Of a DNA stretch of 64,000 bases, positions 1 to 64,000 are shown in pieces. The notes under the pieces are model-generated. The model made no database searches. It was not told the origin of the DNA and worked only from the letters and a program-made list of their open reading frames with translations. The stretch spans positions 32,001 through 96,000 of the forward strand of contig JAPDJW010000001.1 in NCBI GenBank assembly GCA_029258885.1. Reading direction: 5' to 3'. The position numbers were made by a program, and so were the translations under genes. Source of the stretch: Thermoproteota archaeon (GTDB lineage Archaea > Thermoproteota > Thermoprotei > Thermofilales > B9-G17). Every line of letters begins with the position of its first letter. The first letter of the stretch is position 1.

Positions 1-1
1 A

Positions 2-688
2 GGTGGAATAGGATACATATCAGGTTTAGCAACATTCAGAGTGATAGCATATCTATCTAAACATCCAATACCCATCCCTATGCTGATAGGTGGGCAACCG
101 TTAATGGTTCGCCCAAAGCTGGAATGGTTCTGGAGCATTATTATGATAGCCATTGCTATAATGGTTTCAATGATCTCTTCATTTAAACCTGCTATTAATG
201 CTGCTTTCATGTACTCACCTACCAAAGTTAAAAGGCTAAAGATAGAGGAGAAGGAGAGGGAGAAGCGTGAAGAGGTATACTTAAAGGCGTATACCGGAAA
301 GAGAGTTGGTTTGCCCGGAAAGATAGGAGAGGCTGAAGCCATCTTATTCTTCTCATTCCTCTACACTAGGCTCAAAGATCTGACAACAGGCTACGTAGAG
401 AGAGCTAAGGATATAGAGGAACTTGAAGAGGAGGAATACCCTGACGGAAGGAGAGTTAAGAGGTTCAAATTCAAGTACATATTTAGGACCGACGAAAGAG
501 AGATAATGACTGACAATGAAATAATCATTACTAAGCTACCCCAGAATGATTACTATACCGTGGAATTGTCTACTAATCCGTTAGGTGGGGAGAGAATTCC
601 CATCAAGTATATGGATAGGGTAGCATCTGTTATTAGGGATATAGTGAGGGACTGGGAGGAAGAGAGGAAGAGACTTGGAATCAGGTAG
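2..688 (+). CDS. C-terminal part of a membrane protein, gene starts before the window
   Basis: Frame is open from base 2 (GGIGYISGLATFRVIA...), so the track start at 41 is internal; hydrophobic helix near the N-end of the fragment, then a soluble tail. Confidence 0.7.
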   Translation, partial: GGIGYISGLATFRVIAYLSKHPIPIPMLIGGQPLMVRPKLEWFWSIIMIAIAIMVSMISSFKPAINAAFMYSPTKVKRLKIEEKEREKREEVYLKAYTGKRVGLPGKIGEAEAILFFSFLYTRLKDLTTGYVERAKDIEELEEEEYPDGRRVKRFKFKYIFRTDEREIMTDNEIIITKLPQNDYYTVELSTNPLGGERIPIKYMDRVASVIRDIVRDWEEERKRLGIR

Positions 689-693
689 AGTTC

Positions 694-1284
694 ATGGCAG
701 GCACAATTTTCATAACTGGAACGCCAGGCGTTGGCAAGACAACTGTCGCAAAACTATTGTCAAAGAAGCTATCTTGTCCCTATTTTTCGATTGCTGAGTT
801 AGCTAAAAAATATAATGTATTAATTGGCTATGATAAGGAACGGAAGAGCTATGAAGTAGATATTAATAAACTAAGACGCGTTATTCAAGAGGTCTTAGCG
901 AATTCTTTGGCGGGGTGTAATATTGTAATTGAGGGACATATCGTTGAAGCAGTACCGCTCGAGTACATAGACAAGGTGGTGGTTTTAAGGCTACATCCGC
1001 TTGTATTAGAGAGAAGGCTTATGGAGAGGGGATACCCAGAAGCTAAGATAAAGGAGAATGTTTTAGCAGAAATACTGGATGTTTTATTAGTTGAGGCGGT
1101 AGAAAAATTTGGGATTGATAAGGTCTTTGAAATAAACACTACGAATAAAAATCCTGAAGAAGTCGTGGAGGAAATTCTAAAAATAGTAGAAGGCAGGGAG
1201 GTAGAAGGGTATAAGCCTGGAAACACTGACTGGATAAAGGCATTAAAAGAAGAGGGGGTTCTGGAGAAATACCTGCTTAGGTGA
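694..1284 (+). CDS. Adenylate kinase, AK6/hCINAP-type
   Basis: Walker A GTPGVGKTT, IVIEGH motif, LEARGY-like ERGYPEAKIKENV. Confidence 0.85.
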   Translation: MAGTIFITGTPGVGKTTVAKLLSKKLSCPYFSIAELAKKYNVLIGYDKERKSYEVDINKLRRVIQEVLANSLAGCNIVIEGHIVEAVPLEYIDKVVVLRLHPLVLERRLMERGYPEAKIKENVLAEILDVLLVEAVEKFGIDKVFEINTTNKNPEEVVEEILKIVEGREVEGYKPGNTDWIKALKEEGVLEKYLLR

Positions 1285-1288
1285 TAGC

Positions 1289-1810
1289 TTGTTAGCTGCG
1301 TGTTTTGACATAGATGGGGTACTGATAGATAATACTATCAGGTTGAAAAAATGTCTAGAGATTGTTGGAGTAAAAGCTATAGAGGAGTTATCCGGCGAAA
1401 GCAAGAGTTTATTCTGGAAGCTTTTCCTAAGCGAAAGGTTTCTCTCCCTAGATAGACCTAGGCCATTAGGTATTTCTTATGTTTATAGAGCGGTTAATAA
1501 GGGCTACAAAGTGGTAATTGTTACAGGTAGGCCTGAGAGGCTGAGAGAAGCTACAATTAATCAGCTTAATGAGTTCAGGATATCGTTTGATGAGATATAC
1601 TTTAGGAGAGATAATGACTTTAGAAAGGATTTTGTCGTAAAGCCAGAGATAATAAGGATGCTAACCTATAAGTATGATTTTAAGGAGTTTCATGACGATG
1701 AAGAAGAAATACTTAGGCGTATAGCCCACTTCATTAAGAATGCGGAGTTTTATCATCATAAACCAAATAAAGTAGTACTCTTAAACAATCTACTGCAGTG
1801 GAGTGAGTAG
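1289..1810 (+). CDS. HAD-superfamily phosphatase
   Basis: Motif I FDIDGVL, motif II VTGR, acidic motif IV FHDDE; TTG start. Confidence 0.8.
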   Translation: MLAACFDIDGVLIDNTIRLKKCLEIVGVKAIEELSGESKSLFWKLFLSERFLSLDRPRPLGISYVYRAVNKGYKVVIVTGRPERLREATINQLNEFRISFDEIYFRRDNDFRKDFVVKPEIIRMLTYKYDFKEFHDDEEEILRRIAHFIKNAEFYHHKPNKVVLLNNLLQWSE

Positions 1811-1812
1811 CC

Positions 1813-2595
1813 ATGAAGGAGAGCCGCTTACTGGCGGTATGTATACTATCCATAATAACTGCAGCTTGCTTAATAGCGAGCTTTACCCATAGACCAAAGT
1901 TCGTTTTTGAGAAATTTTGCGGAGAAATAATATATGATGCGAGCATACCTGATAATTATGTTGCATTAGCTGCGATTCCTGGAAATATATCCGATATTAA
2001 GTTTGAGACAATAGAGCGTTTTACTTCGAGAATAGTTTTCTACGATGAAACTCCAGTAATTATCGTAGGCTTCCCCTTTATTTACGAAGAAACGTTTTTC
2101 CTAAAAACTGAAATCGGAATGAATACAACGTATCTCCTAAAAATTAAGGTGGATTACGAGGCGGGTAAAAAAGGCATTATAGTACTCAATAGGTTCAATG
2201 CTGATATTGTTTTGATACTAATTGAGGAGCATGAAAATGAGTTACACGTAAGGTCCCTAGGATCTATTAGAAATGCCAGTAAGTGCATTGATATCTTCGG
2301 ATATATCCTTAGTCGTAATAGAACGGTACCCCATCAAACAATACAGCTACATATGCTTCGTAATGATACAAATAACCCTATTAATATTACACAAATAAAA
2401 ATACCTCCAGATAATGAAACTGCGATAAATATCTATAGATCGTCTAGCAACGGATTTTATAGAATTAGGCTTTATGTTCCCGAATACCCGAAGGAAGCTA
2501 TCTTTTTAATTTTTGTGGATGATAATCCTTGTGGCTTCTTAATACTTCCTAATACTCCGACTAAAAGAAGGGTTGATTTAATCATAGGGGGATAG
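1813..2595 (+). CDS. Hypothetical exported or membrane-anchored protein
   Basis: N-terminal hydrophobic helix, several N-x-S/T sequons, tight spacing to neighbours. Confidence 0.6.
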   Translation: MKESRLLAVCILSIITAACLIASFTHRPKFVFEKFCGEIIYDASIPDNYVALAAIPGNISDIKFETIERFTSRIVFYDETPVIIVGFPFIYEETFFLKTEIGMNTTYLLKIKVDYEAGKKGIIVLNRFNADIVLILIEEHENELHVRSLGSIRNASKCIDIFGYILSRNRTVPHQTIQLHMLRNDTNNPINITQIKIPPDNETAINIYRSSSNGFYRIRLYVPEYPKEAIFLIFVDDNPCGFLILPNTPTKRRVDLIIGG

Positions 2596-2597
2596 GT

Positions 2598-4100
2598 ATG
2601 TTATCGGAAAATACCAAATTAAAATATTTCTTCGAGCCATCTGTAGTGGCGGTAGTTGGTGCATCAAGAAACCCGTCAAAGCCGGGACATGTAATTTTAA
2701 GCAATTTTCTCGAGAACAAGAAGCGAGGATTATTTAAAGGCAAAGTTTATCCTATAAATCCTAATGCAGATGAAATACTTGGAGTAAAATGTTATTCTTC
2801 ATTATTAGACTTGCCCGAAAAGCCCAACCTATGTATTATAGTTGTACCAGCCGCAGTTGTACCTAAGGTCCTAGAGGATGCTGGGAAAATAGATTGTCCA
2901 GCTGCAGTAATAATAAGTGCTGGGTTTAGCGAGGTTGGAAACAAGGAACTTGAAAATAAGGTATTAGATATAGCGAAGAAATATGGTATTAGAATAATTG
3001 GCCCTAATTGCCTTGGCATACTCAACATGTATACGGGAGTAGACACACTCTTTTTACCTCCTAATAAGCCTATAGAGCCGGGAGTAGAAGTCGAGGCAGC
3101 ACCAAGGCCCCCGCAAGGTTTTGTTTCTTTTCTAACGCAAAGCGGAGCATTCGGCGTTTCTTCGCTTGACTATTTCTCAGGCGAGGGCATAGGAATAAGA
3201 ATATTCGTTAGCTACGGAAACCGTATCGACGTAGATGACGCTGACTTACTAGCCTACCTAGCGGATGACGAAAAGACGCGTGCCATTATGCTATATATTG
3301 AAAGCCTGAAAAATGGACGAAAATTTATGGAAATAGCTAGTCAAGTAACTCTTAAAAAGCCTATAGTTGCATTTAAGGCTGGTAGAACCAGAGCTGGGGC
3401 AAAAGCGGCTTTATCGCATACCGCTTCGTTAGCTGGTCGAGATGAAATATACGATGCTGCGTTTAAGCAGTGTGGAGTAATTAGGGCATATACTATGAAT
3501 GAATTTTTCATAATAGGCAAAGCACTAGTTTCACAACCACCAGCAAAAGGACCTAATGTTGCAATAGTGACGGATGGTGGCGGAGCAGGAGTTATGGCAG
3601 CTGATGCCTGTGAATTACGTGGGTTAAAAGTAGGGGAATTAGGTAAGGACACGAAAGAATTATTTGAAAAATACAAGGATGAAGGAGTTTTTCCGAAGTT
3701 TGCTGTTACTAATAATCCGATAGACTTAACGGGGTCGGCTACGACGGATATGTACATTAAAGCTATTGAAGCTGTCTTAAAAGACCCTCTTGTGGATAGC
3801 GTAATAGTACTAGCCTTACACCATGTTCCAGGTATACAATATCTAAAATCCTTCGTCCATGAGATAGCTGACGTTGTAAGGAAAGTCAATAAGGATAAAA
3901 AGCCCGTGGTAGTGGCGGATATAGGTAGTTCCGAAGGTGCCAGATACATAAGGGAGGAGTTTGATAAAAACTATATCCCATCATACTCTTCTCCTGAGGA
4001 TGCTGCGGTCGCTATAGCGGCTCTAACGAGGTATGGCGAGTATTTAGCCAAGAAAGGAGTTTTCGAAAAACACTTATCAGAATGGAAACCCATTTACTAG
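2598..4100 (+). CDS. acdA: Acyl-CoA synthetase (ADP-forming) alpha subunit
   Basis: CoA-binding VAVVGAS, IIGPNCLG, TQSGA, SHTASLAG (phospho-His), NNPIDLTG. Confidence 0.9.
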   Translation: MLSENTKLKYFFEPSVVAVVGASRNPSKPGHVILSNFLENKKRGLFKGKVYPINPNADEILGVKCYSSLLDLPEKPNLCIIVVPAAVVPKVLEDAGKIDCPAAVIISAGFSEVGNKELENKVLDIAKKYGIRIIGPNCLGILNMYTGVDTLFLPPNKPIEPGVEVEAAPRPPQGFVSFLTQSGAFGVSSLDYFSGEGIGIRIFVSYGNRIDVDDADLLAYLADDEKTRAIMLYIESLKNGRKFMEIASQVTLKKPIVAFKAGRTRAGAKAALSHTASLAGRDEIYDAAFKQCGVIRAYTMNEFFIIGKALVSQPPAKGPNVAIVTDGGGAGVMAADACELRGLKVGELGKDTKELFEKYKDEGVFPKFAVTNNPIDLTGSATTDMYIKAIEAVLKDPLVDSVIVLALHHVPGIQYLKSFVHEIADVVRKVNKDKKPVVVADIGSSEGARYIREEFDKNYIPSYSSPEDAAVAIAALTRYGEYLAKKGVFEKHLSEWKPIY

Positions 4101-4106
4101 ATAGAC

Positions 4107-4565
4107 ATGTATATTCAAAGAATTGAATATATATTCGGCATAGAAAAGGAAGTTTTTTATATAATAATTTTCGAGCTTACAGTTCTTTTCCTCATGATAT
4201 TATGGATAAAGACGCGAAGCCTAAGATTAAAGAGAAAAGTTATGAAGTTAATTCAGGAGGCTGAGGTACTTAAAATTCGGCGAAGACCTATGTCTTATGG
4301 GGATAGATTCATCCTATCCTTCTCTTCATCTAGTATAGCTATTATGTACGGGGTGGCGATGATCATCTCTGTGGTGTCGATTTTCATAACAATTATGGCC
4401 TTTCAACCATACGATCCCATATTGCTGGGGTTCAGTTTTTTAATGTATTCGGTAGGTATAATAATAATGTTTCTTTCATGGAGAAAATCTAAGTACTATA
4501 TAAACCGCGAAATAGAGCGACTTGAAAGAGATATTAGAAGATATAAGGCTGATTATAAAAGATAG
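4107..4565 (+). CDS. Hypothetical membrane protein (about 3 TM helices)
   Basis: Three hydrophobic stretches separated by basic segments. Confidence 0.6.
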   Translation: MYIQRIEYIFGIEKEVFYIIIFELTVLFLMILWIKTRSLRLKRKVMKLIQEAEVLKIRRRPMSYGDRFILSFSSSSIAIMYGVAMIISVVSIFITIMAFQPYDPILLGFSFLMYSVGIIIMFLSWRKSKYYINREIERLERDIRRYKADYKR

Positions 4566-4652
4566 ATATTTTAATCTATTTCCTACTAACTAGATTAGCC
4601 CTAAACAACGGGGACATATCGATAAACCAGGACTTTTAGATTAGGGATTAAA

Positions 4653-7600
4653 ATGAACATTAACTTATGTCTACGTGAAAAACGTAGACCATACCTATAT
4701 TTCTTAGCTATATCGCTTCTTGCGGGCTTTATAATTCTACTATATACTTCCTATACTATTAAGCCGAAAGACACGTACTTCTATATCGGCTGCAAAGTCT
4801 ATTACGACAATTACTTAAGTGTATATGACACTGCTTCTCCCAAGCGTATCGAATCTAATCACTTTATAATTGAATACTATACTGAGGGTAGAAGTGCTTG
4901 TTCCGACGACTATGCGGAGAAAGTTCTTCGATATTTCGAAATAGCGTGGCACAAGTACTTTATAGACTACGGATTCAACTTACCGGAATCACGTGAAGGC
5001 GACAAGATACTAATTAAAGTAGAGAAAATGTATCCAAGCTATGGAGCTACTCATGTTACAACCGATGGAAGCGGAAAATGGTATGTAAACTACATAGCAA
5101 TCGATAATAGTTTAAACGATGAAAAAATTATGGAAACCGCAGCTCATGAGTTATTTCACTGTATTCAAGCAGCGTATGATAGCTATGAAGGAGACACCGA
5201 AAATTACTGGATCATAGAGGGAATGGCCGTAGGAGCGGAGGACGCCATATTTCCTGACAATAACCTCTACATAAGATACATAAATCGTTGGATGAATACT
5301 CCCGATAAATCATTAGTAACTAGGTCGTATGATGCGGCTATCCTTTGGAGATACTTTTGGGAATTTCATGGTGTTGAAAAAATAAAAATTATTCTTAAAA
5401 TGCTTTCTATAGAGGATGGAATAAACGCTTTAATTAAGGCCTTTGGAGGCTACGAGAAATTTAGAAGTGTATACGCAGAGTTTATAAAAACTACATACTT
5501 CAAAGATGTATATAGCGACGGTAAGCTTTTCGCGAAACCATATATAAGTAAAACCATAGATCTTTCGCTCACGGATAGTGCTAACATTTCTGACTTAGTC
5601 AAATATTATGGAATTGATTACTATAGAATTCTACTTAACAATAATAGTGTATACATATGCTTTAATGGCTCATCTTCGTCTGACTTTCTACTAGTTCTTT
5701 TATATCCTGTTAATAAACATATAGTAATAGAGCTAAAAAATTATTCTTTCGGGACATATTTGTTTAAAAACCCTGGGAATATTTCAGAAATAGCGTTGGC
5801 AGTAACTAGAACCAGCGAAGATGGAAGTGGGTACTACGAGCTAAGTATTACGACCCTGGAGAGGGTCTATCGTATAAAGATGATACCTGAGCTTAAAAAA
5901 ATCGTGGCGAATCCCGGGGATAAAATTACTATAGATCTGATACTCGTTAACGACGGAGAAGTGGCTCAAGAGTTTTCATTGAATTTCTCATCGAAACTAT
6001 GTGATATAAAGCTAATAAATAATAATGGTCAATTAATAGGATCCGACGAAAGTATTATTCTAAATCCAGGAGAGAGTAAATCCTTGAAGATACAGATTTT
6101 CACACCTACAACTCCCGGTATTCGGGAGACTATAGGGATAGATGCTTATAGCAAAGGTTTTCTTGTAGGGTCTACGGAAATAGCTATAGTAACTACGGGG
6201 CTAAAGGTGAGGGCGTATCCTCATCCTGGATTGGCCTCAATTATGAATGTCACACATGTTTATGTGCAGTTATTATATTATCATAATCATACACCAATAG
6301 CTCATGGTATGGTAATAGAGGAAATAACAGGTCTCATAGCTTATACCAATGAAAGTGGATGGGCTATTTTTAATCTAACAGAGAATAAGGTCGGTAAAGT
6401 AGTATACAAGTTCTACGGTATTTCAGACAAAAATCACGTTATAAACTACAGCATAAATGTGGAGTATATAACCATAGATTGGACGTACCTTAAGGTGGAT
6501 AAAGTACTATGTGATAGATATGTTGTAAATGTATCTCAACCAGTAATGATTCAGGTTAGGGTTGTATATGCTCATAACGGTAAGCCTGTATCAGGAGGCA
6601 TCGTTAAAGTTCCAGAGTTAGGTATAATTTCAAGTATTAATTCCAGTGGATGGGCTACAATTATAGCTACGTCAAACGTGCCGAGAACATATATTATAGT
6701 AAAGCCCTTAAGGGATTTACTAGGATACGTAACCTACGGTGAAAAAATACGGGTTAATGTTTCCTGGACAGGAATAGTTCTTCATGTGAATGTATTGCCT
6801 TCACATATCGTTAATGTCGGTGATTATGTTAAAGTTGAAGTTTCGGCCGTATGGGCACATAATATGTCTCTCGCTGGTAAATGTAAGCTATACCTAATAA
6901 ATGGGAGCAATATTGAAGAAGTGGAAACAGATGAAAGAGGAGTGTACAGTATAAGGCTTAAAAAGGACGTAACAAGTGTTCTTAACATTACGTTTAAGAT
7001 TGCTGACCAGAAATATAGACTCCTAGGTAATACATCAGCTAGTGTAACAATCATATGGACAGGCATAATTGTAGAGTACATAAACGTCTCCCGAAAAATC
7101 GTAAACGTGGGTACACCGGTAGATATATATGTTAAAATAAAATATGCACATAACAGCGAGCCCTGCGGAAAGGCAGAGATAGTATTAAACACGGGGGCAA
7201 AAGGCTATACTGATGAAAATGGAATAGCATGCATAAGGGTGTCGAAGGCTGTAGCGAAAACCTATACTATTAATGTATCTCATGTGCTTTCACCAGATGG
7301 TATAACCCACATTATGGCTAACCAGCAAGCTGAGATAACATGGACTTACTTATTGGTGGATAAAGCAATTATATTTCCAAATGTAACTGTACTTCATAGT
7401 CCGGTCAATGTAAGGTTGAGAATAGTTTATGCGCATAATTCGAGCCCGGCGAGAGGGGTGACGCTAAGCATATATGGTTTTAATATTTCAACAGACGGTG
7501 ATGGATGGATAAATACTACATTACATTTTGATAAAGTTGACGTATATACCATAAAGCTAGAAGTAATCGAAGCACCAAGCAATATTCAGAGAATAGTCTA

Positions 7601-8081
7601 TCCTCTTCTTAGGGTTGTAGTCTGCAGTGAAGTTACCTATAATCTATGGTCACAAATGAATAATATAAAAGCTAATGGATGTAATGTCAGTCAATTTATG
7701 CGGGCCTGGAATAAGATTATAGAGCTGATGGATAAAGGAAAAGTCGATGAGGCTGAAAATATCTCGAGACAACTGTATAATGAAATAGAGAGAGCCGAAA
7801 GATCCATGGCCCTACTCAATAAGGCAAAGAATGTCATTAGTAAAGCTAAGGGGAGTGGAATACTATTGTTTATCTGGGAAGCGGAAATGAAGCTTCATGA
7901 GGCAATAAACGCTTTTAAGAGAGGGGACTATAATGAGGCAGCAGAATTAGCTAGTGAAAGCATTAAAAGAGCATATAAGGCGGCTGCTTGGTCTACTGCA
8001 TTTACGGCAGTATTTTTAGCAGCTGCGATCCTATTAGTAACCAGCGAATTAATTAAACACTATTCCGAGCCGGAATGGTAA
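4653..8081 (+). CDS. Large cell-surface protein: HEXXH metallopeptidase-like domain, Ig-like repeats, C-terminal membrane anchor
   Basis: N-terminal TM/signal helix, AAHELFHCIQ plus WIIEGMA, five approx. 96-aa repeats with (Y/W)xHN and closing WT motifs, many sequons, C-terminal hydrophobic helix. Confidence 0.8.
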   Translation: MNINLCLREKRRPYLYFLAISLLAGFIILLYTSYTIKPKDTYFYIGCKVYYDNYLSVYDTASPKRIESNHFIIEYYTEGRSACSDDYAEKVLRYFEIAWHKYFIDYGFNLPESREGDKILIKVEKMYPSYGATHVTTDGSGKWYVNYIAIDNSLNDEKIMETAAHELFHCIQAAYDSYEGDTENYWIIEGMAVGAEDAIFPDNNLYIRYINRWMNTPDKSLVTRSYDAAILWRYFWEFHGVEKIKIILKMLSIEDGINALIKAFGGYEKFRSVYAEFIKTTYFKDVYSDGKLFAKPYISKTIDLSLTDSANISDLVKYYGIDYYRILLNNNSVYICFNGSSSSDFLLVLLYPVNKHIVIELKNYSFGTYLFKNPGNISEIALAVTRTSEDGSGYYELSITTLERVYRIKMIPELKKIVANPGDKITIDLILVNDGEVAQEFSLNFSSKLCDIKLINNNGQLIGSDESIILNPGESKSLKIQIFTPTTPGIRETIGIDAYSKGFLVGSTEIAIVTTGLKVRAYPHPGLASIMNVTHVYVQLLYYHNHTPIAHGMVIEEITGLIAYTNESGWAIFNLTENKVGKVVYKFYGISDKNHVINYSINVEYITIDWTYLKVDKVLCDRYVVNVSQPVMIQVRVVYAHNGKPVSGGIVKVPELGIISSINSSGWATIIATSNVPRTYIIVKPLRDLLGYVTYGEKIRVNVSWTGIVLHVNVLPSHIVNVGDYVKVEVSAVWAHNMSLAGKCKLYLINGSNIEEVETDERGVYSIRLKKDVTSVLNITFKIADQKYRLLGNTSASVTIIWTGIIVEYINVSRKIVNVGTPVDIYVKIKYAHNSEPCGKAEIVLNTGAKGYTDENGIACIRVSKAVAKTYTINVSHVLSPDGITHIMANQQAEITWTYLLVDKAIIFPNVTVLHSPVNVRLRIVYAHNSSPARGVTLSIYGFNISTDGDGWINTTLHFDKVDVYTIKLEVIEAPSNIQRIVYPLLRVVVCSEVTYNLWSQMNNIKANGCNVSQFMRAWNKIIELMDKGKVDEAENISRQLYNEIERAERSMALLNKAKNVISKAKGSGILLFIWEAEMKLHEAINAFKRGDYNEAAELASESIKRAYKAAAWSTAFTAVFLAAAILLVTSELIKHYSEPEW

Positions 8082-8122
8082 GGGGGACATATCATGTTTA
8101 TATTTCGTAATTTTATGAAAAT

Positions 8123-8971
8123 TTATCTAAAAGCCCTGAAGTCTATACAGATTTTATATACGCGAGGAGCATAGGGTAAAACCTTTCTTTTATTCAATAT
8201 TTCAATTTTATAATTATGTTTCCTGGCGTGCTCCTCTATTATTGTAATGGCTTCATCGTAGAGATTCTCTTCATGTGCCCAATGATAAAAGTGTATTATT
8301 CCGCCATCTTCTCTAAGACAATTAAATGCTTCGTCCAGGTAGTACTGAGCTCCTTTCGGTAAAGGCATTATAACTCTATCAGCCATGCCATACCACTTGG
8401 AGGTTTCAACCTTCACATCGCCTAGTACAGGCATTATCTTATCCTCTAATTTATTAAGTTTAATATTCTCCACCATATAGTTGTATGCTATAGGATTAAT
8501 CTCTATAGCAACTATTTTTTTAACCAAAGGCTGTACTTTAGCTATCACTATACCATATGGGCATACACCAGCAAACATTAAAACTACGAAGTCCCCAGGG
8601 GCAACCTGTCTCGCTATTCTAAGTCTTTCCGTGCTTTCCCGTGGCGAAAAATACACCTTAGTAGGATCTAACTTGAAATAGCAGCCGTGTTCCTTATGGA
8701 TAACTTCAGTATTAGGATCACCCGCTATGAGTTCGTAATTCCTAGTTCTGTATACTCCCACTCTTGGGGATCTTTTAGCTAAAACCGTTTTTACATTCTT
8801 ATGAATTTTCATAATAGCTTCAGCTATTAAAACGCGCCTATGATATATCTCTTCAGGAATCTCAACAATAGCAACGGCTTTCTCTCTCGATCCTATGATA
8901 TCAAAACTTCTAGGAATGAACCGTAACTCCTCTTCAGGAATTTTGCTCTTTAAATAGCTTCTCACATCCAT
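8123..8971 (-). CDS. Trm5/Taw2-family tRNA methyltransferase lacking the D1 domain
   Basis: PRSFDIIG, KVYFSPRESTER, SAM motif LMFAGVCPY, DRVIMPLP. Confidence 0.85.
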   Translation of the reverse strand: MDVRSYLKSKIPEEELRFIPRSFDIIGSREKAVAIVEIPEEIYHRRVLIAEAIMKIHKNVKTVLAKRSPRVGVYRTRNYELIAGDPNTEVIHKEHGCYFKLDPTKVYFSPRESTERLRIARQVAPGDFVVLMFAGVCPYGIVIAKVQPLVKKIVAIEINPIAYNYMVENIKLNKLEDKIMPVLGDVKVETSKWYGMADRVIMPLPKGAQYYLDEAFNCLREDGGIIHFYHWAHEENLYDEAITIIEEHARKHNYKIEILNKRKVLPYAPRVYKICIDFRAFR

Positions 8972-9250
8972 CTTTCTCCTCTCTTTATGTGTATTTCTAC
9001 GAAATTTGGATTTTCCTGTCGGCAGTCTTTGTATCCCTCTATCGTGGAGAGGAGCATATTACCCCTAGCCTCACAGCCTTATTCCTCCGAGTGAACAATT
9101 ACCTGGGGCATTATTCGTATTCTAAGTTAATGCGTATAATAATGTGAATATTTAAACCTTATTATCTCTGAAATTTCCGGTTTTCCTCATTAATATATAT
9201 TATAACTATTAATGCTACTTTGTTATTGATTAATTACATATATTTGTGCC

Positions 9251-9544
9251 TTAACCTCCTTCTATTGAAAAGTTCCGAGGACAGAGACGTCTCGCAAGCA
9301 GGCAGTATTTTTCAGCATTTTCAATATCGCCCTGTAACCTTAATATGGAACTTTTTTTACATAACTCTGCTTCCTGCCTGCAAACTGGATTAGCATTCTT
9401 TATACATAAGCTAGAAACGAAACCACATATTTTACCAGCTTCTTCGTGTCTCCCAGCCTTTGCCAAACTACGAGATACCTGACATAACTTAAGAGCATAC
9501 TGACAGTAGAAATTAACCACTTCCTCCTCAAGTTTTAAAGCCAT
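9251..9544 (-). CDS. Small Cys-rich helical protein with two C-x6-C-x18-C-x6-C modules
   Basis: Eight Cys in a regular duplicated spacing; GGAG ribosome-binding-like sequence upstream. Confidence 0.7.
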   Translation of the reverse strand: MALKLEEEVVNFYCQYALKLCQVSRSLAKAGRHEEAGKICGFVSSLCIKNANPVCRQEAELCKKSSILRLQGDIENAEKYCLLARRLCPRNFSIEGG

Positions 9545-9657
9545 GGATACTTATTCTCTCCCTTACAGTTTTATACTTTACTATCGGTTATATATGAGAA
9601 TGCCGCGGTGAAAATAAATAGGAGAATCTTAAATAATAGGAGGCGGGGGTAAAGCGA

Positions 9658-10368
9658 ATGAGTATTCTCTTCTTTAAGAAGCTTGCTATAAGAATTAAGA
9701 GATTATGCATGAATCCAAGTGAGGCCTTTAAAAGCATAGAAAAAGACCCCGATTTTCTAGGCCCGTTCAGTATAATCTTGATTACCATAGCCTTTGCCAT
9801 TTTAAACCAATTTATTTTAGCCCAGAATATATTTTTCATGATTGAGGAGTTCAATATAAAGCAGGTGATGCACGGCTTTCTGCTTTCAAATATTCAATTA
9901 CTACTGGCAGTACAATTGATAATTGTAATACTAATGTGGCTAATAATATTCGCAATAAACTATTCTGTATCAAGGATGCTTGGCGGCGAGGCAGAGAGCT
10001 ATGCTCTTTTCTCGGCCTCAGGATACCTTTACATCACGCAGCTTTTACATTTTCTCTCAGATACGGTGGCACTATTGATAGCGATACGTAGTATGCCAGT
10101 ACTAGCTATATTCATGATAAATTCAAAAGTGGACGATATAGCTAAAAGCGTAGGCTTCGGCATATGGTTATCAAATTATGGAATGAATTTATCCTTTATA
10201 AGGGAATTTACGGGATGGCTATTCACGCTATGGGGCGGGCTTCTAAACGTCTATCTCATGAGAGAGGTATGTTACCTAGATTCTAAGAGAGCTATTGTAG
10301 GTGGAATAATAGCATATATTTTAATAACTATCGCAGCAATATTCGTAAATCAAATGTTCTACGGCTAG
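9658..10368 (+). CDS. Yip1-family membrane protein
   Basis: NPSEAFKSI N-terminal motif followed by about 5 TM helices. Confidence 0.75.
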   Translation: MSILFFKKLAIRIKRLCMNPSEAFKSIEKDPDFLGPFSIILITIAFAILNQFILAQNIFFMIEEFNIKQVMHGFLLSNIQLLLAVQLIIVILMWLIIFAINYSVSRMLGGEAESYALFSASGYLYITQLLHFLSDTVALLIAIRSMPVLAIFMINSKVDDIAKSVGFGIWLSNYGMNLSFIREFTGWLFTLWGGLLNVYLMREVCYLDSKRAIVGGIIAYILITIAAIFVNQMFYG

Positions 10369-10369
10369 A

Positions 10370-11623
10370 TTATTGGATAATTCCATATCCTATTAATCTC
10401 CATCTTCCGCTTATTCTCCTGCTTATTGCCACACGTGCGCCTTTCTCAGCGCAAACGGGAACCTTTAATTTCATGGTTACAATGTTGTCTCTCGAACCTT
10501 CGACAGTGCCTATAGTGGCTGCGGTACCAACGTTTAGAGCCAATACTTCTCTTTTCCTAATAGGTTCAACCTTGCGCATATCAGGTGTTCCAACGGCTCT
10601 TTCCATAAGAAATGTCTCCATTGTTAATTCCTCCCATATCGGAGGAAGGGTTCCAGGCTTTCCGACAACGTTCCCCATAAGACCATCAGATTTAGTTATG
10701 CTAGGATCCAGCAAGGTACCGACTCCTATAAGACCTCCTGGATAAGCCTCCTCCAGCTCAAATTCTCCAGATTTTAGGCTAGTTATCTCAGTATATAATG
10801 TTTTATACTTTATCTTTCCCGCTTCCATTATCCTAAGGCCAGGCCTAATTTCTATCTCATCGCCTACCCTAAATTTGCCCTGAACTATCGTACCACCTAT
10901 TACTCCTCCCTTCAAATCCTTGGGTCGTGTTCCAGGTTTATTAACGTCAAACGACCTTGCAACGTACATTCGCGGTGGTTTTGTAGGATCTCTCTGAGGT
11001 GTTGGCAGGAATTTTTCCATTGCCTCAATTAAGACGTCAATGTTAGTTTTATGTAATGCAGACACAGGTATTATTGGAGCATCTTCAGCCCATGTACCTT
11101 CAATAAACTTCTTAATTTCCCGATAGTTCCTAAGCACTTGCTCTTTTGATGCAACATCAATCTTATTCTGAACAATGACCATGTTCTTTACCCCTATAAT
11201 TGATAGAGCCATGAAATGTTCTCTTGTTTGAGGCTGAGGACAGGGCTGAGTAGCATCTATAACCATTAAGACTCCATCCATTATCGTAGCGCCAGCCAAC
11301 ATGATTGCCATAAGCATTTCGTGACCGGGTACATCTACAAAGGAAACTCTTCTCGAAAGAATTAAGTCACTTCCGCAGTGCTTACATTTCCAATCCGGAG
11401 CTAGCGCTTCCGTATAATACTTTATAGGTGGGGGGCAGGATGGACATACGAGAATTGCTGTATCGGCATAACCTAGTTTAAGCGTGATACCTCTCTTAAG
11501 TTCTTCAGAATGTCTAGCTGCCCAGATCCCTGTTAGTGCCTCTACAAGTGTTGTTTTGCCGTGATCTACGTGGCCAGCTGTACCTATGTTTATTAACGGT
11601 TGTTTAGCAGTTTCAGTCGTCAA
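10370..11623 (-). CDS. eif2g: Translation initiation factor 2 gamma subunit
   Basis: GHVDHGKTT, RGITLKLGY, Zn knuckle, DVPGHE, QNKID, RWRLIGYG. Confidence 0.97.
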   Translation of the reverse strand: MTTETAKQPLINIGTAGHVDHGKTTLVEALTGIWAARHSEELKRGITLKLGYADTAILVCPSCPPPIKYYTEALAPDWKCKHCGSDLILSRRVSFVDVPGHEMLMAIMLAGATIMDGVLMVIDATQPCPQPQTREHFMALSIIGVKNMVIVQNKIDVASKEQVLRNYREIKKFIEGTWAEDAPIIPVSALHKTNIDVLIEAMEKFLPTPQRDPTKPPRMYVARSFDVNKPGTRPKDLKGGVIGGTIVQGKFRVGDEIEIRPGLRIMEAGKIKYKTLYTEITSLKSGEFELEEAYPGGLIGVGTLLDPSITKSDGLMGNVVGKPGTLPPIWEELTMETFLMERAVGTPDMRKVEPIRKREVLALNVGTAATIGTVEGSRDNIVTMKLKVPVCAEKGARVAISRRISGRWRLIGYGIIQ

Positions 11624-11631
11624 AAAATCAC

Positions 11632-12003
11632 CTAGTCTATAAGAACGGTATTTACCTGAACTATATCCTCAGTAATAATATTTCCTCTCACTAATTTCCT
11701 TTTCCTCATCCCCTTCTTAGGAGGATGATAGCCAGGAGGGCCGGAAAGAAGTATCCTTTTCTTACCGCTTATAGGTAGATCCGGCCTCATAGGTTCACCT
11801 GCTCTCCCTGAACCGCCTGTAATTTTAAGCTTCTTCCCCCTAAATCCTAGAATGCTTCCGTCAATAACATCTCCTATTCGTAGTCCTACGAAGACACGAG
11901 CTTTCTCTCCCTTTACCTCAATTTGCTGAGCCTTACCCGTCTTAGGATCAGATACAACAACCTTAAACTCAGGCATAGAACCCCCATCACTTAGAACTTG
12001 CAC
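11632..12003 (-). CDS. rps6e: 30S ribosomal protein S6e (true start probably the internal MPEFKVVV)
   Basis: VVSDPKTGKA, LKITGGS, RKRKLVRGN. Confidence 0.95.
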   Translation of the reverse strand: MQVLSDGGSMPEFKVVVSDPKTGKAQQIEVKGEKARVFVGLRIGDVIDGSILGFRGKKLKITGGSGRAGEPMRPDLPISGKKRILLSGPPGYHPPKKGMRKRKLVRGNIITEDIVQVNTVLID

Positions 12004-12067
12004 ACCTATATTTACTTTGCTATAAAGCTATAGTTATATAGGAGATTTAAGATAGCATAACTAGCAG

Positions 12068-12682
12068 GTGTTTAGCATGAGCAGAGAGTTCATTACAGGA
12101 GCTACAACGGTTGGAATAGTTGTAAAGAACGGGGTAGTACTTGCTTCAGAGAAGAGAGTAACTTATGGCTATAGTTTAATGAGCAAGGCAGGGAAAAAGG
12201 TTTTTAAAATAACCGATAGACTAGGCTTAGCGTGTGCGGGGCTTATAGCTGACATGCAGACTATTTCAAGGATTTTAGCGGCAGAAGTCCGACTATACGA
12301 GATTGAAAACGCTAGGAGAATGAGCGTGAGGAGTGCCGCCAAGCTATTGTCAACAATACTCTTCAATAAAAGGCTTCTTCCATACTTTACTGAGACACTT
12401 ATAGGAGGAATTGATGATAGTGGGCCTCATTTATTCATCTTAGATCCAATAGGATCATTAATTGAGGATGATTATGCTGCATTAGGCACAGGAGCAAAGA
12501 TAGCCATTGGTATACTAGAGTCGGAATATGATAAGAATCATCCATTATCTAAAGCACGTGAAATAGCGATTAAATCCATTAAAACAGCCATAGGTAGAGA
12601 TGCCGTAAGCGGAGATGGAATAGACATATTAGTAATATCGCCAGAAGGGATGAAGGAGGAGTCAATTCTCATTAAAGGTTAA
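12068..12682 (+). CDS. psmB: Proteasome beta subunit, probably non-catalytic (Thr1 replaced by Ala)
   Basis: GATTVGIV, LASEKR, AGLIADMQ, ALGTG, RDAVSGDG. Confidence 0.93.
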   Translation: MFSMSREFITGATTVGIVVKNGVVLASEKRVTYGYSLMSKAGKKVFKITDRLGLACAGLIADMQTISRILAAEVRLYEIENARRMSVRSAAKLLSTILFNKRLLPYFTETLIGGIDDSGPHLFILDPIGSLIEDDYAALGTGAKIAIGILESEYDKNHPLSKAREIAIKSIKTAIGRDAVSGDGIDILVISPEGMKEESILIKG

Positions 12683-12722
12683 GGCATAAAATATATATCT
12701 AATTTATCTATTTCTGCATTAG

Positions 12723-13127
12723 GTGATGTTCTTGGCTACTCGACCTGAGGAAGCTGGTAGCTTAAAGGTTGGATCTTTCATAGTTATTGATGGAGAGCCG
12801 TGTAAGATAGTTGAATTGGAAAAATCCAAAACCGGAAAACATGGTTCAGCAAAAGTAAGAATAGTAGCAATAGGTTTCTTCGATAATGTAAAGAGAAGCA
12901 TAGTAGCACCTTCGGGGGCTCGTGTTGAGGTTCCTATAATTAATAAGAAGACAGCCCAAGTAATTGCAGTAATGCCTAATGCTATACAGTTAATGGATCT
13001 AACCGATTATAGCACCTTTGAGGTCCTACCGCCTGAAGACGAATCTCTCAGGAGTAAGCTTGAGCCAGGCGTAGAAGTTGAAGTATGGGAGGTCATGGGA
13101 AGACATAAGATTATGAGAACCCGCTGA
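12723..13127 (+). CDS. eif5a: Translation factor eIF5A
   Basis: Hypusine motif KTGKHGSAK. Confidence 0.97.
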   Translation: MMFLATRPEEAGSLKVGSFIVIDGEPCKIVELEKSKTGKHGSAKVRIVAIGFFDNVKRSIVAPSGARVEVPIINKKTAQVIAVMPNAIQLMDLTDYSTFEVLPPEDESLRSKLEPGVEVEVWEVMGRHKIMRTR

Positions 13128-13129
13128 TT

Positions 13130-13708
13130 TTAAAATCTTTTTCTTACAGGTGGAGGTACTACAAAGAGATAATACTTTTGTCCGCCCTTTATTTCCTCAA
13201 GTATTCTTTCAACTATTAGCCTTTTTGGATCGCTTATTCTAGTCCTTTCTTGAATATCCTTAAATGATTCGAAGGGACGCTTCTTCCTTTCTTCTAGAAT
13301 TTTCCACAGAGTCTTTTTCCCTACACCTCTTAGCAATTCTAAGCTATGCATGCGTGTAGTTAGGGGGCTAGCCTTATTGAAGAATTCTACAAACTTCTCT
13401 GCTTTTCTCGTAACTATTTCTTCGATAACTTCAGGAAGCTCTCCCTTCGCTGTCTGTGTAAGCTCATCATACGTTAATCTTCTGGTAATTCGCCTAACTT
13501 TACTTATGTCATGTTTACCAACATATACTCTTTCTCGTATTGAAAGAGGAATACCTTCATACGGTTGAAGCTCCAGTAACATAAAGTAGTCTTCGCCTAC
13601 AGCTTGAGCCAAAGGTCCACGTATAAATCCCCGAGGAGTATAATACCCATATGGAAGGTAGTCAAGAACTATAACATATTCTTCGTACGCCTTAGGCTGC
13701 CTATACAT
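13130..13708 (-). CDS. DUF655-family putative RNA-binding protein
   Basis: VLDYLPYG, AQAVGEDYFMLLEL, RMHSLELLRGVGKK, RPFESF; conserved neighbour of rpo4. Confidence 0.9.
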   Translation of the reverse strand: MYRQPKAYEEYVIVLDYLPYGYYTPRGFIRGPLAQAVGEDYFMLLELQPYEGIPLSIRERVYVGKHDISKVRRITRRLTYDELTQTAKGELPEVIEEIVTRKAEKFVEFFNKASPLTTRMHSLELLRGVGKKTLWKILEERKKRPFESFKDIQERTRISDPKRLIVERILEEIKGGQKYYLFVVPPPVRKRF

Positions 13709-13734
13709 GACTACCGCCCAAAATCATCAATACA

Positions 13735-14067
13735 TTAACTTCTAATATTATTAAGTAAATTTAGAATTTCCTCTAATTCCTCAGTCTTGAATATCTTTCT
13801 TTCTCTAACAAGAATAGTCCTAAGCTCTTCGATGGTTTCAGGAGCTATATTAAGGAGCTGAATTATTATTTCCTCGCTTAAACCAATATCCTTAAGTTTT
13901 TTAAAAATTTCATCCAAATTATCACACTTTATTTTAGTAAACTTCCTAGCATAATCAAGAGTAGCCTGCTGAATATAGCTCATCTCGTCCTTTTTATCTT
14001 CAAGTAGCTTCTTAACAACTATTAAAGGCACCATTTTTTCTTCAAGTACTTTAACCAAGCCTATCAT
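13735..14067 (-). CDS. rpo4: RNA polymerase subunit Rpo4 (RpoF)
   Basis: SYIQQATLDYARKF, IIQLLNIAPETIEELRTIL. Confidence 0.9.
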   Translation of the reverse strand: MIGLVKVLEEKMVPLIVVKKLLEDKKDEMSYIQQATLDYARKFTKIKCDNLDEIFKKLKDIGLSEEIIIQLLNIAPETIEELRTILVRERKIFKTEELEEILNLLNNIRS

Positions 14068-14231
14068 CTCCTCTGCTTAAAGTCTCATATTAATAAATTT
14101 CTTATCGAAGCACTGCTATAAAAATATATTCAAATCATCAAAATCTCAGTCTTATACTAGGACTTAAAATTGTAACTGTAGACTAAGGGAGAGCGAAAGT
14201 TACATAAGGATAAGACGCACTATAAGTACTA

Positions 14232-14316
14232 GCGGGGGTGGCCGAGCAAGGTCAAAGGCGCCGGACTCAGGCTCCGGTGGCGTAGGCCTGCGTGGGTTCG
14301 AATCCCACCCCCCGCA
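14232..14316 (+). tRNA. tRNA-Leu(CAG)
   Basis: GCGGGGG/CCCCCGC acceptor, CCGGA-CTCAGGC-TCCGG anticodon arm, long variable arm, GTTCGAATC T-loop. Confidence 0.97.
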
Positions 14317-14319
14317 TGT

Positions 14320-14380
14320 AGGGATGATCGATCAGAGTTAAGATGAACTCTTGTGATGATTAAAAGGCATTTGGGTGACC
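14320..14380 (+). ncRNA. Box C/D guide sRNA targeting 23S rRNA H69/H71
   Basis: C-like GGGATGA 14321-14327, D' ATGA 14343-14346, C' GTGATGA 14353-14359, D GTGA 14375-14378; guides complementary to 39437-39445 and 39460-39470. Confidence 0.9.
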
Positions 14381-14452
14381 AATTCTCCATCTAAGATAGG
14401 CTACTTTACTTGTGTAGCCAGAAACATATAGCTTTAACAATTAGGAACGGGG

Positions 14453-14758
14453 GTAAGCCGGCTATAGCCCGCTTTCTGTACTTGGGGGATTTATCTTGGA
14501 CCTCGGCCTCTACACGGGGATATCATCCGACCGAGGCCTGCTACAGGTTGGCCGTTTCACCCACTCCTTTAACATCGTCTGCGGGTTAGCTCGTCCCCCG
14601 TTACCGGAGAGACTTCGCCGCGGTCATTCTCATCTGTTAAAGGGGGTCTCGTTTCTGATCCAGAGCCAGGGCTCTCGCCCTACCGCCTTACGGCGGTTGT
14701 AGCCCCCGTGTAAGCGGAGCTTCCTCCGGGCGAACCCGGGCACCCCCAGCCGGCTTAC
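14453..14758 (-). ncRNA. rnpB: RNase P RNA (full length, type A-like)
   Basis: 11-bp terminal P1 helix GTAAGCCGGCT/AGCCGGCTTAC, GAGGAAGCTCC, CAGAAAC, GGGTGAAACGG and ACAGAAAGCGGGCTA conserved regions. Confidence 0.95.
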
Positions 14759-14831
14759 ATTTAATTATAGATTATAGAAGTATTTTAGGCTGTCGCTTAT
14801 TCTTTTTATACACGATATTGATTTCTAATAT

Positions 14832-15341
14832 ATGCGAAGCAAGATCTATATAACAGTCATAGGCAGTAGTAAAGATATTTCTCCTAAGGTTTACGAACTG
14901 GCTGAGAAGGTTGGTTTTGAAATAGCGAAAAGAGGTGCAATTTTAGTTTGCGGCGGCAGAGGCGGAGTGATGGAGGCCGTAGCTAAGGGGGCAAGAATAG
15001 CTGGTGGCATAACTGTTGGTATATTACCAGGCGTAAGCAGAGGGGAAGCGAATCAATACATAGATATAGTAATACCTACTGGCATGGGACACGGGAGAAA
15101 TTTTCTGAATATAGTGGCTGGAGATGGCGTTATAGCTATATCTGGCGGTGCTGGCACGTTATCAGAAATTGGTCTGGCTATTGCCTATGGAAAGCCAGTT
15201 GTAGTCATCAAAGGGAGCGGAGGAGTAGCCGACCTATTGGCGGGAAAGAATATAGGTGGTACGTATATAGATTTTGCTCACACTCCTGAAGAGGCTGTGG
15301 AAAAGCTAATTAGCTTGATTAAACTCAACCAAAATAGATGA
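14832..15341 (+). CDS. LOG-family (TIGR00725-like) protein
   Basis: CGGRGGVMEAVAKGA, TVGILPG, RNFLN, GGAGTLSEI. Confidence 0.88.
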   Translation: MRSKIYITVIGSSKDISPKVYELAEKVGFEIAKRGAILVCGGRGGVMEAVAKGARIAGGITVGILPGVSRGEANQYIDIVIPTGMGHGRNFLNIVAGDGVIAISGGAGTLSEIGLAIAYGKPVVVIKGSGGVADLLAGKNIGGTYIDFAHTPEEAVEKLISLIKLNQNR

Positions 15342-15390
15342 TGAAAAGCGGGCTTAAATGATTAATGACTGAGCCTGCATCGGCTGATGA
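15336..15390 (+). ncRNA. Box C/D guide sRNA targeting 16S rRNA helix 25 region
   Basis: C ATGATGA 15338-15344, D' ATGA 15358-15361, C'-like TTAATGA 15362-15368, D CTGA 15384-15387; guides complementary to 36511-36520 and 36454-36464. Confidence 0.9.
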
Positions 15391-15568
15391 CGCATAATGA
15401 ACTACCTTTTTTCTTCAATTTAATTTCAGCTTTCAATGGTTAGTATACAATTGTAAACAGATAGCCTTCTACCGAACGTTAATGATAATCGTCTTTATCG
15501 GCATGTTGGATCGAAAAAGTTTTTAGTTGCTTCTATGTGTAACATTTAAACCACTACGGTGATAATCC

Positions 15569-15856
15569 TTGCGTATGGGTGCTATTATAAGCATTGTAAT
15601 ACTGATACTAGTTACAGTAATTTTCTGGCTACCTGTGCCCATTGTCGTAGGAGACATACCGATTCTCGGTTATGTGGCTTTTTGTATAAGTAAAGGAGCG
15701 CCAGAAATGTTTAAGTTTATAATAGCACTAATAAATGCCGTTTTTGCAGTATTAGCTGTTCTTACATTGTATTTTTCACAAAAAATAAGTAGTTTCGAGG
15801 AACATGCAGAGTACGGTGAATACTATCCAAGATACTCACATACCTTCTATGAGTAG
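15569..15856 (+). CDS. Small hypothetical membrane protein
   Basis: Two to three hydrophobic helices; fills the gap before a convergent gene. Confidence 0.55.
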   Translation: MRMGAIISIVILILVTVIFWLPVPIVVGDIPILGYVAFCISKGAPEMFKFIIALINAVFAVLAVLTLYFSQKISSFEEHAEYGEYYPRYSHTFYE

Positions 15857-15857
15857 G

Positions 15858-16877
15858 TCATATCTTAATAGGCAATTTATATATTCCTTTTTCTGTTATT
15901 AATCCAGTTACCAGGTCTGGGGGAGTTATGTCGAAGGCAAAGTATATACCGCCTACTCCTTCGGGCACTATTCTTTTACCAAATATGTATAACATTTCCT
16001 TGGGATCCCTTTCCTCTATTTTGACGTCATCTATCGTACTGTTGAAATCTATTGTACTGAAAGGTGCAGCTACATAGAAGGGTACTGAAAATTCCCTAGC
16101 GACAAGCGAAAGAGGAAACGTGCCGATCTTATTTATAACATATCCATCCTTAGTTACCCTGTCGGCACCAGTAACAACTAAGTCTATTTTAATTTTTCTC
16201 ATAACGATTCCAATCATATTATCGGTTATAACCTTCACAGGAATACCTGCTTGCTTCAACTCGAATGCCGTTAATCTTGCACCCTGAAGGTAGGGTCTTG
16301 TTTCCATGACTATAACCTCGAATCTCTTTCCTTTCTCCCAGGCACGATACATAGGTGCTGTAGCTGTCCCATAGTAGCTAGTAGCTAATGATCCTGCATT
16401 ACATATCGTTAGAACTCTACCACCATCTTTAATCAACTTCTCTCCATATTCACCTATTTTTCTGTTGCATTCTTCATCAAGTCTGGCTATTTCCAGAGCC
16501 TTTTTAACTACAATATCCTTTAGATCGTCGACATTCTTCGCTGTTTTTGCGGCATCTAAAATTTTGTTAACTGCCCAGAATAGGTTATAGGCGGTGGGTC
16601 TGCTCTCCATAAATTCCTTAGCTATAGAATTTAACTTCTTAAGCGCTTTCTCGAGATTCTTAATTCTAATCTTAGTAACGGCCAATGCGAGACCATAAGC
16701 AGTAGCTACACCTATCGCGGGAGCGCCTCTAATCTCCATTTTCTTAATAGCCCTTATAACGCGTTTATAGCTGCTAGTTTCTATATATTCAAGCTTATAG
16801 GGTAGCTTCAGCTGGTTGAGGATCCTAACTTTACCGTCAACCCACTCGATTGTCCTAGGGATTTTCAACGAGCTCAC
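15858..16877 (-). CDS. mtnA: S-methyl-5-thioribose-1-phosphate isomerase
   Basis: IRGAPAIG, SRPTAYNL, TICNAGSLAT..GTA, ETRPYLQGARLTAFEL, NKIGT. Confidence 0.88.
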   Translation of the reverse strand: MSSLKIPRTIEWVDGKVRILNQLKLPYKLEYIETSSYKRVIRAIKKMEIRGAPAIGVATAYGLALAVTKIRIKNLEKALKKLNSIAKEFMESRPTAYNLFWAVNKILDAAKTAKNVDDLKDIVVKKALEIARLDEECNRKIGEYGEKLIKDGGRVLTICNAGSLATSYYGTATAPMYRAWEKGKRFEVIVMETRPYLQGARLTAFELKQAGIPVKVITDNMIGIVMRKIKIDLVVTGADRVTKDGYVINKIGTFPLSLVAREFSVPFYVAAPFSTIDFNSTIDDVKIEERDPKEMLYIFGKRIVPEGVGGIYFAFDITPPDLVTGLITEKGIYKLPIKI

Positions 16878-16937
16878 CGAAACTTATAATTCCTGATTTA
16901 TCTTAAAAGGATTCAGTCAGAGATTTGGGGAGAATAA

Positions 16938-17870
16938 ATGATAGGCGTCGTGGGAGGAGCTGGCTTTATAGGTATACATACTGTTAAAATGCTTGATAGG
17001 TTGGGGTATGAAGTAGTTGTAATCGATAATTTGTCTAAAGCAAGAAGGGAAAACATAGACGAATTGAATAAGATGGGTATAGAGATAAGGATTGCTGATA
17101 TAAGAAGAAGTGATGAAATTAAGAAAGCCCTTAAGGGAGTAGAGAGGATTATTCATTTAGCTGCATTAATTAGTGTTGAGGAATCGTTAAAGAACCCTAG
17201 ATTATATTGTCAAGTTAACACTTATGGTACAGTAAACTTGCTAGATGCATGCGTTGAAGCTGGTGTAGAGAGGTTTGTCTATGCGTCTAGCGCTGCTGTG
17301 TATGGCAATCCCAAATATCTTCCCATAGACGAGAAGCATCCTTTAAAACCATTATCTCCCTATGGAGCCTCAAAGGCTTCTGGAGAATTGTTCTGTTTAG
17401 TATATAATTCACTGAACCGGCTTGAGACTGTAATATTAAGGTATTTCAACGTTTACGGACCTGGGCAAAGTGACGAGTATGCGGGCGTTATTACACGTTT
17501 TATAAAATCTGTAATCAAAGGTAAGCCGCCAGTAATTTATGGAGATGGTCTTCAGACGCGTGATTTCATATACGTTGAGGATGTAGCCCTAGCTAACGTG
17601 AAAGCACTTTTTAAGGAAAATATAGGTGGCTATGTCTTCAATATTGCCAATGGTACTCCTGTTAAAATAAAAGACCTAGCATATACAATCATAAGGCTTC
17701 TAAACATGGAAGGGACAATGGAACCTGTGTATTCGAAGCCTAGACCGGGGGATATTCGGGAGAGTTATGCCGATATAAGTCTAGCCCGAAGACATCTAGA
17801 TTTTTGTCCTCAGGTTAGTTTAGAGGAGGGTTTGGTGAAAACGATAAAGTATTATACTGCCCGCATATAG
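16938..17870 (+). CDS. NAD-dependent epimerase/dehydratase (UDP-glucose 4-epimerase-like)
   Basis: GGAGFIG, ASSAAVYG, YGASK, LRYFNVYGP, RDFIYVED. Confidence 0.92.
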   Translation: MIGVVGGAGFIGIHTVKMLDRLGYEVVVIDNLSKARRENIDELNKMGIEIRIADIRRSDEIKKALKGVERIIHLAALISVEESLKNPRLYCQVNTYGTVNLLDACVEAGVERFVYASSAAVYGNPKYLPIDEKHPLKPLSPYGASKASGELFCLVYNSLNRLETVILRYFNVYGPGQSDEYAGVITRFIKSVIKGKPPVIYGDGLQTRDFIYVEDVALANVKALFKENIGGYVFNIANGTPVKIKDLAYTIIRLLNMEGTMEPVYSKPRPGDIRESYADISLARRHLDFCPQVSLEEGLVKTIKYYTARI

Positions 17871-17888
17871 AAATTCCATGGTGATCTT

Positions 17889-18431
17889 ATGTTTTCTCAA
17901 GACGTAATTATTCTGCCGGGTATGCTAGGAGCTGGATGCACGCACGTAGCTGAGTTGTTATCTCAAAAGTTGGAATGGAGGTACGTTAATTCGGAAAGAA
18001 TTATCAGGCGTATTGTAAGCGAGTCAGGATTATCGTTTAGGGAGTTTCAAGTTGAGGTTCATTCCGGAGAAATAGATCTAGACAAAATTATAAGGAATGT
18101 TCTCTTAGATGAAATTAAGGAAGGTAAAGTCATTGTGGAGGGGAGGATAGCTTTCCTAATTCTAGATTTAGATGTTGGCGTGAAGTTCTTTCTATGGAGT
18201 TCTAAGAGCGATAGAGCTAGAATCGTTTCAAAAAGGCGAAATATACCACTAGAGAAGGCTCTTGAACAGATAGAGGAAAGCGATGAAGATAGGAAGAGTT
18301 TAGTTTGGCGACTATACAAGAAAGACTGGCTGGATTTAGATCTATACGATATGATTATCAATACTTCAAAGTGGAGCTATGAGGGTGCAGCAGAAATAAT
18401 TATCAAAGCACATTCTTACAGGAAACGATAG
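17889..18431 (+). CDS. Cytidylate-kinase-like protein with a degenerate P-loop
   Basis: Cmk-like VIVEGR and YDMIINTS motifs; Walker A reads GMLGAGCT. Confidence 0.8.
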   Translation: MFSQDVIILPGMLGAGCTHVAELLSQKLEWRYVNSERIIRRIVSESGLSFREFQVEVHSGEIDLDKIIRNVLLDEIKEGKVIVEGRIAFLILDLDVGVKFFLWSSKSDRARIVSKRRNIPLEKALEQIEESDEDRKSLVWRLYKKDWLDLDLYDMIINTSKWSYEGAAEIIIKAHSYRKR

Positions 18432-19714
18432 GGCGATTTTTCAATCTCCCTGCCGTCTCTATTTATTTTTATTAAACCCAGTACTATAGCCTTAATCCTA
18501 TGTTTTCTGCAGGAAGTTAAGATCCTTATTTTTCTTTTCGTATAATCTATCTTATCTATTATGCCTATGCCTTCACAAAATCCCTTTTCATTAAGTATAC
18601 CTACTAGGATGTTTTTCTCATCTCCAGCTTTGACTATTTTAACGTTACCAATATGTTGTAATGCCATCTTTATGAGAGTAATACTTGTCTTGTTTACTTT
18701 AATATTGTCGGCAACTATAATTAGAAGTTCATCTTTGTATTTCTCATGATGAATTACTCTTGTATTGAGTACTTCCTCTATTATTTCTTTATCCACAGCT
18801 GGAAGAGGATCTCCATGAAATAGATAAGTATTTAAAATTTTTATCTCATCTGCATTAAGAGTTATCATCGAGGAATCCTGTAGAAATCGCATGTAATTGC
18901 TTTCTCTAAAAGCTTTCCTCTTTGGAGGAGATTTTTTAGCATATACCTTTGGAGAAGGCACTTCAATTACATCGTAATCATAGAGGTAGTTTGCCATAGC
19001 TGTATTCGCGCTTATCTTCCCCATAAAGGCTATAATATTTGGCTCTATAGCTTCAATTAGAGCACGCTTATAGATGTATGCTCTTATACCTTCAATCCAT
19101 CCATCAGTATTTATTATAGTAATATATGGAGAGAGATTTTCTCCTTCTCTTAATATCTTCAATACTCCACTTACGACCTTTTCAGGAGCATAGCTTGGAG
19201 TATCAAAGCCCACAAAATACATAATATCGGGACTACATTCTCTTAACGATACAACGTGTTCTCGTAGCATTGATAACGATATACATGAAGGGGGACCTAT
19301 GTCGGCTTGACCTATATCTGCATCCAGCACTGCCACCCGAAAGCCTTGGGCTAGCGCATTATTAGCTAAAAACGTGGTGAATGAAGTCTTTCCACTATCG
19401 GTTCCACCCAGAATTACTACCCTTAGTGTTTCACCTTTTTTCTTTGATAAAATTTCCTTCGATGCTGCTAGCCACTCATCTATTACTTCCTCATTAGCGG
19501 GTACACTTTTTATATACCCATCGGTACCAACGTTAATCTCAACTAGCCCTTCTGAGAGCGATTTAAAGGCTATAGTTTTACCGCTTTTTAGGATGGTTTT
19601 AAAGTTTAAGCCCGCTGTGAACCCAGCTATTAATATTTTTCCTTCTAGTACCTTAAGCGATAGAGGCCCTCTTAGCCTATACGTCTCATTTTCCCTTATG
19701 GCTATCTTTGCCAT
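18416..19714 (-). CDS. Clp1/Nol9/Grc3-family polynucleotide 5'-kinase
   Basis: GGTDSGKTS, DADIGQADIGPP, IINTDGW, RKAFRE. Confidence 0.92.
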   Translation of the reverse strand: MAKIAIRENETYRLRGPLSLKVLEGKILIAGFTAGLNFKTILKSGKTIAFKSLSEGLVEINVGTDGYIKSVPANEEVIDEWLAASKEILSKKKGETLRVVILGGTDSGKTSFTTFLANNALAQGFRVAVLDADIGQADIGPPSCISLSMLREHVVSLRECSPDIMYFVGFDTPSYAPEKVVSGVLKILREGENLSPYITIINTDGWIEGIRAYIYKRALIEAIEPNIIAFMGKISANTAMANYLYDYDVIEVPSPKVYAKKSPPKRKAFRESNYMRFLQDSSMITLNADEIKILNTYLFHGDPLPAVDKEIIEEVLNTRVIHHEKYKDELLIIVADNIKVNKTSITLIKMALQHIGNVKIVKAGDEKNILVGILNEKGFCEGIGIIDKIDYTKRKIRILTSCRKHRIKAIVLGLIKINRDGREIEKSPYRFL

Positions 19715-19863
19715 TAAGATAGATTATACGATAGGTATCAATTAATATGTTTATTCAAAGGTATTAGCAATACATTAATTATGTCAAAGAATAGGCTATT
19801 TTTTCTAACGATTATTAGGAAATTCTTATATATTTATAAAAACAATATAAACCAGGGGTAAGG

Positions 19864-21072
19864 ATGCCTGAACTCGCGTATAGGCTTTCTCTCATCAAAA
19901 CATCTCCTATTAGACGTATAGCCGCTCTTCTGGATCAAGCAAGACGAAAAAGAGATATCATATCCTTTGGCGGTGGTGCGCCCAGCCTCCCTCCGCCTAA
20001 GGAGTTTCTAGATGAAATTATGAGATTACTTAAAGAGATGCCTCAGAGGGCTTGCGGTTACTGTGGAACAAGGGGCTTACCCGAGCTACGCAGCTTGATA
20101 GCTGAGGATCTGAAGAAGTACTTTGGAGTTAGCTATGATCCGGGTAAGGAGATAATAATAACGGATGGTGGAACTGAAGGCATATTTCTAACACTTTTCT
20201 CTATCCTTGATAAGGGAGATGAGGTAATAATACTTGATCCAACATACTTAGGGTATAGTGAGGCAATAAAGCTGGCGCAGGGCAGAGTTATTACGCTACC
20301 AGTTAGTGTAGAGAACGGGTATCAACCTGACCCGGAGATGCTTAAAGAGAGAATTACAGGAAGAACTAAAGCATTCATTCTACTTTCACCCGATAATCCT
20401 ACTGGTAGAATTATTAGGGAGGATTTCGTTAAGACTCTGGTTGATTTAGCGATTGATAAGGATTTCTGGATAATTTATGATGCTGCATACAAACATATAG
20501 TTTATGAGGGGAAAAATGTATGGGTGGATTCATTCCCCGGTGCCAGGGAGAAGACTATCACTATAAATACCTTCTCTAAGGAGGCCAGTATACCGGGACT
20601 TAGGCTTGGGTATACGACAGGGCCAAGTGAAGTAATCGAAGCCATGGAGAAAATTAAGCAATACGTTACTCTAGCGCCAGATACTTTAGGTCAATATGCT
20701 CTTCTAAAGTTTTATGAGAACGGAGTTAAGGATAGGTATCTTCGTGAAGTGGTGTTACCAACGTACCGTAGAAGAAGAGACCTCATGGCATCATTAATCC
20801 AGAAATATCTGCCGGAGGCAAAGACCGTAGTCCCGGGAGGTGCATTTTACTTCTTCGTGGATATTAGGTATTATTTGGAGAAAATGAATCGTGATGATGA
20901 AGAATTTTGCAATAGATTACTCTATAGAAAGAACGTTGTTGCAATTCCTGGTTCGCACTTCGGTTCAATGGGCAAGGGACATATAAGGCTTACATTTGTC
21001 AGCGAACCCGAAGAAAGAATAGAGGAGGGCATACGCAGAATAGGGGCTTTCATGTTCAGCTATGTCTTTTAA
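19864..21072 (+). CDS. PLP-dependent aminotransferase class I/II
   Basis: SFGGGAP, SPDNPTG, YDAAY, TFSKEASIPGLRLG. Confidence 0.92.
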   Translation: MPELAYRLSLIKTSPIRRIAALLDQARRKRDIISFGGGAPSLPPPKEFLDEIMRLLKEMPQRACGYCGTRGLPELRSLIAEDLKKYFGVSYDPGKEIIITDGGTEGIFLTLFSILDKGDEVIILDPTYLGYSEAIKLAQGRVITLPVSVENGYQPDPEMLKERITGRTKAFILLSPDNPTGRIIREDFVKTLVDLAIDKDFWIIYDAAYKHIVYEGKNVWVDSFPGAREKTITINTFSKEASIPGLRLGYTTGPSEVIEAMEKIKQYVTLAPDTLGQYALLKFYENGVKDRYLREVVLPTYRRRRDLMASLIQKYLPEAKTVVPGGAFYFFVDIRYYLEKMNRDDEEFCNRLLYRKNVVAIPGSHFGSMGKGHIRLTFVSEPEERIEEGIRRIGAFMFSYVF

Positions 21073-21902
21073 TGTTCCTCCCTTTTTTCGGCGATTTTTT
21101 CCAGGATTTTCTCCGCAAACTCAACTTTTTTCTTCTCTCCTATCTCTGAGTAAACTTTTATTGCCTCATTAATCATATTCACTATCTGCTCTTTGTACTC
21201 TTGCGGAGCTTGATCATATATATCGAGTATTTCTTCTTCTTTCTCCGTATTTATGAGAAGAGATATATACTCCTTAATGGACTTAGTGGTTATCTTCTTC
21301 CCCCGCATAATAATAACGTATCCAAGTTCCCAATCTATCTCTTTACGTTCCTCCTCTAATGAAAGAGAAAGAAGTTTGCTTAAAGCACCTGGGCTCAGCA
21401 ATCTACTATATCCGTAAACATTTATTGCCTTCTCAATTTTTTCTATGCCTCTTCTCCCTATGAGAAGTATTCTCTCTATATCATCAGGTTCCAAAGGAAT
21501 CTTGAATTCTAGTCCATGAATTATTATTCTGCCTGTCAGCCCCCTAACCTTTTCAGTAGGTAAATCTAGATCCAGAAATCCATCGTGAATAAGTACTTCA
21601 ATTATCTCTGAGCTTCCATCAGGATATACTACCTTCACCGCTTCATTCCATATTTTAGCGCTTACCTCGCCCAATATTGTATGCTCACCCCACTCAAACG
21701 CAGGACATTGAAACCTATTAGCTAGAACAGATGCTAATCCTTCAACGAAACCCAATACTTCAAATCCTATAAATTCTATCCACCCCATCCTCGTTCGAAG
21801 TTCCAGCTTTATCCTACTACCGCACCTTAGTCCGTTTTCCCTCAAGTAACTAATAACTTCATTATCATTTGCACAGTCTTTCTTTACACCAATATAGCCC
21901 AC
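21069..21902 (-). CDS. Hypothetical protein
   Basis: 277-aa ORF with normal coding composition and GTG start after a GGTG element; family not recognised. Confidence 0.7.
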   Translation of the reverse strand: MGYIGVKKDCANDNEVISYLRENGLRCGSRIKLELRTRMGWIEFIGFEVLGFVEGLASVLANRFQCPAFEWGEHTILGEVSAKIWNEAVKVVYPDGSSEIIEVLIHDGFLDLDLPTEKVRGLTGRIIIHGLEFKIPLEPDDIERILLIGRRGIEKIEKAINVYGYSRLLSPGALSKLLSLSLEEERKEIDWELGYVIIMRGKKITTKSIKEYISLLINTEKEEEILDIYDQAPQEYKEQIVNMINEAIKVYSEIGEKKKVEFAEKILEKIAEKREEH

Positions 21903-22123
21903 TACACCACCTTCACTAATATTTTATCAAACAAGCTTATTAACACCACTATTTATAAGCTCTTGAATACACTTCGGATTAAGCTATTTTCTCTCTATCG
22001 ATCTCCAGGAATTATTGCTTCGCCTGTATTTGGGTTTATTTCTTCTTCTGCCTGCTAACTCAGAAATAGTCAAAGGGGCAAAAGATAAAAATCTCTCGGT
22101 GTTTTTTCAAATGGTGCGTCTAT

Positions 22124-23449
22124 ATGAGCATAGAGCTTTTCCAATTAGAGGAAATAACCGACTTTGATATATCTTCAGTATATGCAAGGGAAATTCTTGA
22201 TTCTAGAGGCAATCCCACGGTAGAGGTTGAGGTAACGACTTTAGGAGGTGGATTTGGGCGTGCAGCTGCTCCTGCGGGAGCATCTAAAGGTGTCCATGAG
22301 GCGCTGGAATTAAGAGATGGAGGAAAAAGGTATCACGGTAAGGGGGTAAGTAAAGCCATTAAAAATATTCTTGAAATAATAGCGCCTGAGATACTGGGCA
22401 TGGATTCTAGGAGGCAAAAGGAGGTAGATTATAAGATGATAGAATTAGATGGCACGAAAAATAAATCTAAATTGGGGGCTAATGCGATACTTGCTGTTTC
22501 TCTTGCCGTAGCTAAGGCGGCAGCGAACACATACGGTATGCCGCTGTTCCAATATCTCGGAGGATCTAGAGCATGTATTCTCCCCACGCCACTTATGAAT
22601 ATATTGAATGGAGGTAAGCATGCTGGCAATGAATTGAGTATACAAGAATTTATGGTAGTGCCAGTCGGCGCTGATACCTTCCGGGACGCGCTTCGAATAG
22701 GGGCTGAGGTTTACCATGAACTTAAGAAATTCCTGAAAGATAAGTATGGAAGGAACGCTATAAATGTCGGTGATGAAGGAGGCTTTGCTCCGCCTATGAA
22801 AAACACTAAAGAAGCTCTAGATGCATTAGTTGCATCAATAAAGAATGCTGGCTATGACGCTGGAACAGATGTTCTCATAGCATTAGATGCTGCGGCTTCA
22901 AGCTTTTATGATGCTAAAAAAGAAGCATACTACATAGATGGAAAATATCTGAACAGGGAGCAATTGTTAGAACTCTATAAGGAGATAGTTAATGAATACC
23001 CAATAATATCAATCGAAGATCCGTTTCATGAGGAGGACTATGAGGGCTTTACATTAATAACTAAAGAGCTAGGCGATAGAATTCAGATAGTTGGAGACGA
23101 TCTTTTTGTGACAAACATGGAGAGATTAAAGAAAGGTATTGACCTAGGAGCTGCTAATGCGTTATTGCTAAAGGTCAATCAAATAGGAACATTAACTGAG
23201 GCTCTCGAAGCAGCGGACTTAGCTTTTAAAAACAATTATAAGGTAGTAGTTAGCCATAGATCGGGAGAGACGGAAGACGTAACGATAGCTCATATAGCAG
23301 TAGCCCTTAACTGTGGGCAAATAAAAACAGGTGCTCCAGCTAGAGGTGAACGGACAGCAAAGTATAACGAATTACTGAGAATAGAGGATTACCTAGGCTA
23401 TAGCGCTAAGTACATGGGTTCAGAGGTTTTTGCTCTGAAAAGACTATAA
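22124..23449 (+). CDS. eno: Enolase
   Basis: ILDSRGNPTVEV, GDEGGFAP, IVGDDLFVTN, SHRSGETED, IKTGAPARGER. Confidence 0.98.
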   Translation: MSIELFQLEEITDFDISSVYAREILDSRGNPTVEVEVTTLGGGFGRAAAPAGASKGVHEALELRDGGKRYHGKGVSKAIKNILEIIAPEILGMDSRRQKEVDYKMIELDGTKNKSKLGANAILAVSLAVAKAAANTYGMPLFQYLGGSRACILPTPLMNILNGGKHAGNELSIQEFMVVPVGADTFRDALRIGAEVYHELKKFLKDKYGRNAINVGDEGGFAPPMKNTKEALDALVASIKNAGYDAGTDVLIALDAAASSFYDAKKEAYYIDGKYLNREQLLELYKEIVNEYPIISIEDPFHEEDYEGFTLITKELGDRIQIVGDDLFVTNMERLKKGIDLGAANALLLKVNQIGTLTEALEAADLAFKNNYKVVVSHRSGETEDVTIAHIAVALNCGQIKTGAPARGERTAKYNELLRIEDYLGYSAKYMGSEVFALKRL

Positions 23450-24022
23450 CTTATTATTTTTAGCATAAATAAGGTGGTATAGATCGGCTAGGCATCTCCA
23501 GCAGTATCTAGCATTGCTGTATATTTTTACTCCACACCTTGGGCACTCTATGGGTAGGCTTACCTTTTTTACATAGGCTGGATCTATTCTTACTCCACCT
23601 TCCTCTAGCTTTTGGAAGAAAGTTTTCTTTGGACGTTTTTCCTCTATGAAGGCGCCTATTAGCGAAAATATCAGGGAAGTTGTGATGAAGGGGAAGGGAT
23701 TCGAAGAAAACAGTACATATACTTTTTCCTTGTACACCAAATATGCGCATATCATGAGAAACGAGAGCAGCGGATATAGAATTGCGGCTTTTAGATCTCT
23801 AATCCACGTGCCCATTACTAAATATGATAGGGCTATTGCCACGATTAGAAAGGCTATATTCACCTCTTCCGTCAGTAGTATCCATTCAATAAACTTCCAG
23901 ACAGTTACTGGTTCTCCTCTATAGAAGCCACATGACGGAAAAATTATAGAAAGTAGTATTAAAGATACGAATGTCAATATTAACGATAGAAATGCTGCTG
24001 AAAAAATTTTTCCTTTATTCAT
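23444..24022 (-). CDS. Membrane protein with C-terminal zinc ribbon
   Basis: About 4 TM helices, then CPRCG...NARYCWRC. Confidence 0.75.
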   Translation of the reverse strand: MNKGKIFSAAFLSLILTFVSLILLSIIFPSCGFYRGEPVTVWKFIEWILLTEEVNIAFLIVAIALSYLVMGTWIRDLKAAILYPLLSFLMICAYLVYKEKVYVLFSSNPFPFITTSLIFSLIGAFIEEKRPKKTFFQKLEEGGVRIDPAYVKKVSLPIECPRCGVKIYSNARYCWRCLADLYHLIYAKNNKL

Positions 24023-25728
24023 AGCTTTTTCCTCTTCATATTAATGATCAGTAGGACTAGCGGTATAAGGGAAATAAGCACTCCGATAACGATCGATGCA
24101 TATATTAGATTCCATGGCAGAGGGAGATATCTTATCTTTACGGCGAATATCTTAGACGTTGCACCACCAATAACTTTGCCGTCAGATAGTATTTTGACTA
24201 ATACCGTATGTTCGCCTTCCTCCACCTTAATTGATACAGTCTCCGAAAATTCTCCGCTTATATCGGATGATTTAATCTCTTCTTCATCTACGTATATGTA
24301 TAGTTTAGATGGAACTTCAACGTTCCCATTTACTAAAATAGTTGATTCTGCATAGCTATCCGTAAGCTCTATCACGCTGGGGGATATGCTTACTTTAAGC
24401 GAAACCTTTGGTGCAAAGAAGTAATTCAAAGTTTTGCCCTTAAAGCTTTCTGGAATAGGTAGGCCTAGGAATTCGCATATCGTTGGAGCAACGTCAACTA
24501 TGGACACTATCTCGTTACTATATGTCAATTTACTAGATATTACCCCACCGAGCATAAACATGAAAATCTTTTGCGTTGATACGCCACCGTGAGCTCCCTC
24601 ATTAGGATATGAGAACTGGTATCCATTTTTGAGGGATACGAAGATATCTCCTGCAAACGGGGAATTTAACCCTACATCTTCTAATGTTCCATTCACGCTG
24701 TTGATGGGACTTATAGAGTAGATAGCATCCGCCAAATTACTTTTAAGAATTAACTTTACGGCTTTTTCCAAATCTCTTTTGTCCTTCAGATATATGAAGG
24801 CGGCAGTACCTCCAGTGTCAATTAAGTAGTGCCTTATTCCGGTTAGTACTCCCCAGTGATGTTTATCCTTGGATGGAAGGAGCATTTTGCTTGGTTTTGT
24901 ATCACTCATTCCATGGTCAGCTAATACGAACATGAGCGTATTGTTCCATAATCCTTCAGCTTTAATAATATCAACTAATGATAGAACTTGTTGGAACGCA
25001 TGTCTCGCTACAAGATAATATTCCTCACTTTCCGGACCACAGGCATGTCCAGTCCAGTCTAAAGCAGGAAGATTGACTATCACTAATGCATACTCTCCTG
25101 AATGTATAAGCTCCGACCAGGATCGTATGACTGAGATAGTTTCATTTATTATCCATTCATCCTGCCTATATCTAGCTTCTATAGGTAGGTTTGGGTCATA
25201 GACGCCATAAGCCAGTTCTGACGGAAGAATTTTAAGGACGTCAGCTACCTGATTTAATCCCATCATGACTTTCAGCTTCTCTTTACCTACTATAAGTGCT
25301 GTCAATACTCCGTTTTCTCTGGCTACCTCCACTATACTCTCAGACATTATCTGATCATACCAGCTAACGGTCTTAGGGATATCTTCTTTCGTTACATGAT
25401 ACTCTTCTCTATCAACAGCATAGGTATACACTACTCCGCTTACATTAGGATACGTTCCGTAGGCTAACGCTGTATGTGCAGGAGTAGTAGCCGAGGGGAG
25501 GACAGTATATGCATTACTAAAGTATATTCCATAATTCTTTAGTAGGTTAAATTCCTCAAGTCCATTTACAATGGATATTTCAGCTCCATCTACAACAATT
25601 ATTAAAGCTAACCTACCTAGACATATTGAGTGCTGGGGCTCCGTGAAGGTTAGTGGTACATAATATAGCACGTATGACAGCACTAAAAGTATAAGGAGGC
25701 TTGTTTTCCTGACAATTTTCAGTCTCAT
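24019..25728 (-). CDS. Exported alkaline-phosphatase-superfamily (NPP-like) enzyme with C-terminal anchor
   Basis: VVDGA, PSATTPAH nucleophile, LDWTGH, ADHG, GAHG; signal helix and C-terminal TM. Confidence 0.88.
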   Translation of the reverse strand: MRLKIVRKTSLLILLVLSYVLYYVPLTFTEPQHSICLGRLALIIVVDGAEISIVNGLEEFNLLKNYGIYFSNAYTVLPSATTPAHTALAYGTYPNVSGVVYTYAVDREEYHVTKEDIPKTVSWYDQIMSESIVEVARENGVLTALIVGKEKLKVMMGLNQVADVLKILPSELAYGVYDPNLPIEARYRQDEWIINETISVIRSWSELIHSGEYALVIVNLPALDWTGHACGPESEEYYLVARHAFQQVLSLVDIIKAEGLWNNTLMFVLADHGMSDTKPSKMLLPSKDKHHWGVLTGIRHYLIDTGGTAAFIYLKDKRDLEKAVKLILKSNLADAIYSISPINSVNGTLEDVGLNSPFAGDIFVSLKNGYQFSYPNEGAHGGVSTQKIFMFMLGGVISSKLTYSNEIVSIVDVAPTICEFLGLPIPESFKGKTLNYFFAPKVSLKVSISPSVIELTDSYAESTILVNGNVEVPSKLYIYVDEEEIKSSDISGEFSETVSIKVEEGEHTVLVKILSDGKVIGGATSKIFAVKIRYLPLPWNLIYASIVIGVLISLIPLVLLIINMKRKKL

Positions 25729-25847
25729 GCGAAAATACTAACCTTATGCGCTTATATAACTTACCACGGACGTGTTTTCCATGGGAATGTTTAATATAGA
25801 CTAAGTGTAAGAATACGTAAGAGGTTCGTTTCATATGTTAAGAGCGC

Positions 25848-27602
25848 TTGGAGGCGATATTGTTGCCTTTAGTTGAGATCAAGAACCTAAGCTTTCGATA
25901 TCATGGACACGAAAATTATGTGCTTAAGAATATTAATTTAGATGTTCATGCGGGTGAATTTATACTCATAATAGGACCTAGTGGTGGAGGTAAGTCCACG
26001 TTAGTAAATTGTATAAACGGTATAATACCTCACGTTATAGAGGGAGTTAAGAAGGGTAAGGTTATTGTAGACGGCTATGATGTAGATGAAACTCCAATTA
26101 AAGAGATGGCTAAAATAGTTGGCACTGTTTTTCAGAATCCAGAAACTCAGTTCTTTTCGCTTAGCGTTTTAGATGAAATAGCGTTTGCTATGGAAAACCT
26201 GAAGTTTTCTCGAGAAGAGATGGAGGAGCGAATAAATTGGGTCATTCAAGAGCTTGGTTTAGAGGGACTATTGAGAAAGGAAGTAAGCAGATTATCTGGT
26301 GGGCAGAAGCAGCTTGTCGCCATAGCATCTGTGCTAGCATTACAGCCTAAACTGTTAATATTCGATGAGCCGACAACGAACTTAGATCCTCAAGGTGCGT
26401 ACGAGGTATTGAACATTATAGAAAAAATTAAGGAGTTTTATGGTAGAGCTATAATTTTAATTGAGCATAAACTTGATAAAGTTGCACCCCTTGCTGATAG
26501 GATTTGGGTTATAAGCAACGGTGAAGTAATAATCGATGATACGCCGCAGGAGGTCTTTAAGAATCCAGGTAAAATATACGAGCTAGGGCTTAAGCCACCC
26601 AGTATCGTAGAGATATCCATTCGGCTTAGAAACGAAGGTTTAATTGAACCCAGTGAATTGCCATTAACAGTTGATGAGTTCATGGACATTATTCAAAAAT
26701 ACAATCTAAGAAATGTGAGTAGTAGAGATTTCACTTTTACCACAGATAGGATTACTATCAATAGTTCAGATAAACCCTTGATAGAGGTTAGAAATCTATG
26801 GCATCAATATCCTGATGGAACTGTAGCTCTGAGAGGTATTTCCCTGGACATATATAAAGGCGAATTTATTGGGATAATAGGGCCAAATGGTTCAGGTAAA
26901 TCAACGCTGGTCAGCCATTTTCTGGGTCTCTTATCTCCAAGCCATGGTTACGTGAAGATATTTGGAAGAAATGTTAGAGAGTACTCAGTGTCACAATTAA
27001 GTAAAATAGTGGGCTTTATATTTCAAAATCCTGACCTTATGCTTTTTCAAACTACTGTATGGAATGAACTAGCTTTTGGACCGAGTAATCTAGGCTTACC
27101 GAAGAAGGAAATCGAGAGAAGAGTCAAGGAGGCATTAGCTATGATGAGGTTAGAGGGCTTTGAGGAGAGACATCCCCATGCATTGAGCAGGGGGCAAAGA
27201 CATAGAGTTGCCGTAGCCTCTGTACTCACAATGTATCCTGAGATTCTGATCGCTGATGAACCGACGACTGGACAGGACTATGGCGCATGTAGGAAATACC
27301 TGGATTTGCTGAAGAAAATGAACGAGGCTGGAAGGACCATCATTATCATAAGTCATGATATGAGCCTAATAGCTGAGTATGTTGAAAGGGTTATTATAAT
27401 GGTCGATGGAAGGATATTGATCGATGGTCCGACAAGGTTAATCTTTGAGAAGGAGGACCTGTTACGTAAGGTTAGAATAGAACCTCCTCCTCCAACCCAG
27501 CTATCGCTTAGGCTTAAAGACAACGGATACGATGTTCCTGTATGTCTAACGGTCGACGAAGTACATACTGTAATTAGATCTCTATTAGCCGCCGATAAGT
27601 GA
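25848..27602 (+). CDS. ECF-type transporter ATPase with two ABC domains
   Basis: GPSGGGKST/LSGGQKQ/FDEPT and GPNGSGKST/LSRGQRH/ADEPTTGQD; VFQNPE. Confidence 0.92.
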   Translation: MEAILLPLVEIKNLSFRYHGHENYVLKNINLDVHAGEFILIIGPSGGGKSTLVNCINGIIPHVIEGVKKGKVIVDGYDVDETPIKEMAKIVGTVFQNPETQFFSLSVLDEIAFAMENLKFSREEMEERINWVIQELGLEGLLRKEVSRLSGGQKQLVAIASVLALQPKLLIFDEPTTNLDPQGAYEVLNIIEKIKEFYGRAIILIEHKLDKVAPLADRIWVISNGEVIIDDTPQEVFKNPGKIYELGLKPPSIVEISIRLRNEGLIEPSELPLTVDEFMDIIQKYNLRNVSSRDFTFTTDRITINSSDKPLIEVRNLWHQYPDGTVALRGISLDIYKGEFIGIIGPNGSGKSTLVSHFLGLLSPSHGYVKIFGRNVREYSVSQLSKIVGFIFQNPDLMLFQTTVWNELAFGPSNLGLPKKEIERRVKEALAMMRLEGFEERHPHALSRGQRHRVAVASVLTMYPEILIADEPTTGQDYGACRKYLDLLKKMNEAGRTIIIISHDMSLIAEYVERVIIMVDGRILIDGPTRLIFEKEDLLRKVRIEPPPPTQLSLRLKDNGYDVPVCLTVDEVHTVIRSLLAADK

Positions 27603-28613
27603 GTAGTATAATTTTAGATACTTACGGAATACTTTCTCCCAATTATAATATCTAACTACTTTCTCCTTGGCTTTGTCTGCTAGCGACTGTGCAATTTTCC
27701 TATTATTTACGAGAAATATTATATCTTTAATGAGTTCTTTTTCATCGCCGGGTGATACTAGCAATCCTGTTACTCCGTCCTCTATAAGCTCAGTGTTTCC
27801 GCCTACCCTGCTGGCAATTACTGGAGTTCCACAAGCCATTGCTTCGAGCAATGCGGTACTTAGGCCTTCGTACCTTGACGGTAAAATGAATACGTCTGCT
27901 CCCTTTATAAGCCTCAGGGCTTTCTCTCTTTCCACTTTCCCTAAAAAATGTATATTTTTATAGTGGCCGAATTGTTTTCTTAAATATGGAAGTAGGGGGC
28001 CATCACCTACTATTAGCAAATCGATATCCTTTAGCTTGGTGAACGCCTTAACTAAGATATCTACGCCTTTTTCTCTGGATATTCTGCCGACGTAAATTGC
28101 CTGTTTCTCATAAATCTTATCGCCTTTTAGGGGTATTATATCTAGATTTATTGCATTTGGAATATATGTAACCTTATCCGTATATAGTCTATAGTGTTTA
28201 TATGCAGTCTTACTAACAACGGTAACATAATTCACTATCCTTACGCTAGCTTTTTCATAGATGTTTGATAGACGGCTTACGAGCGGACCATGTAATTTTT
28301 CTACACTTTTGCTATAAACTCCATGTATCGTGAGAATGCGTTTTCCTCTAAAAAATCGTGTAGAAACAGCTGTAACCGTTCCGTGCGCATGTATAATATC
28401 GTATTTTGGCTTAGTGTATATTAATCCCTTTAATGAACTGGAGATAACGAATGACACGTTTTTTAAGTTCCTAACATTTACGTATGGTGTATTTTCGCTG
28501 GAAATATAATCTACCATGAACCCCCTATTTTTCAGCCTACAATATAGTTCCTGTACGTGTTGAGCTACACCTCCTATCCCCGAAATTTTCGGAGTTATTA
28601 ATAATATTTTCAT
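27585..28613 (-). CDS. Glycosyltransferase family 4
   Basis: GGVAQH, YVGRISREKG, PSRYEGLSTALLEAMACG. Confidence 0.92.
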   Translation of the reverse strand: MKILLITPKISGIGGVAQHVQELYCRLKNRGFMVDYISSENTPYVNVRNLKNVSFVISSSLKGLIYTKPKYDIIHAHGTVTAVSTRFFRGKRILTIHGVYSKSVEKLHGPLVSRLSNIYEKASVRIVNYVTVVSKTAYKHYRLYTDKVTYIPNAINLDIIPLKGDKIYEKQAIYVGRISREKGVDILVKAFTKLKDIDLLIVGDGPLLPYLRKQFGHYKNIHFLGKVEREKALRLIKGADVFILPSRYEGLSTALLEAMACGTPVIASRVGGNTELIEDGVTGLLVSPGDEKELIKDIIFLVNNRKIAQSLADKAKEKVVRYYNWEKVFRKYLKLYYSLIGG

Positions 28614-28633
28614 TGGAGTCCGAAGTTATCTTA

Positions 28634-30004
28634 TTATCTAACTAATATAGGTTTTTCCTTCTCAATCTTTATTATCCTATTATGTATGGATTCAAAGAGC
28701 GCTAGCTCGGATTCCTCGTGAACCTTATGATTGATGAGTGTTATTACAAGAGTTTTTTCGGGGAGATTTTCATATATATGTTGGATAAATTTAAATACCG
28801 TTAGGACACCTGAGGCTAAAACCAATTGTGTAATGTCTTCTATAACCAGTATCTGTGGTTGTTCACGGTATCTTTTAACGTTTTCTAGAATGCTATATGA
28901 AAGAAGCGATAAGTTTGTCATGGATATTACATGTGGAATTTCCGAGGAAGGTAGTCTAGCCATCAGTATAACACTGAGATGTAAACGTCCTAGTTTATGA
29001 ATCCAGCTTCTAAGTCGGCTTGTGACTGGTAGTACCACTACACGGTTCGCGAAGATTTCTTGCTTTAAAATTGAGGAAATTAACTGTTCGTAGGGTTCTT
29101 TTGGATCGTATTCAATTAATACTTTTTCGAAGTTATTTATCTCTATTTTGCCTATGCTAATTTTTACGGTAGCTCTTGTAGCGGGGCTTATTTGTGTAGG
29201 TACTTCATAAACATAAGATAGTTTCTCGCTAATTAACGTCTTAGCATAGAGGAACGCTATGTATACAATTGTAGCGAGAAAGAACGTGTTCATGGCAGGA
29301 TATATATTGTACTCAGTTAATGATGCCATATACATGCCGACTAAGCCCACTATCGATTGAATAAGAATTGCTACTATGAGTCTCTTTACAAAAATGAAGA
29401 GTCTAGGATTTAATAAAATTGACGTGAAGTCCTTAATTTTCTTAGATAGCATAAAGAGTGGAATCAGCCCCAGCGAGACAACTATAAGGTATAGGTAGTT
29501 GTATCTGGGCTGTAGATACTCTTGCCCCACTAGAGGATCAACAACCTTTTCATACCAGCTTACTGGAAGAAGCCACGTTACCAGTATGAGGGATAACATA
29601 TAGTATAGGCACAAGGAAGGAAGGAAGTATCTCCAAGATAAAATATATTTTAGTGCCTCTGAAAGGTTCCACCTAACTTCTAAACAGACAGCTAGGATAG
29701 CTATTATGATCCATGCCGAGTAAAAGATTGTCAATGCAATCATTCCGGGAGTACTCTTACCCCCTATTGAGACAGATAATGTTGTATGATGGGGGTCGAA
29801 ATATATGATGTATATATAAATTAAGTTTAATAGTCCGAGTCCTATTGTAATGATTGAGCTTAGGGCTATGGTTAAAGTAGTTAATGCTTTAGGTTCTGCA
29901 TGTCTATACCCGTAGTATAGGTGTATTACTAGCATTAGGTAAAACATAAACACTATCTCAATGACTATCTGTATTATCTTTACGGCTATAATTTCATATT
30001 CCAC
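28634..30004 (-). CDS. Multi-TM sensor-like protein with C-terminal inactive RecA/KaiC-like (DUF835-like) domain
   Basis: About 7 TM helices, then VLIEYDP, degenerate Walker B LVIEDITQL, no Walker A. Confidence 0.7.
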   Translation of the reverse strand: MEYEIIAVKIIQIVIEIVFMFYLMLVIHLYYGYRHAEPKALTTLTIALSSIITIGLGLLNLIYIYIIYFDPHHTTLSVSIGGKSTPGMIALTIFYSAWIIIAILAVCLEVRWNLSEALKYILSWRYFLPSLCLYYMLSLILVTWLLPVSWYEKVVDPLVGQEYLQPRYNYLYLIVVSLGLIPLFMLSKKIKDFTSILLNPRLFIFVKRLIVAILIQSIVGLVGMYMASLTEYNIYPAMNTFFLATIVYIAFLYAKTLISEKLSYVYEVPTQISPATRATVKISIGKIEINNFEKVLIEYDPKEPYEQLISSILKQEIFANRVVVLPVTSRLRSWIHKLGRLHLSVILMARLPSSEIPHVISMTNLSLLSYSILENVKRYREQPQILVIEDITQLVLASGVLTVFKFIQHIYENLPEKTLVITLINHKVHEESELALFESIHNRIIKIEKEKPILVR

Positions 30005-30050
30005 GCTTGGTACACCTATATTATTAATTTTTAGATATGTTTCCTTAATA

Positions 30051-31442
30051 TTAACTTTCTCTATACGGTGTAATAACTATCTTTAATTTTCTCGGTTTTA
30101 GGAGGTAGTAATCTTTCTCTATTCTCAATACTTTGCCGAACATTTCCTCTATCAATTCGAGTTCCTCCTCTCTATGATACATATAGTTAACTAATGCTAT
30201 CATTAGTGATTCTCTAATATTTTGGCTTAAGTATAATATGAAGTCCTTTACTCTTTCATAGCCATTATATATGATCAGGTTTGTAAGATCATCTATGATG
30301 ATCACCGTGTGAAGGTTATGTAAAACTACGTACTTTACTAGCAGACTTGCCAGAAGGGATAAATCTGTTACGGAAATATCTGTACTGCTACCTTTCTTAG
30401 TTTTTACAAAGATATCTACGTAACAGTAACCCTTTTCCTTAAGCTTCTTTAATTCTCCTGCAAGGTTACTATAGTTTCTCGATACGAGAATTATTAAGGA
30501 TGTATCGATGAAGTTTTCTACGATAAGTTTTATGAAACGGAGGTAGTTTACTCTGGGGTTATACTCTATCAGTATTCTGTCGTTGGCATTTAGTTCGATA
30601 TTTCCAATTTTATACCTTGTTTTTATTGGCTCTGTGGGTAAGGGTATAGGTTCAACGCGGCTTAATACTTCGAGTCTTCTTTGTATTGATATAAGATATA
30701 TAGCAACAGTTACTGCCGATACCAGCGTGGCTAGAGTCATGTTTACGGGAATGAAGTAACATGGCGATAACAACGCTATGAGTATTGTCGTTTGAATGAA
30801 CACTATCAATATTAGCGACCTGAAGAGTTGCTGTAGGTAGTATTCGCCAATCATACGCCCGATCTTGAAAAATAGGCTTAAAATATTGAAGAGGGGCGGT
30901 ATTAACATTATAGCTGCTAAAGTAATTATGGGAGAGCGTGCCCTTACAAGCGTAATCCTTAGGCCGGCAGTATCATAAAAAAAGAAGGTATATTCATCTT
31001 TAAATAAAGCCAATAAGAAGAGCTCTATTGAGATTATTGGAAATAGCAAGTAAAGATACTTTTCTAGTTTTTTCCCTAATTTTTCAGTTCCAGAAAGCCA
31101 TGATCTTAACGACATAATATCCGTACAGAGTAAGGAGAGTATTACCTGCATAACTAGTATTGTAAGTAAAACAGTACTTCTAGAGTATATTTCTCTAATT
31201 AAAGCATCATGTATTCTTCCTAAATTTGCCGTGGCTAATATTATTGTATTGATCATTAAGTGCGTAAATCCACTCGTCAGGTTTATCGCAATAATTATCG
31301 TTATGAGATGTTCCATTGTTTTTTCCTTTATCTTATCCTTGGACATTTTTTCTATTTTAAGTAAGGTAAGTAACATAGCGGCAGAATAGAGTAGGCCTGC
31401 GATCAGGTATATCGTATGTGTATATATTATTGATAGTATCAT
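30051..31442 (-). CDS. Paralogous multi-TM sensor-like protein with inactive RecA/KaiC-like domain
   Basis: About 7 TM helices, ILIEYNP, IIIDDLTNL, same architecture as the neighbour. Confidence 0.7.
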   Translation of the reverse strand: MILSIIYTHTIYLIAGLLYSAAMLLTLLKIEKMSKDKIKEKTMEHLITIIIAINLTSGFTHLMINTIILATANLGRIHDALIREIYSRSTVLLTILVMQVILSLLCTDIMSLRSWLSGTEKLGKKLEKYLYLLFPIISIELFLLALFKDEYTFFFYDTAGLRITLVRARSPIITLAAIMLIPPLFNILSLFFKIGRMIGEYYLQQLFRSLILIVFIQTTILIALLSPCYFIPVNMTLATLVSAVTVAIYLISIQRRLEVLSRVEPIPLPTEPIKTRYKIGNIELNANDRILIEYNPRVNYLRFIKLIVENFIDTSLIILVSRNYSNLAGELKKLKEKGYCYVDIFVKTKKGSSTDISVTDLSLLASLLVKYVVLHNLHTVIIIDDLTNLIIYNGYERVKDFILYLSQNIRESLMIALVNYMYHREEELELIEEMFGKVLRIEKDYYLLKPRKLKIVITPYRES

Positions 31443-31469
31443 GGTACATATGTAGTTATAGTTATTAAC

Positions 31470-32057
31470 CTATATACGTTTGCCTATGGTTTCGTGAATA
31501 TAAAGAACTTTAGCATTTTCCTCCATTATCTCGGCTTTTGCATAAGCTGAGTATATATCTTCGGCTATGCATATTACTCCATGTCTTTTAAGAATTAGTG
31601 CTCCTACCATCTTATTGCGTGCTTTTTCTTCAGCTAGGCGTGCCAGTTTTAGGCTGCCTGGAGGGGCATACTCCACTACTTCTATTTTTCCCACTATTTT
31701 CTGGAACTCTGCTACTTCCTCAAGGTATTCTATTAGCCTTTCAAAGAGAGATAATGTATATGGGCTATGTGTATGAACTATTGCATGGACATCGTTTCTT
31801 ACGCTATATATAGCTAGATGCATTCGCCGCTCGCTCGAGGGAGCATGTATTCCCCATAAAACATTTCCTGAAAAATCTATTTTCACAATGTCTGCTGGCC
31901 TTAACGACCACTTAGGTATGCCCGATGGAGTAATTAGAATTCCGTCATCCATTCTAATGCTGGCATTTCCTGTAAAACTAGAAATAAGTCCGCGAAGGTA
32001 CATTCTTTTCATAACATTTACCAAGTCGAGGACGGCATCTCTATCTTTTCTTTGCAT
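31470..32057 (-). CDS. Class II aldolase/adducin-family protein
   Basis: GNASIR, ITPSG, PSSERRMHLAIY, IVHTHSPY, LKRHG. Confidence 0.9.
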   Translation of the reverse strand: MQRKDRDAVLDLVNVMKRMYLRGLISSFTGNASIRMDDGILITPSGIPKWSLRPADIVKIDFSGNVLWGIHAPSSERRMHLAIYSVRNDVHAIVHTHSPYTLSLFERLIEYLEEVAEFQKIVGKIEVVEYAPPGSLKLARLAEEKARNKMVGALILKRHGVICIAEDIYSAYAKAEIMEENAKVLYIHETIGKRI

Positions 32058-32136
32058 GTTCCACCCGCTACTATATTATCGATTAACAAGGTTAATTAGT
32101 GTTCTTACCTATTTAATAAGCTGATAGCGCTGTGAT

Positions 32137-33000
32137 GTGAGGATTATGATAGCTGTAATTCCGGTGGCTGGACTAGGTACCCGGCTGTTACCTTCGACGA
32201 AGGAGCAACCCAAGGAGATGTTGCCTGTCTTTGCAAGGAATTCAAGCGGTACCATAAGCCTTAAGCCCACAATACAAATAATATTCGAACAACTGTTTGA
32301 ATCGGGAATAAGGAATTTTCTCTTCGTAATAGGTAGGGGTAAGAGAATAATAGAAGATCACTTTACCCCGGATAGAGGCTATTTAGAGTTACTTGTCAAG
32401 AGAGGTAAAATTACGAAAGCTGAGGAGCTGAAGCAATTTTACAACATGATAGGTAGTAGCTTTATCGCTTGGGTGAACCAGGACGAGCCCCTCGGCTTCG
32501 GTGATGCGGTCCTAAGGAGTAAGCATCTAGTAGTTAATAGCGAGTTTATGGTTCATGCAGGAGATACTCTGATACTAAGCTGCCGTAATCATATTGTGGC
32601 TTTAATCGAATGCTTCAAGGACATGCATGCTGATGCCGTATTCTACGTTAAGGAGGTGGATGATCCGAGGAAATATGGTGTAGTAATTCCTGCTGAAAAA
32701 TCTGGAATAGGCGATGTTTTCAAGGTTAAGGGAGTTATTGAAAAGCCTGAGGTCCCGCCCACTAATCTAGCGATACTACCTATCTATGTCTTCAAACCAC
32801 TAATATTCAAAGCTTTAGAGAGCATAGAGCCTAGCTCTAGAGGCGAGCTGGAGCTGACCGATGCCATACAAAAGTTGATAGATTGGGGCTGCAATGTGTT
32901 TGCACGAAAAATTCCTAATGGTGCTTTGTGGATTGATATAGGGACTCCTGAAACGTATTGGATAGCATTAAAGAAAACGTATGAATTAGCGAAGCAGTAG
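32137..33000 (+). CDS. Sugar-phosphate nucleotidyltransferase (UTP-glucose-1-phosphate uridylyltransferase-like)
   Basis: PVAGLGTRLLPSTKEQPKEMLP, QDEPLGFGDA, IEKP, ELTDAI, DIGTP. Confidence 0.9.
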   Translation: MRIMIAVIPVAGLGTRLLPSTKEQPKEMLPVFARNSSGTISLKPTIQIIFEQLFESGIRNFLFVIGRGKRIIEDHFTPDRGYLELLVKRGKITKAEELKQFYNMIGSSFIAWVNQDEPLGFGDAVLRSKHLVVNSEFMVHAGDTLILSCRNHIVALIECFKDMHADAVFYVKEVDDPRKYGVVIPAEKSGIGDVFKVKGVIEKPEVPPTNLAILPIYVFKPLIFKALESIEPSSRGELELTDAIQKLIDWGCNVFARKIPNGALWIDIGTPETYWIALKKTYELAKQ

Positions 33001-33007
33001 TCAGCTT

Positions 33008-34789
33008 TTATTCCTTTACTGAGCTAATAAGTTCTCTATAGTTTACTAGCTCCTTATAGTAGCATATCATTTTCATGAATTTCTCTTTATCGATGTAGCC
33101 ATGGGGCGATGGTACTTCGAAAATCCTGTCGGGAATTATCAGCTTGTCGATATCGAAGCCATTAATTATCTTGAACTTCAATTTTTCTCTATGTATTTTC
33201 TGTCCTATCGAGAATAGCTCTTCGACTTCGTGCTCTTGTCCTAAGACTTTTAAAGCTTTGGAGACCGTTTCGGGCGTGTATATTCCTCTGGAGAATAAAC
33301 ATACAACTAAGCTAGTTAATACTTGACGCCACTCCTCCTCCTCCAATAGCTTCTCTACGTACTCCTTCCCGTAAACGTTCTTTCCTAAATTCTTCTGGTC
33401 AAAGGAGTATCCAGCCATATCCAGGTGACTATGCCTAGAGCCTAGTAGTAATCCGAGATGGCCTAATGGACCTGTATGGTATCCCGCCATCTCTAAACCA
33501 CCGAATTGTAACGCATATTCTTTCCCTCCATATTTCTCCGATGCATACTTTACACCTTTAGCTAATGCCGCATATAGTTCACCCCTTTGATACGCTATGT
33601 TTTCGATAATTTTCATGTAAGTCTCTGCGTCTCCCCATCTAGGCTCTAACCCCAGAGTATCGTCCTTACTTACCAATCCTCTCTCGTAAGCCTCAGTGAG
33701 CCACGCGAGAACTACGCCAGTGCTCATGGCGTCGAGGCCGTACACGTCGACCTTATCTATCAGTAGTAACATGTCAGTTGGATCGTTTATGCCGAGCATT
33801 GTACCTAGAGAGTATATGGGCTCATAATCGTAGGAAACAAATATAGTCTGTTTAAAGTATGGCTCATCTTCGTAAGGTATCGTCACTGCAGCTAGGTGAA
33901 TACAAGCTACTGGACAGTGAGCGCATGAAACACGCCTACCCAAATACTCCTCAGCTAAGTTCTCACCGGATACCTTATCAGCGTTTTCGAAAAAGCTCTG
34001 TTGTAGATTCCTAGTGGGCAGGGCCTTTATTTTATTAAGAACCCTTATATTCATTGCAGTGCCTAAATCATGGTACTTCTTCATGGCGGCGGTTTCAACA
34101 GCCTTCCTATATATCTCGTCGTAGAGTTTCCTGTAAAGCGTTTTCTCCTTAACAGGTATACTTCTCTTTCCCGAGATAACGAACGCCTTAAGCTTTTTAC
34201 TTCCAAAAACCGCTCCCAGCCCAAGTCTTCCGAAGTGTCTATATGTTTCCGTCACCACACATGCGTATCTAACGAGATTCTCTCCAGCAATGCCAATACG
34301 CATTATACTCCTAATTCCCGATCCCGGCTCAACCTCCCTAATAATCCTACCTACGGTATGACTTGAACGCATGCCCCATAATGTTTTAGCGTTCCTGAAG
34401 TAAACCCTGTCACCGTGGACAGCTACATATATGGGTATATCGCTAGCACCCCTAAGGACTATTGCTCCATAGCCAGCCAACCTAATAGCTACACCGCTCC
34501 TGCCGCCAGCGTGGCTCTCACCCAGGTTTCCGGTAAGCGGGCTTTTGAACATAGCAACAGTTTTAGACGCCATCGGAAAGACGCCGTTTAGAGGCCCCAC
34601 AGCGAAAACTATCACATTTTCAGGTCCTAGGGGATCCGTCTTACTGCTAACTTCCTCACTCAATAGCTTTATTGCAACTCCCGTTCCTCCGATATTCTCT
34701 TCAAAGAGTTCAGGCCTATTTTCAACCCAATACCTTTTCCTCGCAAGATCTATATATAATACCCTAGCTAAGGTATCCATCCTCCTCAC
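33008..34789 (-). CDS. Aldehyde:ferredoxin oxidoreductase family (tungstoenzyme)
   Basis: KSPLTGNLGESHAGG, GRLGLGAVFGSKKLKA, CAHCPVAC, DYEPIYSLG, GLDAMSTG. Confidence 0.92.
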   Translation of the reverse strand: MRRMDTLARVLYIDLARKRYWVENRPELFEENIGGTGVAIKLLSEEVSSKTDPLGPENVIVFAVGPLNGVFPMASKTVAMFKSPLTGNLGESHAGGRSGVAIRLAGYGAIVLRGASDIPIYVAVHGDRVYFRNAKTLWGMRSSHTVGRIIREVEPGSGIRSIMRIGIAGENLVRYACVVTETYRHFGRLGLGAVFGSKKLKAFVISGKRSIPVKEKTLYRKLYDEIYRKAVETAAMKKYHDLGTAMNIRVLNKIKALPTRNLQQSFFENADKVSGENLAEEYLGRRVSCAHCPVACIHLAAVTIPYEDEPYFKQTIFVSYDYEPIYSLGTMLGINDPTDMLLLIDKVDVYGLDAMSTGVVLAWLTEAYERGLVSKDDTLGLEPRWGDAETYMKIIENIAYQRGELYAALAKGVKYASEKYGGKEYALQFGGLEMAGYHTGPLGHLGLLLGSRHSHLDMAGYSFDQKNLGKNVYGKEYVEKLLEEEEWRQVLTSLVVCLFSRGIYTPETVSKALKVLGQEHEVEELFSIGQKIHREKLKFKIINGFDIDKLIIPDRIFEVPSPHGYIDKEKFMKMICYYKELVNYRELISSVKE

Positions 34790-35184
34790 CTCTCCTCAAT
34801 TTCCAGTACACCGTGGGGACAGTAATTAACACAGTATCCGCAGTGAGTACAAATTATGGGCTTATTTGCAACATTATCCCAGAATATGGCACCAATAATA
34901 CATGCATTAACACAGGAGCCACAGCCTATACATTTATCAGGTATAAGCGTAACTCCACCACCTTTTCTTGGAACGAGAGCATCCACAGGACAAGCCTTAG
35001 CACAGGGAGGATCAGTGCATGCACGACAAACAACGACCGTAAACCCCCTCTCAACGCCTCCAACGCTCCTCACGATAATAGCGCTTCTCTCTAAGCCGCC
35101 ATCCCCAAACCTCCTACTACAAGCAAACATACATAACTGGCATCCAACACATCGATTCACATCCACAACAGATATTCTAGACAA
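34786..35184 (-). CDS. 4Fe-4S dicluster protein, electron-transfer partner of the AOR
   Basis: CVGCQLCMFAC, CRACTDPPCAKACP, CIGCGSCVNAC, CTHCGYCVNYCP; overlaps the AOR start. Confidence 0.92.
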   Translation of the reverse strand: MSRISVVDVNRCVGCQLCMFACSRRFGDGGLERSAIIVRSVGGVERGFTVVVCRACTDPPCAKACPVDALVPRKGGGVTLIPDKCIGCGSCVNACIIGAIFWDNVANKPIICTHCGYCVNYCPHGVLEIEER

Positions 35185-35301
35185 AATTTCTCACCCCATC
35201 CCTCAACAACAAACTCAAATAAATTATTTACCCTGAATAAGCCAAGTAGGCAGACACTTAAAACGAAAAATTTAAGAAGAATATAAAGAATATCTATTCG
35301 A

Positions 35302-35376
35302 GGGCCCGTAGCTTAGCCTGGCCGGAGCATCCGGCTGATAACCGGAAGGTCGTGGGTTCGAATCCCACCGGGCCCA
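35302..35376 (+). tRNA. tRNA-Ile(GAT)
   Basis: GGGCCCG/CGGGCCC acceptor, TCCGG-CTGATAA-CCGGA anticodon arm, GTTCGAATC. Confidence 0.97.
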
Positions 35377-35454
35377 CCTCCTTACAAATAACAGTTAAAT
35401 AGAAGGACTCCCACCCCACCTATTTTCACATAAAAGTAGAGTAAACAATATAAG

Positions 35455-35475
35455 GAGGAAAAAGGATTTATATAA
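35455..35475 (+). promoter_or_regulatory. Putative rRNA operon promoter (BRE plus TATA box)
   Basis: Purine-rich stretch followed by TTTATATA at 35467-35474, just before the GC-rich structured leader. Confidence 0.7.
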
Positions 35476-35626
35476 TGCCCCGCAACCCTCCGGCGGCCCA
35501 GTCAGATAGGGGCGTATCGCTCCGAAATGAAAGACTGGCCTCCGGTTGCGGGGAAAGCCTCACACTCACGATGTGGATCTAAGCAACCCAGCCCTAGAGA
35601 AGGGGGCTGGACGCTTAGATCCGAAA

Positions 35627-37213
<1,587 letters not shown>

Positions 37214-37271
37214 CATGTAATGCAACCCGGGAGGTAACCTCTCGGGTGAAGGGCACGAATTCTAAAGATGT

Positions 37272-40496
<3,225 letters not shown>

Positions 40497-40545
40497 GGGG
40501 AAATGTTTTTAAATAGCTTTCATTCCCTTTTCTGTAGGTTAAATC

Positions 40546-42126
40546 ATGTTTAGAGAGGTTTATCAGGAGATATATCTCCCGGATTCGACGGCTATTACGT
40601 CGGGTATACTTAGGCGTTGGGTAGATGAGGGTAGGATTGAGGGTAGGATTGCTATTCATTCTCTACTAGTTTCATATTTTGAGGATTTAGCGAGGAAGGG
40701 TATGAGTCAAGGCTTTATTGGGTTGGAGGAGCTTGGGCTTTTAAGAAAGTCCTGCGAAGATAGGGATGGTGTTGAGATTGAGGTTGTTAGGGATATTCCT
40801 CAAGGCTATAGGGTTTCTAGAGACTTAAATGTCGATGAGGTTGTTAGAGAGCTTGCAAGGGACTGGAATGCTACTGTAATTACGTGTGATAGGATACAGT
40901 ATAGGACATGTATTGCTTCTGGCGTTAAGGCATTGTTCTTAGGTGATGAATCTAGGGACGGCTTTCTTATTGAAAAGTTCTTTGATGATAAAACTATGTC
41001 TGTTCATCTGAAAGAAGGCGTTATACCTTATGCTAAAATAGGCACTCCCGGGAAGTGGAAGTTTAAGCTTCTGGATTCAAAGCCTATTTCTAGAGCTGAA
41101 CTTGAGGGTATAGTTAGAAACATATATGAGGTTGCCAGGGAATCTAGGGACGCCTTCATTGAGGTTGAGAGGCCTGGCTCTACAATAATTCAGATTAAAA
41201 ACTATAGGATAGTTATAACTAGACCTCCTTTCTCCGATGGATTGGAGGTAACGGCTGTTAGGCCGGTCATTAAGCTTAAGCTTGAAGACTATAATTTACC
41301 TAAAAAATTGATTGTGAGGCTGGAGGAGAAGGCGGAGGGTATTCTAATAGCTGGCGCTCCTGGAATGGGTAAAACAACTTTCGCCCAGGCACTAGCGGAA
41401 TATTACATGAGAAAAGGAAAGGTAGTTAAGACCGTGGAGTCCCCAAGAGACATGCAGTTGCCGGATGAAATAACACAGTATTCTAAGAATTACGCTACAT
41501 CAGAGGAGATACATGATGTACTTCTGCTTTCGAGGCCCGATTATACGGTTTTCGATGAGATGAGGGATACTAAGGATTTTGAGCTCTACACGGATTTGAG
41601 GCTAGCTGGGATTGGATTAATTGGCGTTGTACATGCAACTTCAGCTATAGATGCTATTCAGAGGTTTGTAGGGAGAGTGGAGCTTGGAATGATTCCGTCC
41701 ATAATAGATACGGTGATATTCATCAAGGATGGCGCCATAAACAAGGTATATGAGCTGGAGACTACGGTGAAAATTCCGTATGGATTAAGGGAGGCGGATC
41801 TAGCAAGGCCGGTGGTTGTAGTAAAAGATTTTCTTACAGGAAAACCTGAGTATGAAATGTATGTTTTCGGCGAGAGGACATTTGTTGTCCCCATAAAGAG
41901 GTACGAAAGTAAAGAGGAAAAACGTATAAGGAGAAGTATAGAGAAGATTATCCGTAGATATATTCCGGATGAAAGCATTGATATAGACGTGCTTAGCGAG
42001 GGGAAGGTAATTATTTCAATAGACCCGGAATATTTGCCGATTATTATGGGAAAATTCAAGAAGAGGATAGATAGAGTCGGCAAAAGGCTGGGGGTCGATA
42101 TAGAAGTAAGGCCTAAATTATCTTAG
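40546..42126 (+). CDS. PIN domain + ATPase + KH protein (PINA-type ATPase)
   Basis: N-terminal PIN (LPDSTA), GAPGMGKTT, TVESPRD, FDEMR, GVVHAT, C-terminal KH-like IIMGKFKKRI. Confidence 0.9.
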   Translation: MFREVYQEIYLPDSTAITSGILRRWVDEGRIEGRIAIHSLLVSYFEDLARKGMSQGFIGLEELGLLRKSCEDRDGVEIEVVRDIPQGYRVSRDLNVDEVVRELARDWNATVITCDRIQYRTCIASGVKALFLGDESRDGFLIEKFFDDKTMSVHLKEGVIPYAKIGTPGKWKFKLLDSKPISRAELEGIVRNIYEVARESRDAFIEVERPGSTIIQIKNYRIVITRPPFSDGLEVTAVRPVIKLKLEDYNLPKKLIVRLEEKAEGILIAGAPGMGKTTFAQALAEYYMRKGKVVKTVESPRDMQLPDEITQYSKNYATSEEIHDVLLLSRPDYTVFDEMRDTKDFELYTDLRLAGIGLIGVVHATSAIDAIQRFVGRVELGMIPSIIDTVIFIKDGAINKVYELETTVKIPYGLREADLARPVVVVKDFLTGKPEYEMYVFGERTFVVPIKRYESKEEKRIRRSIEKIIRRYIPDESIDIDVLSEGKVIISIDPEYLPIIMGKFKKRIDRVGKRLGVDIEVRPKLS

Positions 42127-42254
42127 TTTCATTAACTATACTAAATTTATAAGGTGAAATAGTATAGCATGTGGTATCTAAACGTAAAGCATAATTATGA
42201 GAGCTACCCTATGCCTTATAGGGATTGCTCTTCTCAGTAAAGTTAGGTGTTGGC

Positions 42255-43205
42255 ATGGCTGTAAGAACATGCAGGAACTGTATCCATTATTCACCATCCA
42301 CCGGATTTTGCCTAAAACTTATGAGGTTCATCAGTGATCCAAATAATCCTCCATGTATAGGTGTTCAAGCTATATCACCAAGCATCAATCAACAAGTAAG
42401 CAATCCTGTTGTACAAACAGTAAGCGAAGATCAAGATCTAGGTGCTGTCGTAATTAGAGGGAAGCCTAGATATGATAGGGTATATGCTAAAACGGGTATA
42501 GAGCTCCTGGATAAGTTGCTCGGTGGAGGATTTCTAAGAGGAAAAACGTATCTTGTGGCGGGAGAGACGGGGTGTGGAAAAACTATTTTCTCTCTTCAAT
42601 TTCTCGTTTATGGAGCGTTAAACGGGGAGCCTGGAGTATACTTAGCGATAGATGAACCCACAGAACATCTACTACGAGGTATTAAGAGGCTTGGATGGGA
42701 CGTAACCGAATTGATAGAGGACGGTAAACTGTTATTCCTTGACATGCGAACGCATTTCAGCAAAATATATATGAAGGAGGAGAGAAAGAAGATAGAGCCT
42801 CGTTTCATTATTGAATCAATAATCAATAATATTAGGAAGATTAAAGCTAAGAGGCTAGTGATAGACCCCGTTGCACCTCTAATGTATGGTGGTTCAACCG
42901 ATGTATTATATGCAAGGGAGTTCTTAAGAGAAATGGTGTTTTCTCTGGAAAAGCTCAGGACTGTTACCACAATAATGACCAGCGAAATACCGAGTGGAAG
43001 CAATAAACTTAGTCGTTTCGGAGTAGAGGAATTTCTTGCCTCAGGTATAATAGTTCTATCTCTAAATGAGATTAGGGGGAGGATCCTAAGGGTAATGTAT
43101 ATCAGGAAGGCCAGATGGGCGCCTGTACATCCATGCAAATATGTCTTTGAAATTGTGCCAGGTAAAGGTATAGTATTGAAGGGACCGCTTGAGAATTATG
43201 TTTAA
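42255..43205 (+). CDS. Single-domain KaiC/RAD55-family ATPase with N-terminal Cys cluster
   Basis: TGIELLDKLLGGG, GETGCGKT, LVIDP, EEFLASG, RKAR; ATG at 42255 preferred over track start 42225. Confidence 0.88.
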   Translation: MAVRTCRNCIHYSPSTGFCLKLMRFISDPNNPPCIGVQAISPSINQQVSNPVVQTVSEDQDLGAVVIRGKPRYDRVYAKTGIELLDKLLGGGFLRGKTYLVAGETGCGKTIFSLQFLVYGALNGEPGVYLAIDEPTEHLLRGIKRLGWDVTELIEDGKLLFLDMRTHFSKIYMKEERKKIEPRFIIESIINNIRKIKAKRLVIDPVAPLMYGGSTDVLYAREFLREMVFSLEKLRTVTTIMTSEIPSGSNKLSRFGVEEFLASGIIVLSLNEIRGRILRVMYIRKARWAPVHPCKYVFEIVPGKGIVLKGPLENYV

Positions 43206-43436
43206 GAGCTAGTCTATGAATGCTGAAAGCATAGCTGTTGTAATAAAGTATAGAGTCAATGGCGTTCTTGATAACTAATATATTTCAACTACTACTATTG
43301 GGGGCCGTAATAGGTCATATTAAAATAGTAATGAGTGTAGCATGATAATAATAGGAAAATATTAGGAGAATATTAGGCAGTATTGCGATATCGACAGTAT
43401 TTAGGGTATTTTAATAGTTAGGCAGAGATAAAAACC

Positions 43437-43808
43437 ATGTTATACAAGAAGAAGCATGATAAGGTGCCCTATAGGAGTTATAATGATCTCAAACGATTGG
43501 TACTTTATGCGTTAATGAAATTGGTGAAAAAGGCTAAAGGAAGTTGTGTAACCTTTACTAGCAAGAAAATAGCCATTACGGCAGGTTTACCCGTCCAACC
43601 TATTCTTCTAACGGTTATTAGAGATATACTGGATGGACTATGTGATAATAAGCTAATTTTAAGGTATAGTAAAAGCAGTCACGGAATAAAATATATGATC
43701 GTTAGTACAAGTCCTCTCTGGAAATACCTTAAGAGTCTAAGCGATTTCCAGGAGGTAGAAGTATATAAAATCGAGAAAATAGGTGAAGTAGCTATTTCAA
43801 CAAAATAA
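43437..43808 (+). CDS. Basic protein, possibly winged-helix DNA-binding
   Basis: Lys-rich; helix-strand-helix-helix-hairpin pattern by eye. Confidence 0.55.
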   Translation: MLYKKKHDKVPYRSYNDLKRLVLYALMKLVKKAKGSCVTFTSKKIAITAGLPVQPILLTVIRDILDGLCDNKLILRYSKSSHGIKYMIVSTSPLWKYLKSLSDFQEVEVYKIEKIGEVAISTK

Positions 43809-43881
43809 CATTTTCTATCCTAGGTAATAAAACTAATATTGCCTTTTTCCTATAGATAGAAGGCTCACATTAGGTGGTATA

Positions 43882-44250
43882 ATGGAATTTAAAGGTATCT
43901 TGGAGAGGATAGAGCCTAGATCTCCGGAAAGAGTTACTGCGTTAATTATTAGATCTATAGATAAGCGAATTGAAATGGAGCTGGAGGTACCTAATGCTGT
44001 CTTAAACCTTTTAGATAAAGCTAAGCTTAAAGAGGGCGCAAAGGTTAGCGTAAACATTTCTAAGAAGGGATTAAAGGCTGATGAATGGGAGTTATTAATG
44101 AATGGTAACTTATACCTGGCAAAGGAAAGCGAGGGTGTACGTGTATACTTCGTATCTTTAGGTGGATTAAGATGCCGAATAAGATCTGCTAGAAAGCTTA
44201 GATGGAAGCTCATGGATAAGCTCTATGTAGGTCTAAACTTTATAAAATAA
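43882..44250 (+). CDS. rpo8: RNA polymerase subunit Rpo8 (RpoG)
   Basis: LMNGNLY and VSLGGL resemble the Rpb8 YVMYGKVY and SFGGLL motifs. Confidence 0.8.
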   Translation: MEFKGILERIEPRSPERVTALIIRSIDKRIEMELEVPNAVLNLLDKAKLKEGAKVSVNISKKGLKADEWELLMNGNLYLAKESEGVRVYFVSLGGLRCRIRSARKLRWKLMDKLYVGLNFIK

Positions 44251-44414
44251 CTAGCAACATCTATCGCCTAGGAGTAAAATTATTTTTCGCTATTTCATGG
44301 TCTAAATAAATTTTCTAGTGAGTTTATATGCTTGGTGGCAATACCCATATTAAAGTGATGAACATAATGTAAAATAAAATTATGCTTATGAAATAATATC
44401 GAGCGTGAAGTTTC

Positions 44415-44708
44415 ATGGTGTCGATGAGTGATGTGCAAAGGATTAGAGATTGGGCCTTGGCAAATAACTTTAGAGTAGTTTTCTCCTTCGAAAAATACCC
44501 ATACGTGTTAGTCATAGATCGTGTAATACATGCCAGAGATAATAACGATGTTGTAGTAGATTGGTCCAAAGCATTTGGATCAAAACTTCCACATCAAGTC
44601 CTCTCCAGTCTAAAACTCAGAAGAATAGTCATCTTAAGAAAAAACATAGAAATTATGTTCTTCAATAGCCTAACTAAATTCATGTCACATGTCAGGGAGC
44701 AGAAGTAA
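44415..44708 (+). CDS. Hypothetical protein
   Basis: 97-aa ORF co-oriented with rpo8, plausible composition; family not recognised. Confidence 0.6.
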   Translation: MVSMSDVQRIRDWALANNFRVVFSFEKYPYVLVIDRVIHARDNNDVVVDWSKAFGSKLPHQVLSSLKLRRIVILRKNIEIMFFNSLTKFMSHVREQK

Positions 44709-44712
44709 AACG

Positions 44713-44786
44713 TGGGCCCGGTGGGATTCGAACCCACGACCCCCGGGTTATGAGCCCGGTGCTCTACCTGGCTAAGCTACGGGCCA
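44713..44786 (-). tRNA. tRNA(CAT), probably Ile2, with a U1-C72 mismatch
   Basis: CCGGG-CTCATAA-CCCGG arm; acceptor stem resembles tRNA-Ile(GAT) rather than initiator tRNA; 5' strand reads TGGCCCG against CGGGCCC. Confidence 0.9.
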
Positions 44787-44875
44787 ATAATATAAAGTTG
44801 ATAATATAATTTAAGTTTTTCTCCATAGCTAATGTATGTCGAGACATTAATTAATATATAAGCTCCACAGAAGTA

Positions 44876-46483
44876 TTGACGAGGAACTTAGCTATGAGCT
44901 TCGAAATAATAGATAAGGATCTATTAGGTAGAATAGGCAGACTATACACTAGCCATGGCGTTATAGAGACTCCTGCAATAGCGCCAGTTATAAATCCGGC
45001 TAAGATGACGATTAGCCCAGATACCATCGTGAGGATGGGCTTTAAGCTGATTATGACAAACGCATACATAATTTGGAAGAGATTTGGGCTGCTTGGAGTA
45101 GAGATGGGCGTGCATGGACTTCTAGGAGTGAAAACGCCGATAATGACGGATTCCGGTGCTTATCAATTGATGGAATACGGTGAAGTGGATATTGACCCGG
45201 ATAGTATATTAGAATATCAGGAGGATATAGGCAGCGATATAGCCGTAATTTTGGATATTCCTACGCGATATAATACCCCCAGGGATGTTGTTGTAGAGGA
45301 GGTTAGGGAGACTATTGATCGGGCTATAAATGCCATAAAAAAGAGGAGAAGAAACGATATCTTACTAGTTGCTCCTATCCAAGGGGGTATATACTATGAT
45401 GTAGTTGAAGAGTGTGCAAGAGAGCTTGCAAAATATGACTTCGATGTGTATGCTATAGGGGGGCCGACTCAAATAATGGCCATGTACAAGTATAATGAGC
45501 TTGTCGATTTAATTATGCATGCGAAGATGAACATTCCTCCAAATAAGCCTGTACATCTCTTTGGAGCTGGAAATCCTATAATGTTACCTCTTGCTGTTGC
45601 TCTAGGAGTAGATCTCTTCGATTCAGCAGCCTATGCCTTATACGCAAGGGATCTAAGATACATGACTAGTACAGCCATTATCAGGTTTGAGAGGCTAAGC
45701 TATTTGCCATGTAATTGCCCCGTGTGTAGCAAGTACAGCCTAGATGACTTAAAAAGCATGCCTAGGCGGGAGCTTGAGCAAAAAATAGCATTACATAATC
45801 TATACGTAATTAAAAGGGAAATAGATGTCATAAGGAACAGAATAAGGGAGGGTAGTTTATGGGAATATATTGAGCTTAAGGCTAGGTGTCATCCAAGACT
45901 TATGGACGCTCTAGCTGAAATAGGAAAATACAAAGATTACATAGAAAAGTTTGATCCTGTAACCAAGCCGAATGCTAGAGGAATTTTCATATATGATATA
46001 CTATCGTATAACAGACCCGAGATCGTAAGGTTCCGAAAAAGGCTTATGTCTAACTTAAAGTTAGATGAAAATATAACCTTGCTGCTACTACCGGAAACTT
46101 TTGAAAAGCCATTTCATAGATCGAAATATATAGTAGAGATCATTAACATGGTAAGGAACTGTTTGAATAATGAGAAAATTAAGGTTATGATTTACTGTAA
46201 AGGTTTTGGTTTAATACCGCTAGAAATAGATGAACTCTATCCCTTATCACAGTATGAGGCTACCCTGAATATTTCGCTTGACGAAGTAAGCAATATCACT
46301 AATTTTATTATAGAGTATGTTGTAAAACATAAGAAGTCTATTAAAACCCTAGCTATAGTAGTTGATGAGAATAGGTGGCCGAAGATTTTTTACGAGCGCC
46401 TCAGTGAGAAGCTTAAAAACTCGGTTAAAATACTCTTCTACAGGCTGTCGAATTCGGAAGGCTTTATCGAAAATATTGAATGA
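44876..46483 (+). CDS. tgtA: Archaeal tRNA-guanine(15) transglycosylase (start probably MSFE at 44894)
   Basis: ETPAIAPV, MTDSGAYQL, HLFGAG, GVDLFDSAAY, CNCPVC...HN zinc site. Confidence 0.93.
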   Translation: MTRNLAMSFEIIDKDLLGRIGRLYTSHGVIETPAIAPVINPAKMTISPDTIVRMGFKLIMTNAYIIWKRFGLLGVEMGVHGLLGVKTPIMTDSGAYQLMEYGEVDIDPDSILEYQEDIGSDIAVILDIPTRYNTPRDVVVEEVRETIDRAINAIKKRRRNDILLVAPIQGGIYYDVVEECARELAKYDFDVYAIGGPTQIMAMYKYNELVDLIMHAKMNIPPNKPVHLFGAGNPIMLPLAVALGVDLFDSAAYALYARDLRYMTSTAIIRFERLSYLPCNCPVCSKYSLDDLKSMPRRELEQKIALHNLYVIKREIDVIRNRIREGSLWEYIELKARCHPRLMDALAEIGKYKDYIEKFDPVTKPNARGIFIYDILSYNRPEIVRFRKRLMSNLKLDENITLLLLPETFEKPFHRSKYIVEIINMVRNCLNNEKIKVMIYCKGFGLIPLEIDELYPLSQYEATLNISLDEVSNITNFIIEYVVKHKKSIKTLAIVVDENRWPKIFYERLSEKLKNSVKILFYRLSNSEGFIENIE

Positions 46484-46589
46484 AAAGCTATCACTCTATA
46501 ACTTCAAGATAACTTTTAAATAATTGAGTTTACGATGCATATTCTAATTAGAGAAAGCTTATATTAAGGAACTATTATACATTTTGATG

Positions 46590-46663
46590 GGGCCCGTAGC
46601 TTAGCCAGGTAGAGCACTGGGCTCTTAACCCAGGGGTCGCGGGTTCGAATCCCGCCGGGCCCG
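46590..46663 (+). tRNA. tRNA-Lys(CTT)
   Basis: GGGCCCG/CGGGCCC acceptor, CTGGG-CTCTTAA-CCCAG arm, GTTCGAATC. Confidence 0.97.
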
Positions 46664-46794
46664 CATATTTTTCATATATGTGAAAAGCAATATCTAAAGT
46701 ATTAAAAAAGTTTAGCTATCTGGAAATAATAACTTAGTAAAGTTTATAAAGCATGGTTTTAAGGAGTAGCTCCTCAAGTTTTGAAGAGTGTTAA

Positions 46795-47244
46795 TTATTG
46801 ATTCGCTTGTGTTAAACTTTGCTCTTTACGAAATTCTTCAAACAACTTTTTTATTCTCTCTGCCATAGGTCCTGTTCCCTCGACCCCCTCATCCGTAATC
46901 CTAATCCTATCCATAACCATTATGGCCCTTGCTTCGGGGTAGTATTTAACCATCCGTGGAAATACTTTTTCTAATCTTTTAGCAAAGCCTTCAAGGTCTA
47001 ATGGAGGAACTTTAGTATAGATTTCAGAAATCACGTGTTTCATTATAAAGACTCTGGCGTATTTTTCCCCCTTATCATCCTCGGCCTCTTTCAGAACTAC
47101 ATCCTGATTAGTATCGTAACCTAGTAGTGTGCCAGTAAATGTTCGTCCGTTAATAGTCCTAACTGATATTACCTTATTCAGAAGAGAGGCCATCTCACTA
47201 TTATACCTCTTCGAGGGTGTTAAAATCATGCTCACGTTACTCAC
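46795..47244 (-). CDS. Sm-like protein SmAP3 (Lsm domain plus C-terminal domain)
   Basis: GRTFTGTLLGYD Sm1 motif, RVFI Sm2, then FAKRLEKVFP and VMDRIRI. Confidence 0.85.
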   Translation of the reverse strand: MSNVSMILTPSKRYNSEMASLLNKVISVRTINGRTFTGTLLGYDTNQDVVLKEAEDDKGEKYARVFIMKHVISEIYTKVPPLDLEGFAKRLEKVFPRMVKYYPEARAIMVMDRIRITDEGVEGTGPMAERIKKLFEEFRKEQSLTQANQ

Positions 47245-47361
47245 CTTTGCTTATATACTCCCAATACTATATTAAACGTTTCTGAATTATCTGCAAAAGC
47301 TACAAGTAAACGTTAACGTTAAAACTCAGAATTAAAAATAAGACTTAAAGAGGAGAGATGC

Positions 47362-47577
47362 ATGAGTCCAAGCGAGAAAGTGTGCTCAATTAAAGGATGC
47401 AGTAATCCATCGGTCAAAACAATCTCTCTCGAAATGTATAGGAAATCAGGGTTAAATCTAGAATTAAAGGATGATATTAGAAGGAAAGTCCATTTATGTA
47501 GGGAACACTATAAGGAATATAAGAGATTTATTAAAAAGTATCTAAGGCTGGAGAGATGGAGACTATGGAGAACATAG
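47362..47577 (+). CDS. Small putative zinc-finger protein
   Basis: CSIKGC...HLCREHY; overlaps the polB start region. Confidence 0.7.
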   Translation: MSPSEKVCSIKGCSNPSVKTISLEMYRKSGLNLELKDDIRRKVHLCREHYKEYKRFIKKYLRLERWRLWRT

Positions 47578-50072
47578 GAGAGAAGTTTAAGGAGGTTTTT
47601 CTTCTTCTGTCAGTAGCATATGATGGTAATGCAGGTAAGGCTTATTTAAAATTATACGATGTAGCTAATAATACCATTAGGGTATGGTATGACAGTTCTG
47701 GACATAAGCCCTATCTTCTCACAAACCTCTATCCGGAAGAGATAGCTGATAGATATCCTCAAGTCATCTCTCATCCGGGCTTTGACCACATGGAGGTTGT
47801 TAAAAAGATGGATGTACTTCGAGATAGGGAGATATTCTTGACAAAAATAGTTGCCCGTGATCCTCTCTCAATAGGAGGATCTAGGAAATCTATAAGAGAG
47901 ATCCTGCCTAGGACCTGGGAGGCTAGGATTAAGTATCATTTATGCTATATATATGATACTCAGTTGCTACCGGGAATGTTTTATGTGATTAGGAATGGTA
48001 TGCTCGAAAGGGTAAGGATTAGTATACCATTGGATGTTAAGAGGAAGGTAGAGGGCATATACTCAGAAAAAGAAACAGTAAAGAAGGCTTATGATTGGCT
48101 GGAGCTCTTTCAAGCTCCAATTCCCTTCATAAGAAGGATAGCTCTTGATATAGAGGTATATTCTCCTGTACCGGACAGGATACCTAACCCTAAGGAGGCT
48201 AATTATTCCATAATAGCTGTAGCCTTTGCTGCAAACGATGGCTTTAACGAGGTGGTCATTTTAAAAAGAAAACATGAAAAAGAGGATTATATTGCATCGT
48301 CATCCTATAATGTGAGATTCTTTGAGGACGAAAGAGAAATGTTGCGTTATGTTTTTAAGGTAATTGAAAGCTATCCTGTAGTTCTAACATTTAATGGCGA
48401 CAATTTTGACATGCGTTATCTGTTGCATAGGGCTAAGTTACTGGGCATAAAGGACGAGGAGATACCTCTTCATGGGGGAAGGGACGAGGTAAACTTAAAG
48501 AGAGGTGTTCACATCGATCTTTATCGTTTCTTTAATAACCATGCAATGCAGGTATATGCCTTTAGCAACAAATATCAGGAGACGAAAACACTGGACACAA
48601 TATCCCAAGCATTAATAAATGAAGGAAAAGTGCATATAGATAAACCGATATCAGAGCTTTCATACCAGGAGCTAGCGAACTACTGTTACCAGGATGCCTA
48701 TTTGACACTTAAATTAACCACCTATAATAACGACTTGGTGATGAAGCTGATTATTCTGCTAATGCGTATCTCGAAGCTTCCCATGGAAGATATTATACGT
48801 CATAGCATTTCGCACTGGATCAAAAGTCTTATGTATTTTGAACATAGGAAAAGGGGATACTTGATACCTAATCCTGAAGACATAATGAGCATGAAGGGAA
48901 AAACATATACTAAGGCTATAATCAAAGGTAAAAAGTATCTCGGTGCAATAGTTATTGATCCGCTTCCCGGTGTATTCTTCAATGTTATAGTCGTGGATTT
49001 CGCGTCACTTTATCCATCCGTCATAAAAAGGTGGAATTTGTCATATGAAACTATCCTTTGTCCACATGAAGAATGTAAGTCAAACAAGCTTTTCGGACTT
49101 CCCTACTGGGTGTGTAAAAAGAAGAGGGGTCTAATAGCCGAAATTGTAGGCTTTCTAAGGGACTTCAGGGTCTTCATATATAAACCATTAGCTAAAGATC
49201 CGAACATAAATGAAACCTTGAGGAAGCAATATGACGTAGTTCAGCGTGCGCTCAAGGTTTTCATAAATGCAAGCTACGGCGTCTTTGGAGCTGAAACCTT
49301 TCCCTTATATTGTCCCCCCGTTGCTGAAAGCACAACTGCGTTGGGCAGGTATGCAATCTATTCCGCGATAAAGAAGAGCGAGGAGGAGGGACTTGTTGCA
49401 CTTTATGGCGATACCGATAGCCTCTTCATATGGAATCCCAAAAAAGAAGACCTAAGTAAGGTTATAGAGTGGGCAAGGACAAATTTAGGAATCGATCTAG
49501 ACATTGATAAAAGATATAGATACGTGATACTGAGTGGGTTAAAGAAAAACTACCTTGGAGTAACAGTGGAGGGTAAGCTAGATATCAAGGGGCTTGTAGG
49601 TAAAAAGCGAAACACACCGCTATTTATCAAAGAGTTATTTAGCGATGTTTCCCATAAGCTATCGAAGGTCGAGGATATAGGGGATATAGATAAAGTGCTG
49701 AAAGAAATAATTGAATTAGTAAGGGAGAGCTACTATAAACTTAAAAACAAACATTATTCTCTGGATGAGCTTGCCTTTAGAGTAGCATTAACGAAAAATT
49801 TGTCTGAATATAATAAGACAACACCACAGCATGTTAAAGCGGCTAAGCAGTTAAAGAGATTTGGTAAAGAGATAGTAGTTGGGGATATAATCAGTTTTGT
49901 GAAGACAAGGGGTAAGGAGGGAGTTAAAGCTGTTCAACTAGCAAGAATAGATGAGGTTGATGAAACCAAATATATTGAGTATATTGAGACGACATTCAGA
50001 CAAATACTTGAAGCCTTAGGCGTAAACTTCGATGAACTACTGGGTACTTTTCACATAGATAAGTTTATGTGA
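47556..50072 (+). CDS. polB1: Family B DNA polymerase, crenarchaeal PolB1-type
   Basis: Exo I ALDIEV, Exo II FNGDNFD, DFASLYPS, KVFINASYG, YGDTDS; N-terminus typical of B1; no intein. Confidence 0.93.
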   Translation: METMENIGEKFKEVFLLLSVAYDGNAGKAYLKLYDVANNTIRVWYDSSGHKPYLLTNLYPEEIADRYPQVISHPGFDHMEVVKKMDVLRDREIFLTKIVARDPLSIGGSRKSIREILPRTWEARIKYHLCYIYDTQLLPGMFYVIRNGMLERVRISIPLDVKRKVEGIYSEKETVKKAYDWLELFQAPIPFIRRIALDIEVYSPVPDRIPNPKEANYSIIAVAFAANDGFNEVVILKRKHEKEDYIASSSYNVRFFEDEREMLRYVFKVIESYPVVLTFNGDNFDMRYLLHRAKLLGIKDEEIPLHGGRDEVNLKRGVHIDLYRFFNNHAMQVYAFSNKYQETKTLDTISQALINEGKVHIDKPISELSYQELANYCYQDAYLTLKLTTYNNDLVMKLIILLMRISKLPMEDIIRHSISHWIKSLMYFEHRKRGYLIPNPEDIMSMKGKTYTKAIIKGKKYLGAIVIDPLPGVFFNVIVVDFASLYPSVIKRWNLSYETILCPHEECKSNKLFGLPYWVCKKKRGLIAEIVGFLRDFRVFIYKPLAKDPNINETLRKQYDVVQRALKVFINASYGVFGAETFPLYCPPVAESTTALGRYAIYSAIKKSEEEGLVALYGDTDSLFIWNPKKEDLSKVIEWARTNLGIDLDIDKRYRYVILSGLKKNYLGVTVEGKLDIKGLVGKKRNTPLFIKELFSDVSHKLSKVEDIGDIDKVLKEIIELVRESYYKLKNKHYSLDELAFRVALTKNLSEYNKTTPQHVKAAKQLKRFGKEIVVGDIISFVKTRGKEGVKAVQLARIDEVDETKYIEYIETTFRQILEALGVNFDELLGTFHIDKFM

Positions 50073-50081
50073 AAAATATTT

Positions 50082-50492
50082 CTATTCCTCTATGGGCGAT
50101 GATGCTAGCTTGGCGTATTCGATTGTTTCATCCTTTATCTTTTCATTAATATATGGCGTGACTATAACTACACTTCTTATTTCTATTTTATCTTCTCGCC
50201 ATACATTATCATATGATATTTCATACATTGGAAGACTAATGTAAGCTTTATCTCTGCTTCTTCGAAGGTTGTATTTGCGTAGAATATTAAACATGTCCTT
50301 GGGTAGAGGTAAATCAAGTTCAAATGTTTGTTCTTCTTTTGTAACAATGAAATCGGAAGCTGATGGATCCCATAGATTTAGTAGTTCTGATACTAGCGAT
50401 TTAACGGTTAGAGGTAAATTATCGTATTCTATCAACTCTATTTTCTCGATGCTACCTCTCTTACTATGTACTATAAGTAACTTTTCTTTCAT
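50082..50492 (-). CDS. Conserved archaeal protein, DUF2286-like
   Basis: WDPSASDFIV and LPMYEISYDNVW motifs recalled from this family. Confidence 0.65.
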   Translation of the reverse strand: MKEKLLIVHSKRGSIEKIELIEYDNLPLTVKSLVSELLNLWDPSASDFIVTKEEQTFELDLPLPKDMFNILRKYNLRRSRDKAYISLPMYEISYDNVWREDKIEIRSVVIVTPYINEKIKDETIEYAKLASSPIEE

Positions 50493-50803
50493 GTTTTTCC
50501 CTCTCTAATCTTCTCCTCTAAGATATCTTTCGCTTTAATATAATCTATTTTGCCTTTCTTATTCAGAGGAAATCTCGTCATTACATGCTCTATTTTACCA
50601 TCCTCATATTCTATAAATATCTGAGGCAAATCTATTCCACCAATCTCATCACGTTCACCATATTTAATTAGGAAATCCCAGTCTTCGTCAAGTACCTGTA
50701 ATTCTAAGTTATATGCATCACATATTTCTCTACATAATCGGACAGCCTTAGACTTTAAAGGATCATATTCGGCTGTTGCCAAAATAACCCTTCTAACCGC
50801 CAT
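50489..50803 (-). CDS. Thioredoxin/glutaredoxin-fold-like hypothetical protein
   Basis: LPQIFIE cis-Pro-like motif; EDWDFLIKYGERDEIGG. Confidence 0.6.
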   Translation of the reverse strand: MAVRRVILATAEYDPLKSKAVRLCREICDAYNLELQVLDEDWDFLIKYGERDEIGGIDLPQIFIEYEDGKIEHVMTRFPLNKKGKIDYIKAKDILEEKIREGKT

Positions 50804-50913
50804 GATACTTTTATGCTCACTAGAGTAATATATAGCTTTTCATACACGCTAAAAACTATGAAACAGTCTCTATAGGTGGAAACATTTAACTATTTCCTAT
50901 GGACTTATATTAT

Positions 50914-51010
50914 GGGCCCGTGGCCTAGTGGAAAAGGCGGCGAGTTTTCCCGTAAGCCTGCGGATAGTGTAGAAAGCCGCAGAGCGTGGGTTCGAGTCCC
51001 ACCGGGCCCA
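50914..51010 (+). tRNA. tRNA-Arg(GCG) with two introns (29/30 and 37/38)
   Basis: Removing 50943-50955 and 50964-50974 gives GCGGC-CTGCGGA-GCCGC in a 73-nt cloverleaf; both introns form BHB-like motifs. Confidence 0.9.
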
Positions 51011-51119
51011 TTTCATCATTAATGATATGCTTTTGATGAATATGTTCTACAAAGATTTAGCGAACGACATTGGCGAGGAAAAGTTTATTGGCAACGCCGA
51101 ATTTTACATTTTGGTTGCT

Positions 51120-51548
51120 ATGTCGTCGAAGGAGTTCCCCTATAATTATGAGGAATTACTTGAAAGAGCGTATAAGCTTTTGCCGAAGAAGGTTACTGTA
51201 AGAGTTGAGAGGTTTAAAGTACCGAGGCCAGAGGTAGTTATTAGTGGAAAAAGAACTTTCATCCAGAACTTCAAACAAATATGCGATATATTAAATAGGG
51301 ATCCGAAAATAGTATTAAGATATCTGCTTAGAGAGCTCGCGGCGCCAGGCGTACTTGAAGGAAATACAGCCGTAATTATGGGGGAAAAATCCGAGCGTGT
51401 AATCAGATCTATAATCGATAGGTTTGTAAAGGATTACGTAATATGTCCTGTATGTAAACAGCCTGATACTTCACTGGTTAAGGAGAAGAAGATGATGTTC
51501 ATAGTATGCATGGCCTGTGGAGCGAAATCTGCTGTCAGACCTATATAG
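51120..51548 (+). CDS. eif2b: Translation initiation factor 2 beta subunit
   Basis: YEELLERAY, RFKVP, YLLRELAAPG, CPVCKQPDT...CMACGA; ATG 51120 preferred over track start 51027. Confidence 0.95.
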   Translation: MSSKEFPYNYEELLERAYKLLPKKVTVRVERFKVPRPEVVISGKRTFIQNFKQICDILNRDPKIVLRYLLRELAAPGVLEGNTAVIMGEKSERVIRSIIDRFVKDYVICPVCKQPDTSLVKEKKMMFIVCMACGAKSAVRPI

Positions 51549-51619
51549 CCTGGATATATTAAGGGTTTTAATAATTGTCTTTATATATTATGGCCTGGAT
51601 ATAGTATCTTGGTGGTTTA

Positions 51620-52372
51620 ATGGTAGCTAGATTTGTCTTTGGGGATGCTAGAGAGTGGAGGTATATTGTCGATAGCCTAGCAACACTCATAGAGGAAGCT
51701 AATTTCATAATGGACCCTACGGGGTTAAGGCTTAGAGCATTAGATCCTTCGAGAATAGCTATGGTTGATTTTATGCTCCCCTCAACGGCATTTGAGGAGT
51801 ACGAGTGTGATGAAGAGACGCGAATTGGTGTGTCGTTCGACGACCTAAATAAGATCTTAAAGAGAGGGAGGGCAGACGAACGCCTCGTGTTTGAGGTAGC
51901 AGAGGATCGTCTTAGAATCAAGATCATAGGTAAGATTGAGAGAATATTTTCGCTGCCATTACTAGACATAGGTGGTGAGGAGTTAAAGCGGACGCCTAAA
52001 GTATCCTTTACTGCAAGAGCGCGTATGCTCAGCGATACATTATATGATGCCATTAAGGATGCAACATTAGTGAGTGATAGCGTGAAATTTTCAGCCAAGC
52101 CTGAGGAATTTATAATCTATGCTGCTAGTGATAAGGGAGAAATAAACGTACGTTTCACGGAGGAGGGAGGTGCACTAATAGAATATGAAGTTTCTGAACC
52201 CGCTGAGGCCGTCTACAGTCTCGGATACCTCAATGATATCCTGAAAAAAGCGAATAAAGTATCAGATATGGTATTAGTTGAATTTGCAACAAACAATCCA
52301 TTATCGCTAACGTTCGATGTTGTAGGCGAAGGAAAGCTAACATACTTCCTTGCTCCTAGAATGGAAATGTAA
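51620..52372 (+). CDS. pcn: PCNA sliding clamp
   Basis: LRALDPSRIAMVDF, NNPLSLTF, YFLAPRME. Confidence 0.96.
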   Translation: MVARFVFGDAREWRYIVDSLATLIEEANFIMDPTGLRLRALDPSRIAMVDFMLPSTAFEEYECDEETRIGVSFDDLNKILKRGRADERLVFEVAEDRLRIKIIGKIERIFSLPLLDIGGEELKRTPKVSFTARARMLSDTLYDAIKDATLVSDSVKFSAKPEEFIIYAASDKGEINVRFTEEGGALIEYEVSEPAEAVYSLGYLNDILKKANKVSDMVLVEFATNNPLSLTFDVVGEGKLTYFLAPRMEM

Positions 52373-52391
52373 CAAGGAAGATAAATGAAAT

Positions 52392-53441
52392 ATGGAAGAG
52401 ACGGTAATTTTTACTCTAGAGGATAAATTTAAGTATCCCTTTACTGCACAGGCCAGAGACCATATAAGAAAATTAAATTTTTCAATAGATGACCTAGCAT
52501 TACCCATTGGAAGAACAGTGCTTTCACTAGCTAAAAAACGTATTTTAGACGCAATTAGAAGGGAGCCATTTGCTAAGGCAGAGCCTAAGGATATAGACTT
52601 GGAAATAGGTCTTCTATCTTTTCCAACGTCCATTATAATTCTTGCTCAAGTAAGCGATGAAAGATTAGTAAGAGTATTTGCTATTTATGAGTCAAAAAAA
52701 GTTAGAAATTTTCTAGAGGAAGAAAATACCAGAAAGATAGTATATATTGCCAGAAATGGGTTGGGATGGGATATAAGAAGTGGCTCCAGAAAATTTAATT
52801 TAGCGATAAGGTTCCATTATTACCTGACGTATCAACCAGAGTATTTAGGAAGCTGGAAGCTTGTTAATAAGGTACTTCACGATGGCTATGTTCTAATAAC
52901 GAGACATGAGCTAATAAGACTAATTGAGGAGTTTTCTAAAAGATACATAATTAAGGCTTGCAACGAAGCCAGAATAAGCAGACTTCCGGAATCATTATCC
53001 ATTGCAATTGAAGAGATTAGCAGGGAATGGGCTAGTGTTCGAGCAAAATATGAGTTACCAAAAATATTATCTCGAGTAGATGAGAACGAAGTGTATCCCC
53101 CATGTATAATCAATCTGCTAAATCTTGTAAGGAGAGGAGAAAACATACCTCATTCTGGGCGTTTTGCGTTGGCAACTTTCATGTTAAACATAGGCAAAAG
53201 CGTAGATGAAGTTATAGATCTCTTTAGAACAATGCCTGATTTCGACGAAAATAAGACTAGATATCAGGTTGAACATTTAGCTGGACTTCGCGGGTCTAGG
53301 ATAAAGTATAGTACATTTAAATGTTTAAATATGAAGTCTCTCGGTCTCTGTGTAAAGGATTGCAAGGATATAAAACATCCACTTCAGTATTTTTATAGAA
53401 AAATAGGGAGGAAATATGGATCCAAAAAAACTAATGTTTAA
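52392..53441 (+). CDS. priL: DNA primase large subunit
   Basis: KYPFT, YPPCI, HSGRFALATF, TRYQVEHLAG, Fe-S cysteines near the C-terminus. Confidence 0.93.
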   Translation: MEETVIFTLEDKFKYPFTAQARDHIRKLNFSIDDLALPIGRTVLSLAKKRILDAIRREPFAKAEPKDIDLEIGLLSFPTSIIILAQVSDERLVRVFAIYESKKVRNFLEEENTRKIVYIARNGLGWDIRSGSRKFNLAIRFHYYLTYQPEYLGSWKLVNKVLHDGYVLITRHELIRLIEEFSKRYIIKACNEARISRLPESLSIAIEEISREWASVRAKYELPKILSRVDENEVYPPCIINLLNLVRRGENIPHSGRFALATFMLNIGKSVDEVIDLFRTMPDFDENKTRYQVEHLAGLRGSRIKYSTFKCLNMKSLGLCVKDCKDIKHPLQYFYRKIGRKYGSKKTNV

Positions 53442-54669
53442 CTGCTTTAAGAGATATTACCGAAAAAACCCTGACATAGTAGTCCCTAACAATATTAAGC
53501 AGAGAGAATTCGGTTTTATCTTATTCATAAACGATGAAATGATAAGGCATACGGCTTTTCCAAGTAGAGAAGAGCTAGTAAAGTATTTGAAAGAAAAAGT
53601 TCCGAGGCATGCATACTACTCTACTGCATACTACGTGGATCCGTCAGCTCCGGATATGGCCTCTAAGGGCTGGTTAGGGGCAGATCTAGTATTTGACATA
53701 GATGTGGATCACATACCGACCGATTGCAAGGCTGATCATGATTTTTATCTGTGTCAGGACTGTGGAGGTATATCTATATCGGGCGAACAGTGCAGTGTAT
53801 GCGGGTCCAGTCGCATTAAAAAGGTGACGTGGGTATGTGAAAGATGCTTAGACGTTGCAAGGGAGCATGCACTAAGACTTATAGATATCCTAATTTCAGA
53901 TTTTGGTTTTAGCTCCAATGAAATTGAGATAGTTTTCTCGGGACATAGAGGTTATCATATACATGTGCAAAATAAGGATATTCTAGAGCTGGGGCAAGAC
54001 GGCAGGAGGGAGATACTTGATTATGTTAGAGGCGAAGGAATAGATTTTCGTTTTCTGCCTGGTTTTAACATACCGAGAAAGGGCAGTAAGTCTATTAGCG
54101 CCAGTATAGATTCGAGAGGTTGGCCCGGAAGAATAATGAGATCCCTATATAATATCATTCTTAATTTAAACGAAAATAACTTTCATGAAATATTATCTAG
54201 GGAGATAGAAAGAGATGACTTAGAGTATATACTAGAAAATAGATCATTCTTCTTGGAAGAATTGGAGAACCCAGATAAAGGATACGTAAACCTGCTTAAA
54301 CTGAGGAGGAAAACACTTTTAGCACTGCTAGAGTCGGCCGTAGATTTTTCTAAAGTTATAGTCGACGAAAAGGTCACAATAGACACTAAAAGACTGATAA
54401 GACTGCCTGGTTCTCTCCATGGAAAAACTGGTATGGCTGTTAGAAAAATTTTGTTCTCTGACTTAGAAAATAAGAGTCCTGTTGACTATGCCATAGTATT
54501 TGCGGAAAATGAATACTTCAAGATAAAGGCTAAGTTCTTTCCAAGGCATATCCTCGACTTTAAGATAGAAGATAAAAAAGGCAATGGCTATATTGTCGTA
54601 CCGAAATACATAGCTATATATCTTATAGGAAATGCTAGTGAAATAGTGGAGGCAATTGAAGTTATATAG
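53416..54669 (+). CDS. priS: DNA primase small subunit
   Basis: REFGF, LVFDIDVD, FSGHRGYH, DEKVTIDTKRLIRLPGSLHGKTG. Confidence 0.95.
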   Translation: MDPKKLMFNCFKRYYRKNPDIVVPNNIKQREFGFILFINDEMIRHTAFPSREELVKYLKEKVPRHAYYSTAYYVDPSAPDMASKGWLGADLVFDIDVDHIPTDCKADHDFYLCQDCGGISISGEQCSVCGSSRIKKVTWVCERCLDVAREHALRLIDILISDFGFSSNEIEIVFSGHRGYHIHVQNKDILELGQDGRREILDYVRGEGIDFRFLPGFNIPRKGSKSISASIDSRGWPGRIMRSLYNIILNLNENNFHEILSREIERDDLEYILENRSFFLEELENPDKGYVNLLKLRRKTLLALLESAVDFSKVIVDEKVTIDTKRLIRLPGSLHGKTGMAVRKILFSDLENKSPVDYAIVFAENEYFKIKAKFFPRHILDFKIEDKKGNGYIVVPKYIAIYLIGNASEIVEAIEVI

Positions 54670-54684
54670 AGGTGTTAAGACGAT

Positions 54685-55206
54685 ATGATTAACGATAAGG
54701 TTACTGAGATATTAAAGGAATTAACGAGGACCTTATTAAGGGAGTATGAGGAAAAAAAGTTGATTCAATTAGATAGGTATTTCTATCAACGCCTAATGAA
54801 GTGTATTTCAAAGCTAAGGTCTTCTCCTACCGATGAAATTAAATTACGTGAGCATTTAATTGATTTTCTTACAAAAAGATTTCGTGAACTTATTACAGTT
54901 AGAATGTGTAAGGCTATGTATTCTTATGCGTTAGATGGGAGCATAGAGCGCAATTTTTTACTTCCAGAGGAAAAACAAATATTAGATATAATATTAGGTA
55001 AAATAGAGAAGCTGGTACAGGGACAACGCATAGAAATCCATGGTTTAAAACGCGAGTATAGGATCGTCAGATTCCTAAAACCGTATCCAAGGTTCGTAGC
55101 AAGCGATAGCCTTAGTTATGGCCCCTTCGCAGCGGAAGACATAGCCTTCATTCCCTCATCTGACGCTAAAGACCTAAAGGAAAGAGAAATAGTAGAAATA
55201 ATCTAA
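54685..55206 (+). CDS. GINS subunit, Gins15 type
   Basis: Helical A domain followed by C-terminal B domain (RFLKPYPRFV...YGPF...DI); directly after priS. Confidence 0.85.
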   Translation: MINDKVTEILKELTRTLLREYEEKKLIQLDRYFYQRLMKCISKLRSSPTDEIKLREHLIDFLTKRFRELITVRMCKAMYSYALDGSIERNFLLPEEKQILDIILGKIEKLVQGQRIEIHGLKREYRIVRFLKPYPRFVASDSLSYGPFAAEDIAFIPSSDAKDLKEREIVEII

Positions 55207-55302
55207 CTACTTTATCAGTAAGAGATGTGTTATAGTGAATTTTACCCGAGCCTAGAGAAAACTTTATCCAATAGTAATTCGATATAGGGATAAACCGAAA
55301 CG

Positions 55303-55635
55303 GTGACAGTCATGGTTAAGTTTTGCCCTAAATGCGGCGGAATAATGTTAAATAAGGGCGGTTCAACAGTTAAATGTATAAGCTGTGGTTACGAGGAAGT
55401 CGTAGGAGAATCCGGTAGCAATGTAAGGATAGTTAGACGTAATAAGAAGAAGGAAATCGTAGTCATTGAGGAAGAACCGCAGGTCAGGTTACTACCTAAA
55501 ACTAACATAACATGTCCTCGCTGCGGCTTTAATGAGGCATACTATTGGGAAATTCAGACGAGAAGCGCTGATGAGCCTGCAACGAGGTTCTTTAAATGTG
55601 TAAAATGCGGTTATTCATGGAGAGAGTATGATTAG
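55303..55635 (+). CDS. tfs: Transcript cleavage factor TFS (start probably ATG 55312)
   Basis: FCPKCG...C, CPRCG, QTRSADEPATRFFKCVKC. Confidence 0.95.
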   Translation: MTVMVKFCPKCGGIMLNKGGSTVKCISCGYEEVVGESGSNVRIVRRNKKKEIVVIEEEPQVRLLPKTNITCPRCGFNEAYYWEIQTRSADEPATRFFKCVKCGYSWREYD

Positions 55636-55714
55636 GAGAAGGAATCGCATGTTAGCATTGCCGAAGTCCTAGCGAAAGCTTAATAAGACGTAGTTCTATA
55701 AGTGATGTACTGTT

Positions 55715-57919
55715 GTGTCATACTTACGAGAAATAGAAGTGATTACTATGAAGATGCTTAAGAAAGGCATTAATTTCATGGGAAAAAGCGTCAAAAAATT
55801 CTCCCTAAGGCTTTCGGATCCTAGCATTATCCTGTTTTCAACATTAATTCTCATATTCTCATTGGCAGTAATTATTAGATCCATACCACTTAAATGGGGG
55901 CTATTTTTAACGGAATTTGACCCCTACTACGAATACTACCTAGCCAAAAAAACGCTGGAAAAGGGGGTTCTATGGTGGTTCCAGTATTCTCCCTCTCAGA
56001 GGGAGTTTGATACTCTCTTCTGGTATCCTTATGGCAGAGATTTAAGGCGTACTAGTCAGCCTGGAGTGCCAATACTTGTAACACTAATTTACATTTTCCT
56101 TAAAACTATAGGTCTGACCGTTACACTCTTGGCAATCCATGCCTTTCTCCCAGTCGTAATGTCTGGACTAAGCGTGCTATGCATTTATCTGTTATGTAGG
56201 AAGGCTTTTAATAGCTATACCGGTCTCCTAGCAGCACTAATTTTATCCATTAATACAGCGTTGCTCGGTTCAACTACTTTAGGTAATGTTCACGACGGCA
56301 TGATAATTCCGCTAATGCTATTAACATTCTATTTCATGCTTAAAGGGTTTGAAGGCAAACCAATTATATGGTCCGTATTAGCAGGATTAAGCTTAGGATT
56401 AATAGTACTAATATGGGGGGGCTTTCTTTACGTATGGAATTTGGTAGCATTATACTTTCTGGTATTGTATCTCACTAATAACCTTGACAGAAATATGGCG
56501 GAAACATACATTATTATCGATTTAATCGCGAAGTTTTTCATTATAATTACTCCGAGACATGGCATCAGGGTTGCGTTAACTTCACTATATGCACTATTGC
56601 CACTAGTGACTTTAGTTGCTTGTACCTATTATCTGTTGCTTGAAAAACTGGGAGAGGAGAAGTTTAAAGGAGCAACATTTAGGCTGCTCATAGTTGTTGC
56701 CGCAGGTTTACTAGTAATAGCGGGATACTATACTGGTTTCTTCGCCAAAATAGCTGGAAGAATAATGGCCATTATAATACCTTCCGAGAGAAACCCGATT
56801 ATAGAGTCGGTTGGCGAGCACAGAATTCCTACATGGAGCATGATTTTTCTAGATTACAACGTATTACTGATTTTCTCTCTCTTTGGCCTTTACATAATTC
56901 TCAGAAAAAGAAAGGTTAAGGATATCCTGATCTTACTTCTATATCTCTCATCTCTTTATGCAACAAGCTCAATGTCAAGACTATCAATTCTTTTCAGTCC
57001 AGCCTGCGCAATATTAGCAAGCGTAGGCTTCTTTTCCCTTGCGGATAAACTATATTCAATGTATAAGGGCGAGGTAATACTACCTCGCAAAAGGCTTCAG
57101 GAATTTAGAAGAGAGCACGTAGTTTTAACATTCATCGTAGTAACATTAATATTAGTTACATCATTCGTTACGACCAACGCATTAGATTATTGTCATCAGC
57201 CAGCGCTAATACTTACATCCAGTCTTCCAATGAGAGATACAAGCTATGAGTCGATTGACTGGATTTCAGCTCTCGAATGGATGAGGGAAAATCTTCCTGA
57301 GGATGCCGTAATTGCGTGCTGGTGGGATTATGGCTACTGGATTTCTGTAAACACTAATAGAAGTACTCTTGCAGATAACGGTACGTTAAACACCACGCAG
57401 ATAGCTGAAATAGCCAGAGCTTTTCTATCCAATGAGACAGAAGCATTAAAGATATTCCACAGTTTAGGTGCCACGCATGTTGTTGTTTTTGAGCCATTCA
57501 GATCACTCCAGGGATATGATGTCTATGGCATGCCCGTGTACTTCCCTGATCCATACGGTCATGGAGACTTTGGAAAGAGCTATTGGATGGCTAAAATAGG
57601 AGGCTTAGATCCCGATAAATATCAATATGTAACGACAGGACAATTAAGAGGTCTCTTAATACCAGCTAACAATAAGGAGGCTCTTTCAGCTACTCTATAC
57701 AAGTTACTTTTCGTTAAGACTGATAGAAGGAGATTATACATATTTGAGCCTTTAGTCTGGAATTACTTTCCATCGACGTGGTGGAGCGGAAACCCGATAT
57801 ATAGCATAGAATCGCCGAAGTACTTTGAACTAATATATGCTTCCTATCCAAATAACTGGGTACTAGTATTCAGAATAAACTATGAAAAAGCTAATATGAC
57901 GAGCCCGACTAGAAAGTAA
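55715..57919 (+). CDS. aglB: Oligosaccharyltransferase AglB (STT3); start uncertain
   Basis: EFDPYY, WYPYGRD, SVGEH, WWDYG, DNGTLN, many TM helices. Confidence 0.95.
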   Translation: MSYLREIEVITMKMLKKGINFMGKSVKKFSLRLSDPSIILFSTLILIFSLAVIIRSIPLKWGLFLTEFDPYYEYYLAKKTLEKGVLWWFQYSPSQREFDTLFWYPYGRDLRRTSQPGVPILVTLIYIFLKTIGLTVTLLAIHAFLPVVMSGLSVLCIYLLCRKAFNSYTGLLAALILSINTALLGSTTLGNVHDGMIIPLMLLTFYFMLKGFEGKPIIWSVLAGLSLGLIVLIWGGFLYVWNLVALYFLVLYLTNNLDRNMAETYIIIDLIAKFFIIITPRHGIRVALTSLYALLPLVTLVACTYYLLLEKLGEEKFKGATFRLLIVVAAGLLVIAGYYTGFFAKIAGRIMAIIIPSERNPIIESVGEHRIPTWSMIFLDYNVLLIFSLFGLYIILRKRKVKDILILLLYLSSLYATSSMSRLSILFSPACAILASVGFFSLADKLYSMYKGEVILPRKRLQEFRREHVVLTFIVVTLILVTSFVTTNALDYCHQPALILTSSLPMRDTSYESIDWISALEWMRENLPEDAVIACWWDYGYWISVNTNRSTLADNGTLNTTQIAEIARAFLSNETEALKIFHSLGATHVVVFEPFRSLQGYDVYGMPVYFPDPYGHGDFGKSYWMAKIGGLDPDKYQYVTTGQLRGLLIPANNKEALSATLYKLLFVKTDRRRLYIFEPLVWNYFPSTWWSGNPIYSIESPKYFELIYASYPNNWVLVFRINYEKANMTSPTRK

Positions 57920-57924
57920 GGTTA

Positions 57925-58095
57925 TTAGCAGTCAATTAGATTTTTAATTAGTTTTCTTCTATACTTTCCCCATCTATCCTCGGGAGAAAACCTAGCTGGA
58001 TGGGGGGATCTAACCGGCCCACCACATTTTGGACATTTATCTATACTTAAAGTATAGCGTCCGCATACCGTACATTTTCTTATTTTTCCTCTCAT
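57925..58095 (-). CDS. nop10: Nop10 H/ACA RNP protein (56 aa, absent from the ORF track)
   Basis: Hand translation MRGKIRKCTVCGRYTLSIDKCPKCGGPVRSPHPARFSPEDRWGKYRRKLIKNLIDC; follows eif2a. Confidence 0.95.
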   Translation of the reverse strand: MRGKIRKCTVCGRYTLSIDKCPKCGGPVRSPHPARFSPEDRWGKYRRKLIKNLIDC

Positions 58096-58104
58096 TCTCT
58101 GCCC

Positions 58105-58914
58105 TTAAGTCTTTATTCGCTTAAAACTAAAGGAACAACCATATTGTTTTGCTCTTTCTTCCATAATTTTCAGCATGGCTGATAGGACCTTTTCCACAAT
58201 CTTGTAATCAGGTCCTTCGAGGTCTATTTTATATCTGGGGGCTCCTTCTGTGTATATACGTGTTTTTACTTCCTTGAATTGTTTAGCCACTTTCTCACCG
58301 TCAAGTAGGACATTTTTTATGGCTATGATGCCATCCGATTTTAAGCTTCGCAAAATTATGATTCCGCTTACCTTAGCTGTTGGCAGTTCAATATATGCCT
58401 GGGCAACTTCAACAGCTACCTTAGCCAGGTCTTCAGGTATGTTTAAGCCCTGAAATGCCTTTTCGCCATATCTAGCGGCGTTTTCAAAACCAGCGTAAAT
58501 CTCCCCATAATAATCCTCAAGCTTCCATGCAAGATTTCTACAAACATAATCCAGACTCTTACCTGTTTTCTTAGCTATCAATTCAATGAGTTTCACAGCC
58601 CTCTGATACCTCTTCCATTCTTTTATCTTAGCTTTTCTCTCGGATTTATCTACACGTTTTAATGATACATCAACATGACCTTTTCTGGAGTCCACACGTA
58701 TAACTTTGAAAACTCTCTTCTGCCCTTCCTTTAAAACTTCTCTTATACCCTTAAACCATGATCTCGATACCTCATTTAAAGGACAGTATGCCTCCATTCC
58801 ATCGTATTCATCTAAAGTAACAAACGCTCCATGCTCAAATATTTCGGATACTGTTCCTATAACAAGCTCATTTACTCTAGGATACTTTCTTCTCCTTATC
58901 AATTTATGATCCAC
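58105..58914 (-). CDS. eif2a: Translation initiation factor 2 alpha subunit
   Basis: YPRVNELVIGTV S1 domain, KGHVDVSLKRV, GAPRYKI. Confidence 0.96.
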   Translation of the reverse strand: MDHKLIRRRKYPRVNELVIGTVSEIFEHGAFVTLDEYDGMEAYCPLNEVSRSWFKGIREVLKEGQKRVFKVIRVDSRKGHVDVSLKRVDKSERKAKIKEWKRYQRAVKLIELIAKKTGKSLDYVCRNLAWKLEDYYGEIYAGFENAARYGEKAFQGLNIPEDLAKVAVEVAQAYIELPTAKVSGIIILRSLKSDGIIAIKNVLLDGEKVAKQFKEVKTRIYTEGAPRYKIDLEGPDYKIVEKVLSAMLKIMEERAKQYGCSFSFKRIKT

Positions 58915-58915
58915 C

Positions 58916-59113
58916 CTACTCGAGATATTTTATAATTTTAGCCTTAATTTCAGTTTTTCCGCCCTTCGGTAATGCAAGAATCGAGTTACATACTAAACAT
59001 CTTACGACTGAGGCAGCGTGATCAAAAATTATCTGCTCGTTTTCACACTCAGGGCATCTAACAAGTACAAACTTACTCTTAGGCTCCGGGATAAGTATCT
59101 TTTTTTTCTTCAT
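58916..59113 (-). CDS. rps27e: 30S ribosomal protein S27e
   Basis: [20 protein letters not shown]...CLVC...PKGGK. Confidence 0.96.
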
Positions 59114-59114
59114 A

Positions 59115-59411
59115 TTATTTTACCACCTCGACTATTTCAAGCTTTTTTAACCTTATGCCTTCCTTCATCAATATATATCCACATTCCTTACACTTAAGCT
59201 TAAGAGTCTGCTTCTTAGTAACCTTCGCTGTCCTCTTCTGCTCCGGTTTCCTCTTAGAACCATATCCTTTCTTTTTTGCAGCATATCGTCTTTCGCCCTG
59301 TGCTAGTTTTCTTCTCTTGCCAGGCTTATAGAGCGAAGCTATATGTATTGTATGTCTTCTACAACGAGGACAATATGTTCTAATCTCCTTGGGGAACTTC
59401 ATGCCTATCAC
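59115..59411 (-). CDS. rpl44e: 50S ribosomal protein L44e (start probably MKFPK)
   Basis: [24 protein letters not shown]...LKCKECG. Confidence 0.96.
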
Positions 59412-59592
59412 TTGTTTATAATATTTTCCACCTTGAATCTACTTATGCTCTTGTATTTATTTTTGATGCTCGAGCAGATGAATTCTAGCACGTATTCTTT
59501 ATCGGCATTAATAAATTTTATTTACTTCTTTACTTCTTTATTATGATACCCTCTATGTTGCTTTGATAATCGAGTAAGTTAGTGGTGATGTT

Positions 59593-59862
59593 ATGTCAAA
59601 GAGAATTGAGAAAAGGTTAAGGATTAGACGGAAGCCAGATGTTAAAGAAGGCTGGGCTAAAATAAATACAAAAACCAGAGACTTACTTAACTTAAGCGGT
59701 GAATTGGAGGTAGTTGTAGGAGGAAAGAAGAGGTTTAGATTTAAAATACTAGCATTAGATGACATTCCTCCAAACGAGGTATGGTGTAACGAGGAAGAGC
59801 TACGGAGATACGGTATAGCGGATAATACTATAGCTACTTGTAGAGCACCTTTATACGGGTAA
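59593..59862 (+). CDS. Small hypothetical protein, possibly a stand-alone double-psi beta-barrel
   Basis: GGTGA RBS; pattern resembles the CDC48/VAT N-terminal subdomain. Confidence 0.6.
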   Translation: MSKRIEKRLRIRRKPDVKEGWAKINTKTRDLLNLSGELEVVVGGKKRFRFKILALDDIPPNEVWCNEEELRRYGIADNTIATCRAPLYG

Positions 59863-59864
59863 TG

Positions 59865-60380
59865 TTACTCGGCTACTATCTTTATGTAATGTTTTGTCAG
59901 ATGCTTTATAGCCTTTTCAATCAAGGATATCGACTTCGATAACCTATTATAATCTCTCCTCGATACACGGACCATGTATTCGGATGTTCCGTCCGGAAAC
60001 CATATAATGCTTAATCCTAAAATTCTAGCTGGATATATCAGCTGTGAAATTATATTTTTAATATCGGAACTTTTCCTAACAATTTTTACGTTTCTTTCAA
60101 GTTTTCTCTCTAAGTACCTAACAATTTTTCTCCACAATTTCTCTGACATTTCTTTGGAATCCGTTATTAACATAAATATTGTGTTGTCAACCTGATACGA
60201 CTTGTGAAACACAACGTCTTTTAGCTGTGGATATTTATTTTCAAGCAATACTAGATGATGCGATATTTCTATATCTATATCGTTTATCTTGCCCTCATCA
60301 TATAATTTTTGACATTTAGCGCAGAGTATCCTTGTTTTTGCATCGAATATACATATTGGAGTTTTTACCGTCTTAACCAC
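59865..60380 (-). CDS. NusA-like KH-domain protein with N-terminal Cys motif
   Basis: PICIFDAKTRILCAKCQ, LIYPARILG, WFPDG. Confidence 0.8.
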   Translation of the reverse strand: MVKTVKTPICIFDAKTRILCAKCQKLYDEGKINDIDIEISHHLVLLENKYPQLKDVVFHKSYQVDNTIFMLITDSKEMSEKLWRKIVRYLERKLERNVKIVRKSSDIKNIISQLIYPARILGLSIIWFPDGTSEYMVRVSRRDYNRLSKSISLIEKAIKHLTKHYIKIVAE

Positions 60381-60660
60381 CCTTTGAAAGTTTTATGGTA
60401 ATCGTACTTATTCTTCTAGGTGCACCGTGAGCATCCGGTAATATCTCACTACCAAGCTCTATCTTATCAATTTTTACATCTCTCATATAGTATCGGCGTA
60501 GTCGCTCGACTACATCAACAGCCTTTGATATATTCTTACCCCTAGCCATGATAATTATTTCATTTTTCCCTTCATGAAATATCGTTAAGCACGCCAGTAT
60601 ATATCTGTCTATAGTCTTACTTCCTATCAGAACAGTTCCTTCGATAACCATCTTCACCAC
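60373..60660 (-). CDS. Alba-family DNA/RNA-binding protein
   Basis: VLIGSK, IMARGKNISKAVDVVE, RRISTITI. Confidence 0.92.
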   Translation of the reverse strand: MVKMVIEGTVLIGSKTIDRYILACLTIFHEGKNEIIIMARGKNISKAVDVVERLRRYYMRDVKIDKIELGSEILPDAHGAPRRISTITIKLSKGG

Positions 60661-60754
60661 TTTACAATAACCTTTCCCTATGCTCTTATACTGTTTATGG
60701 ATATTTCCTTAAGAATTTTTCCTCAAAGAGGAAAGTCAGTATGTTTTGTTTCAA

Positions 60755-62197
60755 TTAGGGCAAATTCTTGTACATATAAAAGGAGCATGGATATTTTCTA
60801 TATCCTAACCGCCTATAGTAGTCGCGTACTCCTATTCCTGAGATTACGAAAATACGTTTCTTATCGAATTCTTCGTAGGATATTCTTTCAGCTTCATGTA
60901 GGAGTTGTCTACCATACCCTCTGTGCTGCCATCCTCCAGTATTTCTCTCCCCTACTGGTATGGATGGACCATAAACGTGGAGTTCTCTTACGATAGATGA
61001 TTTTTCATCGATCTCTTTTCTAATACTATCTGTGGAGGGTATCCTTAACCTTAGGAATCCTATAAGTATTTCATTTCTAGTATCTTCAAACGATAGAAAT
61101 ATCTCTATTCCGTCGCTGGCCGTATATTCTATTCTGGTCATTTTAATATTGTCTGGATCTGGAACCTTTCCTTCTCGAAGCATTTTATGCCCTACTTCTC
61201 TACACCTTATACATTTACATTTCATTCCTTTTCTTAGCATGTATTGCCTTACAACCTGCCTTAAGTTCCCTATTTTACAACCTGCGGCTACATATTCAAT
61301 TGGTATATCTCGCTGTATCCGCATTATTCTGACGTATTTAGGAACCAGTGCTTTCATTTTGGCTATAAGATCCACAAGCGTGACATCATCATATGCCTTA
61401 TACTCGCCCTTCCTCCACATTTCATATAGCCTCGTTCCGGGAATAACAAGTGTCGGATAGATTTTGAGCATATCCGGTCTGAAGTTAGGGTCATCAAATA
61501 ATTTTTTCATCATATCCAGGTCTCTCTTAAAGTCTGATCCTGGAAGACCAGGCATAATATGGTAACATACCTTAAATCCCGAGTCCTTCAAGTGCTTTGT
61601 CGCTATAATTGTATCTCTAACGGTATGTCCCCTTCTCACAAGCCTTAGTACATCGTCGTAAATTGATTGCACTCCCAACTCCACTCGGGTAACTCCGTAC
61701 CTAAGGAATCTTTCTATATGGTGGGGTTTAGCCCAATCCGGACGTGTTTCAATAGTCATGCCAACGCATCTAACATTTGCCTTCTCGTTTCTCCTGATTG
61801 CATCATCCAGATATACCCATTTCCTCTTTTTAGCTCTCGGAAATCGGTTCATAGCCTCAAGAGCCTGCGTTATAAACCACTCCTGGTAATCCAGAGGGAA
61901 CGAGGGAAATGTACCCCCCATAACTATGAGTTCCACTTTAGATGGAGTATGTCCCATTTTTACATACTGAAGCAATCTTTGCCGTACCTGCTCGTACGGA
62001 TCGTAATTTAATGCTTTAGCCCTTAGTACTACAGGGGATTTCTCCACATAGCTTTGCGGCGTTCTCCAGTCAGTGCCTCCGGGACAATAAATGCATTTAC
62101 CATGAGGACATGGAAAAGGTTTTGTCATAGCTGCAACTATAACTACTCCGGAAATAGACCTGACGGGCTTCTTAACCTTTTTAATCGTTTTCAACAT
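60755..62197 (-). CDS. elp3: Elp3 tRNA U34 carboxymethyltransferase (radical SAM + GNAT)
   Basis: CPHGKCIYCPGG, IETRPD, ELGVQS, VRELHVYG, QHRGYG. Confidence 0.95.
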   Translation of the reverse strand: MLKTIKKVKKPVRSISGVVIVAAMTKPFPCPHGKCIYCPGGTDWRTPQSYVEKSPVVLRAKALNYDPYEQVRQRLLQYVKMGHTPSKVELIVMGGTFPSFPLDYQEWFITQALEAMNRFPRAKKRKWVYLDDAIRRNEKANVRCVGMTIETRPDWAKPHHIERFLRYGVTRVELGVQSIYDDVLRLVRRGHTVRDTIIATKHLKDSGFKVCYHIMPGLPGSDFKRDLDMMKKLFDDPNFRPDMLKIYPTLVIPGTRLYEMWRKGEYKAYDDVTLVDLIAKMKALVPKYVRIMRIQRDIPIEYVAAGCKIGNLRQVVRQYMLRKGMKCKCIRCREVGHKMLREGKVPDPDNIKMTRIEYTASDGIEIFLSFEDTRNEILIGFLRLRIPSTDSIRKEIDEKSSIVRELHVYGPSIPVGERNTGGWQHRGYGRQLLHEAERISYEEFDKKRIFVISGIGVRDYYRRLGYRKYPCSFYMYKNLP

Positions 62198-62913
62198 TTA
62201 TTTACCACCGCAACACATACATAATTTTGCGGGAAATATTTTGATCTTAATTTCATAGTATATATACGCTCTATAGTTAAACCATTGATGCTGGAAACTA
62301 AGCGTCTTAATTCGCCTTTAGAAAAGAGATGGTAATATCTTTTTAACGTCCTGCCCATATGGCGCCATTTTACATAAGCATCACCTATTTCTAAAGCCCT
62401 TCCCGTCAGGTATGTTGAGATAACTCTAACTATGTGCCTCGGCTGATATCTCGACCAAACAGTTATTACTACTATTCCCCCCTTTACACCTACTCTTACA
62501 ACATCTTCCAATACTTTTCTTCGAAACATGTTATATGGTATATGATGTAAGACAGCTATTAAGAGAATACCTTTCGCGATATTATCCCTTAGAGGTAGCG
62601 ATAGAATATCTGCAACTATAACATCTAAGTTGGCATCAAGCTTACGTCGTTTCGCCTTTCTTAAAGTCACTTTACACATATTATATGCTACATCTACAGC
62701 TAAGACTCTATGAGATCTAGCCAATACTAAGCTATATCTCCCAGTACCAGCACCAAGATCAATTATATAGCGATCAGGCTCTATCCTAACAATATAATCC
62801 ATCAGTTCACTCCAAATTTTACCTCGAGTTCTATCATAGCTAAAGTAGATTCTCTCAAATACATCCTTGATATTTTTTCTAACTATTTCGTAGTATTCTT
62901 TGGCTGAGTACAT
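62191..62913 (-). CDS. Class I SAM methyltransferase, Trm9/ALKBH8-like
   Basis: DLGAGTGRY, IAVLHH, ITVWS, RYYHLF; start overlaps the elp3 stop. Confidence 0.8.
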   Translation of the reverse strand: MYSAKEYYEIVRKNIKDVFERIYFSYDRTRGKIWSELMDYIVRIEPDRYIIDLGAGTGRYSLVLARSHRVLAVDVAYNMCKVTLRKAKRRKLDANLDVIVADILSLPLRDNIAKGILLIAVLHHIPYNMFRRKVLEDVVRVGVKGGIVVITVWSRYQPRHIVRVISTYLTGRALEIGDAYVKWRHMGRTLKRYYHLFSKGELRRLVSSINGLTIERIYTMKLRSKYFPQNYVCVAVVNKC

Positions 62914-62971
62914 ATCTCTCTATTTTCTATACTCTCTGTACCAATTTCCGAGTCAACTATTAAAAATATTT

Positions 62972-64000
62972 TCAGCGATTATTCCTTATCTTCACTACCT
63001 CCTTCTCAAGAATAGTTATACTCTCTGTCAGTTTCATAACATGTTTTTCAAGGGCCTCTAATCTTAGATTAAGTTCTTTCATATCACTCTCTTCTGCTGA
63101 TGTCCTCTTTTTTCTGTCAACGAATCTCAGCTTGTTTTTCGTACTTTCTAGGTACGGTTCTCTTTCTATAGCTTTCGGTATGTATATTTTTCTAAGTTTG
63201 CCGTCCTTCAATACTAATGCTTCTCCTACCCTCAAGTCTAGGGGATTTATATTATAGTTACTAGGCAATCCCATGCTTTCTATTTCCTTTCCGTGAAGTC
63301 GATGCATTACAACTATTCTAGAGTTTTTTATTATACTTTTAGCGGTTTCGCTGGGGAATTGAGATACGGCGATAATTAACTCGCCGAATTTCCTTAGTTC
63401 AGCAAATATTCTTTCACCAATGCTGGGTTGTGAATCCAGTCGTCGATAGGGAATAATGTTCCATGCCTCTTCTATTACAGTAGCATGCAACACCTTATTT
63501 GATATGGGACGTAAATGTGAGGCATAATCGTATAGTAGTTTGAGAAGTATTAAAACGAAGAGTTTCCTCGAGTAGATGCTTCTAAATACGCTCAGATCAA
63601 TCAATACATTCTCTTCAAAGAGTACGTTTACATCATATCCACCGCCAAATGCCTTTCCTGCTCTTCCCTCGCTAAGGCTACTTAGCCTTCTCCTAAGCGC
63701 CATTTTAATTTCATTATCATAAAAACTTCTTATGGGTAACCTCTCTATAACATGAAGCAACTCGCGTATAGTCGGCTCTCCATATTTGTTAAATGCCTCT
63801 GTTAATGCAACTTTTAACATATACTTTTGCGGCTCAGATAGCTTATATACGTCGCCGAAAAGATCCACTAAAAACTCTATGTGCTCCGTTAAGTCACCAT
63901 ATGCCTTATAGAGCGGATTTATAGCAAAGTTCTCACCCGGAATTAAGACCTTAAAGAAATTAGAAACATATGGATAATACTCTCCATGCCAGTCGAGCAC
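62972..64000 (-). CDS. C-terminal part of a HerA/FtsK/VirB4-superfamily ATPase, gene starts beyond the window
   Basis: Walker B VIEEA, ELRKFG, VSQFPS; frame open to the window edge; coiled-coil-like tail. Confidence 0.8.
   Translation of the reverse strand: MLDWHGEYYPYVSNFFKVLIPGENFAINPLYKAYGDLTEHIEFLVDLFGDVYKLSEPQKYMLKVALTEAFNKYGEPTIRELLHVIERLPIRSFYDNEIKMALRRRLSSLSEGRAGKAFGGGYDVNVLFEENVLIDLSVFRSIYSRKLFVLILLKLLYDYASHLRPISNKVLHATVIEEAWNIIPYRRLDSQPSIGERIFAELRKFGELIIAVSQFPSETAKSIIKNSRIVVMHRLHGKEIESMGLPSNYNINPLDLRVGEALVLKDGKLRKIYIPKAIEREPYLESTKNKLRFVDRKKRTSAEESDMKELNLRLEALEKHVMKLTESITILEKEVVKIRNNR

Follow-up and report, generated by a model that had tools for sequence, protein, structure and literature searches.

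Immediately downstream of a tRNA-Leu(CAG) gene, positions 14320-14380 of the window (the whole 64,000-nucleotide stretch of archaeal DNA analysed here) had been read as an unannotated box C/D sRNA, both guides of which would target the helix 69 to 71 region of 23S rRNA. This raises the question whether such a short element, with boxes that deviate from the consensus, encodes a genuine guide RNA and, if so, which nucleotides it would direct to methylation. With a probability of about 0.8, the results presented below indicate that a genuine box C/D sRNA of the archaeal type, a methylation guide with two guide sequences, is encoded at 14317-14380 on the forward strand. The span first proposed stands as the core of this RNA, and was extended to 14317-14380 from a proposed RNase Z cut.

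Layout of the locus and its targets on 23S rRNA

The features of the locus and the two rRNA stretches with which it would pair are the following:

14232-14316, + strand: tRNA-Leu(CAG) (ARAGORN; Rfam tRNA, 58.7 bits), the likely co-transcription partner of the sRNA
14317-14380, + strand: box C/D sRNA, bounded by the proposed RNase Z cut behind the tRNA and by the last base of the terminal stem (family model R1; weak match to the Rfam sR11 layout)
14321-14322, + strand: GG, which forms the short terminal stem together with CC at 14379-14380 and is its 5' strand (from the sequence)
14324-14330, + strand: box C, AUGAUCG, which falls into the box C columns of the alignment of 50 family members
14331-14342, + strand: D' guide, 12 nt, of which 14332-14340 pair with 23S rRNA 39437-39445; core invariant in the family
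14343-14346, + strand: box D', AUGA, aligning with the CUGA/AUGA D' boxes of relatives
14356-14362, + strand: box C', AUGAUUA (from the sequence); relatives have C' directly before a 12-nt guide
14363-14374, + strand: D guide, 12 nt, of which 14364-14374 pair with 23S rRNA 39460-39470; family-invariant AAGGCATT
14375-14378, + strand: box D, GUGA, the G1 of which pairs with C6 of box C (flipped stem II pair)
14379-14380, + strand: 3' half of the terminal stem, CC (from the sequence)
39437-39445, + strand: stretch of the helix 69 loop in 23S rRNA to which the D' guide would pair, with 2'-O-methylation predicted at A39439 (E. coli A1913)
39460-39470, + strand: stretch of 23S rRNA to which the D guide would pair, 25 nt further downstream, with 2'-O-methylation predicted at A39464 (E. 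coli A1938)

Box C agrees with the consensus RUGAUGA at five of seven positions and has its UGA core; AUGAUCG and GUGA together retain the UGA/GA core that is required for a K-turn. The elements required for a K-loop are also present: box D' can be combined either with AUGAUUA or with an overlapping, perfect GUGAUGA (14353-14359). The latter choice of C' gives a spacer of 15 nt up to box D, whereas AUGAUUA gives a D guide of 12 nt; the spacer between boxes C and D' is 12 nt long. The terminal stem consists here of only 2 bp (GG/CC), with a single spacer nucleotide between GG and box C, and the homologous stem of the family has 6 bp. Within the D' guide, AGAGUU (14334-14339) is complementary to AACUCU (14347-14352) in the spacer between D' and C', which thereby mimics the rRNA target. 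This pairing forms part of the minimum-free-energy fold of the sRNA (-14.1 kcal/mol); it is not kept in the closest relatives, the spacers of which are shorter.

The base pairing proposed in the sequence-only reading was found to be exact. Guide TCAGAGTTA (14332-14340) is the reverse complement of TAACTCTGA (39437-39445; 9 bp), and guide AAGGCATTTGG (14364-14374) that of CCAAATGCCTT (39460-39470; 11 bp). Counting upstream from D' and D, the fifth guide nucleotide pairs with A39439 and A39464, respectively, the two adenosines to which the N+5 rule had been taken to point. Their equivalence to E. coli A1913 and A1938, made by hand before, was reproduced by an ungapped alignment to the annotated E. 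coli 23S gene. Both targets are located inside the Rfam-called archaeal LSU rRNA (37313-40455). Yeast Psi2258 and Psi2260 correspond to E. coli m3Psi1915 and Psi1917, respectively (PMC2794176), which places yeast Am2256 at A1913. By this numbering and the same 25-nt offset, Am2256 (snR63) corresponds to A1913 and Am2281 (snR13) to A1938, in agreement with the equivalences given in the sequence-only reading.

The rRNA region as a whole occupies 35302-40455 on the + strand, with a tRNA-Ile(GAT) gene about 300 nt upstream of the 16S gene. Rfam called the archaeal 16S at 35677-37174 and the archaeal 23S at 37313-40455; the 138 nt between them contain no spacer tRNA, and no 5S gene was found after the 23S gene within the window.

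How often such matches arise by chance was estimated in two ways. When background 12-mers of the window were evaluated over the N+5 position, 3.7% reached at least 9 bp and 0.12% at least 11 bp, and 11-mer complements to rRNA alone are common (about 80 in the window). The layout C-guide-D'-C'-guide-D with both guides of at least 9 bp, on the other hand, was present once in the real window and in 0 of 300 random windows generated with a first-order Markov model. A lenient scan for the whole architecture returned two window elements with an rRNA-matching guide, 14317-14380 and 15338-15387.

The second of these elements (+ strand) is composed of ATGATGA, a 13-nt guide, ATGA, TTA, ATGACTG, a 12-nt guide and CTGA. 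Its D' guide matches 16S rRNA over 10 bp with N+5 at 36515; for its D guide no perfect match of at least 8 bp was found. Complements of 11-12 nt to the same 23S region are also present at 63644-63655 (- strand) and 43725 (+ strand); these lack boxes and were taken as chance matches.

Family members, distribution and covariation

A BLAST search of 60 related genomes, with the 86-nt region as query, gave homologous RNAs with the same two guides; they come from several families of the window's order and class. A pattern scan of species genomes gave at least about 114 archaeal records among the at least 120 matches listed. The archaeal matches listed are mostly from Nitrososphaeria, and include Thermofilaceae/Infirmifilum, Methanomethylicus, Conexivisphaera and Bathyarchaeota; the sRNA sequences of two relatives are identical to Thermofilaceae and Infirmifilum records, which puts the organism of the window within Thermofilales or close to it. 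Six bacterial records of the pattern scan (L045, L049, L073, L075, L087 and L103), a number expected by chance, lack the D box and the stem. A partial BLAST match in one relative (L007 in G003), without a second guide or D box, was rejected as a homologue.

We defined the family by the joint presence, in a C/D RNA of roughly 65 nt, of TCAGAGTTA as D' guide and AAGGCATT as D guide, and refer to the corresponding model as R1. When 50 non-redundant members were aligned, only the GA nucleotides of the boxes and the two guide cores proved invariant, and the stem, spacer and box flanks vary. The 9-nt core of the D' guide is invariant in roughly 100 family members, with diverging flanks. R1 matched the window at 14316-14386 with 64.1 bits and an E-value of 2.4e-12, a score that is obtained partly by construction since the window sequence is among the 50 from which R1 was built. 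Its distribution was sampled with 151 genomes drawn evenly from the phylum and representing 78 genera: R1 matched 87 of these genomes and 46 of the genera, with a single match in nearly every genome. Matches were present in all 19 genomes sampled from one family (f15), and in none of the 13 genomes sampled from each of two others (f10 and f20). Three further families of the window's order gave matches. The window's own family is represented by one further genome (G001, 93% complete, 160 contigs), in which R1 had no match. Thus, the guides, whose conservation in relatives the sequence-only reading had left to a covariance search, proved invariant across a phylum-wide family.

On the target side, the A1938 stretch showed no variation among the 91 genomes of the phylum sample in which that part of the 23S gene is present. 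Covariation between guide and target is accordingly uninformative, and guides reading ATTAGG carry an A.A mismatch at position 3. Four of the five relatives picked for their variant guides lack an assembled 23S gene. The variant guide of relative G055 still pairs with the unchanged target by means of two G-U wobbles.

Rfam scans at gathering thresholds, performed for the window and for five canonical family members, gave no match to a C/D family, which shows that the family is not in Rfam 15. Scans by E-value gave sub-threshold layout matches to sR11 (14317-14379), sR15 and sR7, plus a guide match to SNORD15. The double-guide family of the sRNA is thus absent from Rfam, and its conservation is unusually wide.

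The alignment also bears on the deviating boxes. Pair counts of the K-turn model revealed compensatory changes at all 6 pairs of the terminal stem of the family. For the pair formed by position 6 of box C and position 1 of box D, the 50 members comprise 37 GC, 7 CG, 2 AU, 2 UA and 2 other combinations. Of the counted cells 84.5% were paired, versus 30-47% when the partner column was slid, and the observed covariation score was reached in 0 of 500 shuffles. Since the C6-D1 pair covaries, the combination AUGAUCG/GUGA is a stem II in which G-C has been flipped to C-G, and not a sign of decay. Box C AUGAUCG is also found in neighbouring families and in Methanomethylicus, where the D boxes start with G. 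In three members from Methanomethylicus and relatives (L051, L066 and L128) box D reads GAUA; their stems still covary, and the sheared A.G pair of the K-turn would become A.U in them.

Linkage to tRNA genes and proposed mode of action

Seven nucleotides separate the last base of tRNA-Leu(CAG) (14316) from box C (14324). A promoter would not fit into this interval, and co-transcription followed by release through RNase Z is therefore likely. A TATA-like AT-rich stretch is present upstream of the tRNA gene, and the sRNA is not followed by an oligo-T run. For Nanoarchaeum equitans tRNA-Val/sRNA8 an RNase Z cut has been proposed to create the 5' end of the sRNA, and plant tRNA-snoRNA genes have been cited as a parallel (PMC3491384). 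Joint transcription of tRNA-Leu and sRNA with RNase Z release appears the most economical reading of the present locus, and a likely one; the sRNA lies on the same strand and directly downstream, a geometry that fits a probable tRNA-Leu(CAG)/sRNA dicistron.

Linkage to tRNA genes is also found elsewhere in the family. At least 60 family loci have tRNA-Met(CAT) 41-250 nt upstream on the same strand, and in Infirmifilum an intron-containing tRNA-Leu(UAA) is located 92 nt upstream of the sRNA. In two class-level relatives (L013 and L014, from G046 and G055) the order is reversed, with tRNA-Gly(GCC) 42-45 nt downstream on the same strand, so that cleavage by RNase P could define the 3' side of the sRNA. 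Synteny is conserved in ammonia-oxidising Nitrososphaeria (e.g. L032, L033 and L050): tRNA-Met(CAT) precedes the sRNA by 41-52 nt on the same strand, and a divergent tRNA-Glu(TTC) is often present at a distance of about 0.8 kb.

Two other observations concern non-coding RNA genes of the window. The archaeal RNase P RNA (14453-14758, - strand; Rfam, 153 bits) converges on the sRNA, and the 70-nt gap between them contains the hairpin GGCTAC-N12-GTAGCC (14399-14422); tRNA-Leu, C/D sRNA and RNase P RNA thus form a small non-coding RNA cluster. At 50913-51011 (+ strand) ARAGORN called a tRNA with a four-base anticodon, for which Rfam tRNA gave 50.1 bits over 97 nt. An intron within the tRNA is the most likely explanation, rather than genuine quadruplet decoding.

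The proteins of a C/D RNP are encoded in the same genome: fibrillarin (PF01269, 324.9 bits) and Nop5 (PF01798, 253 bits) by adjacent genes, and L7Ae (PF01248, 108.5 bits). With these proteins, the full archaeal box C/D layout and the family-invariant guides, the interpretation of the locus as a double guide, as originally put forward, is supported at the level of sequence. We envisage that the sRNA would be produced as a 3' extension of the tRNA-Leu(CAG) transcript, that RNase Z cleavage at the 3' end of the tRNA would generate its 5' end, and that trimming up to the RNP would produce its 3' end. Boxes C and D would form the K-turn and boxes C' and D' the K-loop, to which L7Ae would bind, followed by Nop5 and fibrillarin. 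Pairing of the D guide with 39460-39470 would place A39464 (A1938) in the fibrillarin site, and pairing of the D' guide with the helix 69 loop (39437-39445) would do so for A39439 (A1913). The two sites are 25 nt apart, and the RNP would therefore probably also keep this part of domain IV in place while the 50S subunit is assembled.

The two guides differ in the computed strength of their duplexes. The AU-rich 9-bp duplex of the D' guide, with two unpaired nucleotides beside box D' (positions 1-2), has a computed dG of -11.8 kcal/mol at 37 C and -1.7 kcal/mol at 85 C, and the corresponding values for the D guide duplex are -16.8 and -4.1 kcal/mol. The rRNA has a GC content of 63-64.5% versus 40.7% for the window, which suggests a thermophile. 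It is conceivable, if unlikely, that the sRNA is real but that only its D guide directs methylation (of A1938), and that the helix 69 guide, too weak at growth temperature, makes a transient tether or chaperone contact or does nothing. Besides the low duplex stability at 85 C, the ability of the D' guide to pair internally with 14347-14352 and the chaperone role that has been proposed in the literature for double guides would fit such a division of labour. Against it speak the 9-nt core, which has stayed invariant while its flanks diverged, and the G055 guide, which retains its pairing through wobbles; in addition, short guide duplexes are stabilised by protein binding.

The register of methylation has to be considered as well. 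Among 104 unique members the spacer from box C to box D' is 13 nt long in 61, mainly Nitrososphaeria, for which strict application of N+5 points to A1912. It is 12 nt long in 36 members, including all those from the window's order and class in the set, and then points to A1913. Moreover, in an archaeal RNP structure the base-specific contacts of Nop5 are only to the C of box D and to the last GA of box C (PMC5389607). The three nucleotides that are replaced in the sRNA (positions 6-7 of box C and position 1 of box D) are precisely those contacted, and the register or efficiency of methylation could therefore differ. These observations open the way to a variant of the double-guide reading, which we consider improbable: the non-canonical D' and D boxes and the flipped stem II would alter Nop5 docking, such that the methylated nucleotides are shifted or doubled with respect to strict N+5 (A1912 instead of or together with A1913, and A1937 together with A1938). 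In yeast, the site is shifted or doubled when the first nucleotide of D' departs from the consensus (PMC5389607), and snR13 methylates both A2280 and A2281; in the sRNA, D' begins with A and D with G. The yeast results, however, concern the C'/D' motifs of eukaryotic snoRNPs and not archaeal terminal C/D motifs, and the uniform 12-nt spacer in the window's own order and class speaks for A1913. Due to the 9-bp D' duplex and the 13-nt spacer of most Nitrososphaeria members, the exact nucleotide in helix 69 is less certain than A1938.

Finally, it is very improbable that the 3' trailer of the tRNA resembles an sRNA by chance or contains one that has decayed to a pseudogene: the degenerate C and D boxes, the 2-bp stem, the lack of an own promoter and of an Rfam match above threshold would be compatible with this, but the box changes are compensatory and common to relatives and Methanomethylicus, both guides are intact, none of the random windows yielded the layout, and R1 scores 64 bits.

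Comparison with known systems

The arrangement of the locus resembles that of the N. equitans tRNA-Val/sRNA8 and plant tRNA-snoRNA dicistrons, in which a C/D RNA gene is likewise located immediately 3' of a tRNA gene. It differs from the N. equitans case in the tRNA, the sRNA and the lineage, and its processing is predicted. For the genome analysed here, the gain is a gene annotation that is probably missing and the probable tRNA-Leu/sRNA dicistron.

By position, the predicted target nucleotides are the same as those of eukaryotic snR13/SNORD15 (Am2280/2281) and snR63/SNORD46 (Am2256). SNORD15 (U15) is the vertebrate counterpart of snR13. In eukaryotes these are two separate and longer snoRNAs, in contrast to the one double guide in the window. 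The guide and D box of the Rfam SNORD15 consensus (GAGGCAUUUGUCUGA) align to 14354-14378 with 8.6 bits, compared to a gathering threshold of 75; so far below threshold, the match shows that the guides are alike, and does not imply family membership. No Rfam match of SNORD46 or snR63 to the window sRNA was obtained, and a paper with an Arabidopsis comparison contained no mapping of snR13 or snR63. The eukaryotic likeness is compatible both with common descent and with convergence on an invariant target. As the target nucleotides are shared, SNORD46/snR63 and SNORD15/snR13 might descend from an ancestral double guide that was split. The broader proposal, that an ancient, nearly always single-copy and often tRNA-linked Thermoproteota family gave rise to both eukaryotic guides and that the flipped stem II changes the register, for instance to A1937 plus A1938 as in yeast, is a speculation to which we give a low probability.

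According to the literature, precise methylation sites are generally not conserved between archaeal lineages, whereas hotspots are. The family described here is a counter-example: a double guide with invariant cores, in single copy, present in 46 of 78 sampled genera including Nitrososphaeria lineages. Its predicted target adenosines are located one at intersubunit bridge B2a and one beside it, and are methylated in yeast and reported to be conserved in human. This double guide is therefore a good candidate for probing the role of the two methyl groups in an archaeon. The family also offers natural variants of stem II, with all four Watson-Crick types at C6-D1, that could serve to test the need for the Nop5 contacts.

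Helices 68-71 are a published methylation hotspot, and double guides directed to nearby rRNA sites are the norm in archaea. Literature searches returned nothing specific on C/D sRNAs of Thaumarchaeota or on archaeal RiboMeth-seq at these sites. sRNAs carrying each of the two guides are, however, contained in the supplement of Dennis et al. 2015 (PMC4644070, Additional file 1), and we computed their targets from the rRNA segments printed there. Sac-sR125 of Sulfolobus acidocaldarius and IHOsR109 of Ignicoccus hospitalis are double guides whose D guide, A/GAAGGCATTTGT followed by CAGA/CTGA, is the same A1938-equivalent guide. Their D' guide is also directed to helix 69, but to its 5' strand, at the equivalent of G1906 and not of A1913. 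Unlike those of the window sRNA, their boxes are near-canonical. The box C most frequent in the family, AUGAAGA, is similar to theirs (A/GUGAAGA) and is that of Sac-sR125; this shared box suggests a common origin of Sac-sR125 and the family with a shifted D' guide. The families of the phylum without any R1 match may include Sulfolobus/Ignicoccus-type lineages.

The A1913 equivalent is targeted, with 10 bp, by the D guide of Sac-sR113 and IHOsR91 (ACTCAGAGTTACT and ATCAGAGTTACG, respectively, followed by CTGA). In these RNAs the helix 69 guide thus occupies the D position, and in the window sRNA the D' position. Its partner is an unrelated guide in Sac-sR113 and, by hand pairing, one for a helix 71 site near G1945 in IHOsR91. 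The reading as a predicted double guide for two sites that are methylated in eukaryotes is supported, but it is less new than it seemed, since both sites had already been predicted in Sulfolobus and Ignicoccus. Both are predicted archaeal methylation sites, and the combination of A1913 and A1938 in one RNA is what differs here.

Follow-up and report, generated by a model that had tools for sequence, protein, structure and literature searches.

The window analysed here, a stretch of 64,000 nt, contains the 16S rRNA gene (35677-37174) and the 23S rRNA gene (37313-40455), separated by a spacer without tRNA, together with an RNase P RNA and five tRNAs. It belongs to a genome of 2.10 Mb in 26 contigs with 40.3% G+C, in which the 16S gene is present as a single copy and has 64% G+C, the pattern of a thermophile. 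A gene for a SLOG/LOG-like protein overlaps at its 3' end with a short element that has the boxes and spacing of a box C/D sRNA. The earlier note had proposed such an sRNA, with two guides directed against both strands of helix 25 (h25) in 16S rRNA; this proposal is supported by the boxes, their spacing, the complementarity of the guides and conservation across families. The features of the locus, all on the forward strand, are:

14832-15341 (+): SLOG/LOG-like gene, 169 aa (PF18306, SLOG cluster-4, E 5.6e-44; PF03641, E 1.3e-5)
15306-15313 (+): weak TATA-like stretch CTAATTAG that may serve as an internal promoter, the C box following about 28 nt further on
15338-15344 (+): C box ATGATGA, matching the RUGAUGA consensus
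15345-15357 (+): D' spacer, 13 nt
15348-15357 (+): D' guide GCGGGCTTAA, 10 Watson-Crick pairs with 16S 36511-36520
15358-15361 (+): D' box AUGA, a degenerate CUGA of which GA is kept in all homologues
15362-15364 (+): D'-C' linker, 3 nt
15365-15371 (+): C' box AUGACUG, degenerate, with RUGA kept in most homologues
15372-15383 (+): D spacer, 12 nt
15372-15382 (+): D guide AGCCTGCATCG, 11 pairs including one G-U with 16S 36454-36464
15384-15387 (+): D box CTGA, invariant among seven aligned homologues
15407-15412 (+): T6 run, 19 nt behind the D box

All four boxes can be read directly from the sequence and delimit an sRNA core of 50 nt (15338-15387, forward strand). As is characteristic of box C/D sRNAs, a RUGAUGA C box lies near the 5' end and a CUGA D box near the 3' end. 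Although degenerate, the internal D' and C' boxes retain UGA/GA, and the 3-nt linker between them falls within the 3-9 nt that a K-loop allows. The spacers, 13 nt from C to D' and 12 nt from C' to D, agree with the usual length of about 12 nt, the D' spacer being 1 nt above the optimum of 12. Given this longer spacer and the degenerate internal boxes, methylation directed by the D' guide may be inefficient. Canonical CTGA and RTGATGA are found at the D' and C' positions of the family f2 homologues (G015 and G019; genomes, contigs, loci and families are given throughout by our own labels G, C, L and f).

A strict four-box pattern matched 26 loci in the 2.1-Mb genome, as against none in each of 10 block shuffles, and at most of these loci the guide pairs match neighbouring rRNA sites. 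The true number of C/D sRNAs in the genome is surely greater than 26, as degenerate boxes are missed by the strict pattern. The same genome encodes fibrillarin (PF01269, 324.9 bits). In many of the 26 candidates (for example C3:252263+, C5:112203+ and C7:61706+), both guides match rRNA segments 20-60 nt apart.

The C box had also been said to contain the LOG-family gene's stop codon, and this is indeed the case: the open reading frame 14832-15341 ends with TGA at 15339-15341, inside the ATGATGA of the C box, with another TGA in frame directly after it at 15342-15344. The sRNA gene thus abuts the 3' end of the SLOG/LOG-like gene, whose stop codon is supplied by the C box. The TATA-like stretch at 15306-15313 could provide the sRNA with a promoter of its own; other sRNA candidates in the genome have AT-rich boxes at a similar upstream distance. 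Processing of the sRNA out of the 3' end of the mRNA is plausible as well, and the T6 run is likely an archaeal termination signal for the mRNA, the sRNA or both. The surrounding segment, 14232-15390, forms a non-coding cluster in which a tRNA (14232-14316) and the RNase P RNA (14453-14758, minus strand) precede the SLOG gene and the sRNA.

Complementarity to the two strands of 16S helix 25

The two guides match segments of the 16S gene whose positions, in window coordinates and in E. coli numbering, are as follows; for the latter, nucleotides were counted in the E. coli sequence of a published 16S alignment (Dennis et al. 2015, Additional file 4).

36454-36464 (+): target of the D guide, E. 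coli 817-827, comprising the 5' strand of h25 plus 4 nt
36457 (+): U, predicted 2'-O-methylation site of the D guide by the N+5 rule, E. coli U820, nt 781 of this 16S
36511-36520 (+): target of the D' guide, E. coli 870-879, comprising the 3' strand of h25 plus 2 nt
36515 (+): G, predicted 2'-O-methylation site of the D' guide by the N+5 rule, E. coli G874, nt 839 of this 16S

Reading the pairs from the sequence reproduces what the earlier note had described, namely perfect pairing of the D' guide (15348-15357) with 36511-36520 through 10 Watson-Crick pairs, and pairing of the D guide (15372-15382) with 36454-36464 through 11 pairs, the sole G-U being T15376 with G36460. Both duplexes thus reach the nine contiguous pairs looked for in a guide, and the pair at N+5 is Watson-Crick in each (C15353-G36515 for D' and A15379-U36457 for D). 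The methylation sites previously assigned to G36515 and U36457 (E. coli G874 and U820) came out the same when counted in the published alignment. Folding of the 16S segment 36450-36526 pairs 36458-36464 with 36514-36520, so that the targets correspond to both strands of h25 with 2-4 flanking nucleotides, as the note had also held in placing both on one helix. The guides cover both of these mutually pairing stretches.

When the guides were shuffled, the observed match lengths were attained anywhere in 16S and 23S rRNA with P = 0.0047 for D' and P = 0.017 for D, both values having been computed before demanding that the two guides fall on one helix. In the whole genome, the 11-nt target of the D guide is present a single time, within the 16S gene, and its strict Watson-Crick version is found in the genome only on the opposite strand of the sRNA gene itself. 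The 10-mer complementary to the D' guide occurs eight times in the genome. In this genome (G000), at C11 around 19368-19385, the string GATGCGGGCTTAA consists of the 16S-like GATGCGGGCT fused to the D'-guide string GCGGGCTTAA; as no clear boxes lie close by, this is probably a chance occurrence.

The guide-target duplexes are predicted to have energies of -17.6 and -21.4 kcal/mol at 37 C, and of -6.5 and -6.2 kcal/mol at 85 C. For the h25 strands alone, the corresponding values are -15.1 kcal/mol at 37 C and -5.5 kcal/mol at 85 C. Since the predicted guide duplexes are stronger than those of the h25 strands alone, the guides should be able to compete with h25 formation. As their targets are complementary to each other, the guides are necessarily complementary to each other too, and the sRNA can form a hairpin of its own through guide-guide pairing; this is predicted at -13.5 kcal/mol at 37 C and at about -1.4 kcal/mol at 85 C, where it is nearly melted.

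Homologues, their variation and their genomic context

A BLAST search with a 201-nt query returned matches confined to positions ~87-140 (~52 nt of the query) in seven genomes from four other families of the order. The survey was extended with a sequence profile (R1) and a dual-guide pattern (GCGGGCTT..YCYGCAT..CTGA), by which the dual-guide sRNA was found in 11 of the 41 genomes of the order, or 12 of the 41 if a permuted copy in G006 is included. It is present in families f1, f2, f5, f6, f7 and f8, with counts of 2/4 genomes in f2, 2/2 in f5, 2/2 in f6, 1/1 in f7 and 4/4 in f8. By profile and pattern, the sRNA was not found in G001, a genome of the same family that is 93% complete, in any of the three genomes of f3, or in any of the 23 genomes of f4, the largest family of the order. 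The search was likewise negative for the 79 genomes from the remaining orders of the class, and controls with the pattern reversed yielded no matches.

Beyond the class, a sample of 401 genomes of the phylum contained one copy in another class (G222), to which the profile added a second in the same class (G412). These copies, G222:C5:5385-5437 (L064/L068) and G412:C128:1848-1906 (L067), belong to genomes that are AT-rich and 1.1-1.4 Mb in size. The G222 copy contains the 12-mer GGATGATGTAAG two times, at its C box and again at its C' box, and this repetition suggests an internal duplication of the box region. A stricter pattern matched only six times among 185,579 species genomes, in every case in a metagenome-assembled genome, labelled Thermoprotei archaeon, uncultured Thermoproteales archaeon or Thermofilum sp. 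ex4484_15. Going by these labels, the order would be the Thermofilum-related one. Hydrothermal metagenome contigs yielded 11 true copies, two of which are new variants. Nine further metagenome matches were dismissed as chance, comprising one bacterial coding sequence seen eight times and the match L047.

The element is known in at least 14 sequence variants and in unrelated gene contexts, and is conserved in related genomes as a small independent unit. In G013 it lies behind a biotin carboxylase gene of 500 aa (G013:C1:23561-23612, minus strand, L017), the stop codon of which is the first TGA of the C box. The placement of a stop codon in the C box has consequently arisen at least twice in this sRNA family, with the SLOG gene here and with biotin carboxylase in G013. 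The copies in G018, G014 and G021 are found just upstream of an open reading frame with what we read as a GTPase-like start, and elsewhere homologues occupy other intergenic places. Synteny between the LOG gene and the sRNA was considered and rejected, the two being unlinked in G001, G005 and G013; the LOG orthologues of these three genomes end in TAA and have no sRNA element behind them. The conserved unit is the ~52-nt island alone, with a different gene neighbourhood each time.

Within this island, the seven aligned homologues all share the TGATGA of the C box as well as the D box, with variant C boxes in distant copies. Every dual-guide homologue has the same D'-guide core, GCGGGCTT. Changes in the core of the D guide are limited to C/T exchanges opposite G that keep the pairing (AGCCTGCAT, AGCCCGCAT, AGTCTGCAT, AGTCCGCAT and AGCCCGTAT). 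Among homologues there is free variation in the first nucleotides of the spacers and in the D'-C' linker. In some of them the complementarity reaches further into the 16S rRNA (GGCGGGCTT, CGGCGGGCTTA and, in G006, GCGGGCTTAACG). As the two guides are able to pair with each other, intramolecular pairing could equally explain part of the conservation of the D guide.

On the side of the rRNA, the target sequences are identical in those 16S sequences of relatives that were obtained (G004, G121 and G145), as they are in five Thermoproteota and Nanoarchaeota sequences (Pca, Tte, Sac, Iho and Neq) of the published 16S alignment. An assembled 16S segment was searched for and not found in G005-G008, G012-G015, G018, G019, G021 and G222, and a first look at G412 gave no 16S match, finding no candidate there. 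The D guide AGTCCGC of G222 was examined as a possible compensatory change and rejected: the 16S of G121, a genome of the same genus, has the unchanged GCGGGCU/AGCCCGC, and AGTCCGC is therefore a G-U variant and not an instance of covariation.

With boxes assigned by eye, seven of the variants place the N+5 site of the D' guide at E. coli 874 and five place it at 875; one has it at 873, and the permuted copy at 871. For the D guide, the N+5 site is 820 in most homologues, 821 in G008 and 819 in G015 and G019. By these assignments, the register of the duplexes on h25 is more conserved than the exact nucleotide predicted to be methylated.

The permuted homologue (G006:C24, ~8367-8424, minus strand, L007/L019) has the same components in circularly permuted order. 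A C-like box AATGACGA is followed by the guide for the 5' strand of h25 (GGCCTGCATCGG), CTGA, a linker of 5-6 nt, GTGATGA, ATAGCGGGCTTAACGA and a second CTGA. Here ATAGCGGGCTTAACGA is the guide for the 3' strand of h25; its complementarity extends 2 nt more into the 16S rRNA, so that the N+5 site moves to E. coli U871. Upstream of the permuted copy is an AT-rich stretch. As the permuted gene keeps both guides, these have stayed linked through the rearrangement.

In family f5 there is also a paralogue, which shares the C box and the D' guide (AAAGCGGGCT) but has another D guide (AACGATTTGCG or AACGGTTTGCT). It is found at G005:C13:15569-15620 on the minus strand (L015) and at G012:C3:37627-37676 (L016). 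The same f5 genomes also possess the dual-guide form, with a longer D' spacer of 16 nt (L021 and L022).

Proposed action on helix 25 and alternative readings

We consider it highly probable that positions 15338-15387 of the forward strand encode a functional C/D sRNA of about 50-55 nt that is aimed at h25. The RNA would be trimmed from the 3' end of the mRNA, or made from the weak promoter in the end of the open reading frame, with the mRNA and sRNA transcripts both ending at the T6 run. It would then assemble with L7Ae, Nop5 and fibrillarin. On the nascent 16S rRNA, the D guide would bind at 36454-36464 and the D' guide at 36511-36520, and thereby engage the two strands of h25 in the central domain. 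Following the N+5 rule, the sRNP would 2'-O-methylate U36457 (U820) and G36515 (G874). While bound, it may keep both strands of h25 unpaired and close to each other, and subsequently release them for annealing, in the manner of a 'double-guide chaperone'.

A precedent for this geometry is provided by Nanoarchaeum equitans, where sR17 (h28) and sR15 (h30) have guides against opposite strands of one 16S helix (PMC4644070, Fig. 5, Table 3). The two RNAs were proposed to methylate both strands and to chaperone formation of the helix (PMC4644070). The present sRNA resembles them in being a double-guide RNA whose D and D' guides are directed against opposite strands of a single 16S helix. It differs in that the helices concerned are h28 and h30 of domain III in N. 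equitans as opposed to h25 of the central domain here, and in that the targets are hundreds of nucleotides apart there and 58 nt apart here; the RNAs have no sequence relationship and come from different phyla. A chaperone role for h25 is plausible; the idea is in print for the same geometry.

Several of the observations above could also be accommodated by a genuine C/D sRNP that is conserved for hybridisation and not for modification, the strands of h25 being held apart or brought together during assembly of the central domain, with methylation incidental, restricted to one guide or absent at D'. Such an RNA would be expected to conserve its duplex register on h25 while the N+5 position drifts by 1-3 nt among homologues, as is observed. 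The 13-nt D' spacer, the degenerate D' and C' boxes, the greater predicted stability of each guide-target duplex compared with h25 and the retention of both guides in the permuted homologue point the same way, and the idea itself is published for sR15 and sR17 (PMC4644070). On the other hand, in the window as well as in the homologues the N+5 nucleotides form Watson-Crick pairs, as they should in active guides, and drift of methylation sites within hotspots is common among ordinary methylation guides (PMC4644070). We regard this reading as unlikely, if one to be taken seriously. In a more far-reaching form, selection may keep the simultaneous capture of both h25 strands and not a particular methyl group; the RNA would primarily be a strand-holding assembly factor that times the closure of h25, with the guide-guide hairpin as a temperature-sensitive, self-inhibited state. 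This we consider improbable.

Two further alternatives set aside the link to h25. A real C/D sRNA might have other RNAs (tRNA, 23S rRNA or mRNA) as its physiological targets. The eight genomic occurrences of the 10-mer complementary to the D' guide would leave room for this, as would the report that ~28% of Pyrobaculum guides have no significant target match (Lui et al. 2018, in the account given by PMC7994747). Against it stand the single genomic occurrence of the D-guide 11-mer target, in the 16S gene, and the restriction of its strict Watson-Crick form to the opposite strand of the sRNA gene. In addition, both guides fall on a single helix, the D' guide finds its best Watson-Crick match within 16S and 23S rRNA at the h25 site, and variation of the guides keeps the pairing to this 16S sequence; other targets are accordingly very improbable. 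Finally, the element might be a box-like motif arisen by chance, or a hairpin that serves stability or termination of the LOG mRNA at its 3' end, and happen to resemble h25. It does fold into a hairpin through guide-guide pairing, it is located between a stop codon and a T-run, and it has no Rfam match at threshold. Yet the same 52-nt element exists in at least 14 variants in unrelated gene contexts, and the LOG orthologues of G001, G005 and G013 end in TAA without it. Moreover, the boxes are invariant, the complementarity to 16S rRNA extends 3-4 nt beyond the self-pairing segment in both guides, and the strict box pattern has no matches in shuffled genomes. This explanation is hardly credible. 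A C/D sRNA with h25 as its target is hence the reading that we retain.

Relation to catalogued guide RNAs

At the gathering threshold, a search of the whole window against Rfam gave no C/D match. At a relaxed threshold, only similarities at the level of the boxes appeared, and these were rejected; the best was to sR3 (RF01133), with E 0.011 and 18 bits as against a gathering threshold of 41. Like sR3, the other archaeal C/D families in Rfam have a similar box layout, the similarity being limited to the boxes. Among the 489 sRNAs of seven archaea compiled by Dennis et al. 2015 (PMC4644070), none carries the present guides. The strings sought in this set were GCGGGCTTA, CGGGCTT, GGCGGGCT, GCC[CT]GCATCG, CTGCATC and CGCATCG, and no matching guide was found. 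This holds also for Sulfolobus acidocaldarius, in which the target sequences are identical, yet none of its 61 catalogued sRNAs carries these guides. M. kandleri sR76, labelled near both sites in the supplement of Dennis et al. 2015, was examined as a possible equivalent and rejected, its guides being different.

The RNA is thus a new guide RNA family, conserved in Thermofilum-related archaea, inside a thoroughly known class. It adds one well-supported, uncatalogued family to the annotation of these archaea, with predicted sites (the equivalents of U820 and G874) for which the 489 sRNAs of the seven-species reference set hold no guides. N. equitans has two clean natural examples of guide RNAs that would bind both strands of one rRNA helix, and the present RNA makes a third. 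The comparative evidence (linked guides, a permuted copy and drifting sites) could help to separate a modification role from a chaperone role. The current picture of the C/D sRNA class is unchanged by the finding. Both the overlap of a stop codon with the C box and the targeting of opposite strands are documented, common features of this class of RNA.

The overlap with an upstream gene is a case in point. About 25% of archaeal C/D sRNA genes include the upstream gene's stop codon, nearly half of them in the C box, in the account of Tripp et al. 2017 given by PMC7994747, and 23 such overlaps have been reported in Pyrobaculum (Lui et al. 2018, PMC6009581). Where an open reading frame overlaps at its 3' end with an archaeal C/D sRNA gene, RUGAUGA provides that upstream gene's UGA stop, as it does here, and nothing essential differs. 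Circular permutation is known as well: Pyrobaculum sR56 and sR57 (PMC6009581) are circularly permuted families, like the G006 version of the present sRNA, with other guides and other targets (16S U877/G908, Pyrobaculum aerophilum (Pae) numbering). The same 16S neighbourhood is addressed by the dual-guide sR70 of Ignicoccus hospitalis (Dennis et al. 2015, Additional files 1 and 4), which differs from the present sRNA in the sequences of its guides and in the nucleotides targeted; by our reading of its sequence, the guides match CUAGGUGUUGGG and CCGCAGGGAAGC, the two flanks of h26 just inside h25.
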